A stretch of 64,000 nucleotides of DNA from positions 40,913-104,912 of the IMG/VR virus record IMGVR_UViG_3300049892_000014. One strand, written 5' to 3'. Position 1 is the first letter of the stretch. Each line of letters starts with the position of its first letter. The DNA comes from a virus. Taxonomy: Duplodnaviria > Caudoviricetes. The notes beneath the pieces are model-generated. The model was not told where the DNA came from, did not search any database, and saw only the letters and a program-made list of their open reading frames with translations. Positions 1 to 64,000 of this stretch are shown here, piece after piece. A program made the translations under genes and the position numbers.

Positions 1-106
1 GTCTTCAAGAATTTAAAGACCTACCACCTGGTTGCTCTAAAGAGTTGTGGATCTTTTATACTGGCAAGTCTAAACCTACAATAGAAGTCTTCTAGAAGGA
101 GTCTAT

Positions 107-418
107 ATGAAAGCTAAGAAGGTAGTACAACAGCGAGCGCCTAAACTATTAACAGCACCAGAGCGTGAGACTATAGTACGGATTAGCGATGAAGATGACA
201 CATGGACTATAGCCACAGCGTCTCCTAAATACAAGAATAAGTTTATCAAGTTGGGTTGGGCTGGTACTGACATTGACGTGTATAATGGCTATGTTGAGTT
301 CACGGTTCCAGAGAGATGCGTGACCTTCAGGAAGCTGGAAAAGAAAAAGGTCTCTCAAAGCACCAAAGATGCTCTCTTAAAAGCCCGTTTAAGTCGTAAA
401 TCTCTCAATAGCAACTAG
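107..418 (+). CDS. hypothetical basic protein
   Basis: 103 aa ORF with AAGGAG RBS. Confidence 0.7.
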   Translation: MKAKKVVQQRAPKLLTAPERETIVRISDEDDTWTIATASPKYKNKFIKLGWAGTDIDVYNGYVEFTVPERCVTFRKLEKKKVSQSTKDALLKARLSRKSLNSN

Positions 419-434
419 AATTTCGAGGTTAATT

Positions 435-596
435 ATGGTAAAGAGTACCAAAGGTCGGATGCACTGCGGTTATCATCCAAAATACACAGGTAAACGATAT
501 CCTACAAGCGAGTGCCTCGTTTGTCTGGAGATATATTATTTTGAGCAGAAGAAAGATGCGAAAAAGAAAGGGACGGCTAAAAATGTCGGACATTAG
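435..596 (+). CDS. small zinc-finger-like protein (53 aa, below ORF-track cutoff)
   Basis: GAGGT RBS; MVKSTKGRMHCGYHPKY...ECLVC, CxxH/CxxC; fills the gap between neighbours. Confidence 0.55.
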   Translation: MVKSTKGRMHCGYHPKYTGKRYPTSECLVCLEIYYFEQKKDAKKKGTAKNVGH

Positions 597-954
597 AGTG
601 CAAGCCTTCGCAGAGAAGGTGGTGAATAAGGGTGGTGGATGGAAGGGCAAGAAAGAATGGAGGGTTACTAAGGAGGTAATCCAGGGTAAAGAGGAAGACG
701 TTCACGAACAGGTTTACGTAGAGGTAAAGACTAGTGGATCAGACTATATAGTCTATAACTGTCCGGTGTGTCAAAAACGCAACAAAAGATGCGCTTATGA
801 TGCGAAGGTTGAAGATGAGGGAAATGTCCTGGTTTTTAGGTGTAATGGATGCCTAAGAATGGTCGAAGTTAAAAGGCCTATTAACCTAACTATTCCGAGT
901 GAAAACATGGTTCTTACACCTGGGCAATTAAAAGATAGACAAAAGAGAGGTTAA
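583..954 (+). CDS. zinc-ribbon protein
   Basis: CPVC and CNGC pairs; ATG at 583 preferred over TTG at 541. Confidence 0.6.
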   Translation: MSDIRVQAFAEKVVNKGGGWKGKKEWRVTKEVIQGKEEDVHEQVYVEVKTSGSDYIVYNCPVCQKRNKRCAYDAKVEDEGNVLVFRCNGCLRMVEVKRPINLTIPSENMVLTPGQLKDRQKRG

Positions 955-1404
955 ATGATAGAGATCATTGAAGATGGAGACATATTCTTAGAGCCTTCAG
1001 AGATGCTAGTGAATCCAACTAACATGCAAGGTACAATGGGTAAGGGTTTAGCGCTGGAATTTCGTAACAGATTTCCAGGTATTTTTGCACCTTATTATGA
1101 GAAGTGTAAAAATGGCTGGAAATACGGAGAAGTGTTGACATTAAGTAACCCCTCTGAAGAACTTCCTAATTGGATAGTTTGTTACCCTACTAAGCATTCA
1201 TGGAGGAAGCCGTCAAGTATGGACCTGATTGAGAAGAGTATGCACGGCTTATTCGATGAGATTGCTTATACTGGTATTAAGAGTATCTCTATACCTGCTT
1301 TAGGAGCAGGACTAGGTCAGCTACCTTGGGATAAGGTTAAAGCCTACCTACTATCCTGCCCCTTTCCTGAGTTTGTCCACGTGAAGATTTTCGCTCCACG
1401 ATAG
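955..1404 (+). CDS. macrodomain ADP-ribose hydrolase (DarG/Appr-1-p-like)
   Basis: GDIF, VNPTN..GTMGKGLA..F, PTK.SWR, SISIPALGAGLGQL motifs. Confidence 0.9.
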   Translation: MIEIIEDGDIFLEPSEMLVNPTNMQGTMGKGLALEFRNRFPGIFAPYYEKCKNGWKYGEVLTLSNPSEELPNWIVCYPTKHSWRKPSSMDLIEKSMHGLFDEIAYTGIKSISIPALGAGLGQLPWDKVKAYLLSCPFPEFVHVKIFAPR

Positions 1405-1429
1405 TATCCTAACTACTGTCCGTTGTATT

Positions 1430-1477
1430 CCTTAATCCCTCTCTTTAGTACTGACACTACTAAGGAGAGGAATAAGG
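1430..1477. terminator. hairpin between convergent genes
   Basis: CCTTA..CTCTCTTTAGTA / TACTAAGGAGAG..TAAGG inverted repeat at the + / - convergence. Confidence 0.55.
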
Positions 1478-2777
1478 CTACGCCCACCACAAGCAGGATT
1501 CTTTCGATCATACAATCCTTTCTAAGATCCAGCCTCTTTTATTACAGTATCGTTGTACATTATCCAACCACCAACCCTGGAACTTGTAAGTAGTCCCAGG
1601 GTTGTCACAGACTACCTCGCACATAGATTCCCCAAGATTTCTTGATCCTACAGTATTCCGCTCAAGCTTGGTCTCTAACTGCCAAGTGCTAGTAGTGTCG
1701 TCTACCTTGTAGAAGCTCATAGGTCCATCACCCAACGAATATAACGACCAAGTAGACCGAACGACCATCCGATTAACCGAAACATCCATGGTGTCACTAG
1801 GATTATTCCAGCTAAGATCAAAAACATTTGCAACCATTTCAGTATTTCATCCATACCACTCACCTCCATACGGCTAATTACTTTTTGCCAGAACTAGCTA
1901 ATTCACCTATATTTCTAGCGGCGGCACGACAAAATTCAATCCTCTCCCAGCTGGATTTATTCAAGGCTACATTGTCATCAGCTAGCATGGATATCGCATT
2001 ATGATAGATGCACTCCGCTTGATCTACTATTTGCCGTAGAATCTCTTTTGTTACCCTCATAGTTTATCTCCTCACAATAATCTAGCTACATCTTCTGACC
2101 TTGCCTTACTATATAGAAGCTCATTATCACTACGTCCTTGATAATGATATATATCCACCTGTTCATGTCTTCTTAGTTTATATAGAATGGATGGTATGTA
2201 GTCTTGATGGAAGACGATAGTGCCATAATTTTCCTCCTTATCATTTACGCTCCAATCTACTAATCTTATGCTATATTCGATCATCAATCCTCCTTTTCTA
2301 AGTATTTCCTCTTGTATTTACAAAAGGCGCACACTTTGTCGTATGGCGTCCACTCACTGTCACACATACAGTATCCAGAGATAATCTTTTCAGCCTTCTT
2401 GAGCCTCCTTCTTATCTCTGCCAGCTCACGCATTGGAGTCTTTTGATACCTATCAACCCCATACTTGCGACCATCCGGATAGACACACGCTTTCTGTTTA
2501 TGGACACATCTATTCTCCATCTTACATTCATCGCAATTTAACTTCATGGTCAATCCTCTAACATCTTATCTGCTAGCTTATAGGATATTTGCTTAATATC
2601 TTCTACGTCATATACGTTTAATCCAGCAGACAGTATTCCCTGCATCGCCATAGCTGCAAAGTATTGACGCATACTAATCCCACCACATCCACTTGTGTAG
2701 CAGCTTCCTTGTGTGGCATATTCCCCAGTCCACGGAGTAGGGAATGCAGGCAGTTTTCTAGTAGGCATACAACCCTC

Positions 2778-3344
2778 CTATCTATGTATATAAAATAGAA
2801 CATCTACGCCCTCCCAACACAACATGCACCCAGGGCATGATCCTGGACATTCATGTACATTGGCAGCGTGTCTATTCTCCGTGCCGTCCTGAGTCCAAGC
2901 AAAAGCTACATTACTAGGTACTTTAGGCATCTTCATTCCAGGCCACAAACTAAAGAAGATCTTTAGGTTCTTAGGTAGTTTCTTGTAGTTCAACTGGAAC
3001 ATCTTAGTGAAACACAAGAATTGAGTATCGGGATATCTATCTGCTATAGACTTCATATTAGACAGATATCTCTGATTCGGAATATCCCCACCAACATGCC
3101 ACCTAAAGTATTTTGGTTTTACCTTATCAAGATGGCTTTCCACCATTCCGAAATAAGTAACCGGATCGCACTTAGCTAGGTAAGAATTTTGATCCCAAGA
3201 CAATTTAACCGATGGATACATAGCGTAGAACTTCTTAGCATAGCACTTAGATATGCAGGAATTACAATTTTTACAATCCACGCCAGGTATAAGTGATATA
3301 TTAGACACCTTTCCTAGCTTCTTGTTTCCTTTCGATACAGACAT
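2778..3344 (-). CDS. Gp88-like radical-SAM-related Fe-S protein
   Basis: GNKKLG, C-x6-C-x3-CYA, FRWHVGGD, C-terminal CPG.C..C..CW. Confidence 0.75.
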   Translation of the reverse strand: MSVSKGNKKLGKVSNISLIPGVDCKNCNSCISKCYAKKFYAMYPSVKLSWDQNSYLAKCDPVTYFGMVESHLDKVKPKYFRWHVGGDIPNQRYLSNMKSIADRYPDTQFLCFTKMFQLNYKKLPKNLKIFFSLWPGMKMPKVPSNVAFAWTQDGTENRHAANVHECPGSCPGCMLCWEGVDVLFYIHR

Positions 3345-4243
3345 TACTCCCTCCCTTCCCAGGATTCTTGGTTGACTGGATACACTTTAAGACCATTACT
3401 TCTCCACATAGCTACTACCGAAGGCCTATCGTCTACGATAAAGTCAATAGAATCCTTTCCGTATCTAGCTATAATTTTATCAAGGATCTCTTGCTTTACA
3501 ATGGTATCGGCACGATGATCGCCTCCATTGCGCATAAACATGCGAACCGGAGAGACTCCATTACAAATTAGCATATCCTCGGTAAGAATAGCCTCGTCAG
3601 TTCCTCTCCCGCTAACAATAAATGTTGTTGTAGACCGATTCATCACGTAGAACCAGTCTGCAATAGGTCTGTTAATCTTATCAAGCATAGCTTCGTTCTT
3701 TAATGCCGATGGATGAATCCTCTTTCCATTCGCATCAACACGTCCCAATCTATGACTAATATTCATCAGGGTGCCATCTACATCCCATATAGTAATCTTA
3801 GACCTATTGGGATCAAGGTCTGGTAAAAGATTATATCGCAGCGCCATGTTTTCAATCACAGCCCTACCAACCCTTCCGTTCCCCTGCCGCATCCTATCTT
3901 GATATATACAATCGTTCACAGCTGTCGGCATTTCGATTAACTCAAAGACAGAATCGCACATTTCCGCAATACCACGCCACATATCTTCATTCTTCGGGCT
4001 AAGATTTGTGTCGTCAATCACTACGTTAAATCCAAGGCCCAAAGACAGTTCTGCTATGGATTTTTCCGCACGAATAACAACATCCTCTTTCTTTCCAGAC
4101 CATCGAAAATCTTTCCCGAAGATCATCAACCGAAGATCATCTCTATTGAGTCTAACTGCCGTTTTACCATTTCCCACAATCTCCCTAGACTTCGTACTTT
4201 TACCGCTAGCTGGGAGACCCTTCATCATTATAAGTTTTGGCAT
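3344..4243 (-). CDS. pseT: polynucleotide 5'-kinase/3'-phosphatase (T4 PseT-like)
   Basis: P-loop GLPASGKST, NRDDLR; HAD domain DVDGT, SGR, K, DDR. Confidence 0.92.
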   Translation of the reverse strand: MPKLIMMKGLPASGKSTKSREIVGNGKTAVRLNRDDLRLMIFGKDFRWSGKKEDVVIRAEKSIAELSLGLGFNVVIDDTNLSPKNEDMWRGIAEMCDSVFELIEMPTAVNDCIYQDRMRQGNGRVGRAVIENMALRYNLLPDLDPNRSKITIWDVDGTLMNISHRLGRVDANGKRIHPSALKNEAMLDKINRPIADWFYVMNRSTTTFIVSGRGTDEAILTEDMLICNGVSPVRMFMRNGGDHRADTIVKQEILDKIIARYGKDSIDFIVDDRPSVVAMWRSNGLKVYPVNQESWEGRE

Positions 4244-4526
4244 AGTTCACCTCCATTCTTAACATTAGGCGTAATGCTTCCTTGTCAGCTTGACTAGATT
4301 GTATCCACCACCTACAGGCGTATGACGTGGCATCCATAGATGGGTAATCAGTTCCACATCTTATTCTTTGAACATTATACATGAAAAGATTCATATCATC
4401 CATACCTTGTATACGAATAAGATATATTCTTTTTTCCTTGATACTTACTTTGTGATAGATGCGGATGCTCTGTAGCTTGTATACTCCGTCCATATTAATG
4501 TATTCCATGTTATATGTATACATCAC
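4206..4526 (-). CDS. hypothetical protein with shared C-terminal helix
   Basis: SQADKEALRLMLRME motif; overlaps neighbours. Confidence 0.6.
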   Translation of the reverse strand: MMYTYNMEYINMDGVYKLQSIRIYHKVSIKEKRIYLIRIQGMDDMNLFMYNVQRIRCGTDYPSMDATSYACRWWIQSSQADKEALRLMLRMEVNYAKTYNDEGSPS

Positions 4527-6499
4527 AACTCCTTAAATGACGAGATAGCTTCTTCTGGAAGTTGCTTCTTATATTTCAGAACAATCTTCCTTCCTAAAGC
4601 AGCGGCCTTTGGAGTAAGCCTGCCCTGTTGGGCTAAGTTTACACCTAACCTGGTATCGAATTTATTAAACCCTATACCGTCCACAGCTCTAGCTCCATCA
4701 CAAAGGCCAGCTATCATCTTTAATGCTAGGTGAATATCATCTATCTGCCTAGAGGTTAGCTTTTGAGAATCAAGGGTTAATTGATCTGGAGAGACTGATT
4801 CCGTAGCAACTGGCTCGGCGTAGTTTGCGCTTAATTCCTCTAACTTTAACGCCTGTCCTACGGCCAATCCCTTATCCAATGCCTTATCGGCTACGTTCTG
4901 CTTTGTCACTGTACGTTTTGCCATCATAGAGTCTATGCTACCCTCTAATACATAATGCTGACACAGAACGCTAGACAACTGGCCGTATCTGTGTAGTCTA
5001 TCTTCGCATTGAGTGATCCATGCCGGAACCCAATCTTCTTCAGCGAAGACTGCATGACTACAAACTAGCTGAAGCTTATTTAATCCTATACCAGCGGCTT
5101 TAATAGATCCAAGAAAAACACGACAGTTTGGATCTTCTACAAACTTCACCACCGCATCATTCTTCTCGTCTACATCTTGCTCTCCCGTTAGCCTAACGCA
5201 CATACCAGGAAACTGTTCATAGAGTCCGTTAATCATATCGTGGTGGTGAGCGAAGACTACTATCTTTTTATCTGTCCCCTCAAGCATCTCACGGAGATGA
5301 TTGGCTAAGATTGGGAGTTTAAGAATAGCGGTATCATGCCTAACCTTTGCCATTTCCTTAAATGCAATAGCCTGTGAATCTTTAAGCCTGCTAATAGCAT
5401 TATGATAATCCTGCTGATTATCGGAAAGCTTAGCTAGTTCAGCCGCCGCTCTTAATTGACTAATATTCTCCATGCAGTTTTCATAGAACTGTCTCTCTTT
5501 TAAGATACCTGCTAGAGTTTCGTCTTGAGCGGGGATCTCAATAACCTGTCTTATCTTAGGTGGTAGATCTGTTAAAACCTCAGCTTTTGTTCTCCTAATC
5601 ATCACAGTAGATCGAAGTTTCTGCTGTAGTTCTTTAAGATTACTATGACCGGTAAAATCCCAGCCAAACCTACCCTTCTTGCCAGCGGCATATCTTAAGC
5701 CAAACTTAAAGAAGTTATCGTAATTAGCAGGATCTAACCAATTTAAGATAGGAAACAATTCTATAGTTCTGTTAAGAATCGGAGTACCAGTGAGAGCTAT
5801 CATACGATCAGCCCTTAGTGGATCTAAGATCCAAACATTCCTAGCCTTCTTACCTACTACCTGGGTAGTTCTCTGCGCTTTAGGATTTTTACAGAAATGA
5901 CTTTCATCTACGATAACTAGATCCCAATGCCTTTTGCGTACATCTGTAGCAAACTTTTTAAGTATGTCATAGTTGATGATGACAATGTCATCAGCCGGAA
6001 AGCTCTTAGCGCCAATTCCTACGGATAGTTTTCTGGTTAGCCAGTCGTTTAATTCATTTCTCCAGTTAATCTTAAGAGAGTTTGGGCATATGATAAGAAC
6101 TGATTTAATCTCAGGACAGTAGTTAATCACACCAATAGTCTGAGGAGTCTTACCTAATCCCATATCATCGGCTAATAAAGCATGTTTGTGCTTTAATAGA
6201 AAATCTATACCAGCCAACTGAAATGGCCTAAACTCTTTGCCTTCTGGAGTGGGTACGGATATATTACATCCCCTAGACTTACTAGCCTCTATTGTGGTAT
6301 CGTATTGCGTAGACAATGCCTCCAACTCAGCCCTGCAACTACTATCAGCATATCCATATAACTTAGCGGCAATGTGTACGTCCTTGGTATACCAATGCCT
6401 CTTAAGTACATCCCACTTAAATCCAGCCTTCTTAGGCAGATCTTTTTCCTCATATCTAGTGAGAGCTACAAAGGCATCGCCTTCTTTTTGTAACAGCAT
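4523..6499 (-). CDS. SNF2-family (SMARCAL1/HARP-like) helicase/translocase
   Basis: LADDMGLGKT, DESH, LTGTP, GIGLN, QCEDRLHRYGQ. Confidence 0.92.
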   Translation of the reverse strand: MLLQKEGDAFVALTRYEEKDLPKKAGFKWDVLKRHWYTKDVHIAAKLYGYADSSCRAELEALSTQYDTTIEASKSRGCNISVPTPEGKEFRPFQLAGIDFLLKHKHALLADDMGLGKTPQTIGVINYCPEIKSVLIICPNSLKINWRNELNDWLTRKLSVGIGAKSFPADDIVIINYDILKKFATDVRKRHWDLVIVDESHFCKNPKAQRTTQVVGKKARNVWILDPLRADRMIALTGTPILNRTIELFPILNWLDPANYDNFFKFGLRYAAGKKGRFGWDFTGHSNLKELQQKLRSTVMIRRTKAEVLTDLPPKIRQVIEIPAQDETLAGILKERQFYENCMENISQLRAAAELAKLSDNQQDYHNAISRLKDSQAIAFKEMAKVRHDTAILKLPILANHLREMLEGTDKKIVVFAHHHDMINGLYEQFPGMCVRLTGEQDVDEKNDAVVKFVEDPNCRVFLGSIKAAGIGLNKLQLVCSHAVFAEEDWVPAWITQCEDRLHRYGQLSSVLCQHYVLEGSIDSMMAKRTVTKQNVADKALDKGLAVGQALKLEELSANYAEPVATESVSPDQLTLDSQKLTSRQIDDIHLALKMIAGLCDGARAVDGIGFNKFDTRLGVNLAQQGRLTPKAAALGRKIVLKYKKQLPEEAISSFKEL

Positions 6500-6509
6500 G
6501 AATACTCCT

Positions 6510-7085
6510 TTAGAAGTCTAAATTCTTGTCTAGAAATTCCCTAGCTTCTTTGCCAAGTATCTCCTGCGACAGATAAGAGGTTGTTGATGCTATAGACTTA
6601 TGCCCAAGAAACGAAGAAGCTACCTGGATAGAAGTCGCTGAAGCTAATAGCATCGCCACAGACCTACGAAGTGTATGCGTTGAAGCGGCAGAACTATCCG
6701 TACCTTGTGGCATTAGTTTACTTAGTATGTACTTAAATAATTCATGACAATAGGTTCGTCCAATGGGCTTAGATGGATCTAGACCTGGAAAGAGATACTT
6801 ACTTGTACCAACAACCGTAGGTAGGTATTTAATAATCCTCTCCCTAGTTGTATCGTTAATAGACCTCTCTACATACGATCCAGTCTTTTTCATCTTCCTT
6901 CTAATCGACGTGTAGACATTCCCATTCCGATCTACAACGTCCTCTATGAGCAGAGATTTCGCATCGCTAACCCTAAGACCGGTATTGCCCATAATCCTTA
7001 GCAGGACTTCGTCTCTTATAGACCTAGATCCAGCTATATCATACATCTTCTTAATCTGTGCTGCATCTAAAAATATCTTAGACAT
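6510..7085 (-). CDS. tyrosine recombinase, catalytic domain only
   Basis: TGLRVSD, HTLRRS, LGH, TTSY; 191 aa with no N-terminal binding domain. Confidence 0.88.
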   Translation of the reverse strand: MSKIFLDAAQIKKMYDIAGSRSIRDEVLLRIMGNTGLRVSDAKSLLIEDVVDRNGNVYTSIRRKMKKTGSYVERSINDTTRERIIKYLPTVVGTSKYLFPGLDPSKPIGRTYCHELFKYILSKLMPQGTDSSAASTHTLRRSVAMLLASATSIQVASSFLGHKSIASTTSYLSQEILGKEAREFLDKNLDF

Positions 7086-7488
7086 ATCTTGGCCCTCTCA
7101 ATCTTGCTAATAAAGATAATCTGTCTAATTCATCACTAGAACAATTGTATACATATTTAGTTATTTCTATCCTCTGCTCTACAGTTGGGTGATACCCTTC
7201 GTTAAACAAGACATGTCCAGCTTCCTGCATAATTATACATGGCAGAAATGGAGTTCTAGCCTGATACGGATGGTTAATGCTTTTACCCCTAGTGACAAAC
7301 TGGAAAACCATATCACGATCCTTGTCTACTACGGCTCTGTAATATATATAACTCTTCTTTCCATTGTCTGTCAGAGTCATCCTGCGAATACAAGAGTTTC
7401 CCTTAAATTCTGGATGATTATTTTCTGGGTTGACAATAATATCATTTATGGAATATAGCTCAGCCCTTGCTTTACGTTTTTTAACCAT
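7078..7488 (-). CDS. hypothetical protein with shared C-terminal helix
   Basis: ends SSDELDRLSLLARLRG. Confidence 0.65.
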   Translation of the reverse strand: MVKKRKARAELYSINDIIVNPENNHPEFKGNSCIRRMTLTDNGKKSYIYYRAVVDKDRDMVFQFVTRGKSINHPYQARTPFLPCIIMQEAGHVLFNEGYHPTVEQRIEITKYVYNCSSDELDRLSLLARLRGPRYV

Positions 7489-7751
7489 GTTATTTCACTC
7501 CAAAAGTTGACAGTAATCCACGACTAATCTTTTTTCTCCTAACTTTTTTCCCATCCATGGATACAGCTACACTTCTTGCTATTGCCATTCTGTAGACAGA
7601 TTCTATAGAGATAACAATCTCATCTTTGCCACGTTGCTTAAATGCAATATATCCATCAGGTAGGATAGTCATAATGCCATAGTCCGATTTCCTGGGTTCT
7701 ATGCGATTATCCATACTTAGATTAACTCTACGCTTAATCTCTTTTCCATCT

Positions 7752-8120
7752 TTAAGATTGATCACGTTTACCCTCCAAGGTATACATCATCCATGCTAGT
7801 TCCGCTTCTCTACTACACATATTAGCCTCTAAGGCACCTGTATAGCATAGAAAATCAACACACTTATACCATTCAGGATGAGTACGACCTTCAGGATACT
7901 TAAACACAGTCTTCCAAACATAGAAATAAAAATCCATAGGCCATGTTTTACTAATCACCTTCCATCCTCCATTTTCACCTGGCCTATAGAAAACAATATC
8001 ATCAACTTTAGTCTTCCAGTCTTGCGTTCTAATGTACCATCGCTTTTCGCCATTAAGCTCGCAAAGCGTAGGGGGAGTTTCGATAAATTTACCACGCAAT
8101 AGTTTTTTAGCAGCAGCCAT
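7752..8120 (-). CDS. hypothetical protein with shared C-terminal helix
   Basis: ends SREAELAWMMYTLEG. Confidence 0.65.
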   Translation of the reverse strand: MAAAKKLLRGKFIETPPTLCELNGEKRWYIRTQDWKTKVDDIVFYRPGENGGWKVISKTWPMDFYFYVWKTVFKYPEGRTHPEWYKCVDFLCYTGALEANMCSREAELAWMMYTLEGKRDQS

Positions 8121-8945
8121 TTATACCTCCACTAGGTTAAAGGAACTACGATATAATTTCATATCCTTCACGTCCAAAAACTTACTAAATATCTCAGGTT
8201 CATACAGCGATATTTTGAAATCAGAGCTACATAAATACTTGTAGAAATTAGCTCCAAAGGCTATGTTTTCAGTGGTTCCAATATCATTCAAGGCCTCTGT
8301 TAAAGCCTGATAATCTACCGGCTTGTACTTCGCTCTCCCTGCGGCTTCATACGGAAGCAGGACAAAATATTTTATTCTTTCTTTGTATGTTGTGTAGATA
8401 GACTTGAATCGTTCCACACTCTCCGAATCGCTTATGATGATATGCAGATTAGTCTGTACTTTATCATGTAGTAGATCTACCGCATTCATCCAGTAATCAG
8501 CCAAATGAGGATGGCAACTAATAGCCACTCCACCGCATAGCTTGGCTGTATGATTTACAATCTCTTGCGTCAACCCCATCCCATTAGTTGTGTAGTTTGG
8601 GAGAATGCCATAAAAACTAAACAGTCTCAGTATTTCGTTAAAATCTGGATGCTCGTTAGGATTTCCTCCACCAATAGCTACCTGGAACGGTCGTTGGTTG
8701 TAGGTTAATCCAAAAAAGTAACTGTCGAGTTTCTCCAGAGCATTCCTATATCCATCGCATTCGTTTCCGCTATCCTGGTAGCAATACAAGCAATTACCAC
8801 GACAAGCATTAGTAATCTTCACGTCCATAAACTCAGGATATTTTAGATCAGTAATAGGTAGAGATGGATCTAGCTTTATCCGTAATGTTTTTCCACCGAT
8901 AAAGAAAGATTTATAGTTATGCTCTGGAAATACTCGACTTTTCAT
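8121..8945 (-). CDS. radical SAM protein
   Basis: CRGNCLYC (CxxxCxxC), GGGNP..HP, TTNG. Confidence 0.88.
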   Translation of the reverse strand: MKSRVFPEHNYKSFFIGGKTLRIKLDPSLPITDLKYPEFMDVKITNACRGNCLYCYQDSGNECDGYRNALEKLDSYFFGLTYNQRPFQVAIGGGNPNEHPDFNEILRLFSFYGILPNYTTNGMGLTQEIVNHTAKLCGGVAISCHPHLADYWMNAVDLLHDKVQTNLHIIISDSESVERFKSIYTTYKERIKYFVLLPYEAAGRAKYKPVDYQALTEALNDIGTTENIAFGANFYKYLCSSDFKISLYEPEIFSKFLDVKDMKLYRSSFNLVEV

Positions 8946-9406
8946 TAGTTGTTTACCTCCACGGATTCAAACACATTTCTAATTAAGCTAGCTAAGCCAG
9001 AAGGAGTTCCATCTAGGGCAACTATCTCTATATCCCTAGCTAAGCCAGGATTACCTTCATACTTGTGATAATCATCAACAAAGTTCTCGAATAACTTTAA
9101 GGCTTTTTCCTTGTTTTCAGTAAGCCATACCGAAGCCTTCATTGGGTTCAGGTCGCTATTCGACTCCATAAATTCAGGATGCTCACTTTCAAGCCACCAG
9201 GAAAAATCATTCCACGCCTCATCGCTAGGTACTTCGGCTATGGTGTATAAATCATTAAAGGTCTTATCTGATCCAGCTGCCTTCAAGACCTCATTCACGA
9301 TTTTAACCACCATATTCTTAGCATCTGATGATGGAAACGTATAAATCTCAGTCGAACTATTGGTAATAATATCAATAATTGACTGAGGATGTATCCTTAT
9401 CTTCAT
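8945..9406 (-). CDS. acidic hypothetical protein (N-terminal ITNSS motif)
   Basis: DIITNSSTEIY; stop/start coupled to the radical SAM gene. Confidence 0.65.
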   Translation of the reverse strand: MKIRIHPQSIIDIITNSSTEIYTFPSSDAKNMVVKIVNEVLKAAGSDKTFNDLYTIAEVPSDEAWNDFSWWLESEHPEFMESNSDLNPMKASVWLTENKEKALKLFENFVDDYHKYEGNPGLARDIEIVALDGTPSGLASLIRNVFESVEVNN

Positions 9407-9558
9407 AGACTTCCTCCTTCTTTATGGTTATACTAACTTACTAAGACATATCTGTATCCAGATAGGCCACTGCGGCCAGGTTGTCTTAGTCACTCTTTCT
9501 ACTATCCTTATGGTACCGAGAACTATTTTACTAATCATATGTCACCTAACTAATTGCT

Positions 9559-9683
9559 CGCATAGCCAATGTCGGGATTTAAACCCGATCCCTTGACCTA
9601 CACCACATAGCAGGAGTCAAACCGTCTTAGGGTAGAGCTATGTTTCGGATGCTATCACGGCTAGCACGGCGCATTGGCTATGC
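9559..9683 (-). ncRNA. promoter-driven structured ncRNA, family unassigned
   Basis: 12-bp closing stem, two internal hairpins, T-arm-like UCGGG-UUUAAAU-CCCGA; own promoter. Confidence 0.6.
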
Positions 9684-9687
9684 GAAC

Positions 9688-9716
9688 AATATAACCTATT
9701 GTTCACAGATTGTCAA
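9688..9716 (-). promoter_or_regulatory. sigma70-type promoter
   Basis: TTGACA-17 bp-TATATT on the minus strand. Confidence 0.7.
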
Positions 9717-9734
9717 GATCTTTCCGATGCTAGA

Positions 9735-10037
9735 TTATTTCATACCTTCAAGGAGACATTCTAACTTTAGCATATCAAAATCATCCGGTGGAAGTTCCTC
9801 AAAATAAGTAGATAGCTTAGTCTGCCCGATGATATTAGGATGTTGGGACAGCCCTAATTTTTTACATATCCTACTCCATACACAGGGAGATAAAGTAAGA
9901 GTAGTTCCACGTAAAACATTACGCTCCATCATCTCTACGTTTTTAACAGGTCTACTTCTTTGCATATAGTCTACGTTGATCCAGAACATATACTTGCATC
10001 TCCTGGCACGTATCACTCTCTCGTATCTTGTACTCAT
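9735..10037 (-). CDS. hypothetical protein with shared C-terminal helix
   Basis: ends PPDDFDMLKLECLLEG. Confidence 0.65.
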   Translation of the reverse strand: MSTRYERVIRARRCKYMFWINVDYMQRSRPVKNVEMMERNVLRGTTLTLSPCVWSRICKKLGLSQHPNIIGQTKLSTYFEELPPDDFDMLKLECLLEGMK

Positions 10038-10038
10038 G

Positions 10039-10329
10039 TTAATCTCCTTGTAGAATTTCTTGTAGGTGAAACGCTTCCCATTCAGCCTTAGTGAAATTGA
10101 CCAATATCTTTAACCATTTCTTTCTTCTTCGGCTATCATATTGAGTGTTGATCTCAAATGTTTGATAAGATATTGGGTATCCTAGTTGTTTTTTAGCACC
10201 CTTAGACCTAACTATCCATTCGGTTTTCCAGTCGGGCCAATCACCATCTTTCGGATAAGACCAGCTAGATTCATCTACCTGCTTTACAAACTCATAGAAG
10301 TTATGGTTTCTACGATTCTTCCTTTTCAA
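10039..10329 (-). CDS. hypothetical protein with shared C-terminal helix
   Basis: ends TKAEWEAFHLQEILQG. Confidence 0.65.
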   Translation of the reverse strand: MKRKNRRNHNFYEFVKQVDESSWSYPKDGDWPDWKTEWIVRSKGAKKQLGYPISYQTFEINTQYDSRRRKKWLKILVNFTKAEWEAFHLQEILQGD

Positions 10330-10774
10330 GGGAATCCTTTCTCATGACGTATGTTGTAAACTGTTTATTAGTAATCAGAATAGGTAGCGGTAGAGCAATC
10401 AAACCCTGCCAAGTTCCAGAGGAAGTATAGCCATTAAGATTAGCTTTGTCATTCCTAACTGTAATATAGGCAGTTCCCTGCTCGTCAAGACGTTGATTGA
10501 TAAACTGAAGAATCTCCTCACGCTTCGCCGGTTCAGATAATGTATTTAATACATAGGTACATAAAATCGTCTGATAATTCCACGCTAGCCATGTTCTATT
10601 CTTATGGTATTGGTCATAACCTTCTATATCTAATAGCTTCGCATCTGTACCATAACCACATCCATAGTCAAGAGCTGGTTTAAGAATAAGTCCCCTATCA
10701 TTCAACATCCTTGCTGGTACGCTTAGCTTCCTTCTTTTAATCGCTGTCTTGTGTGTATTATCTGGTGACTCCAT
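10310..10774 (-). CDS. class I SAM-dependent methyltransferase-like protein
   Basis: LDYGCGYG motif I, GYD, YVLN. Confidence 0.75.
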   Translation of the reverse strand: MESPDNTHKTAIKRRKLSVPARMLNDRGLILKPALDYGCGYGTDAKLLDIEGYDQYHKNRTWLAWNYQTILCTYVLNTLSEPAKREEILQFINQRLDEQGTAYITVRNDKANLNGYTSSGTWQGLIALPLPILITNKQFTTYVMRKDSLEKEES

Positions 10775-10994
10775 GATTCCTCCAATCTAAAATACCAAAC
10801 ATATGGATAGCTTCCCATTGTTCGGGTGTTAATGTAGATAGAAACTCGTGGGTTCCGTCAATATCATTCTCATCACGGATGGCCCAATAATGAGCAGATA
10901 GTATTGGTTGTCCTATCTTTTTTCCAGAGACAGATAATTGGATGAAGTATTTATCATCCATACTTACATATTCTGCACTAATCTTAGCTCCCAT
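10758..10994 (-). CDS. hypothetical protein with shared C-terminal helix
   Basis: TPEQWEAIHMFGILD. Confidence 0.6.
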   Translation of the reverse strand: MGAKISAEYVSMDDKYFIQLSVSGKKIGQPILSAHYWAIRDENDIDGTHEFLSTLTPEQWEAIHMFGILDWRNHGVTR

Positions 10995-11250
10995 TACCAG
11001 ATCCCCTTCCCTCTATAACTTCTGTTAGATAGAATAACTCCCATTCTTCTTTAGTGAATTTCATCAGTCTTTCAGCAAACTTAGTCTCGCCTTCTGACTT
11101 TGTATAATGTCTATACGTAGACCCAGAAATAGACCTACCTATTGGTACTTGTACGTTTATCCAAGCTGAACTAGCATCTCTATATAGGTCAATGGTATCT
11201 AGTTCATTCTGCCTATATCTGAAGATAAGTCTAGTGTGATTTGTTTCCAT
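10984..11250 (-). CDS. hypothetical protein with shared C-terminal helix
   Basis: TKEEWELFYLTEVIEG. Confidence 0.65.
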   Translation of the reverse strand: METNHTRLIFRYRQNELDTIDLYRDASSAWINVQVPIGRSISGSTYRHYTKSEGETKFAERLMKFTKEEWELFYLTEVIEGRGSGNGS

Positions 11251-11268
11251 GACGCTCTCCTAACTAAT

Positions 11269-11281
11269 TGTGTTATAATAG
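11269..11281 (+). promoter_or_regulatory. extended -10 promoter (putative late class)
   Basis: TGTGTTATAATAG; same motif at 39992 and 45574. Confidence 0.6.
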
Positions 11282-11285
11282 CTAT

Positions 11286-11837
11286 ATGGGAAAAGATAAT
11301 TGGTTAGTTAAAAAAGAGGGGCCAGAACCTTTACTGGCAAAGAAAACTAAAGCATATCCAGAATGGGAAAGGGCTAATGTATCCTATTCGCATTGGCTCA
11401 GCGGTAGAACTGCTGAAGAAATTGAGAAGTTTACAGGAGTAGCTCTAGTCGAAGTGGAAAAGGATATAGCGCATATAGAAAGTGTCCTACCTTCTAAGAC
11501 TCTCATTGCAAACAACAACACTAGACAGCGCATCTTACTACAGCGTACACAAGCTAAAGCATACGCTGATAAGTTACAAGATGCACTCACTACTGATGTA
11601 GCAGCATATCTAAAAGCGGGATTAAACCCGACAACCCCTCTAAAAGAATATAGAGAGGCTGTCGGGATGACCGAAAAGCCTGGCGCATTAAACATTCAAG
11701 TCAATCAGCAAACTAACGTAACTACAGGCGTTAGCAGGACTGAAGATATTATTCGCTCCGTAATGAATAAGATGCACCAGAAGGAAGATGAGCCACCTAT
11801 TATAGACGTTGAGGCAGAAGAAGCTGAAGCTGTTTAA
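11286..11837 (+). CDS. putative terminase small subunit
   Basis: HTH-like N-terminus, helical middle, NIQVNQQTNV and IIDVEAEE tail typical of TerS; shares promoter motif with the TerL and portal operons. Confidence 0.45.
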   Translation: MGKDNWLVKKEGPEPLLAKKTKAYPEWERANVSYSHWLSGRTAEEIEKFTGVALVEVEKDIAHIESVLPSKTLIANNNTRQRILLQRTQAKAYADKLQDALTTDVAAYLKAGLNPTTPLKEYREAVGMTEKPGALNIQVNQQTNVTTGVSRTEDIIRSVMNKMHQKEDEPPIIDVEAEEAEAV

Positions 11838-13048
11838 TCTTCTTCTACTTGAATACAACGCTTAACCCAATCAGGCGGCTGACAGTTATAGCTGCCTACT
11901 TTAACTACAATGACTGGAAACTTGGGAATAAATTTACCCCAATCAGCATCGCAATCTGATACAATGACAAGAAAATCAGGTCTAGGCTTTAGTTGAGCCG
12001 CAGCCTCTATCCCTGGCCCCATATTTGTACCACCGCCACCAACTAAGGAAATCTGCTTCCTAGACTTAACCTTCTGAACATGACCAACGCTAGAATCATT
12101 ACTGATTACAGTAACGTCTACCGCCAGTCCCTTCAGGATGCCGTCAACCTCACCAATAGCATGGGCCAAGTCTTTATTAGACATACTTCCACTGGTATCA
12201 ATCTGTACGGCAACATTAGGCTTAGGCGCACGGAGACTTGGCATGATAATCTTGCCATATATAGACTGTCTTCTGGCTGGTCTGCTATAAGTATAGTTGA
12301 CCATACCTTGAGTTTCCCCGATCATGCCACGAATACATCCATTGAGAATTGTTCTCCATGGAACTGTACTCCTTAGCATGTCGTCAGCCCATCTCTCAAA
12401 GCCTCCAGGTATAGAACCCCTGCCCTTAGACCTTGCGTAATCCTGTATATCCTTTGCCACAGTATTCTTAATTACCTCTACTTCTTTACCTGTGACTCCC
12501 TGTACGCTACCAGTACCATCACCTTCTGGTACACTTTCATCATCGCCCTCTCCAGTAGCACATCCACCACAAGCTCCACCGCCTACTGTAGGATTAGGGA
12601 TTTGCTGTTTAATCTCCTCAGCCTTATCCATTAACAGCTTGAAGTATTCCTCAGCCATTAAACCTTCGTCAAAGCCAAAGGTTTCTTTGGGATAAATAAC
12701 TCCTTTGGGTAGCTTAATATCTTTAATATCATCGTTAATCTCACAGTCAGCCGCAAGATTCCAGATCATATGTTCCGCCTGGGATGATACGCAGGATCTT
12801 ATAGGATGATCTCTAAGTAAGTGCATGACCTCATGTACCATAACAGATGCTATCTCGTTAATACTCCATTGGTCAAATATACCAGAGTTATAAATCATCC
12901 TCCATCTCTTATCCACTCCCATCGTAACTTGTCCCGCAGTCCTACTGAGATCATCCGTCTCAATAGGAATAAGCGCAAACAATCCTGATGAAAAGTAGGG
13001 AAAGAGATACGCTGCCCTAAGTCTTGCGGCGCATATTCTTTCGTCCAT
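11834..13048 (-). CDS. metallopeptidase-VWA domain protein (DUF2201-like)
   Basis: HEVMH zincin motif, WNLAADCEIN, DTSGSM MIDAS, GGGT. Confidence 0.88.
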   Translation of the reverse strand: MDERICAARLRAAYLFPYFSSGLFALIPIETDDLSRTAGQVTMGVDKRWRMIYNSGIFDQWSINEIASVMVHEVMHLLRDHPIRSCVSSQAEHMIWNLAADCEINDDIKDIKLPKGVIYPKETFGFDEGLMAEEYFKLLMDKAEEIKQQIPNPTVGGGACGGCATGEGDDESVPEGDGTGSVQGVTGKEVEVIKNTVAKDIQDYARSKGRGSIPGGFERWADDMLRSTVPWRTILNGCIRGMIGETQGMVNYTYSRPARRQSIYGKIIMPSLRAPKPNVAVQIDTSGSMSNKDLAHAIGEVDGILKGLAVDVTVISNDSSVGHVQKVKSRKQISLVGGGGTNMGPGIEAAAQLKPRPDFLVIVSDCDADWGKFIPKFPVIVVKVGSYNCQPPDWVKRCIQVEED

Positions 13049-13319
13049 TGGGTTTCCCTCCTTCGTGATGTTTAATCAGCTCATAAGCCATAGTTTTATA
13101 TGTTTCAGTAATACTTCGGAGAGTAGTTTTCATTCCCTCTAGTTGACTGATGACTGTTAGAGCATCCTGTTCTGGAAGAATAAATTTAGGCCTAAACCTA
13201 TAGCATCCATACCCCTTGACTCTAGCAAATCCGTCATCATCTAGCTTAACCAACTCATCCCATAAAAGATATGGGAATAAGTCATATGACCAAAAAACAT
13301 ATTGTTTCTCTTTCATCAT
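13017..13319 (-). CDS. hypothetical protein
   Basis: ORF with GAGG RBS, packed in the operon. Confidence 0.6.
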   Translation of the reverse strand: MMKEKQYVFWSYDLFPYLLWDELVKLDDDGFARVKGYGCYRFRPKFILPEQDALTVISQLEGMKTTLRSITETYKTMAYELIKHHEGGKPNGRKNMRRKT

Positions 13320-13484
13320 AAATCCTCAATGTTAATTCCGTAATGCTGGAGTACAACAGCTTCCAGCTTCTCGACTTCGGTAACCCATTCAGCAGGTGGC
13401 TCAACTCCACTTTCATCTATAGCATCCAGTAGATCATTAGCGGCCTCCAATATATCCTTGGTTGAGTCAAGTATTTCATCAGTC

Positions 13485-13781
13485 TTAGACATATTTACCC
13501 CCCAACTTAATCATTAGTAAAATTTTCTCTAACTCATCTTCTGACTTGTTCATCAAAAACTTAATAGTATTCGACTGAGCGTGGTGTTCTCCTCCGTGTA
13601 ATAGCACAACAAGCTTACTTAATACAACATCATTCCACTCTCTGGGCATCCACTTCTTAATAGGATTACCATAATCGCCAGGGAATGTTTTGTATAGGAT
13701 AAATATGCCATTCACGTCGTAAAACCAACCCCACCCGTTAGTCGTATCAATCCATGTTCGACCTATTACACCCACTTCCAT
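13485..13781 (-). CDS. hypothetical protein with shared C-terminal helix
   Basis: ends SEDELEKILLMIKLGG; GGAGG RBS before ATG 13781. Confidence 0.6.
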   Translation of the reverse strand: MEVGVIGRTWIDTTNGWGWFYDVNGIFILYKTFPGDYGNPIKKWMPREWNDVVLSKLVVLLHGGEHHAQSNTIKFLMNKSEDELEKILLMIKLGGKYV

Positions 13782-13802
13782 ATATACCTCCAATTAGTAT
13801 TC

Positions 13803-13852
13803 AATTCCAGGCTCACCCTGAGCCAAGACTGAGCTAAGGGTGAGCCAAGATT
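13803..13852 (-). repeat. early-gene leader hairpin E1
   Basis: CAGGCT(13808)...AGCCAAG(13843) on +. Confidence 0.75.
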
Positions 13853-13857
13853 CAATA

Positions 13858-14952
13858 CTACCAGAGTCCAGCTTGCGTCAATACATCCTTAAACCGCATA
13901 GCTTCTGGCGGCGGGAGCGATGTAGACTTAGGCCGATTCTTAACAAGCAATCTAGCACAAGAAGCCGCTATGTCTGCCACGTTCAATTCGGCAGCTTTAG
14001 CCAACACTCTCCAACCATTCAGCCATCGCTCATTGGTGTTGTTACTGATAACGACAGCTGTTACTGAGGTCAGTAAGGCGTAAGCCCTATCTCCACGTTT
14101 AGGAAGAACAAGCTTTTCGGGATGAGCCAATACAACTTCAGGATCAGGCAACTCATCACCCTCTTGAAACTTCTTAAACTCTAGAGCTGGGCCGTCCCCA
14201 ACACATCCAGCTATAAGTTCAAAGACTACATCGTCAGAGTCTTTGAAACCAAACGCTCTAGCAGCAGCCAATAGCCTTGCAGCCATATCCCATGTTCTAT
14301 TACTTGGCCACGCTTTACCACGACTATCCTCATCCTTAGGAATAGCATTACGCAGATTAGGACGAGTGCGAACAAATGAAACTATCGCAGTTCGAGCTAA
14401 TTGGATATTAGCAGGTTTATCCCAATCTTTAGGAAGTTCCTGCTTTTTAGACTGCGGCCATCCAGAGATCATACCCTCAGACCATGAATCCAGAGTATCC
14501 GCAAAATCAAAGTGAACAAACCTATTAGCCAACGGAGGAGATAGCTCCCATCCATTAGCCGCTTGCTCAGGTGGATTAGCAGCAGCTACGATAGTGACAT
14601 GCTTAGGTAGCTGAAGATCACCAACAGCCTTATCTAAAACCACTCTAAGCAATGCACTCTGTACAGCCGGTGGAGCCGTAGAGATTTCATCTAAGAATAA
14701 GACTCCAGGAATATCGGTATTCAATCGGTGCGCCCAAGACGGCGGAGCATAATGTACAACTCCATCCGCACCCTGAATAGGTAGGCCGCTAAAGTCCGAA
14801 GGTTCACGGATAGCGGCAATAACTACCTCACAGTTCCAATCCATACTCTTTGCTACGTCAACAAACCAAGAAGACTTACCAACTCCAGGAGGGCCAGTTA
14901 GTAGCACTGGAACGCCCGCCAACATTGCAATAGTCATAGCTTTACCACTCAT
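13858..14952 (-). CDS. MoxR-like AAA+ ATPase
   Basis: GPPGVGKS, LFLDE, VQSALL, AAANP, LANRF; partner VWA gene downstream. Confidence 0.9.
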   Translation of the reverse strand: MSGKAMTIAMLAGVPVLLTGPPGVGKSSWFVDVAKSMDWNCEVVIAAIREPSDFSGLPIQGADGVVHYAPPSWAHRLNTDIPGVLFLDEISTAPPAVQSALLRVVLDKAVGDLQLPKHVTIVAAANPPEQAANGWELSPPLANRFVHFDFADTLDSWSEGMISGWPQSKKQELPKDWDKPANIQLARTAIVSFVRTRPNLRNAIPKDEDSRGKAWPSNRTWDMAARLLAAARAFGFKDSDDVVFELIAGCVGDGPALEFKKFQEGDELPDPEVVLAHPEKLVLPKRGDRAYALLTSVTAVVISNNTNERWLNGWRVLAKAAELNVADIAASCARLLVKNRPKSTSLPPPEAMRFKDVLTQAGLW

Positions 14953-15232
14953 ATGTTTTCTCCTTAAGTTATTGTTTTTTCTTCGGGTTGCAAATAGGAC
15001 AATCATCTTCCTGGTCTGAGATCCGATCAGGAACTAATGGCCATTGATTTAACTCGCTGACCTGGTTTAAGTCTCCAGTCCATTTTGATGATGTGCTATG
15101 GATAGTTACAGATGGTATCTTATACTGCTCTACCATAGACTTCACATCATTAAGTTTATGGATATGACGGCTAATAATCTGTCCGTCTGGCAGTGTGAAA
15201 TCAACTTCAAAACCTTTCGTCTTACTCATCGT

Positions 15233-16195
15233 TTACTCCTTTGGATATTTATTGATATAATCATAAGAATAATTGACTATATCATGTATTGATACTGCAT
15301 AGATAGCTTTTTCTGCTAACGCTACCCGTTCTTGAAGCTCTGCCACATAAGCGTCTACATGTGAACTATTCTCATGCTTACTGGTAACTGCCGCTATTTT
15401 TGTAGACAAAACTATCTCTCGTAAAGTATTCAGATTACCACCAGCGGCTAGCCAATCAGAGAAGTCTCCCTTTTCTGGAAGGCCTGGCAATTCTACTACC
15501 TTAACTAAATTAGCTAATGCAGCAATGCCATAGAGAATAGTTTTAGCATGTTGTTGTCCAGCCTGGTCATTATCAGGAATAATTACAACATTCTTTCCCT
15601 TAAACCATTGATTGTAATCTTCCTTCCAACTATTAGCTCCCATCGGATTAGTAGTAGCCGGTAGTCCTAACTTCCACATAGCATCAGCATCCTTCTCGCC
15701 TTCAACTATGTAGACTACTGGCCTATCTATCCATTCATTGATACGATATGGATATAGTTTAATATCTCCAATCCCAGGTTGCCAATCAGGATTATGCTCC
15801 CAGTCTGCAATGTTTCGATACAAAGCGTAAGACTTCTTATTGTTATCGTCAATAAACTTCTTGACCAATAAGAATGGATTACCCTTCGGATCTCTATAGA
15901 CGTGAGAATTAACAAAGTTTCCCTTTGTCCTAGCTCTTTCTTCCATAAGCCCCCTTTCTACAAGCCAAGTAATCACATCACTTACCTTGTTTTTATTACT
16001 GATAAAGAAAGCAAAGTCCCAAGCTCCTCCATGCTTACCGCAAGGCCCACACATCCACACATTCTTATCGGGATGTATGGTTAAGCTGCCATGTAGATCG
16101 TCATGATTGGGACAATGAAAAATAATCTGCTGTCCAACCTTTCGGTCAAACTGCAATCCAACAGTCTTAGCAATGGCTGAACAAGTGATATTCAT
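15233..16195 (-). CDS. DNA primase (CHC2 zinc finger + Toprim), no helicase domain
   Basis: CPNHDD..CGPC; VEGEKD; PDNDQAG; KGDFSDW. Confidence 0.85.
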   Translation of the reverse strand: MNITCSAIAKTVGLQFDRKVGQQIIFHCPNHDDLHGSLTIHPDKNVWMCGPCGKHGGAWDFAFFISNKNKVSDVITWLVERGLMEERARTKGNFVNSHVYRDPKGNPFLLVKKFIDDNNKKSYALYRNIADWEHNPDWQPGIGDIKLYPYRINEWIDRPVVYIVEGEKDADAMWKLGLPATTNPMGANSWKEDYNQWFKGKNVVIIPDNDQAGQQHAKTILYGIAALANLVKVVELPGLPEKGDFSDWLAAGGNLNTLREIVLSTKIAAVTSKHENSSHVDAYVAELQERVALAEKAIYAVSIHDIVNYSYDYINKYPKE

Positions 16196-16687
16196 GATAG
16201 CCTATCCATTAAATATTCTAGGTTCATTTGTTTGTATACAATTCTTTTAATTGTATTTGGAGCTAGTTTATACATGATGCCTAGGGTTTCCAAGACTTCA
16301 TTCTCTATATATTGCACATTCTTGCCGTCACAGTCATGCCTCCAATGCGGGCAATCTCTCCAAGATGCTAAGATATTTCTATCTCTATTCATTATGGCTA
16401 TTTTTCTATCTAATCTTTTCATGTTTATCACCTATTAAATCTGATAATTTAATCAAGATGGATAAATCATTTAACTCGTAAATAGATTTTGCTATTGCAA
16501 GCAAATACTCTTTATCGCAATTCAAGCAACAATCGTAACCTAAGTTAATGGTAACGCTATCCGGCCCATGCTTTTCACAATGCGGATAATTATAACCTCT
16601 TTCAGAAATATTGATAGGCGCACCAGTCATCGCCACACCCCTATTCCTACTATAAGTTATCGTAGCTCTCATACATCCTCCTATAGT

Positions 16688-16724
16688 AAACATTCCCAGG
16701 CTATACAGAGTATAGCCAAGGATA
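16688..16724 (-). repeat. early-gene leader hairpin E2
   Basis: CATTCCCAGGCTATAC-AGA-GTATAGCCAAGGAT. Confidence 0.8.
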
Positions 16725-16728
16725 AAAA

Positions 16729-17739
16729 CTAAGTAGTGATGATATGTTTTGGATTGTTTTTAGTTACTTCCAATAAAACATCCAAAGCGGAAGCTTTTAC
16801 ATCATTGCCAGTTCCGAAGATAGCCGACTCCGCCCTAAGCATGTCCTCGGTTAGATTCTTTCTTTTAGCTGTACTACGAACACTCTTTTCATGGTCTACA
16901 TAAGCATTAATAGCTCCAAGCAGAGAATAGGCAGAACCCTTAACTTCTGGCACTACGTTGTATTGATTATTGTCAAACAGCTCAATAATCCGAAGCATGA
17001 CATTATCACGCCTTGTACTCTGATCTCCAGGAAATACCTGATCCAAGGCTTCTGCCATACTCTCCTTAGTCATATCACGTTCCGCTAAGATATTCAACTT
17101 CGCTTGAATATCCTGAGAACTTAATACAACTTGATCCATAAGACTCTTAGCAGCCGCTAACTTACGCTCTGCATTAGTCGTATGTTTAATCCTTAAAACT
17201 TCTCCATTACCATATCGCAATGCAGTCTGTAGAGAAGTTCCACGCTTCACATTGATATGTGTAAGCCTAGCTGTAGTAGCCATAGATCCATCATGGCTAG
17301 AAGCAAATAGGATATGGGCTTTATTCAAATCGTCAGTCCCATTGATAAAGAAGTCACAAGCAGGACAACGTACTAATACCCAAAAGACATTGCCATCTCC
17401 CAAAGCTCCAGCGGACTCATAATGAGATCCTCCCGCTTCTCCTATGAGAGTATCGACAAAGTTAAAGGCGTATTCAAACTGTAATGGACGATATACGCTG
17501 CCAACTGTAGCAAAGAATCTATCGTTATCATCTCTGAATATACCAAAAGCGTTAATCTTTTCACCCGAACCATTCGGATGAACTAACTGACGCTTAGAGA
17601 CTGTGAAAGTTAAATGAGCTAGTTGCCTAGCTTGTTCCCAGGTTACTGGCTTATCTGATACTTGAGACAAACCATCGGCCTGGCCTACTACAAACGACAT
17701 ATACTCGTTGCTGAGTACATCAAAGGCCATGCTTTTCAT
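16729..17739 (-). CDS. DUF932 family protein
   Basis: R.D....F..VG..Y..LQ, ESAGALGDG, SSHDGS, KHT, NAYVDH. Confidence 0.82.
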   Translation of the reverse strand: MKSMAFDVLSNEYMSFVVGQADGLSQVSDKPVTWEQARQLAHLTFTVSKRQLVHPNGSGEKINAFGIFRDDNDRFFATVGSVYRPLQFEYAFNFVDTLIGEAGGSHYESAGALGDGNVFWVLVRCPACDFFINGTDDLNKAHILFASSHDGSMATTARLTHINVKRGTSLQTALRYGNGEVLRIKHTTNAERKLAAAKSLMDQVVLSSQDIQAKLNILAERDMTKESMAEALDQVFPGDQSTRRDNVMLRIIELFDNNQYNVVPEVKGSAYSLLGAINAYVDHEKSVRSTAKRKNLTEDMLRAESAIFGTGNDVKASALDVLLEVTKNNPKHIITT

Positions 17740-18053
17740 AAATCCTCCCCATGAAATGCGGCATCAGCTATCGCTTCTACTTCTTCATCACTAGCGTAGC
17801 CAATGAGAGCTTTATTGATAGGAAAGCCATCATCATCAAAAGCTTTAATAGCTTCCATATCAGTATCTTCGCCATCGTGATCTTTGAGACATTCACGTTT
17901 ATAAGACTCTGTTTCTTCTCTTAGCTGGATCAAAGTCTCATCAATCATGTTTGCCAATATATCCCTGCCTTCCGAAGATGACAAGTCAATCTTGTCTATC
18001 TCTTCACAGACAGTCCAAGCGGCACCATCATTGTCTTCGATGACTAATATCAT
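17736..18053 (-). CDS. highly acidic small protein
   Basis: 31 D/E vs 8 K/R in 105 aa. Confidence 0.65.
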   Translation of the reverse strand: MILVIEDNDGAAWTVCEEIDKIDLSSSEGRDILANMIDETLIQLREETESYKRECLKDHDGEDTDMEAIKAFDDDGFPINKALIGYASDEEVEAIADAAFHGEDL

Positions 18054-18065
18054 ATTCCTCCTTGG

Positions 18066-18725
18066 TTAGTTATTGTAATACTCACTTTCATACCTATCCA
18101 TGTACTGCATATTCCCAGGATCTTCAATAATCAATGCTAACCTTGCGCATCCAAGAGAATCTTTCGGTACACTTGTTGGAGTTGAATCGAAGTCTAGTCC
18201 AAAATGCTCAGAAAATCTTCGAGACTCAGCCATCTTAGTTTCGGCAGCATTTAATTTCCATCGCTTAGACCAATTCTCTCTAGCACGAACAACTTTAAGT
18301 GCTAGAATATCTATATCATCCCTATAATCTTTTAATATAGACTGTAGATGATGATGATATGGCTTCCTATACTTAGATAAGTGAACACGAAATACTTTGT
18401 ATCCACTCAGTAATTCCATATGATCATCAGACCATATGTTATGGTTTCTGATGGCATGAAACGCAGCATAGCTATGCTGTCTAGTAGTTTGAGACTTACT
18501 ATCAATACAGTTTAGAAAGACACACTCATCCTTCCCCTCCATTCTAACGAAAGATGCGACAGGATAATGCGCACCAAAACTATAAAGGGTATCATTTCTA
18601 TAATATAGTGAGTAATCTGTATTTCTAGCATGGTCTTGCTCTTTTTCAGCCCACAACTCTGCAACTCTACGATTGTTATATACTATCTTTGGTCGTTTCT
18701 TTTTCAGAGTAATAGAAATTTCCAT
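18066..18725 (-). CDS. conserved phage hypothetical protein
   Basis: VAELWA, LYSFGAHYPVA, SQTTRQH; coupled to upstream gene. Confidence 0.65.
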   Translation of the reverse strand: MEISITLKKKRPKIVYNNRRVAELWAEKEQDHARNTDYSLYYRNDTLYSFGAHYPVASFVRMEGKDECVFLNCIDSKSQTTRQHSYAAFHAIRNHNIWSDDHMELLSGYKVFRVHLSKYRKPYHHHLQSILKDYRDDIDILALKVVRARENWSKRWKLNAAETKMAESRRFSEHFGLDFDSTPTSVPKDSLGCARLALIIEDPGNMQYMDRYESEYYNN

Positions 18726-19183
18726 TAGTCTAGCTCCTTAAGAGTCCATAGTATATCACTATCAACCCTACGCAGTCCAATCCAATAGCCATGCTTCTCA
18801 TAAGTTACCTTGCGCTCCCAACCAATCTTGGGCAGAACAGGAATATGATAGCCATTAGGATCAGACTGCTGACATAAGATTTTAGCTTCACTCTCAGTAA
18901 TATAATACAATCCATTACTGAGAAGTCTTTTTTCTAAATCAAGCTTCATAGCCACTCCTGCATAGGCTTGCAATTCTCTAGCTTCTTAACAATTGAAGCC
19001 TCATGAGTGTGGCCATCCTGGGTTAGTATTTCAGATATAGTAGGTGATTTCATATCGCAAATTTGCCTAACTATATCCAACATTGTACGATAGTGTGCAT
19101 TGATCTCATTGAGACCTGAGACTTCTCCACACAACGGACAATAATCATCTTGCCACGACATATACATACTCCTTTCACTAATA

Positions 19184-19293
19184 AATCAACCCCAGTCTAC
19201 GCAGGTCGCTTAAGCTAGAATCTTTCCAGAATGATAGGCAGACACTCAGCCTATCAAACTCGTCCTAGCCCTCTCTACACGTAGACAAGAGCA
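19184..19293 (-). repeat. early-gene leader hairpin E3 (compensatory variant)
   Basis: CAGTCTACG...CGTAGACAAG. Confidence 0.65.
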
Positions 19294-19308
19294 AAGCTAT
19301 TAGCGGGA

Positions 19309-19446
19309 TTATTCAGTTGCATACACTAACTGTATGCCACTAACTAAGCACACTATGGATAGCCAAGCTTTAGGGCCAAGAGTATGAGCTAAGAGACCAT
19401 ACCCTATAGCTATTAAAATATATCCAGCAAATCTTATAGACTTCAT
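19309..19446 (-). CDS. small membrane protein (45 aa)
   Basis: MKSIRFAGYILIAIGYGLLAHTLGPKAWLSIVCLVSGIQLVYATE; AGGAGG RBS. Confidence 0.55.
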   Translation of the reverse strand: MKSIRFAGYILIAIGYGLLAHTLGPKAWLSIVCLVSGIQLVYATE

Positions 19447-19459
19447 GGAAGCCTCCTTT

Positions 19460-20071
19460 CTAAAACTCAAACTTATCTTTCCCACCTATAACATTCATCA
19501 TCTTATCCATTTCAAAGCGATACATTTCTTCGTCTGATAATCCATAATTGATAGACCATTTAGTAGCTTCGTTGAGATCTGAGACAGTTTTGAATAAAGT
19601 CTCTAGCTCTTGATAAGTCCAATGTTTCCAATATGACGTAGTAGGCTTATCATCTGAAAATAATTTATTAAACCTATCTCTAATTGACGCCTGGTATTTT
19701 ATGGATAGTAACTCCTTATAACAATTCACATCTAAGGCAGCTATACTACCATAATAATTTACCTGAGATATATTATATTTATTACTCAACAGTATGCGAT
19801 AGATGCTGTCAACTCTATTCATAAGGCAATGGCCATCCCGATAAATTCCTAAATCTTTTCCCTTAACCATATAGCCATCATGGTCAAACATTACAACTAA
19901 ATTAGCCGGTCTATCCATATAAGCCATAACAACATTTCCCATAAACAAGAAATCCCGTATAATTGTGACTTCCCGTTTACCTTTGTACTTAAAAGATGCG
20001 TATTTCTGTCCACGCATCCAGGCCATGGTTACTCCTGCAATATCTGAATAAATAGCTTTTTGCTTAGGCAT
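19460..20071 (-). CDS. hypothetical protein with shared C-terminal helix
   Basis: ends RFEMDKMMNVIGG; AGGAG RBS. Confidence 0.65.
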   Translation of the reverse strand: MPKQKAIYSDIAGVTMAWMRGQKYASFKYKGKREVTIIRDFLFMGNVVMAYMDRPANLVVMFDHDGYMVKGKDLGIYRDGHCLMNRVDSIYRILLSNKYNISQVNYYGSIAALDVNCYKELLSIKYQASIRDRFNKLFSDDKPTTSYWKHWTYQELETLFKTVSDLNEATKWSINYGLSDEEMYRFEMDKMMNVIGGKDKFEF

Positions 20072-20090
20072 CCTATCTCCTTTCTCAAAT

Positions 20091-20146
20091 ACACATTCCC
20101 AGGCTTAACAAGCGTCGTTCCAATTACACCAGTTAAGCCAAGGATA
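20091..20146 (-). repeat. early-gene leader hairpin E4
   Basis: CATTCCCAGGCTTAAC...GTTAAGCCAAGGAT. Confidence 0.8.
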
Positions 20147-20217
20147 CATATTCGATATCCTATTTAGATGTGGAGCCTATCCCTAAACAGCACATAATAG
20201 ATAGACTTGTGGCTTTT

Positions 20218-20394
20218 CTACATATGGGTATCCTCCTTTCTTTTTATAGGAGAAACATAAGTCTTACCATTTCGTAGTTTACACATACCCAAAGCTTGAT
20301 GGCATAGCCTACTATAGTGGCAGCACCAGTTTTTCTTTAGCAAACCCTTATTCCACAAAGATTGACAGTCTCTACATCGCTTTGGGCATTTCAT
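20218..20394 (-). CDS. small Cys-rich protein (58 aa)
   Basis: MKCPKRCRDC...WCCH...LCH...MC; ATGA overlap with the NADAR stop. Confidence 0.5.
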   Translation of the reverse strand: MKCPKRCRDCQSLWNKGLLKKNWCCHYSRLCHQALGMCKLRNGKTYVSPIKRKEDTHM

Positions 20395-20849
20395 TTGTAC
20401 TCCTGTGTAATCTCATCTCTATGCTCCATAAGCAGGATTCCTAGCATATTCTGCCCAGTATGCCCACAGTCTGGGCAATGACATATACCCCAGAAGGTCT
20501 CATGGATGTAGTTACCATACTGTAGATCAACTGGATAAGTTTCCTTGAGCATATATTTTAATAACTTATCCAAGAATTTAACCCTTATAAGCGTTCTCAT
20601 GATCTCTAGTTTATATGTTGACCAATCAGGCCTCATATTGGACAGTATGCCAGCTCTGATAGCGTATGTGGGATACTTTTGCTTTCTTATATACTCACGA
20701 TACTGCCTACCTTCTTCGGTTTCGCTAGACATCTTAGAAGCCTGATAAGCATGTTCCACAGTTTTGTAATAGACTCCATCAAACAATATAGGCTTACCTA
20801 TATAATTATTTGAGAGAAAGCTATTACCTTGTTTGAAGAATCTTATCAT
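20391..20849 (-). CDS. NADAR family hydrolase
   Basis: FLSN, TVEHAYQASK, RPDW, KF, FWG, GQNMLGILLM..R. Confidence 0.9.
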   Translation of the reverse strand: MIRFFKQGNSFLSNNYIGKPILFDGVYYKTVEHAYQASKMSSETEEGRQYREYIRKQKYPTYAIRAGILSNMRPDWSTYKLEIMRTLIRVKFLDKLLKYMLKETYPVDLQYGNYIHETFWGICHCPDCGHTGQNMLGILLMEHRDEITQEYK

Positions 20850-21080
20850 TTTGTCTCCTAACTCCTACAAATAAAAAACCCGATCACCCTTAACATAGGC
20901 TGTTCGGTTATATTTCCAATGTCTATTAGACTCAGTCCATCCAGAATTAACTAGCCCATTCTTTACTCTAATCCATATTCTCCTACACTCCTCAATCGGA
21001 GCATAGTAAGGATAATACACATGAGCAAAGACTACTCTTTGTTTCTTATTCTTCTTCTTTTTCATAGTCTATCCTCCATA

Positions 21081-21120
21081 AAACAATCCCAGGCTTAATC
21101 CGAAGATTAAGCCAAGGTTA
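21081..21120 (-). repeat. early-gene leader hairpin E5
   Basis: CAATCCCAGGCTTAATC-CGAA-GATTAAGCCAAGGTT; UUCG loop on the minus strand. Confidence 0.8.
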
Positions 21121-22214
21121 TTCTATGAGTCTTTACTGAACATTCTTGACTGTATCTTATATCTAGCAGTCCTATCCTGTCTAAATCCAGGATTAAGACT
21201 TCCACAGTTTGCCCTACGAGTCATCTTAGGATTAGACTGATGGATTAGCCTAGTCTTCTTGTTGACCTCTGACTTCCACAGTTGAGCTAGACTCATTGAT
21301 ACTCCTGCTAGATTTTATAGTTAGAATCATCAGCACAGCTCCTAATAGATAAGCTATTGCCTTATCATATTGGGTAGAGTGCAGTAGAGAATCCATACCA
21401 ATAAAGGTACAGTAGATACCTAATATGCTCACAACGATTAGACATACAAGATTAAACAAATGCCATAGCAATGACAACATATAGTCTGCCCTCCATAAGC
21501 AGGATTAAATACAACCTCCACAACATCCCTGTCTAACTTCGGCATTAACTACATCTATTGCCTCAGCCTTTGCTTCTTCTGGAAAGCCTTCAGGCCATTC
21601 ACTAATAAGCCATGGGCCATATTCTACATTCTCTTCCCATTCCTTGGTAAACCATACGCTTCCACCCGAAGACATACAGTATTGTGGAAACGTAAACTCT
21701 TGGCCATCTACCTTGAGAACCAGAATACCAGAGCATAGATTGGGATACTGACCGCTATAAGACACAAACTCAACAGTCATAACTCCTCCTTAGAGATAGT
21801 TAAGTCTAGCCTGGTGCATAACACCATGCCATTTATGAACAGGGACACAACTTGTAATCTTATCCACTATTGCATCAAGACGCTTAGTCCATAGCCTTCG
21901 ATCCGCATAAGACAATGGAATGTAATAATCTGCCCCTATAGGCATACAATGATGAGCGTCTATAGGTGACAGATAAAAAGCTACATTACGCCAAACATAA
22001 TAGATAGAGGCATCTCGAAAGTCATATTCTCTATACTGTCCGTAATGCGTATCATCTGCTGGCTTAATGATCGAAGATATTGGAGGCTTACTAGCCCTAA
22101 GAACGCCACCAGAGTTAAGGATAGCTCTTGCTATACCTAACTCATGTTCATCAAACTGTTTTTCATCAAGTTCAATTTTAGGCATATCATACATAGTGTT
22201 TCTCCTTGGTTAAT

Positions 22215-22346
22215 AAATCAATCTCAGGCTCAATCTAACTGTTCTAGTCTTACCATTATCGCTATTGCGGCATCTGTACAGCTATTCCATTCGGTTGCCT
22301 ACAGTTTTGCCAGACCATACTATCGCATAGTATTGAGCCAGAAACA
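22215..22346 (-). repeat. early-gene leader hairpin E6 (long variable top)
   Basis: CAATCTCAGGCTCAAT...ATTGAGCCAG. Confidence 0.7.
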
Positions 22347-22974
22347 AAGCTATCCCTCTGAGTTTAATACTTCGGGTTCACTCACTTCAAAATCTACAGT
22401 CTTAACTGGAGACGTATAGATTGTTTCACTACCAAAAGGCTTAAATATCATCTTAAAGCCTATGGTAATGTATTCACAAGCTGTGAACACGGGACAAAAC
22501 TCAGGGTGTCCCTGGATATATAGACGATTGCTTACTTCCTCAATCGTATACAGTGTGTTAATGGTTTGTACCTTAATCTTCATCGCATTACTTATCCTTT
22601 CCTACTGTGGTAGCCAAATCAAAGCCGCCATAGTATCCATTGTGCTTGTTGTGGGTTTGACAGACTATTACTCCATTATCTGTGTAGATACGGAGAAACA
22701 TAATCTCATGACGATCATCTTCATAATCATCTGGGACATCGTTGACAGACTCAGTCTTAATACTGACAAGCTTAGCATTGTCATAAGACGAAAGATCATC
22801 ATCGCAAGTCATATATCTATGCTCACAACAAGACTGTCCTCCATCCCATATGCTCAGGTTAGTCTTGTCTGTGAAATGCAGGATAAGAGTATCATTCTCC
22901 ATCTCTACAGACGCAATAGTCTTACCAAAGCAATCTTTTGCATCCTGATCCAAGTACATATCTTCCTCCTATAT

Positions 22975-23017
22975 AAACCATTCCCAGGCTTGTCCACGTG
23001 TAGACAAGCCAAGGATA
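22975..23017 (-). repeat. early-gene leader hairpin E7
   Basis: CATTCCCAGGCTTGTC...GACAAGCCAAGGAT. Confidence 0.8.
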
Positions 23018-23031
23018 ATCTATAAGCAGGA

Positions 23032-23421
23032 CTATTCTTGATAATCATCCAGAGGATACTGCATAGCATACTCTATGCAATCCTTCGACTCTTTCAATCC
23101 CTGAGCCGTGAGCTTGCGATACAGTTGTATCATGTTAATCTTATTGGCCAGAGTATTAGTCCGTGTAGCGTATTCGACAATAGCTCGGCCAATCTTAAGC
23201 AATCCCCCATCAGGACGGACAGGCTCCCAAGCATTGACAAACTCAATCTCATCGTTCTCACCATGTATGCGTTCAGGCTCAAATATATCCCTGCAAGCCT
23301 GTCGCAAACATTCCAATTCGAACCATGTCTTATAGGGAACGTCTACAATCTGTCCATTGTTATCCTTAATACTATAGATATAATACTGATCCATATGCTT
23401 TTGAATAGTAATCTTAGTCAT
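23032..23421 (-). CDS. protein with ribosomal L7/L12 C-terminal-like domain
   Basis: KINMIQLYRKLTAQGLKESKDCIE. Confidence 0.65.
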   Translation of the reverse strand: MTKITIQKHMDQYYIYSIKDNNGQIVDVPYKTWFELECLRQACRDIFEPERIHGENDEIEFVNAWEPVRPDGGLLKIGRAIVEYATRTNTLANKINMIQLYRKLTAQGLKESKDCIEYAMQYPLDDYQE

Positions 23422-23445
23422 AAAACCTCCATGGTTAGTGTAAAC

Positions 23446-23487
23446 AAACAATCCCAGGCTAGTCCACGTGTAGACTAGCCAAGGTTA
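23446..23487 (-). repeat. early-gene leader hairpin E8
   Basis: CAATCCCAGGCTAGTC...GACTAGCCAAGGTT. Confidence 0.8.
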
Positions 23488-23863
23488 AATGTTTACCTTT
23501 CGGAGTAACGCTTGTCCTCATCACACTCATTAGCAGGACTATTGAAAGCCTTGCTATTCTGTAGATGCCGTAGGTAGAATGAATGGTCTGCTATACGCTC
23601 GTCTATGAGAAACATAGGACGATTAGTAGACTCATCTATCCCGATTATAGAACCATCGCTGTTTTCCTTAATTCTCACGATTCTGTCTCCTGGCCACAAC
23701 TAAGGCCTGTGATTCTGGTTTAAGTTTAAGACATGAACTGCACATATGTTCACTGGCCGATATAGCCTGTAAACTATCTACAGTGTGAAGGTTGCCACAG
23801 ATAAGACAATTGTAAGTGTATCCAACTTTATCGGGTTGCATAGTGTATTCTCCTTGGTTAATA

Positions 23864-23936
23864 AAACAATCTCAGGCTTAGGGATGCTTTCGAGGCAAAT
23901 TATAGAGACAAGCCGACTCTACCTAAGCCAAAGACA
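23864..23936 (-). repeat. early-gene leader hairpin E9
   Basis: CAATCTCAGGCTTAGG...CCTAAGCCAA. Confidence 0.75.
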
Positions 23937-24087
23937 ATGCTATTACCAGGACTTACTGGCTATCTTTACTGGATGCTATACTACTTAATAGTTTACCTCC
24001 ACAGAATACGAGCATAGTTAGGACAAAGCTACCAGCTAGACAGGCTATAACAACTTCCATAGAGTAAATCCTTTCGATAAGCAGGAT

Positions 24088-24128
24088 AAAAAAGAAAGGC
24101 TAGAGCGTACAGAGGATACACTCTAGCC
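24088..24128 (-). terminator. intrinsic terminator
   Basis: GGCUAGAGUGUA...UACGCUCUAGCC followed by UUUCUUUUUU on the minus strand. Confidence 0.75.
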
Positions 24129-25050
24129 AGTAAACCTAGACAGCCTTTAGAACTGTCACTGTAGGTTTCACCTAGAGACTCGCTATTACACTATCTCTAG
24201 GTCTATCACCTATTAGGTAGATAAGTTTTGTGACTTAGCAGGCTACTATTTATCCAGATAAAGAATATATAGATTACCGCCTGTTTTGGGTAACGCTAAG
24301 TCCTTCGCCCCGCATATCTTATACTGATTATGACCGCTTATTTACCGCCACCATTGAGTGATACGCTTCACAGTCCACATGTAGACAGGATAGAATACTA
24401 TCCTGGGAAGTGTTCCGCTTTAGTCTTGGCTTCGCCAAGTCCCGATAAGATATACTATTAGCCGCCCCTGATCTGTAGTCTGTCCACATGAGATAACAAC
24501 AATGCCCCCGTTACTCTGTATCCTGCACTCTCTTTTGCTAGAGCCGTACAATCTGCACTCCGCATAAGCAGGACTCTTGGGCTTCCACCGCCAGTATAGA
24601 ACGATAGACTACAACGATTGGTTTAGGTACAACCACTCCTAGTTTGGATAGGATCTTTCGTCATTGGCCGTTGTCTATACAAGCTATCAGGTTGAGTCCT
24701 TCTCAACCATCAACCTAGAGATACTACCTGCATTGCACAGTTTGTCTCTAGGCCACTCGTACCATCAAGTATTACGTCCCCTAAAACCATTGACTGTAAC
24801 ACTAAACGACTTATGATCCCGTTCTAATTGTCTTTGGCGCATTGCCTATCCGCCGACTGCAACCTCATTGGATAGGAGCTAGGTTATCCTTCACCTTAGC
24901 TGTTCTCTATGGCTTGCTCACCAACTTACTGTAATCTGTCTATACTAGCTCAGCCTAAGTGTTAGCTCATTGCCTTGATTAGCAGGACTTTGTGTATTCC
25001 TTCTGTAGTGCTAATCTGCTAGGAGAGCGTATACAAATTGTCTCCTAACT
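24088..25050 (-). ncRNA. candidate large structured ncRNA (~1 kb)
   Basis: no ORF of 60 aa or more in any frame; more than a dozen hairpins and long-range stems; ends in a terminator. Confidence 0.55.
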
Positions 25051-25307
25051 AACTGACTCTAACTATACCCTATACCCTATCCCAATCTATCCTAGTCTAT
25101 AGGCTATCCAGTTTAGGATAGTTTCAAGACTAGGCTAGACTAGGCTAGAGTATATGGCATTTTGCGTTAAAATCGGTTTTAAGCCGTTTTCCCAATGCAA
25201 GGCATAGTAGCATATGCCATGACCGGAGAAAATGCCTTAAAAGCGACTACAGCGCATTTAATGGCCTATTTGCTATCGTATCGGATAGGCTGAAAATCGT
25301 TTTGAGC

Positions 25308-25348
25308 AAAAAAAAAGGCGAGCAAGCTATGGTAGCTTGCCCGCCTTT
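25308..25348 (-). terminator. intrinsic terminator
   Basis: GGCGGGCAAGCUA-CCA-UAGCUUGCUCGCC plus U9. Confidence 0.85.
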
Positions 25349-25365
25349 ATCGTTTCCGGTTTTGC

Positions 25366-25638
25366 TTAGGAAGTAGCTATCTCCGTTTCCGTTTTCCCCT
25401 TAGACAGTTTGTCAGAGTTTACGGAGATAAACTTGCGAATATCGTCGGCAGCGTCCAGAACCCGATTCCAGCCTGTCTCGTATAGCGTGACAGGGAAACG
25501 TCCAAGTCCATATACGCTGACCGCTCCTTTGGTCGATACCTTGAAGGAAAGTTTGCCAGAATTTTTGGCTTTCAAGGCATTGTTTTCGGCTTCAAGTTTT
25601 GCAAGTTTTGCTTCCATTTCGGCTAATGTCATTCCCAT
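25366..25638 (-). CDS. first leftward early protein (coiled coil + small beta domain, possibly nucleic-acid binding)
   Basis: KVSTKGAVSVYGLGRFPVTLY..GW; GGAG RBS; followed by terminator. Confidence 0.7.
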   Translation of the reverse strand: MGMTLAEMEAKLAKLEAENNALKAKNSGKLSFKVSTKGAVSVYGLGRFPVTLYETGWNRVLDAADDIRKFISVNSDKLSKGKTETEIATS

Positions 25639-26072
25639 GGTATTGTTTCTCCAGAGTATGAATCCGCCTAATAGCTTGGAACCATTCCGCCCTGTTAGGC
25701 GGAAACGATTGCAGGTTTTTTGCGCCCTGCACCATTGCGGCAACAAATCGGGCATTTTTTTCACGGCTTGTCAAGGCAAGGTATATATATGATAGATTAC
25801 TGACTATAGGATAATCTGCAAATGATTATAGGCTTGATCTTGAATGATAAGGGAATAGCTATATCCTGCGAACAATTCCACAAAATGTTCGGATAGTCAT
25901 AGGCTAACCCTAATAGAGACAATGATTTACGGCTAGGGTAGGGGTAGGGGTCGAGACCTGCCTACCCTACCCCCTTATATGCTACGACCCCTCCTTTAAT
26001 ACGCACAAAAAATTCCCTTCATATCCGAAAACTAGGTAGATAAAAGAGTTACAGTCTTTTTCACTATATCTC

Positions 26073-26101
26073 TTGACAGACTAATTTGATTATGCTAGTA
26101 T
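26073..26101 (+). promoter_or_regulatory. sigma70-type promoter
   Basis: TTGACA-17-TAGTAT with TG extension. Confidence 0.75.
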
Positions 26102-26119
26102 GTTTTTTGTGGAGGCGCT

Positions 26120-26404
26120 ATGAAGAAGCTGATATGCTGTTTATTGTTACTTATGACGGTCGGATGTACCACTATTACGAATGGTAGAGTGATTGATAAG
26201 AGATTCTTCGCAGCTCATTATCAGGTAACGTATATGCCGAACGGTAAGACGCTGATGCCAATATTAATGCACCACGACGATGAGTGGGATCTTAAGCTTG
26301 TGAAAGGTGACGATAGCGGGTGGGTAGAGGTTTCTGAAAAGGAGTACAATTCGATAAGGGTTGGAGATAATTTTAGTCTACACGTAGACAAGGAGAATAA
26401 ATGA
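26120..26404 (+). CDS. putative lipoprotein
   Basis: MKK + hydrophobic stretch + lipobox-like TVGC. Confidence 0.65.
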   Translation: MKKLICCLLLLMTVGCTTITNGRVIDKRFFAAHYQVTYMPNGKTLMPILMHHDDEWDLKLVKGDDSGWVEVSEKEYNSIRVGDNFSLHVDKENK

Positions 26405-26940
26405 GAACGAATTCAGAGTACGCTGATATGCAGATTAGACTGAAACAGGCCGTGGCTGATTTTTATACGGCCATGATCAAATGGGAACTTGATGGATTTT
26501 TACCAGGCAGAAAGTTTGATGAGGCGGATAAGGCCTCTGACGAGGTGTATAATCTATTAGATGAACAACGAAAAGAACAGGCTATGAGGGAGGCTGAAAT
26601 GGCGTGTAACGGTGAAGAAAAGAATAAGATTAACACGAATTACGTGAAGGTTCAGGACGAGAGTGCGATTAACATTCCAACTATAACAACTTCCTCTGAG
26701 GCTTATTACCCACCTACTTGTTGTGATGGATGCGGGTGTGAGTTGGATGAGCCGAGCGTGGCGATTGAAATTTATTTCAATAATGGATCGTGCCTGGCCT
26801 TTAATGATTGTGAGATTGATATTAATAACGATGGTCTTCTGGTTTTTGATTATGTCTCCGTGTTGGACGGTAAGACGAAGACGGCCACGTTTCAGAAATA
26901 CCAACTCGCCGGTTACACGATGACGGTCGACAACGAATAA
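26401..26940 (+). CDS. hypothetical protein
   Basis: AAGGAG RBS; ATGA-type overlap. Confidence 0.65.
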   Translation: MRTNSEYADMQIRLKQAVADFYTAMIKWELDGFLPGRKFDEADKASDEVYNLLDEQRKEQAMREAEMACNGEEKNKINTNYVKVQDESAINIPTITTSSEAYYPPTCCDGCGCELDEPSVAIEIYFNNGSCLAFNDCEIDINNDGLLVFDYVSVLDGKTKTATFQKYQLAGYTMTVDNE

Positions 26941-26959
26941 AAAACGTATATATAATGAT

Positions 26960-27160
26960 ATCCGGACAGAAATCCGGACAAAATGTCCGGATTGGAATTC
27001 CGTGGGCAGCGTGGAGAACACGAACTGCAAGTGACTATGCGGCAAGGAAAGCTGTGGGTGATACTAGGTAATTCTCGCAGTAAGCCGAGAGCTATTTCGG
27101 CGCAGGATGTCTGGCAGGAGGTTGATCGGCCTAGAGTGGAAAGACACTCCCCACGGAATA
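26960..27160 (+). ncRNA. candidate structured GGA-rich small RNA
   Basis: TCGACA-18-TATAAT upstream; ATTCCGTGGG/CCCACGGAAT closing stem; internal hairpins. Confidence 0.45.
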
Positions 27161-27180
27161 AAAAAATTTTGAGTTTCTTC

Positions 27181-27209
27181 TTGACATTCTAAAAAGAACA
27201 TAGTACAGT
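27181..27209 (+). promoter_or_regulatory. sigma70-type promoter
   Basis: TTGACA-17-TACAGT. Confidence 0.65.
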
Positions 27210-27227
27210 GGTTGAATTGGAGGGGGC

Positions 27228-28007
27228 GTGAAACTGATGGATAAGACAGGTAAAGAAGTTGTATTCCCCACGCTGGAAGAAGGGTGCGCAGGGAAACATT
27301 TTGAGTTTATGGGATTTGATTGCTGGTGGACGGGGTGGAAACAAACCGCTAGCCAGATAGTTTATGGTGGGCAGTGGGTTGCCTATGACCAGAAAACCGG
27401 ACTTGGATACGCTTATTCTTTACCTGGGCGGAAATTTATGCCTATTATATCCCTCACTCACGCACTGGATATGACGGTGAATAGCCTCGTAGAAGACCAA
27501 TTTAGAGTTGTAACTGACAAGAAATATAGAACTCAGATGGTACGGCAGGGTAAGAGGTCGTTTAAAAGGCAGATATCGGAGCATGAGCGCAGGAGAATGA
27601 TGGATGCTTTGGATGAAAGGAAGCAGAAAGAGGTTATAACTGACTGGTCTAAGATGTACCAGCAGTGGGTTAATCAGGCTGGAAAGAATGTCGTACCTCA
27701 ATCATGGACGACCTCTGGAACATTTATAGGACAACAGTCCATAGGAGCCGCATCCACTAATGTACCACCAGGTGGAATTATTAGTACGACAATAGCTCCT
27801 AGCAATGTTATGTACAAAGGAAGTAGCTACGACTATAATGCATGGCAGGATGCAATAGTGCAGGGTTGTAAGGAACAAGCAAAACAGAAGGTTCAAAAGG
27901 AAATGGATGATAAGCTAGCCTCTATGAAAGAAGAGGCTATGAAAGACTATTATAATAGCTCTATCTTGGATAATATTAAATCAGTCTTAAAAGGAAAGAA
28001 GGAGTAA
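27228..28007 (+). CDS. hypothetical protein
   Basis: 259 aa, GGAGG RBS, coupled to the AAA gene. Confidence 0.7.
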   Translation: MKLMDKTGKEVVFPTLEEGCAGKHFEFMGFDCWWTGWKQTASQIVYGGQWVAYDQKTGLGYAYSLPGRKFMPIISLTHALDMTVNSLVEDQFRVVTDKKYRTQMVRQGKRSFKRQISEHERRRMMDALDERKQKEVITDWSKMYQQWVNQAGKNVVPQSWTTSGTFIGQQSIGAASTNVPPGGIISTTIAPSNVMYKGSSYDYNAWQDAIVQGCKEQAKQKVQKEMDDKLASMKEEAMKDYYNSSILDNIKSVLKGKKE

Positions 28008-29311
28008 TGGACGATCTGAAGTTATACACGCCCACGTTTAAAGAGATAGGTTACAAGTTCATGTTGCAGCATGAGTCGTGGATAACAGCGCAGATGGGTT
28101 GCAGTACTGATAGTTTAGTTCGAGTCAGACCGCCCGATTGGCTTTCTGATTTCATCACAGTAGCTCTGAAGACGTTGTATTTTAAGGACAAGGTAGGAAT
28201 CGTAACAAACAATATGAATCCTATAGCGTTAGCCGTAGGTGCCGATATAGAAGGAATCGAAACAACGAATGGCTTGGAAGGAAACCTGGTGGAATTCTAC
28301 AACGCCCAAAAGGCTGGAGATTGGTATGTTAACTCTTCTGAATATCTCCTGTCAGTCAAAATTCGTAGCCTTAGTTTCCCTTTTGTCGTGTATTGCCAGC
28401 CTGTCGCAATGCACGGACACACTGCCGAGAGGACTGAATTGATACTTCCTCAGAGTGGTTTGGATGAGTTCGTCACCTATTTCCAGAATGAAGAGAGGCG
28501 TAGTGGTAGAATAACAGTTAATGTCTTTGGGCAAAAGACATATACCATTAAGCCTATGGAATGGGAAAACATGATCATTGATGAGTCGGTAAACTTTCTG
28601 ATTAAGAAAGATTTGCAGACCTTCATGCAGAAGCGTGATTGGTTCTCAGGCAAGGGCATACCATATAGGAGAGGATACCTGTTGCATGGACCTCCTGGCA
28701 ACGGTAAAACCTCTGCGATCAGGGCAATGCTTACACAGGCTAAGCTCCCTGCTTTCACTATTAAGAAGATGTACGACCCTGATGCTATGTATTATTTCGA
28801 GGATATGTTTGAAGCTGCCAGTAAGTCTGGCGGCGCTTTTATCATATTAGAAGATATTGATCGTGCGTTCTCAGACAAATCGGATGGGAAGGAAGCCAAC
28901 TCTAACCTTGTTCCTTTCTCCGTCTTTCTTAATTGTCTAGATGGTATTTCTGATGCTGACGGGATTATTGTCGTTGCCACAGCAAATAATCCCCAAGTAT
29001 TAGACAAGGCCATCCTTGAAAGACCAGGGAGATTTGATAGAGTGGTTCACTTCCCTAATCCGACACTAGACCTCCGAAAGAGATACATGGCTAGTCATTT
29101 ACCAGAGATGGATGATGAGAGCTTGACCAGGATAGCCGGTGAGTGTAATAATATGAGCTTCGCCCAGCTTCGTGAGATCTACATTATAGCGTCTCAGCTG
29201 GCGGATGATAGAAGCATGGAGGTCACGGAAACGGATGTGATAGATGCACATCAACGTCTTGTTTCAGCGCTTCAGAAAGCTAAGGCTAAAGATGCGGGGT
29301 ACAAAGCCTAG
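28007..29311 (+). CDS. classic-clade AAA ATPase (BCS1/FtsH-like AAA module, no protease domain)
   Basis: RRGYLLHGPPGNGKT, ILEDID, TANN..LD.AI.ERPGRFD. Confidence 0.9.
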   Translation: MDDLKLYTPTFKEIGYKFMLQHESWITAQMGCSTDSLVRVRPPDWLSDFITVALKTLYFKDKVGIVTNNMNPIALAVGADIEGIETTNGLEGNLVEFYNAQKAGDWYVNSSEYLLSVKIRSLSFPFVVYCQPVAMHGHTAERTELILPQSGLDEFVTYFQNEERRSGRITVNVFGQKTYTIKPMEWENMIIDESVNFLIKKDLQTFMQKRDWFSGKGIPYRRGYLLHGPPGNGKTSAIRAMLTQAKLPAFTIKKMYDPDAMYYFEDMFEAASKSGGAFIILEDIDRAFSDKSDGKEANSNLVPFSVFLNCLDGISDADGIIVVATANNPQVLDKAILERPGRFDRVVHFPNPTLDLRKRYMASHLPEMDDESLTRIAGECNNMSFAQLREIYIIASQLADDRSMEVTETDVIDAHQRLVSALQKAKAKDAGYKA

Positions 29312-29588
29312 GATACCGTCTTGCGGAACGGTATCTTACGCCAAGATACCGTGCGAACATATGATCCTAAATGGTGTCAATTGTAGTGAGGGGTATATCT
29401 CTGTAACTATAACTGAAAACAATCAGACCAGGTACTTCGATATGCCTAAGAACTTTACTACTGAAGATCTTAGTTATGTAATGAATGAGTTCGGATCTCC
29501 TTCTGAGGCTGTTGATATGCTAGAGAATGCGACTCCGGAAGAATTGGAGAGGATTCAACTACTAGCGAGGATGCATGATATCAGGTAG
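29292..29588 (+). CDS. hypothetical protein with shared C-terminal helix
   Basis: ends TPEELERIQLLARMHD; start uncertain. Confidence 0.6.
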   Translation: MRGTKPRIPSCGTVSYAKIPCEHMILNGVNCSEGYISVTITENNQTRYFDMPKNFTTEDLSYVMNEFGSPSEAVDMLENATPEELERIQLLARMHDIR

Positions 29589-29892
29589 GCCTTCTGTATT
29601 AAATTGGAATGAAGGAGGCGGTGAGAAGCGCATAGTCGTAGGAGCAAATGAGAACCTGACTGCCGTTATCACAAACGTAGAAGCAGGCGCACTGCTGACC
29701 ATAGTAGAGGGAAAGAGGATTATAGAACTTAAAAGAAAGATCGGAAATGAGGCAATCACTTCTGAGTTTATCTATTATCTATATGGACAGTTTGATTATA
29801 CTCATACCGATTTTGTTAAATGGCTACACACGGTCACGATTGATGAACTAGAGCGCCATAGAATGTTATACGCTTTATCAGAAAGGAAATAA
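29575..29892 (+). CDS. hypothetical protein with shared C-terminal helix
   Basis: ends TIDELERHRMLYALSE. Confidence 0.65.
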   Translation: MISGRPSVLNWNEGGGEKRIVVGANENLTAVITNVEAGALLTIVEGKRIIELKRKIGNEAITSEFIYYLYGQFDYTHTDFVKWLHTVTIDELERHRMLYALSERK

Positions 29893-29967
29893 TGCGGGGT
29901 AGAGTACTGGTAACTCAGTAGCCTCATAAGCTACCTTATGTCGGTTCAAATCCGGCCCCCGCAACCA
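29893..29967 (+). tRNA. tRNA-Met(CAT), initiator-like body
   Basis: cloverleaf; loop CTCATAA; GTCGGTTCAAATCCGGCCCCCGCAACCA. Confidence 0.92.
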
Positions 29968-29972
29968 AACTT

Positions 29973-30200
29973 ATGGGTGTATATGATATTGAGATGGGAG
30001 TTGGCCCTCTAATGGAGTATATAATATTAGGAGCGCTTGACGGGTCAAAGAGACTAGAGGCTCAGGAGATAATGTCATACGTTCTATATAGCATGTTTCA
30101 TGGCGACCACATTCAGGCTGAAGACTGGTTTAAAACACATAACAGGGCTGACTATGAGAATGTCAGGCTCATGAGATCGTTGAGTAGACATGCCAATTAA
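29973..30200 (+). CDS. hypothetical protein with shared C-terminal helix
   Basis: ends NRADYENVRLMRSLSR. Confidence 0.6.
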   Translation: MGVYDIEMGVGPLMEYIILGALDGSKRLEAQEIMSYVLYSMFHGDHIQAEDWFKTHNRADYENVRLMRSLSRHAN

Positions 30201-30555
30201 ATTACCGACAGTTGGATGGCACGACGTAAACACCAAGGAAATAATCCTTCGTGATAAGGGTGCGGTTACCTACCTGCCGTATGCTGTCTTTAAAAATGTG
30301 AAAGAGGTATGGCCTGATAGCGCAACTTACGCAATAGTAAATCGGTACGGGGAAACGCAGGGCCAACTATGGTTTACCCCTATAGATCTTGGCGATAATG
30401 TAAAGCTTAGCATGGAAACTTTTTGCCAGATGGTCCAGGATCAACAAGGTGGAACCGAATACAGCAGAGACGATTTAATCGGTTATCTGAAAGCCCTCCT
30501 GGAAGCAGATGTGGAGCTTTATAAATTAATGGTGAAAATGGGAAAATGGGATTGA
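30190..30555 (+). CDS. hypothetical protein with shared C-terminal helix
   Basis: ends LEADVELYKLMVKMGK. Confidence 0.65.
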   Translation: MPIKLPTVGWHDVNTKEIILRDKGAVTYLPYAVFKNVKEVWPDSATYAIVNRYGETQGQLWFTPIDLGDNVKLSMETFCQMVQDQQGGTEYSRDDLIGYLKALLEADVELYKLMVKMGKWD

Positions 30556-30580
30556 CAAGCTAATTTGACTGTGCTACTAT
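30552..30580 (+). promoter_or_regulatory. sigma70-type promoter
   Basis: TTGACA-17-TACTAT with TG extension. Confidence 0.75.
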
Positions 30581-30601
30581 TCTTTTTGTGGAGGGAAAGA
30601 T

Positions 30602-30976
30602 ATGTGGCTGATGACGAAATACGGATTTTATTCTATAGTACAAAAACGACCTGGCATATATCATGTAAGGGCTAGGGAGGTGCATGACTTGTATCACCTA
30701 ATAGACTTCGTCCCTCTTCCAGGAAGAGAGGTTAGATTTACCGGTACTAATGATTATCTAGCCAGGCTGATTCTAAACAAGGAAGAGCTTGATAGAGTAA
30801 TGACTTTCCTTAGCAATAACATTGATTACGACAACTTTAAAGATAAGATAGATAAGACTCCAGAGCAGAGACGCAAACCATACCACAAGATCTGGCAAGT
30901 ATTAGCAGATGCTTTGGGAGCGTATGGTATGCCGCCTAAAAAAAATGGGGGTGAGAAAGTTTCGACAGCCGGATAA
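30602..30976 (+). CDS. conserved hypothetical protein
   Basis: MWL.TKYGFYSIV, VRAR, DY..R, IDYDNFK; GGAGG RBS. Confidence 0.7.
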   Translation: MWLMTKYGFYSIVQKRPGIYHVRAREVHDLYHLIDFVPLPGREVRFTGTNDYLARLILNKEELDRVMTFLSNNIDYDNFKDKIDKTPEQRRKPYHKIWQVLADALGAYGMPPKKNGGEKVSTAG

Positions 30977-31029
30977 GTCCCTGCGGGGAACCTGGCTGGA
31001 CCTGGGAGCGTTACCCAGCACCTCCACCA
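30947..31029 (+). ncRNA. minimal tmRNA-like RNA (tRNA-like domain only, no tag ORF)
   Basis: GGGGGTG/CACCTCC acceptor with G3-U70, A73, CCA; stemless D loop ending TTCGA; P2a CAGCCGG/CTGGCTG; GAC linker; T arm. Confidence 0.8.
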
Positions 31030-31045
31030 AACTTAAGGAGATATT

Positions 31046-31663
31046 ATGAAGTATAGTTCATTTCTAAGATTTTTATTAGGTTTAGGACTAGTGATACTTG
31101 CGGTCGGATTATTCGCTACGACTACGGACTATGTAGCTAAATATCTTTATGAAAAGTCTAGACCTATACCTATCTCTAAAACGTCTTCCATGATAGATGA
31201 GGATGTATTAAAGGGTTTCACTCAGGATGGTAATGATATAGTTTATGATCGGCTTGCGGATGAGATAATCGTTGCCTCTAAGAAGTCGGGCGAGAAGTAC
31301 AATATCCCACCAATACTGATACTCTCAGTAATGCAAGCCGAGTCTTCCTTCAACCTGAACGCATTCAGCAAGGAAAAAGCTAAGGGATTGATGCAGATTA
31401 ACACGGCTGTTTGGGGAGATCAGTTGCGTAAGGCTGGTATAATAAGTAAGGACTCAGATATCTATGATCCTCAGAATAATATTGAGGCAGGATGCTTTAT
31501 ACTGCGTCAGTACATTGACGAGACTAAAGACTTTGAGAAGGCGATGAATAAGTATTTAGGCGCTTACTATAAACCATATATTGACAAGATCGGTCGAAAT
31601 GTGGGAGATATATGTATGAAAAATATTTCCAAGAGGATTGACGCAACGTATAAAATAAAATAG
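31046..31663 (+). CDS. lytic transglycosylase (SLT) with N-terminal membrane anchor
   Basis: QAESSFN, AKGLMQI, YDPQNNIEAG; N-terminal hydrophobic helix. Confidence 0.88.
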   Translation: MKYSSFLRFLLGLGLVILAVGLFATTTDYVAKYLYEKSRPIPISKTSSMIDEDVLKGFTQDGNDIVYDRLADEIIVASKKSGEKYNIPPILILSVMQAESSFNLNAFSKEKAKGLMQINTAVWGDQLRKAGIISKDSDIYDPQNNIEAGCFILRQYIDETKDFEKAMNKYLGAYYKPYIDKIGRNVGDICMKNISKRIDATYKIK

Positions 31664-31671
31664 GAGGGGTT

Positions 31672-32052
31672 ATGAAAGTAGCTATCGTAGGATCTCGACG
31701 CAGGATGGATAAAGAGTCAGTCGTAGCTTATGTTAATACCCTACCGGAAGGAACGGTTGTTGTCAGCGGTGGATGTGAAGGAGTGGATACCTGGGCCATA
31801 GATCGGGCTAAAGAACTAGGATTGAAGTGGAAGATCTTCTTTCCTGACTTTAAGGGTGCGAAGACTTATGGCGATTTGTGCAAGCGTTACTATGCACGTA
31901 ACGAAGAAGTAGTGAAATTTTCTGACGTTATAGTTGCCTTCGTTTCCGACGACCGAAAGGGAGGAACCGAGAACACGATCAAATGGGCAAAAAAATACGG
32001 GAAACCAGTTATTATAATGAAGGAAGAAAAAGATGCCGTGGCAAGCAACTAA
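31672..32052 (+). CDS. SLOG/DprA-like Rossmann protein
   Basis: AIVGSR, VSGGCEGVD, YYARN, GGTENTI. Confidence 0.8.
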   Translation: MKVAIVGSRRRMDKESVVAYVNTLPEGTVVVSGGCEGVDTWAIDRAKELGLKWKIFFPDFKGAKTYGDLCKRYYARNEEVVKFSDVIVAFVSDDRKGGTENTIKWAKKYGKPVIIMKEEKDAVASN

Positions 32053-32195
32053 TAGTTATGTTAACCCGTTTCCAAATTGACATATATGCGGACTCCCAGT
32101 TTGGGTTGGAGATAGGGTTGTCAAGCAAAATGGGCCGCACACGCTATGTAGCGAGAATGAATTAAGCGTTACATTGAAACGATTGGAGAGAGAAC

Positions 32196-32546
32196 TTGAA
32201 GAACCTACTATTCAGCCTAACAGCTAAAGACTTTGAGTTCCAAACCTTCTGCACCGGAGGAAATGGTGGGCAGCATCGCAATGCTAAGCAGAACGGTGTT
32301 AGATGTATTCATCCAGATTCAGGAGCTAGAGCCGAGCATAGAGATGGACGTGACCAGAGAAAGAATAAGCAAGAGGCGTTTAGAAAGTGTTGTGAAACGC
32401 CTACTTTTAAGATATGGCACAAGCTTGAAGTTGCTAAAAGGCTCAGGCAACCAATACAAAAAACAGAAGAAGAAATTCAGAGATACGTAAACGAGCAGAT
32501 GCAAGAAGGGAATTTAAAAATTGAAGAACTTGAAATTTCAGTTTGA
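32196..32546 (+). CDS. GGQ release-factor-like peptidyl-tRNA hydrolase domain protein
   Basis: GGNGGQHRN, VRCIH..SG, RDQRKNK..A; domain 3 only. Confidence 0.85.
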   Translation: MKNLLFSLTAKDFEFQTFCTGGNGGQHRNAKQNGVRCIHPDSGARAEHRDGRDQRKNKQEAFRKCCETPTFKIWHKLEVAKRLRQPIQKTEEEIQRYVNEQMQEGNLKIEELEISV

Positions 32547-33120
32547 GGCACCGAAGAAATTCGATCCTTTTATAATTGATGTAGAAACTCAGAAGCTTTC
32601 AAACGAAGTAGAGGGTGGATGGAAGTCTATTGACCAGTTCTTGGTTTCCGTATCTGTATCCTGGGATAAAGCTAACGGCACTAGAGTATGGTATGAAGAA
32701 GATACTATCAGGCTGATTGAGGAAGCGAAGAAGCATTATCCCATTGTTTCTTTTAATGGAGAGGGCTTTGACTTCATAGTCCTGAGCCATTACGGGGATG
32801 TAAATCCCCTTTATCAGTCGAGCGTGGACCTGTTGAAAATTTCTAAAAAAATTTTAGGGTTCCGCATCAAACTGGATTCCTTAGCTCAGGCCACCCTTGG
32901 GTCTGAGAAGACTGCTGATGGATTGCAGGCTGTAGCGTGGTGGAGGTCTGGAGATCCAGAATTAAGGCAGAAGGTAGTTGATTACTGTAAGTCTGACGCA
33001 GAGATTACCAGGGATATATATCAATACGCTATTGATAATGGGCATCTTCATTGCACCGACTTACAGGGTGGGAAGTTTAAGTATAACATTAGCAAATCGG
33101 TCCTTGGTGTAACGGAATAG
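32521..33120 (+). CDS. RNase H-like DEDD 3'-5' exonuclease
   Basis: DVET, SFNGEGFD, LDSLA, YCKSD. Confidence 0.8.
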   Translation: MKNLKFQFEAPKKFDPFIIDVETQKLSNEVEGGWKSIDQFLVSVSVSWDKANGTRVWYEEDTIRLIEEAKKHYPIVSFNGEGFDFIVLSHYGDVNPLYQSSVDLLKISKKILGFRIKLDSLAQATLGSEKTADGLQAVAWWRSGDPELRQKVVDYCKSDAEITRDIYQYAIDNGHLHCTDLQGGKFKYNISKSVLGVTE

Positions 33121-33174
33121 CACAGCAGTCTCCAAAACTGCAAGGTCTAGGTTCAAATCCTAGAGGGCTGGCCA
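33098..33174 (+). tRNA. tRNA-Trp(CCA)
   Basis: cloverleaf, loop CTCCAAA, TTCAAAT T loop, CCA. Confidence 0.9.
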
Positions 33175-33179
33175 AATTC

Positions 33180-33264
33180 GATGACGTAGTTATAATCCTT
33201 CGGGTAGTTAGAACGCCACCATTAGGGGGTGGTAGTGCTGATAAAAACGCAGCCGTCATCATCA
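33180..33264 (+). ncRNA. atypical tRNA-like element (TAG anticodon)
   Basis: perfect GATGACG/CGTCATC acceptor and CCACC/GGTGG anticodon stem; non-canonical D and T loops; ends ATCA. Confidence 0.6.
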
Positions 33265-33334
33265 ATTTTATGCCATAGCGTGATCTACAGGAGGTACATG
33301 CGCACTCCAGCGATACGGGGCGCTATGGTTTTAT

Positions 33335-33412
33335 CGGGGTGTGGCCAAATTGGTTTAAGGCTCTTGATTTGGAATCAAGGAACTGGAGGTTCGAGTCCTC
33401 CCGCCCCGACCA
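33335..33412 (+). tRNA. tRNA-Pro(TGG)
   Basis: cloverleaf, loop TTTGGAA, CCA. Confidence 0.92.
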
Positions 33413-33428
33413 AACTTATGGGGGAGAT

Positions 33429-33938
33429 ATGCTACAAGGGAAGGTTAAATTCGGCGTGGTGGAGTCTGGTATTTATTCTATTTATTCCATCATTAAAGAC
33501 GTAGTATCGCTTCTTGATAACAGGAAGGATAACTATGGTCTTACATCAAACCAAATAACACAGGGAATTATGGGGGCGGGAGCAGAGGGCGCTGTGCATA
33601 AAAGAATGGGTCTATATTTTCCATTTCCCATTAATGTCTTTAAAAGCCAACCTGATTGCATACCGTTAAGTGCAGATATTAGATGGACAGGAAGCCAGGC
33701 GATTATTATTAGACCAGGAGATGCAGATCGGTGGATGATCGGAGTTAGTGGTGGACCGAGAGAGTGGACTATACATGGAGCAATTAATGTTGTTGATGTT
33801 AAGAAGCTCCCTAAAGATAGTCAGCATTTTTGGTATGCGCCTGACAAAAGTAGGCCTGGATGCTGGAATATACCATTTAAGTATTTTAGGGAAATAGGGG
33901 ATGTGAGCTATTTAAATGAAAGAGAATTCCGTCAATGA
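33429..33938 (+). CDS. hypothetical protein, possibly PD-(D/E)xK-like nuclease
   Basis: GAGAEGAV...PD...DIRWT; GGAG RBS. Confidence 0.5.
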   Translation: MLQGKVKFGVVESGIYSIYSIIKDVVSLLDNRKDNYGLTSNQITQGIMGAGAEGAVHKRMGLYFPFPINVFKSQPDCIPLSADIRWTGSQAIIIRPGDADRWMIGVSGGPREWTIHGAINVVDVKKLPKDSQHFWYAPDKSRPGCWNIPFKYFREIGDVSYLNEREFRQ

Positions 33939-34335
33939 GGCGAGTATGAAAAAGAAAAATAAAGAATCCGGCCCAGTCTACTGTATAGAGTATAGCTATC
34001 AAACCGGTGATTCATTCCATACTGAAGATAGGCGTGATACTCTGGAATATGAATGGCACGACTACGACATAGCCAAGGAAGCGCTCACTCGTATCAATGA
34101 GCATTATAAATGGTACGAAGGCAAAGAGAGGTCATACGCTCCAAAGGTGAAGAAGCCAAAGTGGCATAAGATTAATACGGAGTCTATGAAGTGGTTTCAT
34201 GAGGATTCTATGCACAATCTCATTAATCTTAGAATGGATGACGGTCAAGAGGTTCAATTTTGGCCACCATGGTGCGGATACTTTGAATCTTTATATGGTG
34301 CGGAAATCGTACTAAAGCACGATAAGTTTAGATAT

Positions 34336-34415
34336 TGAGGGATAGCTTAGGCCTTGGTAAAAGCGCCGGTCTGTTAAACCGGAAATCGCAGGTTCGACTC
34401 CTGCTCCCTCAGCCA
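34336..34415 (+). tRNA. tRNA-Asn(GTT)
   Basis: cloverleaf, loop CTGTTAA, G73, CCA. Confidence 0.93.
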
Positions 34416-34421
34416 ATTTAC

Positions 34422-34496
34422 GGGTAGGTAGCTTAATGGCTAAAGCCCTGGACTGTGAATTCAGCTATCTGGGTTCGACTCCCAGCCTTCCCTCCA
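34422..34496 (+). tRNA. tRNA-His(GTG)
   Basis: cloverleaf, loop CTGTGAA, CCA. Confidence 0.88.
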
Positions 34497-34504
34497 TTTA
34501 ATAC

Positions 34505-34592
34505 GCCGACGCTGAGGAGATGGCGAGCCTCGCTTGACTGTAAATCAAGTCGCCTTCGGGCGTTGTAGGTTCGACTCCTACCGGCGGCACCA
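34505..34592 (+). tRNA. tRNA-Tyr(GTA)
   Basis: loop CTGTAAA, long variable arm, CCA. Confidence 0.9.
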
Positions 34593-34600
34593 AATTTTAT

Positions 34601-34674
34601 TGGTGGTTAGCCTAATGGCAAGGCAGCGGGCCTTGAACCCGCTTAAATAGGTTCGATTCCTATACCATCTACCA
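34601..34674 (+). tRNA. tRNA with TTG (Gln) anticodon, atypical identity elements
   Basis: cloverleaf, loop CCTTGAA, CCA. Confidence 0.85.
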
Positions 34675-34675
34675 A

Positions 34676-34759
34676 GCCGAAGTGGTGGAATGGCAGACAC
34701 GCCGGTCTTAGAAACCGGTCCCTTAAGGGGTGGGGGTTCAAGTCCCTCCTTCGGTACCA
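34676..34759 (+). tRNA. tRNA-Leu(TAG)
   Basis: loop CTTAGAA, long variable arm, CCA. Confidence 0.93.
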
Positions 34760-35306
34760 ATATATAACAAGGAGATCGCATGGCAGAAATTAATAAGTGG
34801 TACGAAAGTTTAGGTGCAGACTATTACTCTAACTCAGTAGGCGAGATTGAGTGGCAGTATATAGGGGGAGTTGCTATTCCGTATGGGGTGACTCGTTTTA
34901 TAGAGTTTACCGGTAAAGGAGATCCTACTCCGGAAGATCTTGCTGAGATCCAAGATAAAGCTTTGGGTATTGAGGCTCCATATAATTACACTGAAGTAGT
35001 GGCTAATGCCCTTAAGTGCTATGTGAATATTGTGGTATGGCGCAAGCGTCTAGATACTTTCTGGGTCTTTAGTAATAGACATGAGGAATGGGTTAAGTTC
35101 GCAGAGGCGGAGTATCGTAATTACGTAATTAAGAAAACTAAACTACCAGTTGCTCTTGATTATGAGGATATGCTGAAGAAGCGATCAGAAAAATATGCCA
35201 ATAAGCCTACTCCTAAAAACCGTCCAAGCTTATCTTTGCACGTAGATCGAATACGCAAGCGTGATAAAACAGAGGGTAATGGTCCAGATCCAGTTAAATA
35301 GAATAT

Positions 35307-35393
35307 GCGATTGTGGTGAAATTGGCAGACACAGCGGACTTAAAATCCGCTGCCTTAACGGGCGTGAGAGTTCAAGTCTCTCCTTTCGCACCA
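35307..35393 (+). tRNA. tRNA-Leu(TAA)
   Basis: loop CTTAAAA, long variable arm, CCA. Confidence 0.92.
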
Positions 35394-35447
35394 TCCGCTT
35401 TCGCAGGTGAGCGATATCACCTGCTTCTTCCTTCCTAATAAAAACCC

Positions 35448-35476
35448 TTGACAATCTAATTTGATTCTGCCATATT
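35448..35476 (+). promoter_or_regulatory. sigma70-type promoter
   Basis: TTGACA-17-CATATT with TG extension. Confidence 0.65.
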
Positions 35477-35759
35477 GTTTACGGAGGTAATAACCATGAA
35501 CAAAGAAATGCCAGATGAAGTATATGTACAGCGTTACCATTGGGAATACGGTCCGGAGCAGAATATAGAAGATGATGATTATTTGATTGTCTCAGAAACT
35601 AAGGACGATCTTTTCGACCAGGATCTTGGACACAATCAAGCCGGTGTCGTTGTTGGAATCTATAAGCTGCAACGTGTCGTTGAAATGACCAAGACAATTC
35701 GCCAGCCTTTATATAAAGAGAGGCCGGTTAGTGTCGCTAAAAAAATAAAAAAATAAGTA

Positions 35760-35788
35760 TTGACATTCTTAAATGAATGATGTAGGAT
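35760..35788 (+). promoter_or_regulatory. sigma70-type promoter, likely leaderless rnl1 mRNA
   Basis: TTGACA-17-TAGGAT, ATG 6 nt downstream, no SD. Confidence 0.6.
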
Positions 35789-35794
35789 TCATTT

Positions 35795-36904
35795 ATGGCA
35801 AACGTAAAAGATGTTTTTTCGATAGAAGCTCTTGACGAACAAATAGAGCGTGGATTTGTGTCCAAACGTAAACATCCAGATCTCCCACTGTATATATATA
35901 ACTATACCCAGGAGGCTACGTTTGCCAATGAATGGAATGAAGTCACTATGACTTGTAGGGGGTTGATATTAGATGGAGACTATAATATTATCGCTCGTCC
36001 TTTTAGGAAGTTTTTTAATCTGGAAACTGCTGGCCTTCCTGAGACGCAAATTAACAACCTTCCTAGGGACGTTAAACAAACTATAACCGAGAAGATGGAT
36101 GGTTCTCTTGGAATTCTTTGGAGATATAAAGGCCACGAAGGCATAGCGACTAGAGGTTCCTTTACCTCTGAGCAGGCGATATGGGCAACGAATCATTGGC
36201 GTACATTAATGTTTTTAAGATGGCACTTTGCATTCGACCGTGATACCACTCCTTTGTTCGAGATTATATATCCAGAGAATCGCATCGTTGTTGACTATAA
36301 GGGTGACAAGAAGCTTGTTCTGCTAGGAATTGTGAATAATGCAGATGGAACCGAATATTCCTATGACGAACTTAAATCCACTGGATATCCCAATGTAGTC
36401 ACGGTCTATGAAGGTAAATCTCTTTCCGATTGCGTATCTCAAGCTGAGACGGATTTACCTCTTAATAGGGAGGGGTATGTTGTAAGCTATGATACTAAGC
36501 CAATGCCCCTTCGTATTAAAATTAAGTTTGACGAGTACCTCAGATTACATAGGCTTATCTTCAGCTTAAATGATCGGGTCATCTGGGAATCTGTTAGCCA
36601 AGGCATTAATCCTAATGCTAATCTCGACTATGCTCCAGATGAAATCAGAGCATGGATAAAGAAATACACTCAGAAGTTTCTAAGTGAGTGCGAGAGAATT
36701 GCGTACACTGCCGAGGACGTGTTTAACCGGAGACCACGCAATGTCAGTAGGAAGGAAATTGCACAATGGTTTAGTATGTATCCAGAAGTAAAGAGTTCTT
36801 GCTTTGCGATGCTGGATAATAAAGATTACTTTCCTATCATATGGAAGATGCTTCGACCAAAACATGCAACACCTTTTAGGAGGGATGTGCCTGATGGAGA
36901 ATAA
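35795..36904 (+). CDS. RNA ligase 1 (T4 Rnl1-like)
   Basis: CRGLI, ARPFRKFFN, TEKMDGSLG, ATRGSF, FEII, EGYV, KIK. Confidence 0.9.
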   Translation: MANVKDVFSIEALDEQIERGFVSKRKHPDLPLYIYNYTQEATFANEWNEVTMTCRGLILDGDYNIIARPFRKFFNLETAGLPETQINNLPRDVKQTITEKMDGSLGILWRYKGHEGIATRGSFTSEQAIWATNHWRTLMFLRWHFAFDRDTTPLFEIIYPENRIVVDYKGDKKLVLLGIVNNADGTEYSYDELKSTGYPNVVTVYEGKSLSDCVSQAETDLPLNREGYVVSYDTKPMPLRIKIKFDEYLRLHRLIFSLNDRVIWESVSQGINPNANLDYAPDEIRAWIKKYTQKFLSECERIAYTAEDVFNRRPRNVSRKEIAQWFSMYPEVKSSCFAMLDNKDYFPIIWKMLRPKHATPFRRDVPDGE

Positions 36905-37089
36905 GTGGGTACCAGAACAAGCAGAAGACGGAGATAAGATCCTGTGTATGATGTGCGGAAAGACGCATATCTTATTTCAGGGAAGTATGAATGGTGCCAG
37001 GGTTGGGGATGGAGTCTTGTTTTATAAGTGTGGCTCAAGAACCTACATTGGATCAATTAACAAAAAGACAGCATTTGGGGTGACGTATC

Positions 37090-37683
37090 ATGACTAATTA
37101 CGATCCAAGAGAGTGCCAGGGAGATTGGATACAGACAAAGAGCAGGACTAAGGTACATCTACTTAATCCGTCTATTGACGAGATTAAAATAGAAGACATA
37201 GCTCACGCCTTATCTAATCTATGCAGATGGAATGGTCACACGCTACAATTCTACTCAGTGGCACAGCATAGCATATTAGTAAGCAGACACTGTGAACCAG
37301 TTAATGCTTTGTGGGGATTACTCCATGATGCGACAGAGGCATACCTTGGAGATATGGTAAGGCCTTTAAAGCTATCAGGCGAGATGAATGGATACGTTGT
37401 TGCTGAGAAGAGAATGATGGACTGTATCTGTGATAAGTTTGGGTTGCCGTATGATATGCCTGCCGATGTTAAGGTGGCAGATAATCGAATACTGCAAACC
37501 GAGGCGGAGCAGTTAATCAGTCCACTCGTAGACATGAAATGGGAGATATCAACCCCATATGAACTAATCATAGAACCGCTCCACCCACGTGTGGCTAGGG
37601 TTCTTTTTCTTGAACGCTTTTACGAACTTGGAGGTAAGACTGATGAAGTACTCTGTACAGGGATTGAACAAGTTGCAAGCTGA
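37090..37683 (+). CDS. HD-domain deoxynucleotide phosphohydrolase (YfbR-like)
   Basis: DIAHAL..LCRWNGH, YSVAQHS, LLHDATEAYLGD. Confidence 0.88.
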   Translation: MTNYDPRECQGDWIQTKSRTKVHLLNPSIDEIKIEDIAHALSNLCRWNGHTLQFYSVAQHSILVSRHCEPVNALWGLLHDATEAYLGDMVRPLKLSGEMNGYVVAEKRMMDCICDKFGLPYDMPADVKVADNRILQTEAEQLISPLVDMKWEISTPYELIIEPLHPRVARVLFLERFYELGGKTDEVLCTGIEQVAS

Positions 37684-37966
37684 GATTTCTCACTGGCGCT
37701 GGACTAAGGGGTTTTCTACTCCAGAGAATATGTCTAGTGCAAACGAGGTACTAGCAAAGCTCATGTTAGTAGTAACAGAATTAGCGGAAGCCGCTGAAGC
37801 GGTGCGCCATGGAGATGAGGCTAATTTTAAAGAAGAGATGGCCGATGCCTATATTAGAATGCTGGATATGACCGGAACATTCGTTGGCTTCGACCTGGAA
37901 CAAGAGATAGAGAACAAGATGGCAGTTAACGAAGGGCGACCACAGTTGCATGGTAAGAGGTGTTAG
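37643..37966 (+). CDS. MazG-like NTP pyrophosphohydrolase
   Basis: ELAEAAEA, EEMAD..IR..D, K...N..R. Confidence 0.85.
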   Translation: MKYSVQGLNKLQAEISHWRWTKGFSTPENMSSANEVLAKLMLVVTELAEAAEAVRHGDEANFKEEMADAYIRMLDMTGTFVGFDLEQEIENKMAVNEGRPQLHGKRC

Positions 37967-37970
37967 TATT

Positions 37971-38639
37971 ATGGTTAGAAGCGATAGAGATCGTGAATAT
38001 GATAAACGGTACAGAGAAGAACATAGAGAAGAGATTAGAGAGCGTGATCGTCGCTGGAGAGCGGAACACCTAGAGAGCATAAGGGAGAGTCAAAGGATAT
38101 CTAATAGAAAATATGCAGAGAAAAACAGAGAATCCCTCAATGCTAAATCTAACAATCGCTACTGGAAAGACATTGAAGCTTCCAGGGCTAAAGGTAGGAA
38201 GTATGCCGCAAAGTATAGAGAAGAACACTTAGAAGCGGTCAGGGGGAGGGATCGTGAGCATTATGCTAAAAAAGGTGGTAAGGAGAAAATGAGACAGTGG
38301 AGAGCGAAAGATCCAGAAGCAAGGAGGGAGAGGGATAGGGAATATGAGAAAAAAAATTACTCCTCTAGAAGAGATGGGAAGCTAAGGAGTAAATACAATA
38401 TCTCACTATCAGACTACAGCGAGATGCTAGAAAAACAAAATGGAGCGTGTGCTATCTGCGGGATAGATCGAAATTTCCCAGGAAAGGGTAATAAGCTATT
38501 TGTGGATCACGATCATAAAACAGGCAAAGTTAGAGGGCTTCTGTGTAACAATTGCAACGCTCACCTTGGAATCCTAGAAAACGAAGCGTTTGTCAATAAG
38601 GCTAATGAGTACTTGGGTGGAGGAGAATATAATGTCTGA
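37971..38639 (+). CDS. endonuclease VII-family nuclease with charged helical N-terminus (probable free-standing homing endonuclease)
   Basis: QNGACAIC, VDHDHKTGKVRGLLCNNCN..LG. Confidence 0.88.
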   Translation: MVRSDRDREYDKRYREEHREEIRERDRRWRAEHLESIRESQRISNRKYAEKNRESLNAKSNNRYWKDIEASRAKGRKYAAKYREEHLEAVRGRDREHYAKKGGKEKMRQWRAKDPEARRERDREYEKKNYSSRRDGKLRSKYNISLSDYSEMLEKQNGACAICGIDRNFPGKGNKLFVDHDHKTGKVRGLLCNNCNAHLGILENEAFVNKANEYLGGGEYNV

Positions 38640-39723
38640 ACATATATGTGAAGTAGTTCCAGTAGTACTAGAGAAACACGACAACGCTGACCTACTGTCT
38701 ATTGTCCGTGTTCGTGGATGGCAGTGTGTCGTGAAGACTGCTGATTTTCAGAACCAGCCACTGGGTATATATATCCCAATCGACATGATGATTCCAGATA
38801 CACCTGAATGGGCGTGGATGGAAAGTAAGCGTGTCAAAACTCACAAGTTCCGTGGAGCAATCTCTCAGGGATTACTTATACCAGCGGCAAAGGGTATGCG
38901 TATCGGAGACGATGTAACGGCACAACTTGGTATCACTAGATACATACCAAAGATTCCTGGTAATAAAAGCAAGCTCCGTGGCGGTCAGTCTATCGCACCG
39001 CCTCCAGGTATGATTAAGTACACAGATATAGAGAACTGGAAGAACTACTCTCATATCTTTACTAATAAAGATCTAGTAGTGGTTACAGAGAAGATACATG
39101 GGGCCAATTCTAGGTTCGCCATACTGGACGGTAAGTTCTATACTGGATCTCACAACACTGTTCGGAAGCCTATTCCGCCAGAGCCGACTAGTTGGTTTGG
39201 TAAGAAGATTCTTTCTTTAAAGCGAAAGATGGGCCTGGCTCCAATTAAGCGGACTCCAGATACATGGCAACAGGTAGCGGTGAATTACGACATAGAGAAT
39301 AAGATGCGCATGGCCTTTCACAATAAGCAGGACGTTATCTTATTCGGTGAAATCTACGGGCCTCATGTTCAGTCTAGTATGCCATACGGAGTTCCAGAAG
39401 GAGAGACTCATGTAGCGTTCTTTGATTGCTATACAGATGGACGCTATATGGGATGGAATGAATTCCAATCCAAAATGATCTCCATGGGTCTACCAACTGT
39501 CCCCCAGCTTAAAATCATGGCCTTCGGTCAAGATGTTATAGATATGGTAGATGGCAAGGCTTTTGCTGGTACTCATATCAGAGAGGGTATTGTTGTAAAG
39601 CCTTGGCCGGATGAGCAGTTCGACAGCAGGCTTGGTCGTAAGGTTATTAAAATGATTAGCGACAAATATCTCTTGAAAGACTACGAGCAAGAGCCTGATG
39701 ACGCTATTGACGTGGCTGAATAA
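38632..39723 (+). CDS. RNA ligase, DRB0094-like with N-terminal OB fold
   Basis: HDNADLL, FRGAISQGL, TEKIHGAN, FGEIYG, FFD, REGIVVK. Confidence 0.88.
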   Translation: MSEHICEVVPVVLEKHDNADLLSIVRVRGWQCVVKTADFQNQPLGIYIPIDMMIPDTPEWAWMESKRVKTHKFRGAISQGLLIPAAKGMRIGDDVTAQLGITRYIPKIPGNKSKLRGGQSIAPPPGMIKYTDIENWKNYSHIFTNKDLVVVTEKIHGANSRFAILDGKFYTGSHNTVRKPIPPEPTSWFGKKILSLKRKMGLAPIKRTPDTWQQVAVNYDIENKMRMAFHNKQDVILFGEIYGPHVQSSMPYGVPEGETHVAFFDCYTDGRYMGWNEFQSKMISMGLPTVPQLKIMAFGQDVIDMVDGKAFAGTHIREGIVVKPWPDEQFDSRLGRKVIKMISDKYLLKDYEQEPDDAIDVAE

Positions 39724-39991
39724 TGGCGACTAAAGAGAAGAGATATAAATGTTTAACTTGCAAGCATCCTCTGGATGAACACACAGAGGATCGCTGCATC
39801 CATTGGAATTGGGACACACAAGCGATCTGCAAATGCAACGAAGGCTCAGATGGTGTTCCTCTTAATAAAGTCTTTGAAAAGATACGTGTTTCAGAGGTTG
39901 TTACTATAGGTAAAAACTTCGTCTGGTTCAAGGGAAATGATGGCAGGCAATGGCGTTGGATGTTTAAACAAAAGAAGTTATTCCCAATAAC

Positions 39992-40004
39992 TGTGGTATA
40001 ATAG
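39992..40004 (+). promoter_or_regulatory. extended -10 promoter (putative late class)
   Basis: TGTGGTATAATAG. Confidence 0.6.
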
Positions 40005-40849
40005 AGGTGTATATGAAAGAAAAACAAGAGCTTGATAAATATACGTTAAACGATGAATTGAATTTCATTGCATGGATAGCATCTAACGGTACAACTGATT
40101 GCAATGGAAAGATTAAGAACGACTCAGAAGTAGAAGAAGACGGTCTTCCACGTAAGGCTAGAACGTGTTCACAGAGGATAGACTTTCTCAGGAAGTATGC
40201 TGGTAGTTGGTCTGACCGTATACTACCAGACGGATGGGAGCCAAAGATGCGAGGCATGGTTACTGATTACATATTCACCATAGCCATCCCTACAGTGTCA
40301 GCCTTACGAGAGGTTCAATTAGGAGATTTGGTTTAATGAATATCATGACAATAGTTTACGATGTTGGGGTTCTCCTGATGTTATTGACTTTAGCTGGAGG
40401 AGTGTATGGCAATATCTATATGCTCTGGAAACTATTGGGAGCATTCCGATATATAGAGTTTTCAGAAGCCAGGAGAATGCAAGCTCCGAATATGGGTATG
40501 CCCAATATGAATCAGTATACTCCAGCCAGTAAGCAGGAGACTGATGGAAGCTTCATCCCACGTACTGAAGCGGACGCATATCTACACGAAGAGGCTAATA
40601 AGATTAGCGTAGCTGCTGGGATCTCCGACGATGAGGCTATTAATGTTCTATTAGAACAGATACGTAGGCAGAATGAAAACAAGGGGACTGTCGCTAATGT
40701 ATAATACGGTTTGACCATAAACTCACTCCATTCAAGGATTGGATAGCCTCTAAGACTACTCTACGTCTCCTTGAGCGTAAGTTTAGGATAAGAGGTGAGA
40801 GTGGTTATCAGGGCGGGGATAAAACCCCGCCTAGTGAAATTGAGTTATA

Positions 40850-42736
40850 TTGAATCATATACAGGAACATAAGATTTTAACAGAGGTATGGGACCATCTG
40901 GATCAAAGACTAGATGATGCTGGGGGAATTGTATGGAAAGCCTGGGAGTCACTATCAAGCTTAGAGATTGAATTTATCACCAAAGAAGTGGGTAGGATAG
41001 TAACAGATCCCAGGTACTATCTCACTCACTATCACAAAATCCGCACCAAAGATAATATGATTCGCTCCATGCTTCCTTTGTTTGATTCGCAGGAAGCGTT
41101 TCTTGAAATATTCCTTCGACAATTAAATAACAAAGAACCGATTAGAATTATCGTCTTAAAAGCTAGACAGCTTGGAATGACATCTTTAAGTACAGCCCTA
41201 GTATTCTGGCGTACTATAACCATGGAAAACGTCAACACTGCCTCTATTAGCGATGAAGATGAGCGTTCATTAGTAGCTTATAATATGTGTCGTATCGCCT
41301 GGGAAAGTTTACCGTGGTGGTTTAAGCCGGAGGTGAGACATCTCGTACAAGCTAAACAGATTACTTTCGACAGAACTAATGAGAAAGATAGGGCGAAATC
41401 TCCTGGGCTTCGTTCAAGTATTAGTTTTGAGCCTGCTAATTCCCCTTCTGGCGCTCTTTATTCTAAGTCTCTCTTTGCTATACATTGCGCTGAAGTAAGT
41501 CGATATCGGAAGGCCGACGCTCTAGTAGAAGGAGTATTCGGGTCTCTTGTTAATATACCTGGCTCTATAGGTATCATGGAAAGCACGGCAAGAGGACGTA
41601 AGGGTGTATGGTATGATATATGCGATGCGGCTATGCACAAGCGTATGGACTGGGAATTCTTGTTCCTTCCGTGGTTTTCAGAGCCTGGATACAGGGAAAC
41701 TGTTATAGGTGGATTTAGCAGAACAAAGGAAGAAGAGTCTATTGCCATAGGCGCTGAACGGGATTATGGAGTAAAGATTGATGATGAGCAATTAAATTGG
41801 CGACGGCGTAAGGCTGCTCAGTTTACGGCGGCTGATGGAAATGACGATAGAGTTGCGCAGGAATTTGCAGGAAATCCAACCGAAGCGTTTCTACAAACAG
41901 GATCGTGCGCATTTAATAAGAAGATGCTCCAGATGCAGGTAAACAACTTCGTACAGCCGCCCATGTGGGAGGGCGAGGTTGCATTAAAGCCTAATAATAA
42001 ACAACCAAAATTGACCAGGCTTCCAGACGGAAGATTTCAAGTATGGGAATGGCCAAGGGCTAATGAAGTATATTACGTACCTGGAGATCCATCTCTAGGA
42101 GTTGAAAACGCCGACTTTTCCTGCATACAGGTATTAAAGATACCAAAAGATCCAATGAAGCCCATTGAGCAAGTAGCTAGATGGCATGGATTAGTAGGAA
42201 CTCCAGAGTTCGCTAGGATCATGTGCGCTATTGGCTATCTGTATAATACTGCTGAAGTGTGTCCAGAGAGTAATACATTCCAGAATATTATCAGCGATAT
42301 AGTCAGGGTATATGATTATCCTAACTGGTATAGATGGACAGCTGACGACAAAGTTAAGGGACAGTACTCTAACTTTATGGGATGGGTCACTAATAGTCGA
42401 ACTCGTCCTGCTATTATCTCTAAATTTAGGGAAGCTATTAATGAGATTACGGTCATCATAAGATCGGCTGACGATATTAATGAATGCTATGATTTTGGTG
42501 ACGTTGATGGCTTTGGTGATTCCAAGCGATTTGAAGCACTCTCAGGACACGATGATGGACTAATGGCATTCATGATTGGATATTATGTTTGCACTAAGAT
42601 ACAGCCAAGACTATACGAGTCTGACGACGTCATCTATACAGACCCTAATGCTACTAGGCAGAATACGGATTACTCCCCAATTTACGACAATGATCCAATG
42701 GATAACCCACAACGCTTTGACTATGACATGCTATAA
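40850..42736 (+). CDS. terL: terminase large subunit
   Basis: LKARQLGMT Walker A, ESTARG, PWF, nuclease GDPSLG..D, ESN, HDD..MA. Confidence 0.92.
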   Translation: MNHIQEHKILTEVWDHLDQRLDDAGGIVWKAWESLSSLEIEFITKEVGRIVTDPRYYLTHYHKIRTKDNMIRSMLPLFDSQEAFLEIFLRQLNNKEPIRIIVLKARQLGMTSLSTALVFWRTITMENVNTASISDEDERSLVAYNMCRIAWESLPWWFKPEVRHLVQAKQITFDRTNEKDRAKSPGLRSSISFEPANSPSGALYSKSLFAIHCAEVSRYRKADALVEGVFGSLVNIPGSIGIMESTARGRKGVWYDICDAAMHKRMDWEFLFLPWFSEPGYRETVIGGFSRTKEEESIAIGAERDYGVKIDDEQLNWRRRKAAQFTAADGNDDRVAQEFAGNPTEAFLQTGSCAFNKKMLQMQVNNFVQPPMWEGEVALKPNNKQPKLTRLPDGRFQVWEWPRANEVYYVPGDPSLGVENADFSCIQVLKIPKDPMKPIEQVARWHGLVGTPEFARIMCAIGYLYNTAEVCPESNTFQNIISDIVRVYDYPNWYRWTADDKVKGQYSNFMGWVTNSRTRPAIISKFREAINEITVIIRSADDINECYDFGDVDGFGDSKRFEALSGHDDGLMAFMIGYYVCTKIQPRLYESDDVIYTDPNATRQNTDYSPIYDNDPMDNPQRFDYDML

Positions 42737-42747
42737 GGAGAAACAAA

Positions 42748-43218
42748 ATGAAAGGTGATGCTTTAATTATTGAAATGTTGAACGACGCCCTGATTGATGA
42801 GCTAATGGCTATTAACCAGTACATCCTACATTCGGAGATATTCAGCAACTGGGGATACGAAAAGCTAGGCGCTATGGAGAAGGGTCTCGCTAGAGCTGAG
42901 ATGGGTCACGCTGAACGACTTATTGAGCGTATTGTATTCCTAGAGGGAATGCCTAATATGACCAACTATCGCAAGTTGAATATTGGAGAAAAGACTCCAG
43001 ATATGTTAGCTAGTGATCTGAAGTTGGAAATGGGAGCCGTTGACAGGTATCGCAAGATTGCTGAGACTGCGTTTAGCAAGGGGGATAAGGTTACATTTGA
43101 ACTGGCATCCTCACTTCTTAAAGATGAAGAGGATCACGTTAATACTCAAGAGGGAGAACGTGATATGATAGTAGATATGGGATTACAGATTTACCTTAGT
43201 ACAAAAGTGGAGGCATAA
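42748..43218 (+). CDS. bfr: bacterioferritin
   Basis: MKGD..., EL.AINQY.LH, EMGHAE.LIERI.FLEG, DEEDH. Confidence 0.93.
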   Translation: MKGDALIIEMLNDALIDELMAINQYILHSEIFSNWGYEKLGAMEKGLARAEMGHAERLIERIVFLEGMPNMTNYRKLNIGEKTPDMLASDLKLEMGAVDRYRKIAETAFSKGDKVTFELASSLLKDEEDHVNTQEGERDMIVDMGLQIYLSTKVEA

Positions 43219-43808
43219 TGCCAGAGATTACACCGCCTATTGGAATGTGTCCAGAATGCGCAGTTGAAGATATTAAAACTTATGGGGTTCTTGCTAGGAA
43301 TGGTATGGAGATAAACTGTACCCGTGGACATTCCTTCGCTAACATGGATGATTTCAATGAGGGAATCACTAAGCAAGAGAGAAAGAAGATGAAGAAAGAC
43401 ATGGATAAAAAAGCTGCTGATACCTTTGGATCTAGAAAGCTTAACGAGAATGATGTTCCGGCAATCGTCCAAAAAAATCCAGACGATATCTCTATAGACG
43501 AGGTTAATAAAGCTAGGCTAGAGACTTTAGTGGGAGAATTTCACGACATCTCAGGACTGGTTGGATTGGTCTACTCTGCGCTGGAAGATAAGAAGAATCT
43601 AGAAGAAGTAATAAGGAATGCCAAGAAAGCTAAAGTCGGGGAAGAGGATGGAAAGATTCTAGTCTCTGGAGACTTGCAGATCTCAGGCGTTATTCCTGAA
43701 CGTCATGTTCAACCGCTGATTGATCTAGCTCACAGCTGGAACAGAAGCGCAACAGAATACGTGAATGAAAGAATGGCCGAACTGTTTGATAATATGATGT
43801 TCTACTAG
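43218..43808 (+). CDS. zinc-ribbon hypothetical protein
   Basis: CPEC...CTRGH. Confidence 0.6.
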   Translation: MPEITPPIGMCPECAVEDIKTYGVLARNGMEINCTRGHSFANMDDFNEGITKQERKKMKKDMDKKAADTFGSRKLNENDVPAIVQKNPDDISIDEVNKARLETLVGEFHDISGLVGLVYSALEDKKNLEEVIRNAKKAKVGEEDGKILVSGDLQISGVIPERHVQPLIDLAHSWNRSATEYVNERMAELFDNMMFY

Positions 43809-43818
43809 GGGGTAGAAA

Positions 43819-44088
43819 ATGCCATTGTATGAAGAGCAATGTCCAGTTTGCGGACTGGTAAAAGAACACTTCTGTCGAATGTCTGAAAGTGACGTTGTTA
43901 TGAAGTGTGAATGTGGAGGCTCAATGGAACGTGTGTTCTCCGTTCCTTCTGTTAGGATCTTCCAGGAATACACAACAACTCATATCCTTCCGCACGGGAA
44001 ACCTATTACTATTACCAGTGAGAGGCATGAGACTTCTGTTCTACGGGAAAACGGATTATGCAAAGCCGACAGCAATCCAACAAAATAA
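43819..44088 (+). CDS. FmdB-like zinc ribbon protein
   Basis: MPLYEEQCPVCG...CECGGSMERVFS. Confidence 0.8.
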   Translation: MPLYEEQCPVCGLVKEHFCRMSESDVVMKCECGGSMERVFSVPSVRIFQEYTTTHILPHGKPITITSERHETSVLRENGLCKADSNPTK

Positions 44089-44090
44089 TG

Positions 44091-44119
44091 TTGACATTCC
44101 AAATTGATTGTGCTACTTT
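44091..44119 (+). promoter_or_regulatory. sigma70-type promoter
   Basis: TTGACA-17-TACTTT with TG extension. Confidence 0.7.
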
Positions 44120-44135
44120 CTGCGTGAGGTGAACA

Positions 44136-44741
44136 ATGAAAATAATTAGACCGAGCGTAGAATTTTTATGGATGACACAATCTCCACTTGAGGCGATAGA
44201 ATTAGCTGGGAGAACTTGCTATAAATCTGAGGATCGAATTACCTCAAAAAGCGCCGAGAAGTTTATCCACATGTTACTCAATAAGGGACATGAAGCCATG
44301 TTAGAACATGCATCCATGTCTTATAGGATCGTATGTGACAGGGGCGTAACTCATGAGATAGTACGTCACCGGCTATTTTCATATGCCCAGGAAAGCACTC
44401 GCTATGTTAACTACAAAGATGGCATAGAGGTGATTAGCCCATTTAACGACGTTATCACTCCTGAAGACGCAGCTACAGCTGGCATTTGGCAGCAGACCAT
44501 GCAGTATTGCGAGTCTACGTATAGATATTTAATAGAGAATGGAGAGAAGCCTCAAATAGCCAGGGCGGTACTTCCGACATGTGTAAAGACTGAGATTGTA
44601 GTTACTGGAAATATGCGAGAATGGAGACATTTCTTTAAGTTGAGGACTGCTAAAGACGCCCATCCTCAGATGCAGGAAGTTGCTAATATGTTGTTGTTTG
44701 ACGCTACATATAGGGTTCCAATTCTTTTTGACGAATACTAA
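44136..44741 (+). CDS. thyX: flavin-dependent thymidylate synthase
   Basis: GRTCYKS, HEAMLEH, RHRLFSYAQESTRY, AHPQM. Confidence 0.95.
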   Translation: MKIIRPSVEFLWMTQSPLEAIELAGRTCYKSEDRITSKSAEKFIHMLLNKGHEAMLEHASMSYRIVCDRGVTHEIVRHRLFSYAQESTRYVNYKDGIEVISPFNDVITPEDAATAGIWQQTMQYCESTYRYLIENGEKPQIARAVLPTCVKTEIVVTGNMREWRHFFKLRTAKDAHPQMQEVANMLLFDATYRVPILFDEY

Positions 44742-44750
44742 GGGGGCAGA

Positions 44751-45128
44751 ATGAAGCGTAAACCTAGTGAAGAGATTATTATGAGAGATCATGCTAACGA
44801 AGAGGTTCAATCTTTTGAGACTGGAGCAACATGTACCAAGGTACATGAGAGATATGATTTAATATGTCCCACCGGTCTTAAGAGAATAGCGCAGCGTTAT
44901 GCGTTGGGGGCTGTTAAATATTCCGATTATAACTGGTGTAAAGGGATTCCTATAAAGGAACGTCTTAACCATTTAATTAAACATGTCAATGAATACATTG
45001 CTAATGGAAACGTATTCGATGATAACCTGGCCGCTATAGCATGGAACGCAATAGCCTTGATGCATTATGAAGAGGACTGCAAGCACCATGAAGCTCCTTG
45101 GATAGACAAGGAAGAGGATGCCAAGTAG
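44751..45128 (+). CDS. dATP/dGTP diphosphohydrolase (DUF5664-like)
   Basis: FETGA, RYDLI, GAVKY..YNW.KGIP, D.LAAIAWN. Confidence 0.82.
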   Translation: MKRKPSEEIIMRDHANEEVQSFETGATCTKVHERYDLICPTGLKRIAQRYALGAVKYSDYNWCKGIPIKERLNHLIKHVNEYIANGNVFDDNLAAIAWNAIALMHYEEDCKHHEAPWIDKEEDAK

Positions 45129-45573
45129 TTGTTATACCTTCGATAAAGCTATACGCAGGAAAATGATTAAAGAAGCGGAGCCTGTGCAATTCAAGCTTCG
45201 CTTCTCTAATCGTAGATACTATATCAAGACGTTTATATGGCCAGATAGGGAATCTATGGTAGCTGGCGCTGCCGTAGAAGGTCCGAAATACCACGCATGT
45301 TATGTTCCATTCTCACCAGCAAACGATCCCCCATGTATAGGTGAATTACACTTCTATGTAGAATTCCTTAAATCAGGAGTAGTAGCACATGAGCTATTAC
45401 ATGCTATCTTTGATCTAGCCTGGAAGCAGCGTCAGATCATAAATCCTCCATCTATAACTACGCCTGATACCGCCAAGAATCATCAGTATTGCGAGTTTCT
45501 CTGTGGAGAACTAGAGAACCTCACTAACCAATTCTGGAAACATTATCCTCTAAGTCAATAAGTATTGATTCCA

Positions 45574-45586
45574 TGTGCTATAATAG
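45574..45586 (+). promoter_or_regulatory. extended -10 promoter (putative late class)
   Basis: TGTGCTATAATAG upstream of portal. Confidence 0.6.
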
Positions 45587-45628
45587 GTCTTGTGTACACC
45601 TATTGATAATTATCTCATGGAGTAGAAT

Positions 45629-47518
45629 GTGGAAATATCCCCCTTATTTACCGGCGACCCTGACGGGATTACGATATCCCAGCAACCTGGATATCAGAAA
45701 ACTGTAAGTGAATGGTGTGAAAGAGTTTACGCTGAGGCGAAGCATGAGCTAGATCAGAATGAAGAGATCATGGGTCTAGACAAATCTATTTCCTTCCTCC
45801 TGGGAAAGCAGTGGTCAGAGAAGCGGCCTACATACAAGTCTTCTCCTGTGAGTAATAGGGTGTGGAGTAACTTAATCCAGCTTGTATCATATCTTACAGA
45901 CTTACGTCCCTCCTTTGAAATTAAAGCATCCAATAAAACATACGATGAGCAATGCGTATTACTAAACAAGCTATCTAGAAGCTGGTTCTATAATCGGGAT
46001 ATTGATTTAGTTCTGTCTCAAATTGTTATACATGCTGCTACCACTATTGGATATGGTAGATTGTCGTGGAATCCAGAGTTATGCGGCGGGATGGGTGATA
46101 TGGAGCTGACGGCTGTTGGCCCTACAGACCTAATACCTATTAAACCTGCAAATCACCTCCAGAACTCCAGAGGAGTTATTTACCAGACAGTTAAAGAATT
46201 AAGTTGGTTTAGGGATAAGTTTCCTATTACTGGCCAGCATGTAAAGCCGGACCCATCTCTATCCAGATTCTCAAAAACGTCCAAGCCATCAGGTGCGGTT
46301 GGCCGAGCGTGGGAAGTTATTGGTCCCGCCATGCGCAGAGTACTATCTGCTTCTTCATCTGTGACCAATGATTCCGTAATGCCTTTAGCTAGGCTTAGGG
46401 AGTATTGGCTTCATGATGATCAGCTTAATACATCTGGAGCCGATGTATACGTAGGAGATCTTGTTAAGGGTTATGGATATAAAGTATCTCCTGGTCAAAA
46501 GCTATACCCACGAGGTAGGCTCATTACTATGGGTGGGGATACTGTTGTTTATGATGGACCTAATCCTTTCTATCACGGACAATTTCCTTTCTGCGCACTT
46601 AGATTAAATCAGGTACCTTGGTCTTGGTTGGGTGTATCTGAATTTAGAAACCAGATTCCCCTACAAGAGTCTATGAATCACATCCTGGCCGGTATTATGG
46701 ATTCCGTGAAACGGGCTGTGAACCCACCTCTTCTTTCTCCATCTAATGCTTTTGGTGATGCAGTAAAGAAGAATATAGATCCTAACATGCCGAATGCCAT
46801 GATCTACTACAACCCAAATACCATTGCTCCTCCACAGTATGCTAGTTCTCCTAGTTTGCCTGGATTTGTGTTCGAGACCATGCTTTACTTCCAAAGGGAG
46901 TTGGATAGTCAGAGTGGGTTCCTTGATCTCCAGGGCTTAACCAGGCGGGGTATTATTCCTGCTGGTGATACGATTGAATCATTAAAACAGAACCAGCAGA
47001 CTATGGTGAGATTAAAGGTTAGGTATATTGAGGGATTCTTTAAAGAGCTTGGTACTCAATTTGTATCTAACGCATTTCAGTTCTACACGATGAAGCGCAG
47101 GATTCACATGCTTGGGAGTGAGGGTCTCACGTTTGAGGACTTCGATTTAGATCCAGAGACAATGATTCCGGCTGAAGTAAACCCAGAGGTATACTTCCGT
47201 AACTTCGGATTCTACGTTGCTCCTGGTAGCTTGCTGGATTCCAATAGAACTCAGAAAGCCCTGCTTATGCTACAACTCCGACGTATGGGAGATATGGATC
47301 TTAAGAATCTGTTAGAGGCTTTGGATCTCGGTAGTATGTATGACAGTATTAAAAAGAACCTACAAGGAGAAGGGGCTGACTTCCTTATCAATGCTATTAA
47401 GCAGAAGATGGGCGGAGGCGCTCCATCAGCTGAAGGTATGTCTCCACAGCAGGCTCAGCAGTTATCTAGTGGTAATATGGGTACAGCGGGATCTGCCGAC
47501 CAGCAGAATAATGGATAA
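45629..47518 (+). CDS. portal protein (P22-like)
   Basis: 629 aa; GKQW, YPRGR, NPFYHGQFPF, Q-rich tail; position between terminase and scaffold. Confidence 0.85.
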   Translation: MEISPLFTGDPDGITISQQPGYQKTVSEWCERVYAEAKHELDQNEEIMGLDKSISFLLGKQWSEKRPTYKSSPVSNRVWSNLIQLVSYLTDLRPSFEIKASNKTYDEQCVLLNKLSRSWFYNRDIDLVLSQIVIHAATTIGYGRLSWNPELCGGMGDMELTAVGPTDLIPIKPANHLQNSRGVIYQTVKELSWFRDKFPITGQHVKPDPSLSRFSKTSKPSGAVGRAWEVIGPAMRRVLSASSSVTNDSVMPLARLREYWLHDDQLNTSGADVYVGDLVKGYGYKVSPGQKLYPRGRLITMGGDTVVYDGPNPFYHGQFPFCALRLNQVPWSWLGVSEFRNQIPLQESMNHILAGIMDSVKRAVNPPLLSPSNAFGDAVKKNIDPNMPNAMIYYNPNTIAPPQYASSPSLPGFVFETMLYFQRELDSQSGFLDLQGLTRRGIIPAGDTIESLKQNQQTMVRLKVRYIEGFFKELGTQFVSNAFQFYTMKRRIHMLGSEGLTFEDFDLDPETMIPAEVNPEVYFRNFGFYVAPGSLLDSNRTQKALLMLQLRRMGDMDLKNLLEALDLGSMYDSIKKNLQGEGADFLINAIKQKMGGGAPSAEGMSPQQAQQLSSGNMGTAGSADQQNNG

Positions 47519-48584
47519 TCATAATGCCTAAAGATAAGTTTAAGCCAAAGGAATTTGCCGACTTTGAGAAGAAGAAGTCCTATGTAGCTCTAGAGGATCG
47601 TGTTGAGCGCCTTGAGAAGGGTAGGACTGCACCTGAAGAAGGTGAGTTTAACAGGTCGTCTAAAGATGTGCGTGAGGATTACTTCGCAGACGAGAAAAGG
47701 GCTGAAGAAGACCGTGGAGAGAAAAAAGAGCAAAAGCGTAGACCATTAAAGCAGCCACGGAAAATGATCCGTAAATGGGATACAAGAAGCGCCAAGCGAA
47801 GGAATAGTAGTAGGTAAGACCGTAACTTCAATTATCTCTTGACAACGTGTGTAATACTATATTTGTATGAAGTTAACTTTTTATCCCGAAGTCTGCCCTG
47901 CTCGTTAGCTCTACCCCATAGGGCAGGGTGGGCTGTCTTTTCAAGATAATCATTTTAAGGAGTAATAACATGGCGGATGCGTCGAAGATTAAAGATAAAA
48001 CTGGCAAAGCTGAAGGTCATGGCGACAACACTGCACCGGCTGGTATCCAGTCCCCTGCAACATATATCCCATTGTCCCCAACGCCTAGTTCTGTAAATAG
48101 CAAGACATCTGATCTTGGTCATCGTGGAGAACAGAAGTAATTAGAAAGGTGAGTAACTATGCCAGCACCTATGAGTATGGATAGACCACCGATGCCTCCA
48201 CCAGATGTTACTGGTCAGATGGGTATGCCCCCAACACAGCCAGCGAATGAACCTGGTCTAGCGTCGATGATGCCCCAAGGGGGAGATCAGCAAGCTGTGA
48301 ACCCTAACGGGGAACTGATGGCTCAGACAGAAGCTATTAAACGAGTGTTAGAGCAGATCGTAAGACTTAACCCTATTATGGCACCCTTCGCACAGAAGTG
48401 TATAACCATATTAGATAGCGGTCTATCTGCTGTTTCTCAATCACCCGCCACTACGGATAACCCTGGTGGTGGTATTCAAGCCATGTTAGCGGCTAAACAA
48501 CCGCCTCCAATGGCATAACCGAGCCGAGCCTGTGTAACGAATAGTAGGTACTTTTCGTGACAGGAAGCTCAATAAGAGGTATAT

Positions 48585-49454
48585 ATGGCTTTATCAGCGG
48601 AACTTGAAGCCTTGTTGTCGAAGATTAACGACGACACGGTTAGAGAAGCTACACGTAAACAGTTGGTTGAAAATCATGAAAACGGTCTTCGCCAGTCTGA
48701 TTACTCGAAGAAACAAAATGAGTTGAAGTTAGAGCGAGAGAAAATGCAGACCGAATGGAAGGGTCATTTGGACTGGTACAACACAGCGAAGACTACTTAC
48801 GAGCAAGCTATTGAAGAACAGCGATTGCTTGAAGAGAAGGTCCAGTCGCTTGAAGCGAAAAAGGAATCGTCCTCAACACTTGTTGACGAGTTAGAGATTG
48901 GTAAACAACTAAAGATCGCACAAGAGCGAGCGGAAAAGGCTAGCCAAGTATCTGATAAATTGTTTAATCAAGTCTCTGAAATCGACAAGATGATTAAGGA
49001 TGGTCAGTTGATTACCGCTGATAAGTTTGAAGCGGCAGTCAATCGCAAGGCCGATGGTTTGGCTAACGCCATTCTCGACGTATGGGAAAAACAGCAATCT
49101 TACAAATCGGAATTTGGTAAAGATTTGCCAAGACAGACGTTGATTGATGAAGCGGCGAAACATAATGGGAATATTGAATTAGCGTATGAAGCTCTTACTA
49201 AAGTTGACCGTGACGACAAGCTGAAGAAGACTATCGAAGCTGAATTCGAGAAGAAGTATCAAGATCGAATTCGACAAGCAGGACTACCGATAGACGACGG
49301 CGGCGGCGGCGGCGCATTTGAGGGTTTAGGCGCATTGCAGCGTAAGGCGCTAGGTGGTAAGGACTCAGAGATACCGGAAGATATTCCGGCTGATGGCTCC
49401 GGAAGACTTAGTTATCTTATCGGCAAAGAGTTAGCAAGCGAGGGTAAGGGTTAA
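48585..49454 (+). CDS. scaffolding protein
   Basis: coiled coil with LRQSDYSKK motif, directly upstream of capsid. Confidence 0.75.
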   Translation: MALSAELEALLSKINDDTVREATRKQLVENHENGLRQSDYSKKQNELKLEREKMQTEWKGHLDWYNTAKTTYEQAIEEQRLLEEKVQSLEAKKESSSTLVDELEIGKQLKIAQERAEKASQVSDKLFNQVSEIDKMIKDGQLITADKFEAAVNRKADGLANAILDVWEKQQSYKSEFGKDLPRQTLIDEAAKHNGNIELAYEALTKVDRDDKLKKTIEAEFEKKYQDRIRQAGLPIDDGGGGGAFEGLGALQRKALGGKDSEIPEDIPADGSGRLSYLIGKELASEGKG

Positions 49455-49699
49455 TCCTTATCTCTATCAAGGCTTACCGCTGAGCCAGCCTGGCGAATCA
49501 GCGGTTTTCGTCTACACGTAGACGAATGTAGCACTCTATGTAGCGGCGACCAGAGCCGATATGGGAAGTCCTGAGAGACCGAGCCTATAATATCGGAAGG
49601 TGACAGAGCGAAGCTGAGTGTAGATTGAGCATTTATAGTCAATCCGCATCATGCGGAGATCTTAACCTTTTAATTTTATATATCTATGGAGATATTTTT

Positions 49700-50683
49700 A
49701 TGGCTTTAACATGGACTGATATTGATGGCAAAGTAAATAAGCACATCGTCCCACGGCTGGTTGATAATGTGTACAAATCCTCGCCGGTTCTTACCCGCTT
49801 GCGCACACGGAACGCAGAACGTTTCGATGGTGGTTTGTCTATTCGGCATCCCATAGTGTACGCCAAGCTGACTGGTGGAGCATTCACCAAGGGCGGAAGT
49901 TTTAATATTGACAAAGTGCAGACAGACACTGCGCTGGAGATCGTTCCGAAGTATTACTATGTTAATATTTCCCTGTACGGTCCTGATAACGTTCTGGCAC
50001 GTGGACCAGAGGCTGCGATGTCCTACGTCGAAAGCAAGATGTTTAATGCTTCCGGTAAAATGGCGGACATGCTCGGAACAGATTTGTTCCTTGATGGTGG
50101 GCTTAGCTCTTTATCTACATCTACCACTTCGCAGTTGGACGGCTTCCAGGTAGCTCTGGACAATGGTACCCTGGCTGCTGCTTACGCCGGTATTACCCGT
50201 GCAGACCTTGGCGTTGCCAACGGAACAAACAATGCTGGAATCAATGGCTACGTGAACTCAGCAATGACCACGTTCTCCATGGGAACATTCCAGGCTGGGT
50301 ACGGCGGATCTTGGTTCGGTAACGAACATGTAGACCTGATCGTCACCACACAGGCTATTTGGGACATTATCTGGAGCAAACTCCAACCGCAGCAACGCTT
50401 CATGGAGATGGATAATGATCTGGGCAAAGTCGGCTTCCAGACACTTCGGTGGAACGGTGCGTCGATTGTAGTTGACCAGCTCTGTCCGGCAGGCTACATC
50501 TTTGGTTTAAACACCAAGTACATCCTGTTCTACATTTCCACAGTGCCGAAGTATCAGTTCGGCTTCACCGGATTCAAAGAAGTTCAGAACTCCGATGACG
50601 TTGCCGGTCAGTACCTGTTCGCAGGGAACATGCTGGTAACAGCTCCTCGTCTCTTCTTCACGTTCTACAACGTGGCTGCTTAA
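49700..50683 (+). CDS. major capsid protein
   Basis: 327 aa, LVDNVYKSSP, YAGITR; distinct high-expression codon usage; downstream terminator. Confidence 0.85.
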   Translation: MALTWTDIDGKVNKHIVPRLVDNVYKSSPVLTRLRTRNAERFDGGLSIRHPIVYAKLTGGAFTKGGSFNIDKVQTDTALEIVPKYYYVNISLYGPDNVLARGPEAAMSYVESKMFNASGKMADMLGTDLFLDGGLSSLSTSTTSQLDGFQVALDNGTLAAAYAGITRADLGVANGTNNAGINGYVNSAMTTFSMGTFQAGYGGSWFGNEHVDLIVTTQAIWDIIWSKLQPQQRFMEMDNDLGKVGFQTLRWNGASIVVDQLCPAGYIFGLNTKYILFYISTVPKYQFGFTGFKEVQNSDDVAGQYLFAGNMLVTAPRLFFTFYNVAA

Positions 50684-50695
50684 TATAACTGAATT

Positions 50696-50721
50696 AGGGG
50701 AGTGAATAACTCCCCTTTTTC
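50696..50721 (+). terminator. intrinsic terminator after capsid gene
   Basis: GGGGAGT-GAATA-ACTCCCC-TTTTT. Confidence 0.8.
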
Positions 50722-50747
50722 TAATACTTAATTGGAGGCGAAGGAAT

Positions 50748-51269
50748 ATGGGAAGTTTAAATTATACAGGCACTCTTCAGATTGTAGACGTGGACCCACG
50801 TGGTATCTCGTTTCAGTCTGACTCAGTTGCTAAAAATCCAGTTGGGTGTATCACACGATTAAACGGTAACCTCTACCGCTACGTTCTACTTACCACAGGA
50901 ATTGGCCCAGTTGCAACAGTCGCTGGCGCTCCTTGCTACCTGGAGGAAGTGAACCCTGCCACTAACGTTTTCACAGTTAATTCAGACTATTCTGATAGTC
51001 TCAAGGTATTTGCGGGAGTATTACTAAAAGCCGCTATTACTACTGGTACGTATACGTGGATTCAGGTCGGCGGAGTGATTGAGTCCGTAGTCAATGATGA
51101 CACCACAGTTAAAGGCGATAGAGTACAAGCTAAAGCAGATGCTACCTTCACTAAGGTTAGCCAAGGTGCCGACGCTGGGTATTCTACATGGGGCGTTTTG
51201 CTCGAAGATCGAAGTGCTACCACTGCTGGAAAAGCAAAGACATTGCTCTTTCCTAAGATGGTTTGGTAA
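50748..51269 (+). CDS. capsid decoration/cement-like protein, paralog A1
   Basis: NPVGC.TR..GNLYRYV...WIQVGG shared with the next two genes. Confidence 0.6.
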   Translation: MGSLNYTGTLQIVDVDPRGISFQSDSVAKNPVGCITRLNGNLYRYVLLTTGIGPVATVAGAPCYLEEVNPATNVFTVNSDYSDSLKVFAGVLLKAAITTGTYTWIQVGGVIESVVNDDTTVKGDRVQAKADATFTKVSQGADAGYSTWGVLLEDRSATTAGKAKTLLFPKMVW

Positions 51270-51280
51270 GGAGGAGATAA

Positions 51281-51835
51281 ATGACTTTACCTACAAATCA
51301 ACCTAATGAATATAGCGGCACAGTCCAGGGAGTTTCTTTAACTGGTCGTGCGGTTGGCGGTGCTATTGATCTTAGCCTGCAAATGGACACAACTCCGCAA
51401 AATCCGGTTGGCTGTGTCACACGATATGATGGTAATCTGTATCGTTACGTATATCTGGCATCTGGGACTACGGTCAAAGGTGCGCCCGCTTATTGGGTTA
51501 CAGCTTATACTCGTCCAGATCTTGGGCTGTATAGCGTATCCGCTACAAACGGAGCGTCTGCTGCGGACAACTGTTTCGCTGGACGATTCCTAGCAGCTAG
51601 TATAACCGTGGCTAGGTATATCTGGATTCAGGTATCCGGCGCAAGCTCGTATGTTAAAGTTGACGATGGTGCGGCTGTAGGCGAACGCCTAGTGGCTTCT
51701 TCCTCTGATACATTTACACATGTCAACGATACTGTTAGCGGACCAAATCTGGCTGTCGGCGTTGTTACTGAAGCTGAAGGCGGGACTACAAGTGGTATTT
51801 GTTCGGCCATTATCTTTGGGCCATTCGGGTTCTAA
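51281..51835 (+). CDS. capsid decoration/cement-like protein, paralog A2
   Basis: same motif set. Confidence 0.6.
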   Translation: MTLPTNQPNEYSGTVQGVSLTGRAVGGAIDLSLQMDTTPQNPVGCVTRYDGNLYRYVYLASGTTVKGAPAYWVTAYTRPDLGLYSVSATNGASAADNCFAGRFLAASITVARYIWIQVSGASSYVKVDDGAAVGERLVASSSDTFTHVNDTVSGPNLAVGVVTEAEGGTTSGICSAIIFGPFGF

Positions 51836-51847
51836 TAGGAGAGAAAT

Positions 51848-52402
51848 ATGACAACAACTGATACTAATATTTTGAATCATAGCGGAGAACTTCACGGCGT
51901 TTACATTGGTCGTAATACGTCTGGAGACAAAGATATCACCGCACAGCAAGATTCTACTCCAAAGAATCCACTCGGTTGCGTTACAAGGTTTGCCGGTAAT
52001 CTTTACCGATATGTATACTTTGTTTCCGGAACAACTGTTGCTGGCGCTCCTGCTTATTGGCAGGCACTTAATCCACTATCTACTAGCTCAACAGCTAGCT
52101 TTGCTGTTACTCAGGCAGCTGCGTCTGCGATTGACGGTAAGGGCAACAACGTGGTTGCCGGTGTATTCCTGGCGGCTGCGATTACAGCTGCTCGGTATAT
52201 CTGGGTTCAGGTTGGTGGAGTTTACTCCGCCGCACGAGTTGGCGCTTCCACTGCGATGGGAGATCTTCAATTCGGTGGATCTAATGATATATTTGTTCGC
52301 ATTGCTCAAGGTCAGCCTGTAACAGATGAACCATTCGGTATTGCGTTAGCGGGAATCTCGTCTAATGTCGCCGCTATGGAAATCATAAACTGTAACTGGT
52401 AA
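51848..52402 (+). CDS. capsid decoration/cement-like protein, paralog A3
   Basis: same motif set. Confidence 0.6.
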   Translation: MTTTDTNILNHSGELHGVYIGRNTSGDKDITAQQDSTPKNPLGCVTRFAGNLYRYVYFVSGTTVAGAPAYWQALNPLSTSSTASFAVTQAAASAIDGKGNNVVAGVFLAAAITAARYIWVQVGGVYSAARVGASTAMGDLQFGGSNDIFVRIAQGQPVTDEPFGIALAGISSNVAAMEIINCNW

Positions 52403-52419
52403 TTAACTAGGAGAACGCT

Positions 52420-52956
52420 ATGTCTGTAACGATTAGCAATAAGATTTTTTCTACCTTCGGCAGTAAGAACTTTCTCAAGTTCGATCTCGTCGTTGGCGCA
52501 TATGTAACAGATGGCGTCTCTCTAGCTCCTGCGGATTTGGGATGGGGGTCTATCGACCTCCTTCTCGCTGAACGTAAAGGCGGAGTGTTGTACTGTTATG
52601 ACTATACCAATAAAAAGATTAAGGTATACAGGCAGTATGTGGCTACCGCTGGGGCATTGAGCAAGCCAGCTATTGATACAACTGATGGCACCATTCTTAT
52701 CACTGGAGGAGAATCTGGCGCATCTGTAGTTCAATTATACGTAGAGCCTGACTCTAACTCTGGTAAGTTGGCTCTAGATACAGTGACTGGTCCATTAACA
52801 ATTCCAGCCGCCACGTTTGGTATTACTCCGGTGTCTATGGTCTTAGCGGCAGCTATTACTTTTACCGGTGACGCCAATGCAGCCAGGGCTTTCGCTGAAG
52901 TCGTAAACGCAACAGCACTAACTGATACGGTTCGCTGTATCGCAATAGGGGTATAA
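52420..52956 (+). CDS. virion structural protein, paralog B1
   Basis: FG.K...FD..GAY..G.SL.P..G..A.FG...AIG shared with the next two genes. Confidence 0.6.
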   Translation: MSVTISNKIFSTFGSKNFLKFDLVVGAYVTDGVSLAPADLGWGSIDLLLAERKGGVLYCYDYTNKKIKVYRQYVATAGALSKPAIDTTDGTILITGGESGASVVQLYVEPDSNSGKLALDTVTGPLTIPAATFGITPVSMVLAAAITFTGDANAARAFAEVVNATALTDTVRCIAIGV

Positions 52957-52959
52957 TAC

Positions 52960-53481
52960 ATGTCAATTACAATTACCAATCTTCAGGAAAATGTATTCGG
53001 AGATAAGAGAATAGCAATCTTTGACATAGCCCTTGGAGTTTATGCATCAGGTGGTCTATCTCTAGTCCCAGCGGACGTTGGGTTGAGAAAGTTTGATCTA
53101 GTGCTTATATCTCCTACTGGTGGATATTCATACACATATAACACGTCTACTAGTAAGGTTATGGCCTTAAGGTCTCCTGCGCAAACTTCTACTGGAGTTA
53201 TTTCTGGGCCAATCACAGTTGCCATGAGCGGAGTAACACTTACTGGTCCTCATACTACTGGGGCTATTCTTAAGTTAAACTCTGATACTGCTACCGGTGC
53301 ATTGAGTAAAACAGAAGCAACGTCCAGATCCATCGCACCAGCAACCTTTGGAATACCGGTGCCAACAGCAACTATCTCCCCAGTATTTGTGGGCGGGACT
53401 TCTACTACTGCTGTTATGCCAGAAGTAACGGGTACACCGACTCTGTCAGCAACCGCTAGGGTTATGGTTATAGGAGACTAA
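52960..53481 (+). CDS. virion structural protein, paralog B2
   Basis: same motif set. Confidence 0.6.
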   Translation: MSITITNLQENVFGDKRIAIFDIALGVYASGGLSLVPADVGLRKFDLVLISPTGGYSYTYNTSTSKVMALRSPAQTSTGVISGPITVAMSGVTLTGPHTTGAILKLNSDTATGALSKTEATSRSIAPATFGIPVPTATISPVFVGGTSTTAVMPEVTGTPTLSATARVMVIGD

Positions 53482-53482
53482 T

Positions 53483-54022
53483 ATGACAGCAACAGTTTCA
53501 AATCGTAAAGAGACAGCATTCGGAACAAAACGAATTGTTGAATTTGACGTCGCTCTTGGTGCGTACACAGGTGGTGGTACTGGGGTATCTTTAGACCCAA
53601 CCGCTTTTGGTATGCGCAATGTAGATATCGTGATTATAGAACCTGGTACGGATGGGTATATTTACGAATATGATTATGTAAATAAATCCATGAAAGCATA
53701 TATGGCCGGTGGGGTTGCATTTTCTGCAACTGTATCTGCGCCAGCTATTGCCGTAACTGGAGCTGTCCATACAGTAGTCGGCGGCATTGGGGCTGGTACT
53801 GGACCGCTACTCAGCTTGACAAATGGAACAGTTTCTGGTAAACTATCCAAATCAGAAGCTACAAATAGACTTATTCCATTGGCGGCATTTGGTCTAGGTG
53901 CTTCGTCTGGAGCGTTGGCAACATCTCCAACGTTTGGGGCGGCAACAGCTCAGGCATCTCTGGCGGAAGTTGCTTCTGCTACATTGTCCACAGCTGTGCA
54001 TTGTCTAGCAATCGGTGACTAA
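53483..54022 (+). CDS. virion structural protein, paralog B3
   Basis: same motif set. Confidence 0.6.
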   Translation: MTATVSNRKETAFGTKRIVEFDVALGAYTGGGTGVSLDPTAFGMRNVDIVIIEPGTDGYIYEYDYVNKSMKAYMAGGVAFSATVSAPAIAVTGAVHTVVGGIGAGTGPLLSLTNGTVSGKLSKSEATNRLIPLAAFGLGASSGALATSPTFGAATAQASLAEVASATLSTAVHCLAIGD

Positions 54023-54066
54023 ACCTTGAATGGGGGGCTAACAATAAAGAAGTCTCCTTATAATTA

Positions 54067-55260
54067 ATGGAGTCTTATATGACTTATAGTGGGCCAGCCC
54101 AGCCATACTCTAGCAATGTTCAAGAGAATTACCGACATATGCAGGAACATGTTAGACAATGGAATCCTAATTTTCCGCAACCTCTGATCGAAAGATCTAT
54201 CAATACTAGATTACGCATGATACAGGACCGCCGCATGTGGGGCGGTCTTCTTGTGCGTGGTCAGATCTCCACACCAGCAATCTATTCAACCGGCGCAATT
54301 CAGGTTGTTAATGGGTCTGCTACTGTTACAGGCACCGGAACAGCCTGGCCAGTATCTGATCATGTAGATACAACTCTGTCTGACGCTATTACAGATACTG
54401 GAATCTTGCAAGATATTACTCCGGCGAGCATGACTAACATCAACGCTGGAGACTGGGTGCTAGTCGACGGTGGCCTTGGCACCCAAGAGATTATACTCGT
54501 TGTAAGTACTACTGCAACTACTTTCAGGGCTAATCCTTCTACTGCTCATTCTGCTGGGGCTACTGTAACTAAGAGTTCCTTTGTGCGTAGACAGTTTAGG
54601 GAAACCTCTGGCAAGGGGCAATATTATAATATTATGGCAGTAGTTGATGATTCAACTTTGATATTAGATTTAACATTCGGCGGAGCATCTCTAACTTCAA
54701 CTAGCTATAAAATACTACAAGCTTATTGGAGTATGGAGCCAGACCTAAGAATGATATGGTCTATAGTGAATCATCAAAATGGCTGGAGGATTAAGTTTAA
54801 TTTACCAGCTGAAGCTTTAAATAACTATGATGTATGGAGAACTGCTACTGGATTTACTACAAAGATGGTAGACTATGTACCTGATGAAATCGGGCGATTC
54901 AGGTATGAATTCTATCCACCGCCTACTACTGCTCAATCTTTTCCTTATCTCGCATATCGCACAGTTCGTGATATGATTGATGATGAGGATACTCCTCCTC
55001 CAGGTATACCAAGTCATTGTATCGTTCATGGTGCAATAGCTGATGCCTTAAGGTGGGGAAGGCGTGATAGTGATTATTACGATCCTAATACCGCAGAGAA
55101 GTACGAGCAGATGTATGAGCGGGATTTAAATAATGCCATGATGGCTGATGATAGCATTTATATGACAAATCTCAAATGGGCATTTGATGCTTACGAGATG
55201 AAATTTGGTGCCGATTTCTGGCAATCACACGATACTGACTCAGTGATGGGTTGGATCTAA
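54067..55260 (+). CDS. head-tail adaptor-like protein with inserted beta domains
   Basis: helical ends with YPPP and IVHGA..A; central GSATVTGTGTAW beta insert. Confidence 0.55.
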   Translation: MESYMTYSGPAQPYSSNVQENYRHMQEHVRQWNPNFPQPLIERSINTRLRMIQDRRMWGGLLVRGQISTPAIYSTGAIQVVNGSATVTGTGTAWPVSDHVDTTLSDAITDTGILQDITPASMTNINAGDWVLVDGGLGTQEIILVVSTTATTFRANPSTAHSAGATVTKSSFVRRQFRETSGKGQYYNIMAVVDDSTLILDLTFGGASLTSTSYKILQAYWSMEPDLRMIWSIVNHQNGWRIKFNLPAEALNNYDVWRTATGFTTKMVDYVPDEIGRFRYEFYPPPTTAQSFPYLAYRTVRDMIDDEDTPPPGIPSHCIVHGAIADALRWGRRDSDYYDPNTAEKYEQMYERDLNNAMMADDSIYMTNLKWAFDAYEMKFGADFWQSHDTDSVMGWI

Positions 55261-55279
55261 AGTAACAAAGGGGTAGATT

Positions 55280-55873
55280 ATGGGGTGGAATGAAGAGAAC
55301 GAATGGGAACGTAATTGGTGGGGAAACTGTGTAAATACTTGGGGAGAAGAGTCCAAGCAGATGTTGTACGCATCGCTCATGGGACTAGATTGGAAGGCGC
55401 AAGATGGCAAGCACACGATTAATGTTAAGGATATTAGCGTTTTGGACATCGGTGGTGGGCCTGTTAGTTTGCTTCTCAAAACTAGCAATGTAAAGGGTAC
55501 CGTCGTTGATCCGTGTCTATATCCGGAATGGGTATCAAACAGGTATATGTGCGCAAAGATTAAGTATATACAAATCAAAGCCGAGGCTCTCAGGCCAGAC
55601 TTGTTTATGCCTAGATTTGATGAATGCTGGATATATAACTGTCTGCAACACGTAGATAATGTTGATCAGATCGCATACAATATACGTGGATTATGTAGGA
55701 GACTGAGAATATTTGAGTGTATTAACTATCCAGTTTCAGCTGGTCATCCGAATTCTTTAACTAAAGAATGGCTTGATAGGGTATTTGGTATTGATGGTAA
55801 AGCTGAACATGTTAACGATAAGGGCTTTACTGCTGATGCTTATTATGGCGTATACGACTTAACTCAAGTGTAG
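55280..55873 (+). CDS. class I SAM-dependent methyltransferase
   Basis: VLDIGGGP, VVDP, NCLQHV. Confidence 0.78.
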   Translation: MGWNEENEWERNWWGNCVNTWGEESKQMLYASLMGLDWKAQDGKHTINVKDISVLDIGGGPVSLLLKTSNVKGTVVDPCLYPEWVSNRYMCAKIKYIQIKAEALRPDLFMPRFDECWIYNCLQHVDNVDQIAYNIRGLCRRLRIFECINYPVSAGHPNSLTKEWLDRVFGIDGKAEHVNDKGFTADAYYGVYDLTQV

Positions 55874-56729
55874 GATGAAAAATGCTAGTAGCTTTAGGTA
55901 AGGTTACAATAGATAATGCTGGAACCCTAAAACGGGCTACTGATAATTTAGTAGACCCGACAGCGATGTTCCTTTGCCACTCTATCATGATTGAGGTGTG
56001 GCCTAGTAATAACGGCAAGATATACGTATGCGACAGGGCTGATGCTGACTCCACGACCGGATATGGTATCGTAGCTATACTGGGGGTTCCAACAGTTAAC
56101 TCTATCCCTACATTTACAGACACGGTTACCGGAGCTATTGCTGCCATTAACCTGGAAGAGATCTGGCTTGATGCAGAACTAGACGGAGAGGGAGCTATTG
56201 TTGTAGGGGATAGGCCATAATGGAAATAAAGCAAGCCCCTCAAATCGGCATCCCTAGATTCGGTATAGTGTATAGACAACGTGCTGGAGGGTGTGACTCT
56301 TTCATGTCTGTAGATGGGGTTGTTGTTAAGATTACATTCTGGCAGCGACTAAAGATTAAACTCAAACGTATGTATGTCTTATTAAGACGTCATATTGACC
56401 ATATATGGTAATATAGATTAGAGGTTAAATTATGAAAAGAGAAGATATTCCACGTTGTCCAGTCCCCGATGAAAGAGTAGGCCAAAAGGGTGATTTAGGC
56501 CCAGTTGGAAGATTCCATGATAATTGGTCGAATCCGAGCGGACACGATGTATACCAACCATCTCCAGCTGATTCTGATCCAATGTCTAAGTATACAGTTC
56601 CAGACTGTTCATATAAGGGATATGATCCGTTTACCTGGCCTAATGGACAGGCTAACCCAGCGGATTTGCCAGGGTGTTGCGGTCATCAGCCTGATGATAT
56701 AGAAGAGATCAAACCAAAGAGGTAATGCA

Positions 56730-57899
56730 ATGGTAAGAGCGTATGGTGGAGTATTAAGAAAAGACACTGCGGTTGTCATTACTATGGGTCCGTTTGTCGA
56801 TATAACAGACGATGTTACTCCTGAATCTGGACTAACAGCTACTATGGACGATGCTTCTAGCGGAGTGTTGATAGCTAAGAATGGAGGTAGCCTATCTCTT
56901 AGAACTACATCTGGAGCTGCCTCTACCGTATATGATACCTTTGGGTTTTATAAAGTAACTCTAGCGGCAGGAGATGTGAATACTGTTGGGAAATTAACAG
57001 TTAATTACTCTTTACCTGCGACGACAAAACCTGTATGCCAAGAGTATGACATACTCCCAACTGCTATATTCGATGCCATAGTGGCTGGAACTGATAATTT
57101 TGATGTTAATCTGGTTCAGATTAATGGCGCTACTGGCCCTGTTACAAGTCTGCAAGATTTTACTGTTAGCGGCTACAACTCTACATCGCATAAGGTGAAT
57201 GGCGTAGTCCTTGCTGACACAACTACCAATTTAACGAATACAGCAGCTTCTGGAGACTTTACATCAACACAGAAAGCTAGTATTACCACGGCGGTAAATG
57301 CGGCAACTGGTATGATTGCAGCTGGAGTATCTACTGGAGTAACGGTATCGGGAGATTTCTCCTCAACAATGAAAGCAAGCATAGCATCTGGAGTTCGTCA
57401 GGAATTAGATACAACGCCTATTTCTGGTGTTCCAGTATCCGGATCAGTTGGGTATCTTAATAAAGCGTACATTGACGTAGCGATTAGTTCTAGATTAGGA
57501 CCAACTGGCACTCTTTCTACGGTTACCAATTTAACCAACGCACCTACGTCAGGAGACTTGACGGATGCAATGAAGGCTAGTATCGTCTCTGGAGTAAACT
57601 ATGCTTCAGGTATGGTCGCCGCCTCTGTGGCTGGATCTGTTGGTAGTGTTGCATCGAAGACTGGATTTAAGTTAGCGGCTGATGGATTAGATGCTGTCTC
57701 CGCTCCGGCTGATCTAGTTAACGATGCCGGTGGTAGAGCTACATTCGTAGGAATGATCAGGGCTTTATATAACAGATTTTATAACAAAGTTACGCAGTCC
57801 AGCTCTGTCCAGACTATATGCAACGACACCTCCACTGGAGTGATAACAATGCCAGTTACGGTATCGGGAGGAATAGAAACCAAGGGCAAGTCTAGCTAA
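56730..57899 (+). CDS. virion structural protein with internal repeats
   Basis: three SGD.T...KASI..GV repeats; S/T/A/G-rich. Confidence 0.6.
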   Translation: MVRAYGGVLRKDTAVVITMGPFVDITDDVTPESGLTATMDDASSGVLIAKNGGSLSLRTTSGAASTVYDTFGFYKVTLAAGDVNTVGKLTVNYSLPATTKPVCQEYDILPTAIFDAIVAGTDNFDVNLVQINGATGPVTSLQDFTVSGYNSTSHKVNGVVLADTTTNLTNTAASGDFTSTQKASITTAVNAATGMIAAGVSTGVTVSGDFSSTMKASIASGVRQELDTTPISGVPVSGSVGYLNKAYIDVAISSRLGPTGTLSTVTNLTNAPTSGDLTDAMKASIVSGVNYASGMVAASVAGSVGSVASKTGFKLAADGLDAVSAPADLVNDAGGRATFVGMIRALYNRFYNKVTQSSSVQTICNDTSTGVITMPVTVSGGIETKGKSS

Positions 57900-57923
57900 C
57901 GGCTGGAGAGGATATGAATATCA

Positions 57924-58685
57924 ATGAATATATCAGAATTTTCCACCAGTCCTGGTACATCCTTAACCGAAACTGATTTAGTTAGATTAGCTACATTTGG
58001 GTTTGAAGTTTCATCCTTAGTACCATATGGTAAAGTTTTAATAGATAGGGTTCTGTATAGACTAGCAGAACTCTATCCTGATACACCAAAGCATTGGACT
58101 CGCAATGAGTTGCTTGGATGGCTGAATGATGCCATTACAGAGCTTAATTTAATTTCCGCATATCTCACCAAAACTAACTCCGTATCGTGGTCTCAGTCTA
58201 ATAATATTATATCCCTACCCGCAGACACTATAGTTCCACTGGAGCTATACTATAATAATCAGGTAATCAAAAAATATTCCGTTGAAGGATTGGATAGTAA
58301 GTTTAACTGGGACGATGGCTCAGTGGGACTGCGGCCTATGGCCTGGTGTCCAGTGGGAACTACGAAAATTCTAGTATATCCACGATCTCAAAAAGCGGCA
58401 CAGACTCTATCGTTAGTTACCGTATATCAAGCCGACCCGATACCAGAGGCTGGGGAGCAATTACAAGTTCCTCCGCAGTACATAGAGGCTATTGAACACT
58501 ATATGTTCGCTAGAGCTAGATTCAAAGAAGGCGGAGCTGAGTTCCAGCAAGCTGATATTGATTATGGTAGATTTGCAGAAATGGCCAAAGAACTCAAATT
58601 GAGATCTGGTAGACAACGTAGAGTTGGTTGGGACGCCCGTATGAAGACACGTTCATCGTATATCAGACTAAAGGATGAAGTATAA
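57924..58685 (+). CDS. head-tail adaptor-like protein
   Basis: WT..EL..WLN.A, VYP, C-terminal helix; similar to the next gene. Confidence 0.55.
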   Translation: MNISEFSTSPGTSLTETDLVRLATFGFEVSSLVPYGKVLIDRVLYRLAELYPDTPKHWTRNELLGWLNDAITELNLISAYLTKTNSVSWSQSNNIISLPADTIVPLELYYNNQVIKKYSVEGLDSKFNWDDGSVGLRPMAWCPVGTTKILVYPRSQKAAQTLSLVTVYQADPIPEAGEQLQVPPQYIEAIEHYMFARARFKEGGAEFQQADIDYGRFAEMAKELKLRSGRQRRVGWDARMKTRSSYIRLKDEV

Positions 58686-59308
58686 TGTCGATCACAGTAC
58701 AAGAAATCACTGATAAAGTAGCCTTAGATTTGCAGGAAAATTCTAGTTTCAGTACTGGATTATGGACTCTATCTGAGATATATGGGTATATCAATTATGC
58801 TCTGCGACAATTCCTGAACGATACATCAGTTGTGATTATAGATGAATCTACTACATCCGTGATAGGTCAAAAGGAATACGAAAAACCTGCTACGGCTGGA
58901 GATATTGATAGGATAGGATATAATGGAAAACGTGTAAGACGTGTATCGTTATTCGACTTAATGTCGATAGATCCATCCTGGAGGTCTCAATCTGGAGTTC
59001 CAAAGTTTTATCATGAGGATGGAACGTCTAGCGTTACATCTTATGAATTAGATCGGTCACCAACAAAAGCTGGAACTCTAAGAGTCTTTGCTGATCTACT
59101 ACACTATGAAGTGACTCAGCCATCAGATACTTTGGATATACCAGACTGTTGGGAACCGTACATAAGATGGGAAGTATTATCGTATGCATTACAGAAAGAT
59201 GGAGAAGCGCAAGATTTAGCACGGGCAGATTGGGCGCATAAGAAGTATATTTTTGGAGTAAGTCTGGCGCAGAAGATGGTCGCCGGTATGTCTGACGTTC
59301 CCGTTTAA
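58685..59308 (+). CDS. head-tail adaptor-like protein
   Basis: WT.SEI..YIN.A, W....G.P, AL.KDGE. Confidence 0.55.
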   Translation: MSITVQEITDKVALDLQENSSFSTGLWTLSEIYGYINYALRQFLNDTSVVIIDESTTSVIGQKEYEKPATAGDIDRIGYNGKRVRRVSLFDLMSIDPSWRSQSGVPKFYHEDGTSSVTSYELDRSPTKAGTLRVFADLLHYEVTQPSDTLDIPDCWEPYIRWEVLSYALQKDGEAQDLARADWAHKKYIFGVSLAQKMVAGMSDVPV

Positions 59309-59319
59309 GAGGAATATAT

Positions 59320-62300
59320 ATGTCTAATAGACAGATTCAATCATTTCCATACACGATGGGCAACCAGGGTATTTTACTAAAATCCTCTGCTGACGAAGTA
59401 CCGCTTACTGCATATTCTGCTTTGTATAACGCATTTACTGATCGTGAGAATACTCTAACCATTCGACGTGGATGGGCTAGAATTGGTACTACTATACATG
59501 ATGATAACGCTCCTAATGGATATCTAAAAGCAAGTTCTGGATCTTATAGATACGCCCGATCTGGTGATAATTGGGTTCGAGCGAACATTGCCGGAGACTA
59601 CGTATCCATAGCGTCTGGGTTGTCTGGTAATCCCGCTATAACTACAATAGCTAATCTAGGGGTTAGCCCGTATATCTTTCTGGCTGACGGAACTAAATTT
59701 TTAAAAGACTACGGTATTGGAAACGCCAGCCCAGTAGGCCTAGATCTACCTACAGTTAGCTTGACCGCCGCTAAGGCGTCTGTTACTGGCTTAGATTATG
59801 TAAATATAGAAAACTTCTCTAGTGGCATAGGGCTATGGTCTGTTTCTACGTTAGCTGGTGGAGGTACTGGTAGCCAGTCTCAGGTATCTGGATATACAGA
59901 CAATGCGTTAAGGGTTACGGCTTCAGCGGCCAGTACGGTTGTTAGATCTAAGAAAAATATGGACCTTGATCTAGGGGCTGACGATGATCTTACAATACAA
60001 ATATACTGCAAATGGCCGACAGATACAGACGCTACAAATGTGAGATCTTTTTCGTTGAAGTTTTCTCTTGGCGATACTAACTTCACCACTACTTATGAGA
60101 AGACTTTCTCTTCTCATCCAATGCAAACTGCGATCACTTCTAATACATATCCAAACATCACCCTGGAAGCTGCTAGGCAGTTGATGCAGAATAACGTATC
60201 ATTCTACGATTCTCAAGATAAGTGGCAGAAACTACTACAAGCACGTAGAGATGCGTATCAACAGACTAATCAATTTGCTGCGGCGAATGTTCCAGTTGGA
60301 TCTGGGGTCTGGAATCAACTAAGAGTTAAGAAGAGTGACTTCATTAGAAAGGGTATATCACTAGCTACTAATAGTGCGTTAACTTGGGCTAATGTTAAGG
60401 CGGTAGGAATTGAACTTATAACAAATACTACCGGAGCTGGAAGTGTCGATATAGACTTGATAGCCTATAGATCTAAGGGGCAGATTACTGGATCTAATAT
60501 GGCATATACATTTACATACTATGATAGCTCTACGGATACCGAAGGAGATTACGCAGATATCACAGAAGTACCCATCCCTGGAGCTGATGGAGATCAATTT
60601 GCAATAACATTTACCGACACTCCTCCATCTAACGCTACCCATAGACGACTGTATCGAATGGGTGGATTGGTCGAACAATTTCAATTAGTTGATGAGATAG
60701 ATATATCAACGCTATCATATGTAGATAATCTTCCAGATCTATCTTTGGGCGATGCTCTTAATGTCGACAACCAAGACGCTCCAGGAGTACCAGATGGCGT
60801 AGTGGCGTATGATAATAGATTATTTATCTGGGGAGTCTCTGGGGAACCTGGCAATAGACTTCGTTATAGCAAAAGAAATAAGGTAGAAAATTTTCCTACA
60901 GACTACTGGATTCCAGTTGGCCCTGGATCTGAAACTATCCAGAGTTGCGTTGACTATGATGGAGAATTATATATATTCACGTTGACAAACGTGTATAGAT
61001 TGATAGGTACCGACGAAAACAGTTACAGGGTTATAAGTACGCAGATTAACATTGGACTAGTTTCTCCTTTCGGATTAGCTAGATCTATTACTGCATTATA
61101 CATGGCCAGCCAGGATGGCATCTATGAATTCCCATCTGGTAAGAGAATATCAGAGGCAATTAACCCACTGTGGAGAGGGCAGATTGTTAATGGCATATCT
61201 CCAGTTGACACAGACTTACTTGGTTCTATTGCATTGGCTTATTTTAATCAAAGGATTTACTTTAGCTACCAAGAAAATGCGTCTTCAGATGGAAATGATA
61301 AAACTCTAGTCTATGATCTTGGGTATGAAAGATGGCATCTATATGGGTATGGAGTAACTGAATTCTATCCAGAGCCAGCAGATACTGAAGTCGAAAAAGA
61401 GGCTATGCTATTAGGTGGAGTGTTACTTGGAGATCCGTCTTCTAGCCAGGGTAGTTATATTCACGTCTTAGATTATGGAACAGTTGACCATCAACTAGTA
61501 GGTGTTCGTGGCGTAACCTGGAATATGACCACTAAGGAATTAGATCTTGGTGCGGCAGATTCAGAGAAACAGTTCATTGACCTTGTTGTTGACATGGATA
61601 CTGGCAATTCTGACGTTCTCGTACAGTACGCATTGGATCTAGGCTCGCTGGATACCGCTTCTCCTTCGTATACGACGCTAGGAACAATAACTGGCAATGC
61701 AAATGGACGAAGCCAGTACATACTACCATTTCCCGACACAACTGCTAATAGTGTGTACGGAAGAAGGATTGTAATAAAATTAAGCGGAACCACGTCCACG
61801 TCAGCAACTCTTAATAGCCAACTGAAAATCTTTAAAATTATACCAAGATTTTTAGTGGAACCAGTTAGGCATAAGAGTTTTGTGACAGACTGGGCAGACG
61901 AAGGTAATGCTTCAGATAAGATATGGAGAGAACTTCATATAGAGTATAATTCATACGGGGCGGCTCCTACTATTAAGCTAGAAGTTGATGGTGCGGAAGT
62001 CTATTCCTTTACTGGTACAGCTGTGAGTTATAGAAAGAAGTTCTATTACTCATTCCCAGTCACGGCAGATATGATTGGAACAATGGCCCGTATTAAGCTA
62101 GATATGGGAAGTAATGAGATCAAAGTGTATGACTATGCCATTACTTCTATACCAGTAGCTAATCCTGTCACAACCTTTGAGACTGCATGGTCTGATGAGG
62201 GTGCGGCTAATATCTTTAAGAGATTTAGAAAGGTTGTAGTTGAAGTAGACAACATAAGCGGTGGAACAATCACAGTTACCCCTGAGATTGACGGGGTCCA

Positions 62301-63366
62301 GAAGACTCCTTTCAACATTACAGCTTCCGGTAGGCAGGAATATGTTTATAGTTTTCCTGCTGATACGACTGGATATCTCTGGAGAATAACCGTTTCAACT
62401 ACAACAACCATGAGGTTTTATGGTGCCAAGGTAGAGGCTTTGCCTGATCCAACTCATGGTACTACGTATGAAAGTGCGTGGTCGATTGAAGGCACCGCCA
62501 ATCGAAAGAGGTTTAGGGATATCCTACTAGACGTCGACACTCAGGGTCAAAATATTACATTAACCCCATGGGTTGATGGCACTGCTTTAACGCCATTTAC
62601 AGTGAATACGGCTACACGTCAGACTGTTATTCTTAGTCTACCCGTAGACACTACCGGTATTCTTTGCAGGATTACATCTTCTTCTAGCTCCTTTCATACT
62701 ATATATAACCATAGTTTTACATACACCGAGGAGCCGCATTTCAGTACGATTAAAGAAACAGTCTGGACCGATGAATCATGGCCTTATGATAAATTATGGA
62801 AACATGTACTTCTTGATGTAGATACTCAGGGTCAGGATGCTACTGTTGAATTTTGGCTGGACGGTGTTGTTAGTAAAACCTGGACTGTAAACACATCTTC
62901 AAGAGCGCTTTTAACACATAGCCTTGGACAAGATGTAATAGGAAAATTAGCCAGAATTACAGTTGATGGAGTTGAGACACAACTATTTGGAGCGAAGTTT
63001 GCATTTGATCAGGAGCCACCAGATATCACAGTAGCTGATAGTTATGAGCAAACATTCGGGTACGATGGATGGAAACTATTAAAGAGAATATATTGCGCCA
63101 TAAAAGCTCCGTCTACAGTTACCATTCAGGTATATGCCGATGAGGTATTAAGAGATACTGTAACAGTTCAATCTGATTTAACCTCCGGCTATGCGAAGGT
63201 ACGAGTTGATCTTAATGCAGCTATTAAGGGCAAATTATATAGATTTGTCTTTACATCCTCTGAATCGTTTAAGTTATATTGGGAGAAGTCTCAAGTAGAG
63301 ATGAAGCCTCAAAATACAAATGATGGATGGGGATTGTATAAGTTTAATCCTCCACAGGCATATTAA
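59320..63366 (+). CDS. tail nozzle/tube protein (P22 gp10 / T7 gp12-like) with C-terminal repeats
   Basis: YDNRLF, LRYSK...E.FP, propeller-like repeats; follows adaptors. Confidence 0.65.
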
Positions 63367-63368
63367 TT

Positions 63369-64000
63369 ATGACTAATATAGATATCTCCAACGGAAGAAT
63401 AGTCACTCAAAATGTGAAGAAAGTTCCAACTCAGGACGCTATGCTTCGTGGATCGCAAGGTGGTCTGGGGCCAACAGGAGTAACGGGACCGCAGGGTGTT
63501 ATTGGTCCTACTGGGCAAACTGGACCAATCGGAGTTACCGGAGCTGGGGTAACTGGAGCTACTGGGCCTAGTGGAGACGCTGGAGTAAATGGAGTAACTG
63601 GAGTTACGGGAGTTACGGGTGTTACCGGAGCTGGGGTAACTGGAGTAACCGGTGTCACTGGAGTTAGTGGAATAGATGGTATTACTGGGCCTAACGGTAT
63701 TACTGGAGTAACCGGTGTCACAGGTGTCACTGGCGTCACTGGTCCTTTAGGTGAGACTGGCCCAGCTGGAGGTCCAACCGGTGTTACTGGAGTTACAGGT
63801 GTTACTGGAGCTACTGGAGCTACTGGACCAACTGGGAATATAGTAAGCATATATAGCACTGCCGGAGCTACTGGAGTATGGACTAAAAATGCTGGGACTA
63901 AAGCTATCACTGTAGTATTAGTAGGTGGAGGAGGCGGTGGCGGCGGTGGGGCATCTGGTGCATCCGGTGCTATACGACAGCGTGGATGCGGAGGTGGAGG
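63369..64000 (+). CDS. collagen-like tail fibre (runs off window)
   Basis: G-X-T repeats (GVT/GPT/GAT) followed by Gly-rich [14 protein letters not shown] domain; no stop before window end. Confidence 0.8.

Follow-up and report, generated by a model that had tools for sequence, protein, structure and literature searches.

A tRNA-Like-Domain-Only tmRNA and a Stand-Alone GGQ Protein Encoded Close Together in a Freshwater Phage

Results

A freshwater phage encodes, on one strand and 1,166 nt apart, a tmRNA cut down to its tRNA-like domain (mini-tmRNA) and a stand-alone protein with the GGQ domain of class I release factors (Table 1). Covariance and profile matches confirmed both elements, which a sequence-only reading of the locus had described as a 116-aa GGQ-only protein lying 1.2 kb from a mini-tmRNA. 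We give about even credence to the view that the two genes belong to a phage translation-support set as separate parts and work on stalled ribosomes in parallel, without forming a donor-acceptor pair. The window, i.e., the whole stretch of DNA analyzed, comprises 64,000 nt of IMG/VR record IMGVR_UViG_3300049892_000014; within it, RNA ligase and tRNA genes flank the locus.

Table 1. Features around the mini-tmRNA and the GGQ gene (window coordinates).
Feature	Position	Strand	Remarks
Sigma-70-like promoter pattern TTGACA-17-TACTAT (TG extended)	30552..30580	+	10/12 matches; pattern only
124-aa ORF, no known family	30602..30976	+	GGAGGG precedes it
Mini-tmRNA (tmRNA cut down to tRNA-like domain)	30947..31029	+	83 nt; G3:U70 alanine identity pair; CCA encoded
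SLT-domain lytic transglycosylase, N-terminal membrane segment	31046..31663	+	PF01464, 66.7 bits
SLOG-fold protein (DprA-like / cpYpsA / YAcAr type)	31672..32052	+	PF02481 36.6, PF12694 31.3, PF10686 21.8 bits
Stand-alone GGQ (RF-1 domain) protein, PHROG 3122 family	32196..32546	+	116 aa; PF00472, PHROG 3122
DEDD / RNase H-fold 3'-5' exonuclease	32521..33120	+	PF13482 48.6, PF01612 26.3 bits; overlaps GGQ stop codon
Eight tRNA genes (Trp, Pro, Asn, His, Tyr, Gln, Leu, Leu)	33098..35393	+	cluster
T4 Rnl1-type RNA ligase	35795..36904	+	PF09511, 57.1 bits
Second RNA ligase	38590..39723	+	PF09414 + PHA02142 OB fold

The acceptor stem of the mini-tmRNA has 7 bp, with the G3:U70 pair and a 3' end reading A73-CCA, and is followed by the unpaired segment GAGAAAGUUUCGAC, a D-loop analogue ending in UUCGAC. 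A short 7-bp hairpin enclosing a 4-bp stem, then GGA, occupies the position of the tag region, and about 32 nt separate the two halves of the tRNA-like domain. The T arm consists of a 5-bp stem and the rare loop AGCGUUA. The RNA has the features that define the tRNA-like domain of standard tmRNA (Rfam RF00023), whereas the mRNA-like domain (resume codon, tag reading frame, and pseudoknots) is absent from it. A UAA in the hairpin was considered as a resume or stop codon and dropped, as it sits in a common A-rich bulge and is missing from many homologues.

Standard tools miss this RNA: neither ARAGORN nor Rfam at its gathering score detected it, RF00023 and RF04321 matched nowhere in the phage record, and the Rfam alpha_tmRNA model reached only 11.5 bits, aligning the T arm and the 3' end. 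Covariance model R2, built from 80 distinct viral mini-tmRNA homologues, scored it at 79.5 bits. In the alignment of these 80 sequences, 96% of cells at paired positions are base paired, versus ∼55% in slid controls, and two-sided changes occur at 17 of the 23 pairs; the alanine identity pair, the discriminator, and CCA are perfectly conserved, partly because the search pattern imposed this. The mini-tmRNA is confirmed as a genuine element, one of a covarying family present in at least 115 viral contigs. Most members stand alone, in phages that have no tRNA array; no tRNA lies nearby at 98 of the 115 loci.

The published counterpart is the tRNA-like-domain-only tmRNA of mycobacteriophage DS6A (tmRNA Website; PMC4131195, PMC11915505), which model R2 scores at 56.6 bits. 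Both RNAs are phage-encoded, measure ∼80 nt, and contain little beyond the tRNA-like domain; the window RNA shows the DS6A-type traits of a length of ∼65–100 nt, two halves joined by a short hairpin, and covarying helices. Like the window phage, DS6A has no SmpB gene, but it infects Mycobacterium and has no GGQ gene. Unlike the DS6A form, the window RNA has the T loop AGCGUUA and an upstream ORF that enters the RNA. Mitochondrial and plastid tmRNAs that lack a tag frame are likewise conserved though cut to the tRNA-like part (PMC11915505); these differ in deriving from permuted genes and in relying on nucleus-encoded SmpB.

An origin of the mini-tmRNAs as attP remnants of ssrA-integrating phages was dropped because both halves are present, the acceptor stems covary, and a tyrosine integrase occurs in only 3 of 36 larger records. 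An exact 20-mer of the 5' end had zero matches among viral contigs, and the host search with the 3' half returned three genomes only (a Saccharibacteria MAG, an uncultured bacterium, and an Aliishimia MAG). The sequencing-run search returned DNA contigs only, from freshwater and sediment metagenomes, with no RNA run listed.

The GGQ gene starts with TTG downstream of GGAGAGAG. Its product matches PF00472 (RF-1) over residues 7–69 at 41 bits (cut-off 35) and PHROG 3122 at 70.3 bits, and contains a GGNGGQ motif whose GGQ is invariant across 35 aligned homologues. These matches confirm a real protein with the GGQ domain of class I release factors, followed by ∼50 further residues with no net positive charge. 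A Foldseek search against the PDB gave no match at E≤0.001, and the weaker rows (E∼3e-3) are all release-factor domain 3 (RF1, RF2, and PrfH). NCBIfam yielded partial RF1, RF2, and PrfH matches only.

Like ArfB (YaeJ) and ICT1, the GGQ protein is small, with a codon-independent GGQ domain and no stop-codon-reading domains; in bacteria, ArfB backs up tmRNA. To detect an empty mRNA channel, ArfB uses a C-terminal helix that is positively charged (PMC7427801), whereas the C-terminus of the GGQ family is neutral to acidic (median net charge −1, range −5 to +2). The conserved C-terminal helices include F71, W74, H75, E78, and R82. In the window protein the last 50 residues hold 8 K+R versus 10 D+E (net −2), which bears out the earlier observation that the tail is not ArfB-like. 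No NCBIfam ArfB model matched the protein and no ArfB chain appeared among its PDB sequence matches; together with the missing basic tail, this led us to reject an assignment to ArfB.

The protein also resembles PrfH, a structure of which appears in the fold matches: the protein's GGQ domain, together with the next helix, aligns to the C-terminal half of PrfH (positions 103–188 of 200). The full-length PrfH model TIGR03072 gave 34.1 bits against a cut-off of 166.65 over those positions only, and the N-terminal domain of PrfH, which is akin to RF2 domains 2 and 4 and recognizes a damaged decoding centre, is lacking, so the protein is not PrfH. A further likeness is to the pairing of PrfH with RtcB, in that RNA ligases lie near the GGQ gene in the window and an RtcB-like gene follows the homologue in the M. 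abscessus prophage prophiGD54-2. Close homologues (57%–87% identity) occur on 35 viral contigs, and the family as a whole numbers at least 489 clusters of 105–135 aa. In some homologues, an in-frame stop codon breaks the gene in a setting reminiscent of recoding sites.

The two genes had been proposed to share the promoter at 30552. The pattern is present, and no terminator-like site lies between them (none on the + strand from 30731 to 35403). However, promoter-like sites are as numerous in the region as shuffling predicts and the window is entirely + strand from 28 to 41 kb, so a shared transcript would not be specific to the mini-tmRNA and the GGQ gene. The 124-aa ORF ends inside the mini-tmRNA, which contains its last 10 codons and TAA stop. 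An upstream ORF runs into the RNA at 6 of 89 distinct mini-tmRNA loci, too few for such overlap to be a general design, and the sequences flanking the GGQ gene in relatives contain no homologue of the 124-aa ORF. No SmpB gene is present in the phage record.

The sequence-only reading had proposed a tag-free hand-off in which mini-tmRNA and SmpB take the peptide and the GGQ protein, which may need a partner, releases it, and had named co-occurrence across related phages as the test and independent distribution as the refutation. The specific pairing failed this test. PF00472 was found in 0 of 115 other viral mini-tmRNA records (of which 15 are ≥90% complete) and was absent from DS6A. Conversely, in the 34 IMG/VR records that contain close GGQ homologues, and in phage Tunturi_3, model R2 picked up nothing but tRNAs and fragments of permuted tmRNAs. 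Within ±10 kb of 35 GGQ homologues, neither a strict regular expression nor the single-sequence model R1 located a mini-tmRNA; their matches were tRNA-Thr genes with the same T loop AGCGUUA. The mini-tmRNA model also gave 0 matches in five other cultured GGQ phages, a search we rate as uninformative.

What survives is a looser association with full-length phage tmRNAs. A tmRNA accompanies the GGQ gene in five of six cultured lineages (Bxz1-like, Wildcat-like, prophiGD54-2, Tunturi_3, and Tunturi_4; the sixth, WXIN, has none), and a permuted tmRNA scored above the Rfam cut-off in 9 of 36 records of close homologues. Overall, tmRNA is carried by 2.3% of phage genomes (PMC9004378). Co-occurrence far above this baseline is supported, the baseline being phages at large and not comparable GGQ-less phages. 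The accompanying tmRNAs are usually full length and encode a tag with its own stop codon. Distances between the two genes range from 5 nt to 93 kb. The GGQ gene and some form of tmRNA are closely linked in three cases: Tunturiibacter phage Tunturi_4, where a permuted tmRNA begins 5 nt past the GGQ stop codon; the records G005/G006 (0.9 kb); and the window (1.2 kb). Tunturi_4 has 0 tRNA genes and Tunturi_3 has 3. At least five complete GGQ genomes (G004, G018, G021, G024, and G034) have no tmRNA. Neither the specific tag-free hand-off nor a need of the GGQ protein for a mini-tmRNA partner is supported.

A tRNA lies within 1 kb of the GGQ gene at 16 of 36 loci, and at one locus (L022) 38 tRNAs surround it. 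Apart from the SLOG gene, with one flank match (L037, 38% identity), the other window genes from 28 to 35.3 kb have no homologues in the ±10-kb flanks of GGQ loci, which marks the GGQ gene as a self-contained cargo gene. When neighbors within 3 kb were clustered, no partner was common to more than 6 loci; annotated recurrent neighbors are a SprT-like protein, a histidine phosphatase, and a metallophosphoesterase.

tRNA arrays with a tmRNA and an RF-1-domain gene have been described in mycobacteriophages and M. abscessus prophages (PMC5966550, PMC8092301). The GGQ-only proteins of Bxz1-like and Wildcat-like phages and M. abscessus prophages belong to the same family as the window protein (37%–42% identity over 94% of its length), but the tmRNAs of this set are full length with tag frames. 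YAcAr-type SLOG genes adjoin the GGQ gene in EniyanLRS and prophiGD54-2, and an RNase_T-type exonuclease lies two genes past it in EniyanLRS, giving an order (tmRNA, tRNAs, SLOG, GGQ, and exonuclease) like that of the window. BLASTP of the window SLOG and exonuclease proteins against these EniyanLRS neighbors was insignificant; only the Pfam superfamily assignments agree. The PF02481 probe used for SLOG neighbors missed even annotated mycobacteriophage DprA-like genes. The window and some of its relatives combine a GGQ-family gene, a form of tmRNA, and tRNAs in one genome, which we term a phage translation island.

Discussion

In the parallel-action reading, the GGQ protein would be a ribosome-dependent, codon-independent peptidyl-tRNA hydrolase whose GGQ loop would enter the peptidyl-transferase centre and free the nascent chain. 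It would not find its target in the manner of ArfB, as net positive charge is lacking in the conserved C-terminal helices. The 83-nt RNA would be excised, tRNA-like, from a long + strand transcript, may be charged with alanine through G3:U70, and would work with host SmpB, since no examined phage record (0 of 42) encodes SmpB. It would either take the peptide of a non-stop ribosome without a degradation tag or compete with host tmRNA for SmpB. Both genes would keep translation going while RNA is cleaved in infected cells, a presumed stress with which the phage's own tRNAs and two RNA ligases are consistent. Where mycobacterial and phage tRNA arrays contain genes for RF-1, Pth, and tmRNA, these have been read as additional rescue factors (PMC5966550, PMC8092301). 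Two points speak against parallel action: a GGQ domain with neither a ribosome-sensing tail nor codon-reading domains might need a partner to choose stalled ribosomes, and three close GGQ/tmRNA linkages are more than a loose toolkit strictly requires.

The phage may instead replace the host pathway, although we regard this as unlikely. The mini-tmRNA would then be a decoy that titrates host SmpB (perhaps also AlaRS or EF-Tu) and blocks tagging of phage proteins, while the GGQ protein would provide an untagged release route by which ribosomes are recycled, with no physical hand-off. A DS6A-like molecule is reported by the tmRNA database authors to inhibit tmRNA strongly, perhaps by SmpB titration (PMC4131195; PMC11915505), and both the lack of phage SmpB and the prevalence of mini-tmRNA loci without nearby tRNAs, as expected for a self-sufficient inhibitor, agree with a decoy. 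However, phages with the GGQ gene mostly bring a working tmRNA, the opposite of blocked tagging, and the conservation of the alanine pair, discriminator, and CCA, being partly search-imposed, fits a decoy and an acceptor alike.

That the two genes share no function, the GGQ protein doing non-rescue work (e.g., termination tuning or translational reprogramming in infection) and merely lying in the same accessory region, seems to us quite unlikely. GGQ/tmRNA co-occurrence persists in the tRNA-poor Tunturi phages, which points to a common theme, even though the neighbors of the GGQ gene differ in almost every lineage and, in Bxz1-like phages, it sits between genes for DNA polymerase and RecA, at a distance of 18.8 kb from the tmRNA. 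The recoding-like stops in some homologues also hint at control by termination efficiency.

Very unlikely, in our judgment, is the sequential scheme, in which alanyl-mini-tmRNA and SmpB would accept the chain and the GGQ protein would hydrolyze peptidyl-Ala-RNA, leaving the protein untagged; hydrolysis would be needed for want of a reading frame on which to resume. In vitro, the tRNA-like domain of tmRNA can accept peptide in isolation, which counts for this scheme, as do the proximity of the two genes on the same strand without an intervening terminator-like site, the absence of an ArfB tail, and the tendency of the family to accompany phage tmRNAs, adjoining one in Tunturi_4. Against it stand the mutual absence of mini-tmRNAs and GGQ genes from each other's relatives, the several complete GGQ genomes without tmRNA, and the tags and stop codons encoded by the accompanying tmRNAs, which need no extra hydrolase. 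Equally doubtful is a broader version in which the small GGQ protein would be a dedicated companion of phage tmRNAs of any form, hydrolyzing, on the ribosome, either peptidyl-tmRNA or the peptidyl-Ala of the tRNA-like domain, and so allowing turnover without host release factors and, in this phage, untagged release.

The window phage carries a tRNA-like-domain-only tmRNA where relatives of a known translation gene set carry a full one. Such tmRNAs, previously known from one phage, are now seen to be common in viral metagenomes, where standard finders missed them. Were the hand-off true, it would constitute a new, tag-free form of trans-translation and explain how frame-less tmRNAs finish their job, a question that applies equally to some mitochondria and plastids. 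On the more modest reading, which the evidence favors, a highly conserved family of mini release factors accompanies phage tmRNAs, tRNAs, and RNA-repair genes.

The mini-tmRNA belongs to a covarying family of phage RNAs

The mini-tmRNA of the window is an 83-nt tmRNA reduced to its tRNA-like domain. Its acceptor stem has 7 bp and includes G3:U70; next come an unpaired stretch whose last bases are UUCGAC, a 7-bp hairpin enclosing a 4-bp stem, GGA, the T arm, and a terminal ACCA (folding energy −35.9 kcal/mol, z = −2.2 versus shuffles). Neither ARAGORN nor Rfam at gathering score calls it, and its sole Rfam trace is an alpha_tmRNA match of 11.5 bits that covers the T arm and 3′ end. We scanned IMG/VR with a pattern in which only four features were fixed (GGGG, UUCGAC, GGAC, and UCCACCA). 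At least 119 contigs matched, and at least 115 loci passed a filter of 7/7 acceptor pairs and at least 4/5 T-stem pairs; positions left free in the pattern also pair in nearly all of the contigs. The matches listed comprise 88 distinct sequences, and two matches are clearly random.

We built a covariance model (R2) from 80 aligned distinct sequences, 79 from the scan plus the window copy. Pairing occurs in 96% of cells, compared to ∼55% with slid partners, and 17 of the 23 pairs vary on both sides. R2 scores the window copy at 79.5 bits and, as an independent positive control, recovers at 56.6 bits the tRNA-like-domain-only tmRNA published for mycobacteriophage DS6A (PMC4131195, PMC11915505). 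Given the covarying alignment and the R2 scores, DS6A included, the mini-tmRNA proposed from sequence alone is a real RNA, and its family is far commoner in phages than DS6A suggests, the only described case in the literature we found (PMC4131195, PMC11915505). The viral mini-tmRNAs span 67–97 nt in at least 115 contigs (within L038–L156), with strong helix covariation. Among the matches listed, ARAGORN fails on 110/115, no tRNA lies near 98 of the 115 loci, and tyrosine integrases are confined to 3 of 36 larger records.

The unusual T loop AGCGUUA of the window copy is a tmRNA-type variant, since two bacterial MAGs, one of Saccharibacteria and one alphaproteobacterial (Aliishimia), have it in bona fide tmRNAs (L168, L169). 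This loop, GGAGCGUUACC, is shared with several tRNA-Thr genes of GGQ-bearing phages (ARAGORN; anticodons GGU and UGU), where it replaces the usual UUCGAAU type; one L027 carrier is an uncalled tRNA-like element. Short contigs from two freshwater metagenome runs match only the last 33 nt (30997–31029), with different flanks and, in one run, ∼3 differences within the 33 nt. Another genome of the freshwater habitat has this 3′ half in common with the window, perhaps in a host tmRNA gene or as a related phage.

The GGQ protein is a stand-alone domain with a non-basic C-terminus

The 116-aa GGQ protein matches PF00472 (41 bits) and PHROG 3122, “RF-1 domain peptide chain release factor” (70 bits), with only partial matches to RF1, RF2, and PrfH models, and is indeed a stand-alone GGQ-domain protein. 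Clustered at 90% identity, its family forms at least 489 groups, each of 105–135 aa and 65–79% identical to the window protein. In the AlphaFold model (pLDDT 83), the GGQ loop belongs to a three-stranded sheet, and three helices come after it; the nearest PDB folds, all weak, are domain 3 of RF2, RF1, PrfH, and C12orf65. Sequence conservation continues across the C-terminal part, where F71, W74, H75, E78, and E110 are invariant. ArfB gave no match in sequence comparisons with curated models and PDB sequences. Whereas ArfB relies on a positively charged tail that occupies the mRNA channel (PMC7427801), net charge over the C-terminal 45–50 residues has a median of −1 in the GGQ family (−2 in the window copy), which agrees with the earlier description of a C-terminus unlike that of ArfB.

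Several relatives carry altered GGQ genes. Three homologues, the only ones found by a pattern scan, end in ...EQYL or ...QHL at CTT TAA, a site shaped like the prfB CUU-UGA +1 frameshift site, and their +1 frame continues like intact homologues (EQYLNKREAF). In L035, reading CTTT as a single Leu regains a full 109-aa protein. Decay is an alternative, because the L036 copy is also damaged further downstream. Two homologues (L032, L033) bear a 23-nt insert directly behind ...GGQH, consisting of CAT (His), TAG, a GGTC-GGGA-GACC hairpin, and CAC (His); the original frame then picks up again at RNAKQ. In its matched take-off and landing codons, stop after take-off, and stem-loop, the insert appears similar to the T4 gene 60 bypass. 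In one lineage (L024, L025; a 97-kb record that has terminal repeats), the catalytic motif of an otherwise intact homologue is GGG rather than GGQ. Two relatives have amber-reading tRNAs, which ARAGORN labels tRNA-Pyl, within a few kb of the GGQ gene, and in one GGQ-bearing viral contig a type II hammerhead ribozyme scores 41.9 bits against a cut-off of 37.

Gene order and transcription in the window

The window makes up the right-hand 64 kb of a viral record that is 104.9 kb long and an estimated ∼82% complete, and near-identical metagenome contigs come from freshwater and freshwater-sediment samples. All genes at 28–41 kb lie on the + strand. The promoter at 30552 that was said to serve both genes is a good match, and no terminator-like hairpin lies downstream of it before 35403; set against this, the region has as many promoter-like sites as expected from shuffled sequence, and a dozen genes plus eight tRNAs share the strand. 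Co-transcription is plausible but is no argument for a pair.

The 124-aa ORF extends 30 nt into the mini-tmRNA and terminates at the TAA of the mini-tmRNA hairpin, such that cutting the mini-tmRNA out at its 5′ end would deprive the ORF's mRNA of its stop codon. This overlap looks like tight packing, because of 89 other mini-tmRNA loci among the matches listed only 6 share it.

Positions of features in the window and in related records (L numbers, viral contigs or records)
Feature	Record	Position	Strand	Remark
AAA ATPase, then several small ORFs	window	first in 28–41 kb order	+
tRNA-Met	window	between small ORFs and promoter-like site	+
Promoter-like site	window	30552–30580	+	good pattern match
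124-aa ORF	window	30602–30976	+	unknown family
Mini-tmRNA	window	30947–31029	+
SLT transglycosylase	window	between mini-tmRNA and SLOG gene	+
SLOG-fold protein	window	between SLT transglycosylase and GGQ gene	+
GGQ protein gene	window	32196–32546	+
DEDD exonuclease	window	overlaps GGQ stop codon	+
Eight tRNA genes	window	3′ of DEDD exonuclease	+
Rnl1-type RNA ligase, endonuclease VII, second RNA ligase	window	in that order after eight tRNA genes	+
SLOG/GGQ/nuclease-ligase neighbourhood	window	31672–33120
Same	EniyanLRS (L173)	5264–7086
Same	prophiGD54-2 (L176)	2995–5385
Standard tmRNA	ScottMcG (Bxz1-like)	18.8 kb from GGQ gene
Standard tmRNA	EniyanLRS (Wildcat-like)	5.7 kb upstream of GGQ gene
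Standard tmRNA	prophiGD54-2	4.1 kb upstream of GGQ gene
Permuted tmRNA	Tunturi_3	PP885686.1 88172–88396; 5.4 kb from GGQ gene		RF04321, 63.3 bits
Permuted tmRNA	Tunturi_4 (L174)	6332–6741 (PP885687.1 43532–43941); starts 5 nt past GGQ stop		RF04321, 79.2 bits; unannotated
tmRNA	WXIN			not found
GGQ homologue, CTT TAA site	L034	∼1674–2060
Same	L035	2181–2513
Same	L036	9992–10330
GGQ homologue, 23-nt insert	L032, L033	∼9985–10368
GGQ homologue, GGG motif	L024, L025	9983–10333
CUA-anticodon tRNA	L005	12298–12372
Same	L026	6738–6813
Unusual T loop, tRNA or tRNA-like	L022	10631–10700
Same	L027	6711–6784, 9097–9166
Same	L037	4224–4297
Same	L020	599–672
Hammerhead ribozyme match	L009	19011–19074

The GGQ family is enriched in tmRNA-bearing phages

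The mini-tmRNA and the GGQ gene do not recur together. For 115 mini-tmRNA contigs among the matches listed, the full records lack PF00472, 15 of these records being at least 90% complete, and so does the complete DS6A genome. Conversely, we collected 35 viral contigs with GGQ homologues at 57–87% identity, and R2 over 34 such records plus Tunturi_3 found no mini-tmRNA besides the window's own; all other matches were tRNAs or acceptor pieces of permuted tmRNAs. The permuted tmRNAs are genuine: 9 of 36 GGQ records exceed the cut-off of the Rfam model RF04321, with two more at 42.5 bits. Standard tmRNA is absent from this 36-record set.

Among cultured phages, tblastn found the GGQ family in 208 records, namely Tunturi_3, Tunturi_4, and 206 mycobacteriophages. 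The permuted tmRNAs of the two Tunturiibacter phages are missing from the annotated features in the GenBank stretches examined. Because Tunturi_4 has no tRNA genes and Tunturi_3 only three, the GGQ-tmRNA link is more than a side effect of tRNA arrays. A tmRNA is present in roughly a third to most of the GGQ lineages, compared to 2.3% of phage genomes overall (PMC9004378), and five complete or near-complete GGQ records (G004, G018, G021, G024, and G034) have none. The association is one-way, the GGQ family being enriched in tmRNA-bearing phages; tmRNAs and mini-tmRNAs can do without the GGQ protein, and the GGQ family without them. The tags of the companion tmRNAs are of the ordinary kind and carry stop codons (e.g., AAAFALPVAA followed by a stop; another ends in AVAA and two stops). 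No SmpB gene was found in 42 phage records.

Neighbour clustering gave no constant partner of the GGQ gene, which behaves as a self-contained cargo gene; of the other window genes at 28–35.3 kb, the SLOG gene alone has a counterpart close to a GGQ relative, in a single case (L037). Two weaker regularities concern the neighbours. A YAcAr/cpYpsA-type SLOG gene adjoins the GGQ gene in the window, mycobacteriophage EniyanLRS, and prophage prophiGD54-2. In the window and EniyanLRS, a DEDD exonuclease comes after the GGQ gene. In prophiGD54-2 the gene that follows is an RtcB-like ligase, and the window has Rnl-type RNA ligases nearby; the likeness is at superfamily level only. These neighbours would fit translation that continues while RNA is cut.

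Discussion

In tRNA arrays of mycobacteria and phages, RF-1, Pth, and tmRNA genes have been interpreted as possible additional rescue factors (PMC5966550), and a tRNA array, a tmRNA, and a release factor have been described in prophiGD54-2 (PMC8092301). The tmRNA database papers cover the DS6A form, along with its inhibition of tmRNA (PMC4131195, PMC11915505). Our literature search found no report of a tRNA-like-domain-only tmRNA beside a GGQ gene and no functional study of the GGQ (PHROG 3122) family. The window locus is a phage translation island of known type with one distinctive feature: Bxz1-like, Wildcat-like, and prophiGD54-2 islands have a standard tmRNA, whereas here the tRNA-like domain stands alone in the tmRNA slot.

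The observation behind the sequence-only reading is confirmed, and its interpretation is borne out in part. That the mini-tmRNA and the GGQ protein would act in parallel on stalled ribosomes has, in our judgment, about an even chance of being correct. It is unlikely that the mini-tmRNA is an SmpB decoy and the GGQ protein a replacement release route. More doubtful still is that the two share no function. Least probable is the hand-off proposed earlier, in which mini-tmRNA/SmpB accepts the peptide and the GGQ protein releases it untagged, since the full-length companion tmRNAs bring their own stop codons and leave no step for an extra hydrolase, and the pairing with a mini-tmRNA is not recurrent. 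For the same reason, the recurrent theme is not hand-off but two rescue routes per genome, tmRNA and GGQ in phages as tmRNA and ArfB in bacteria.
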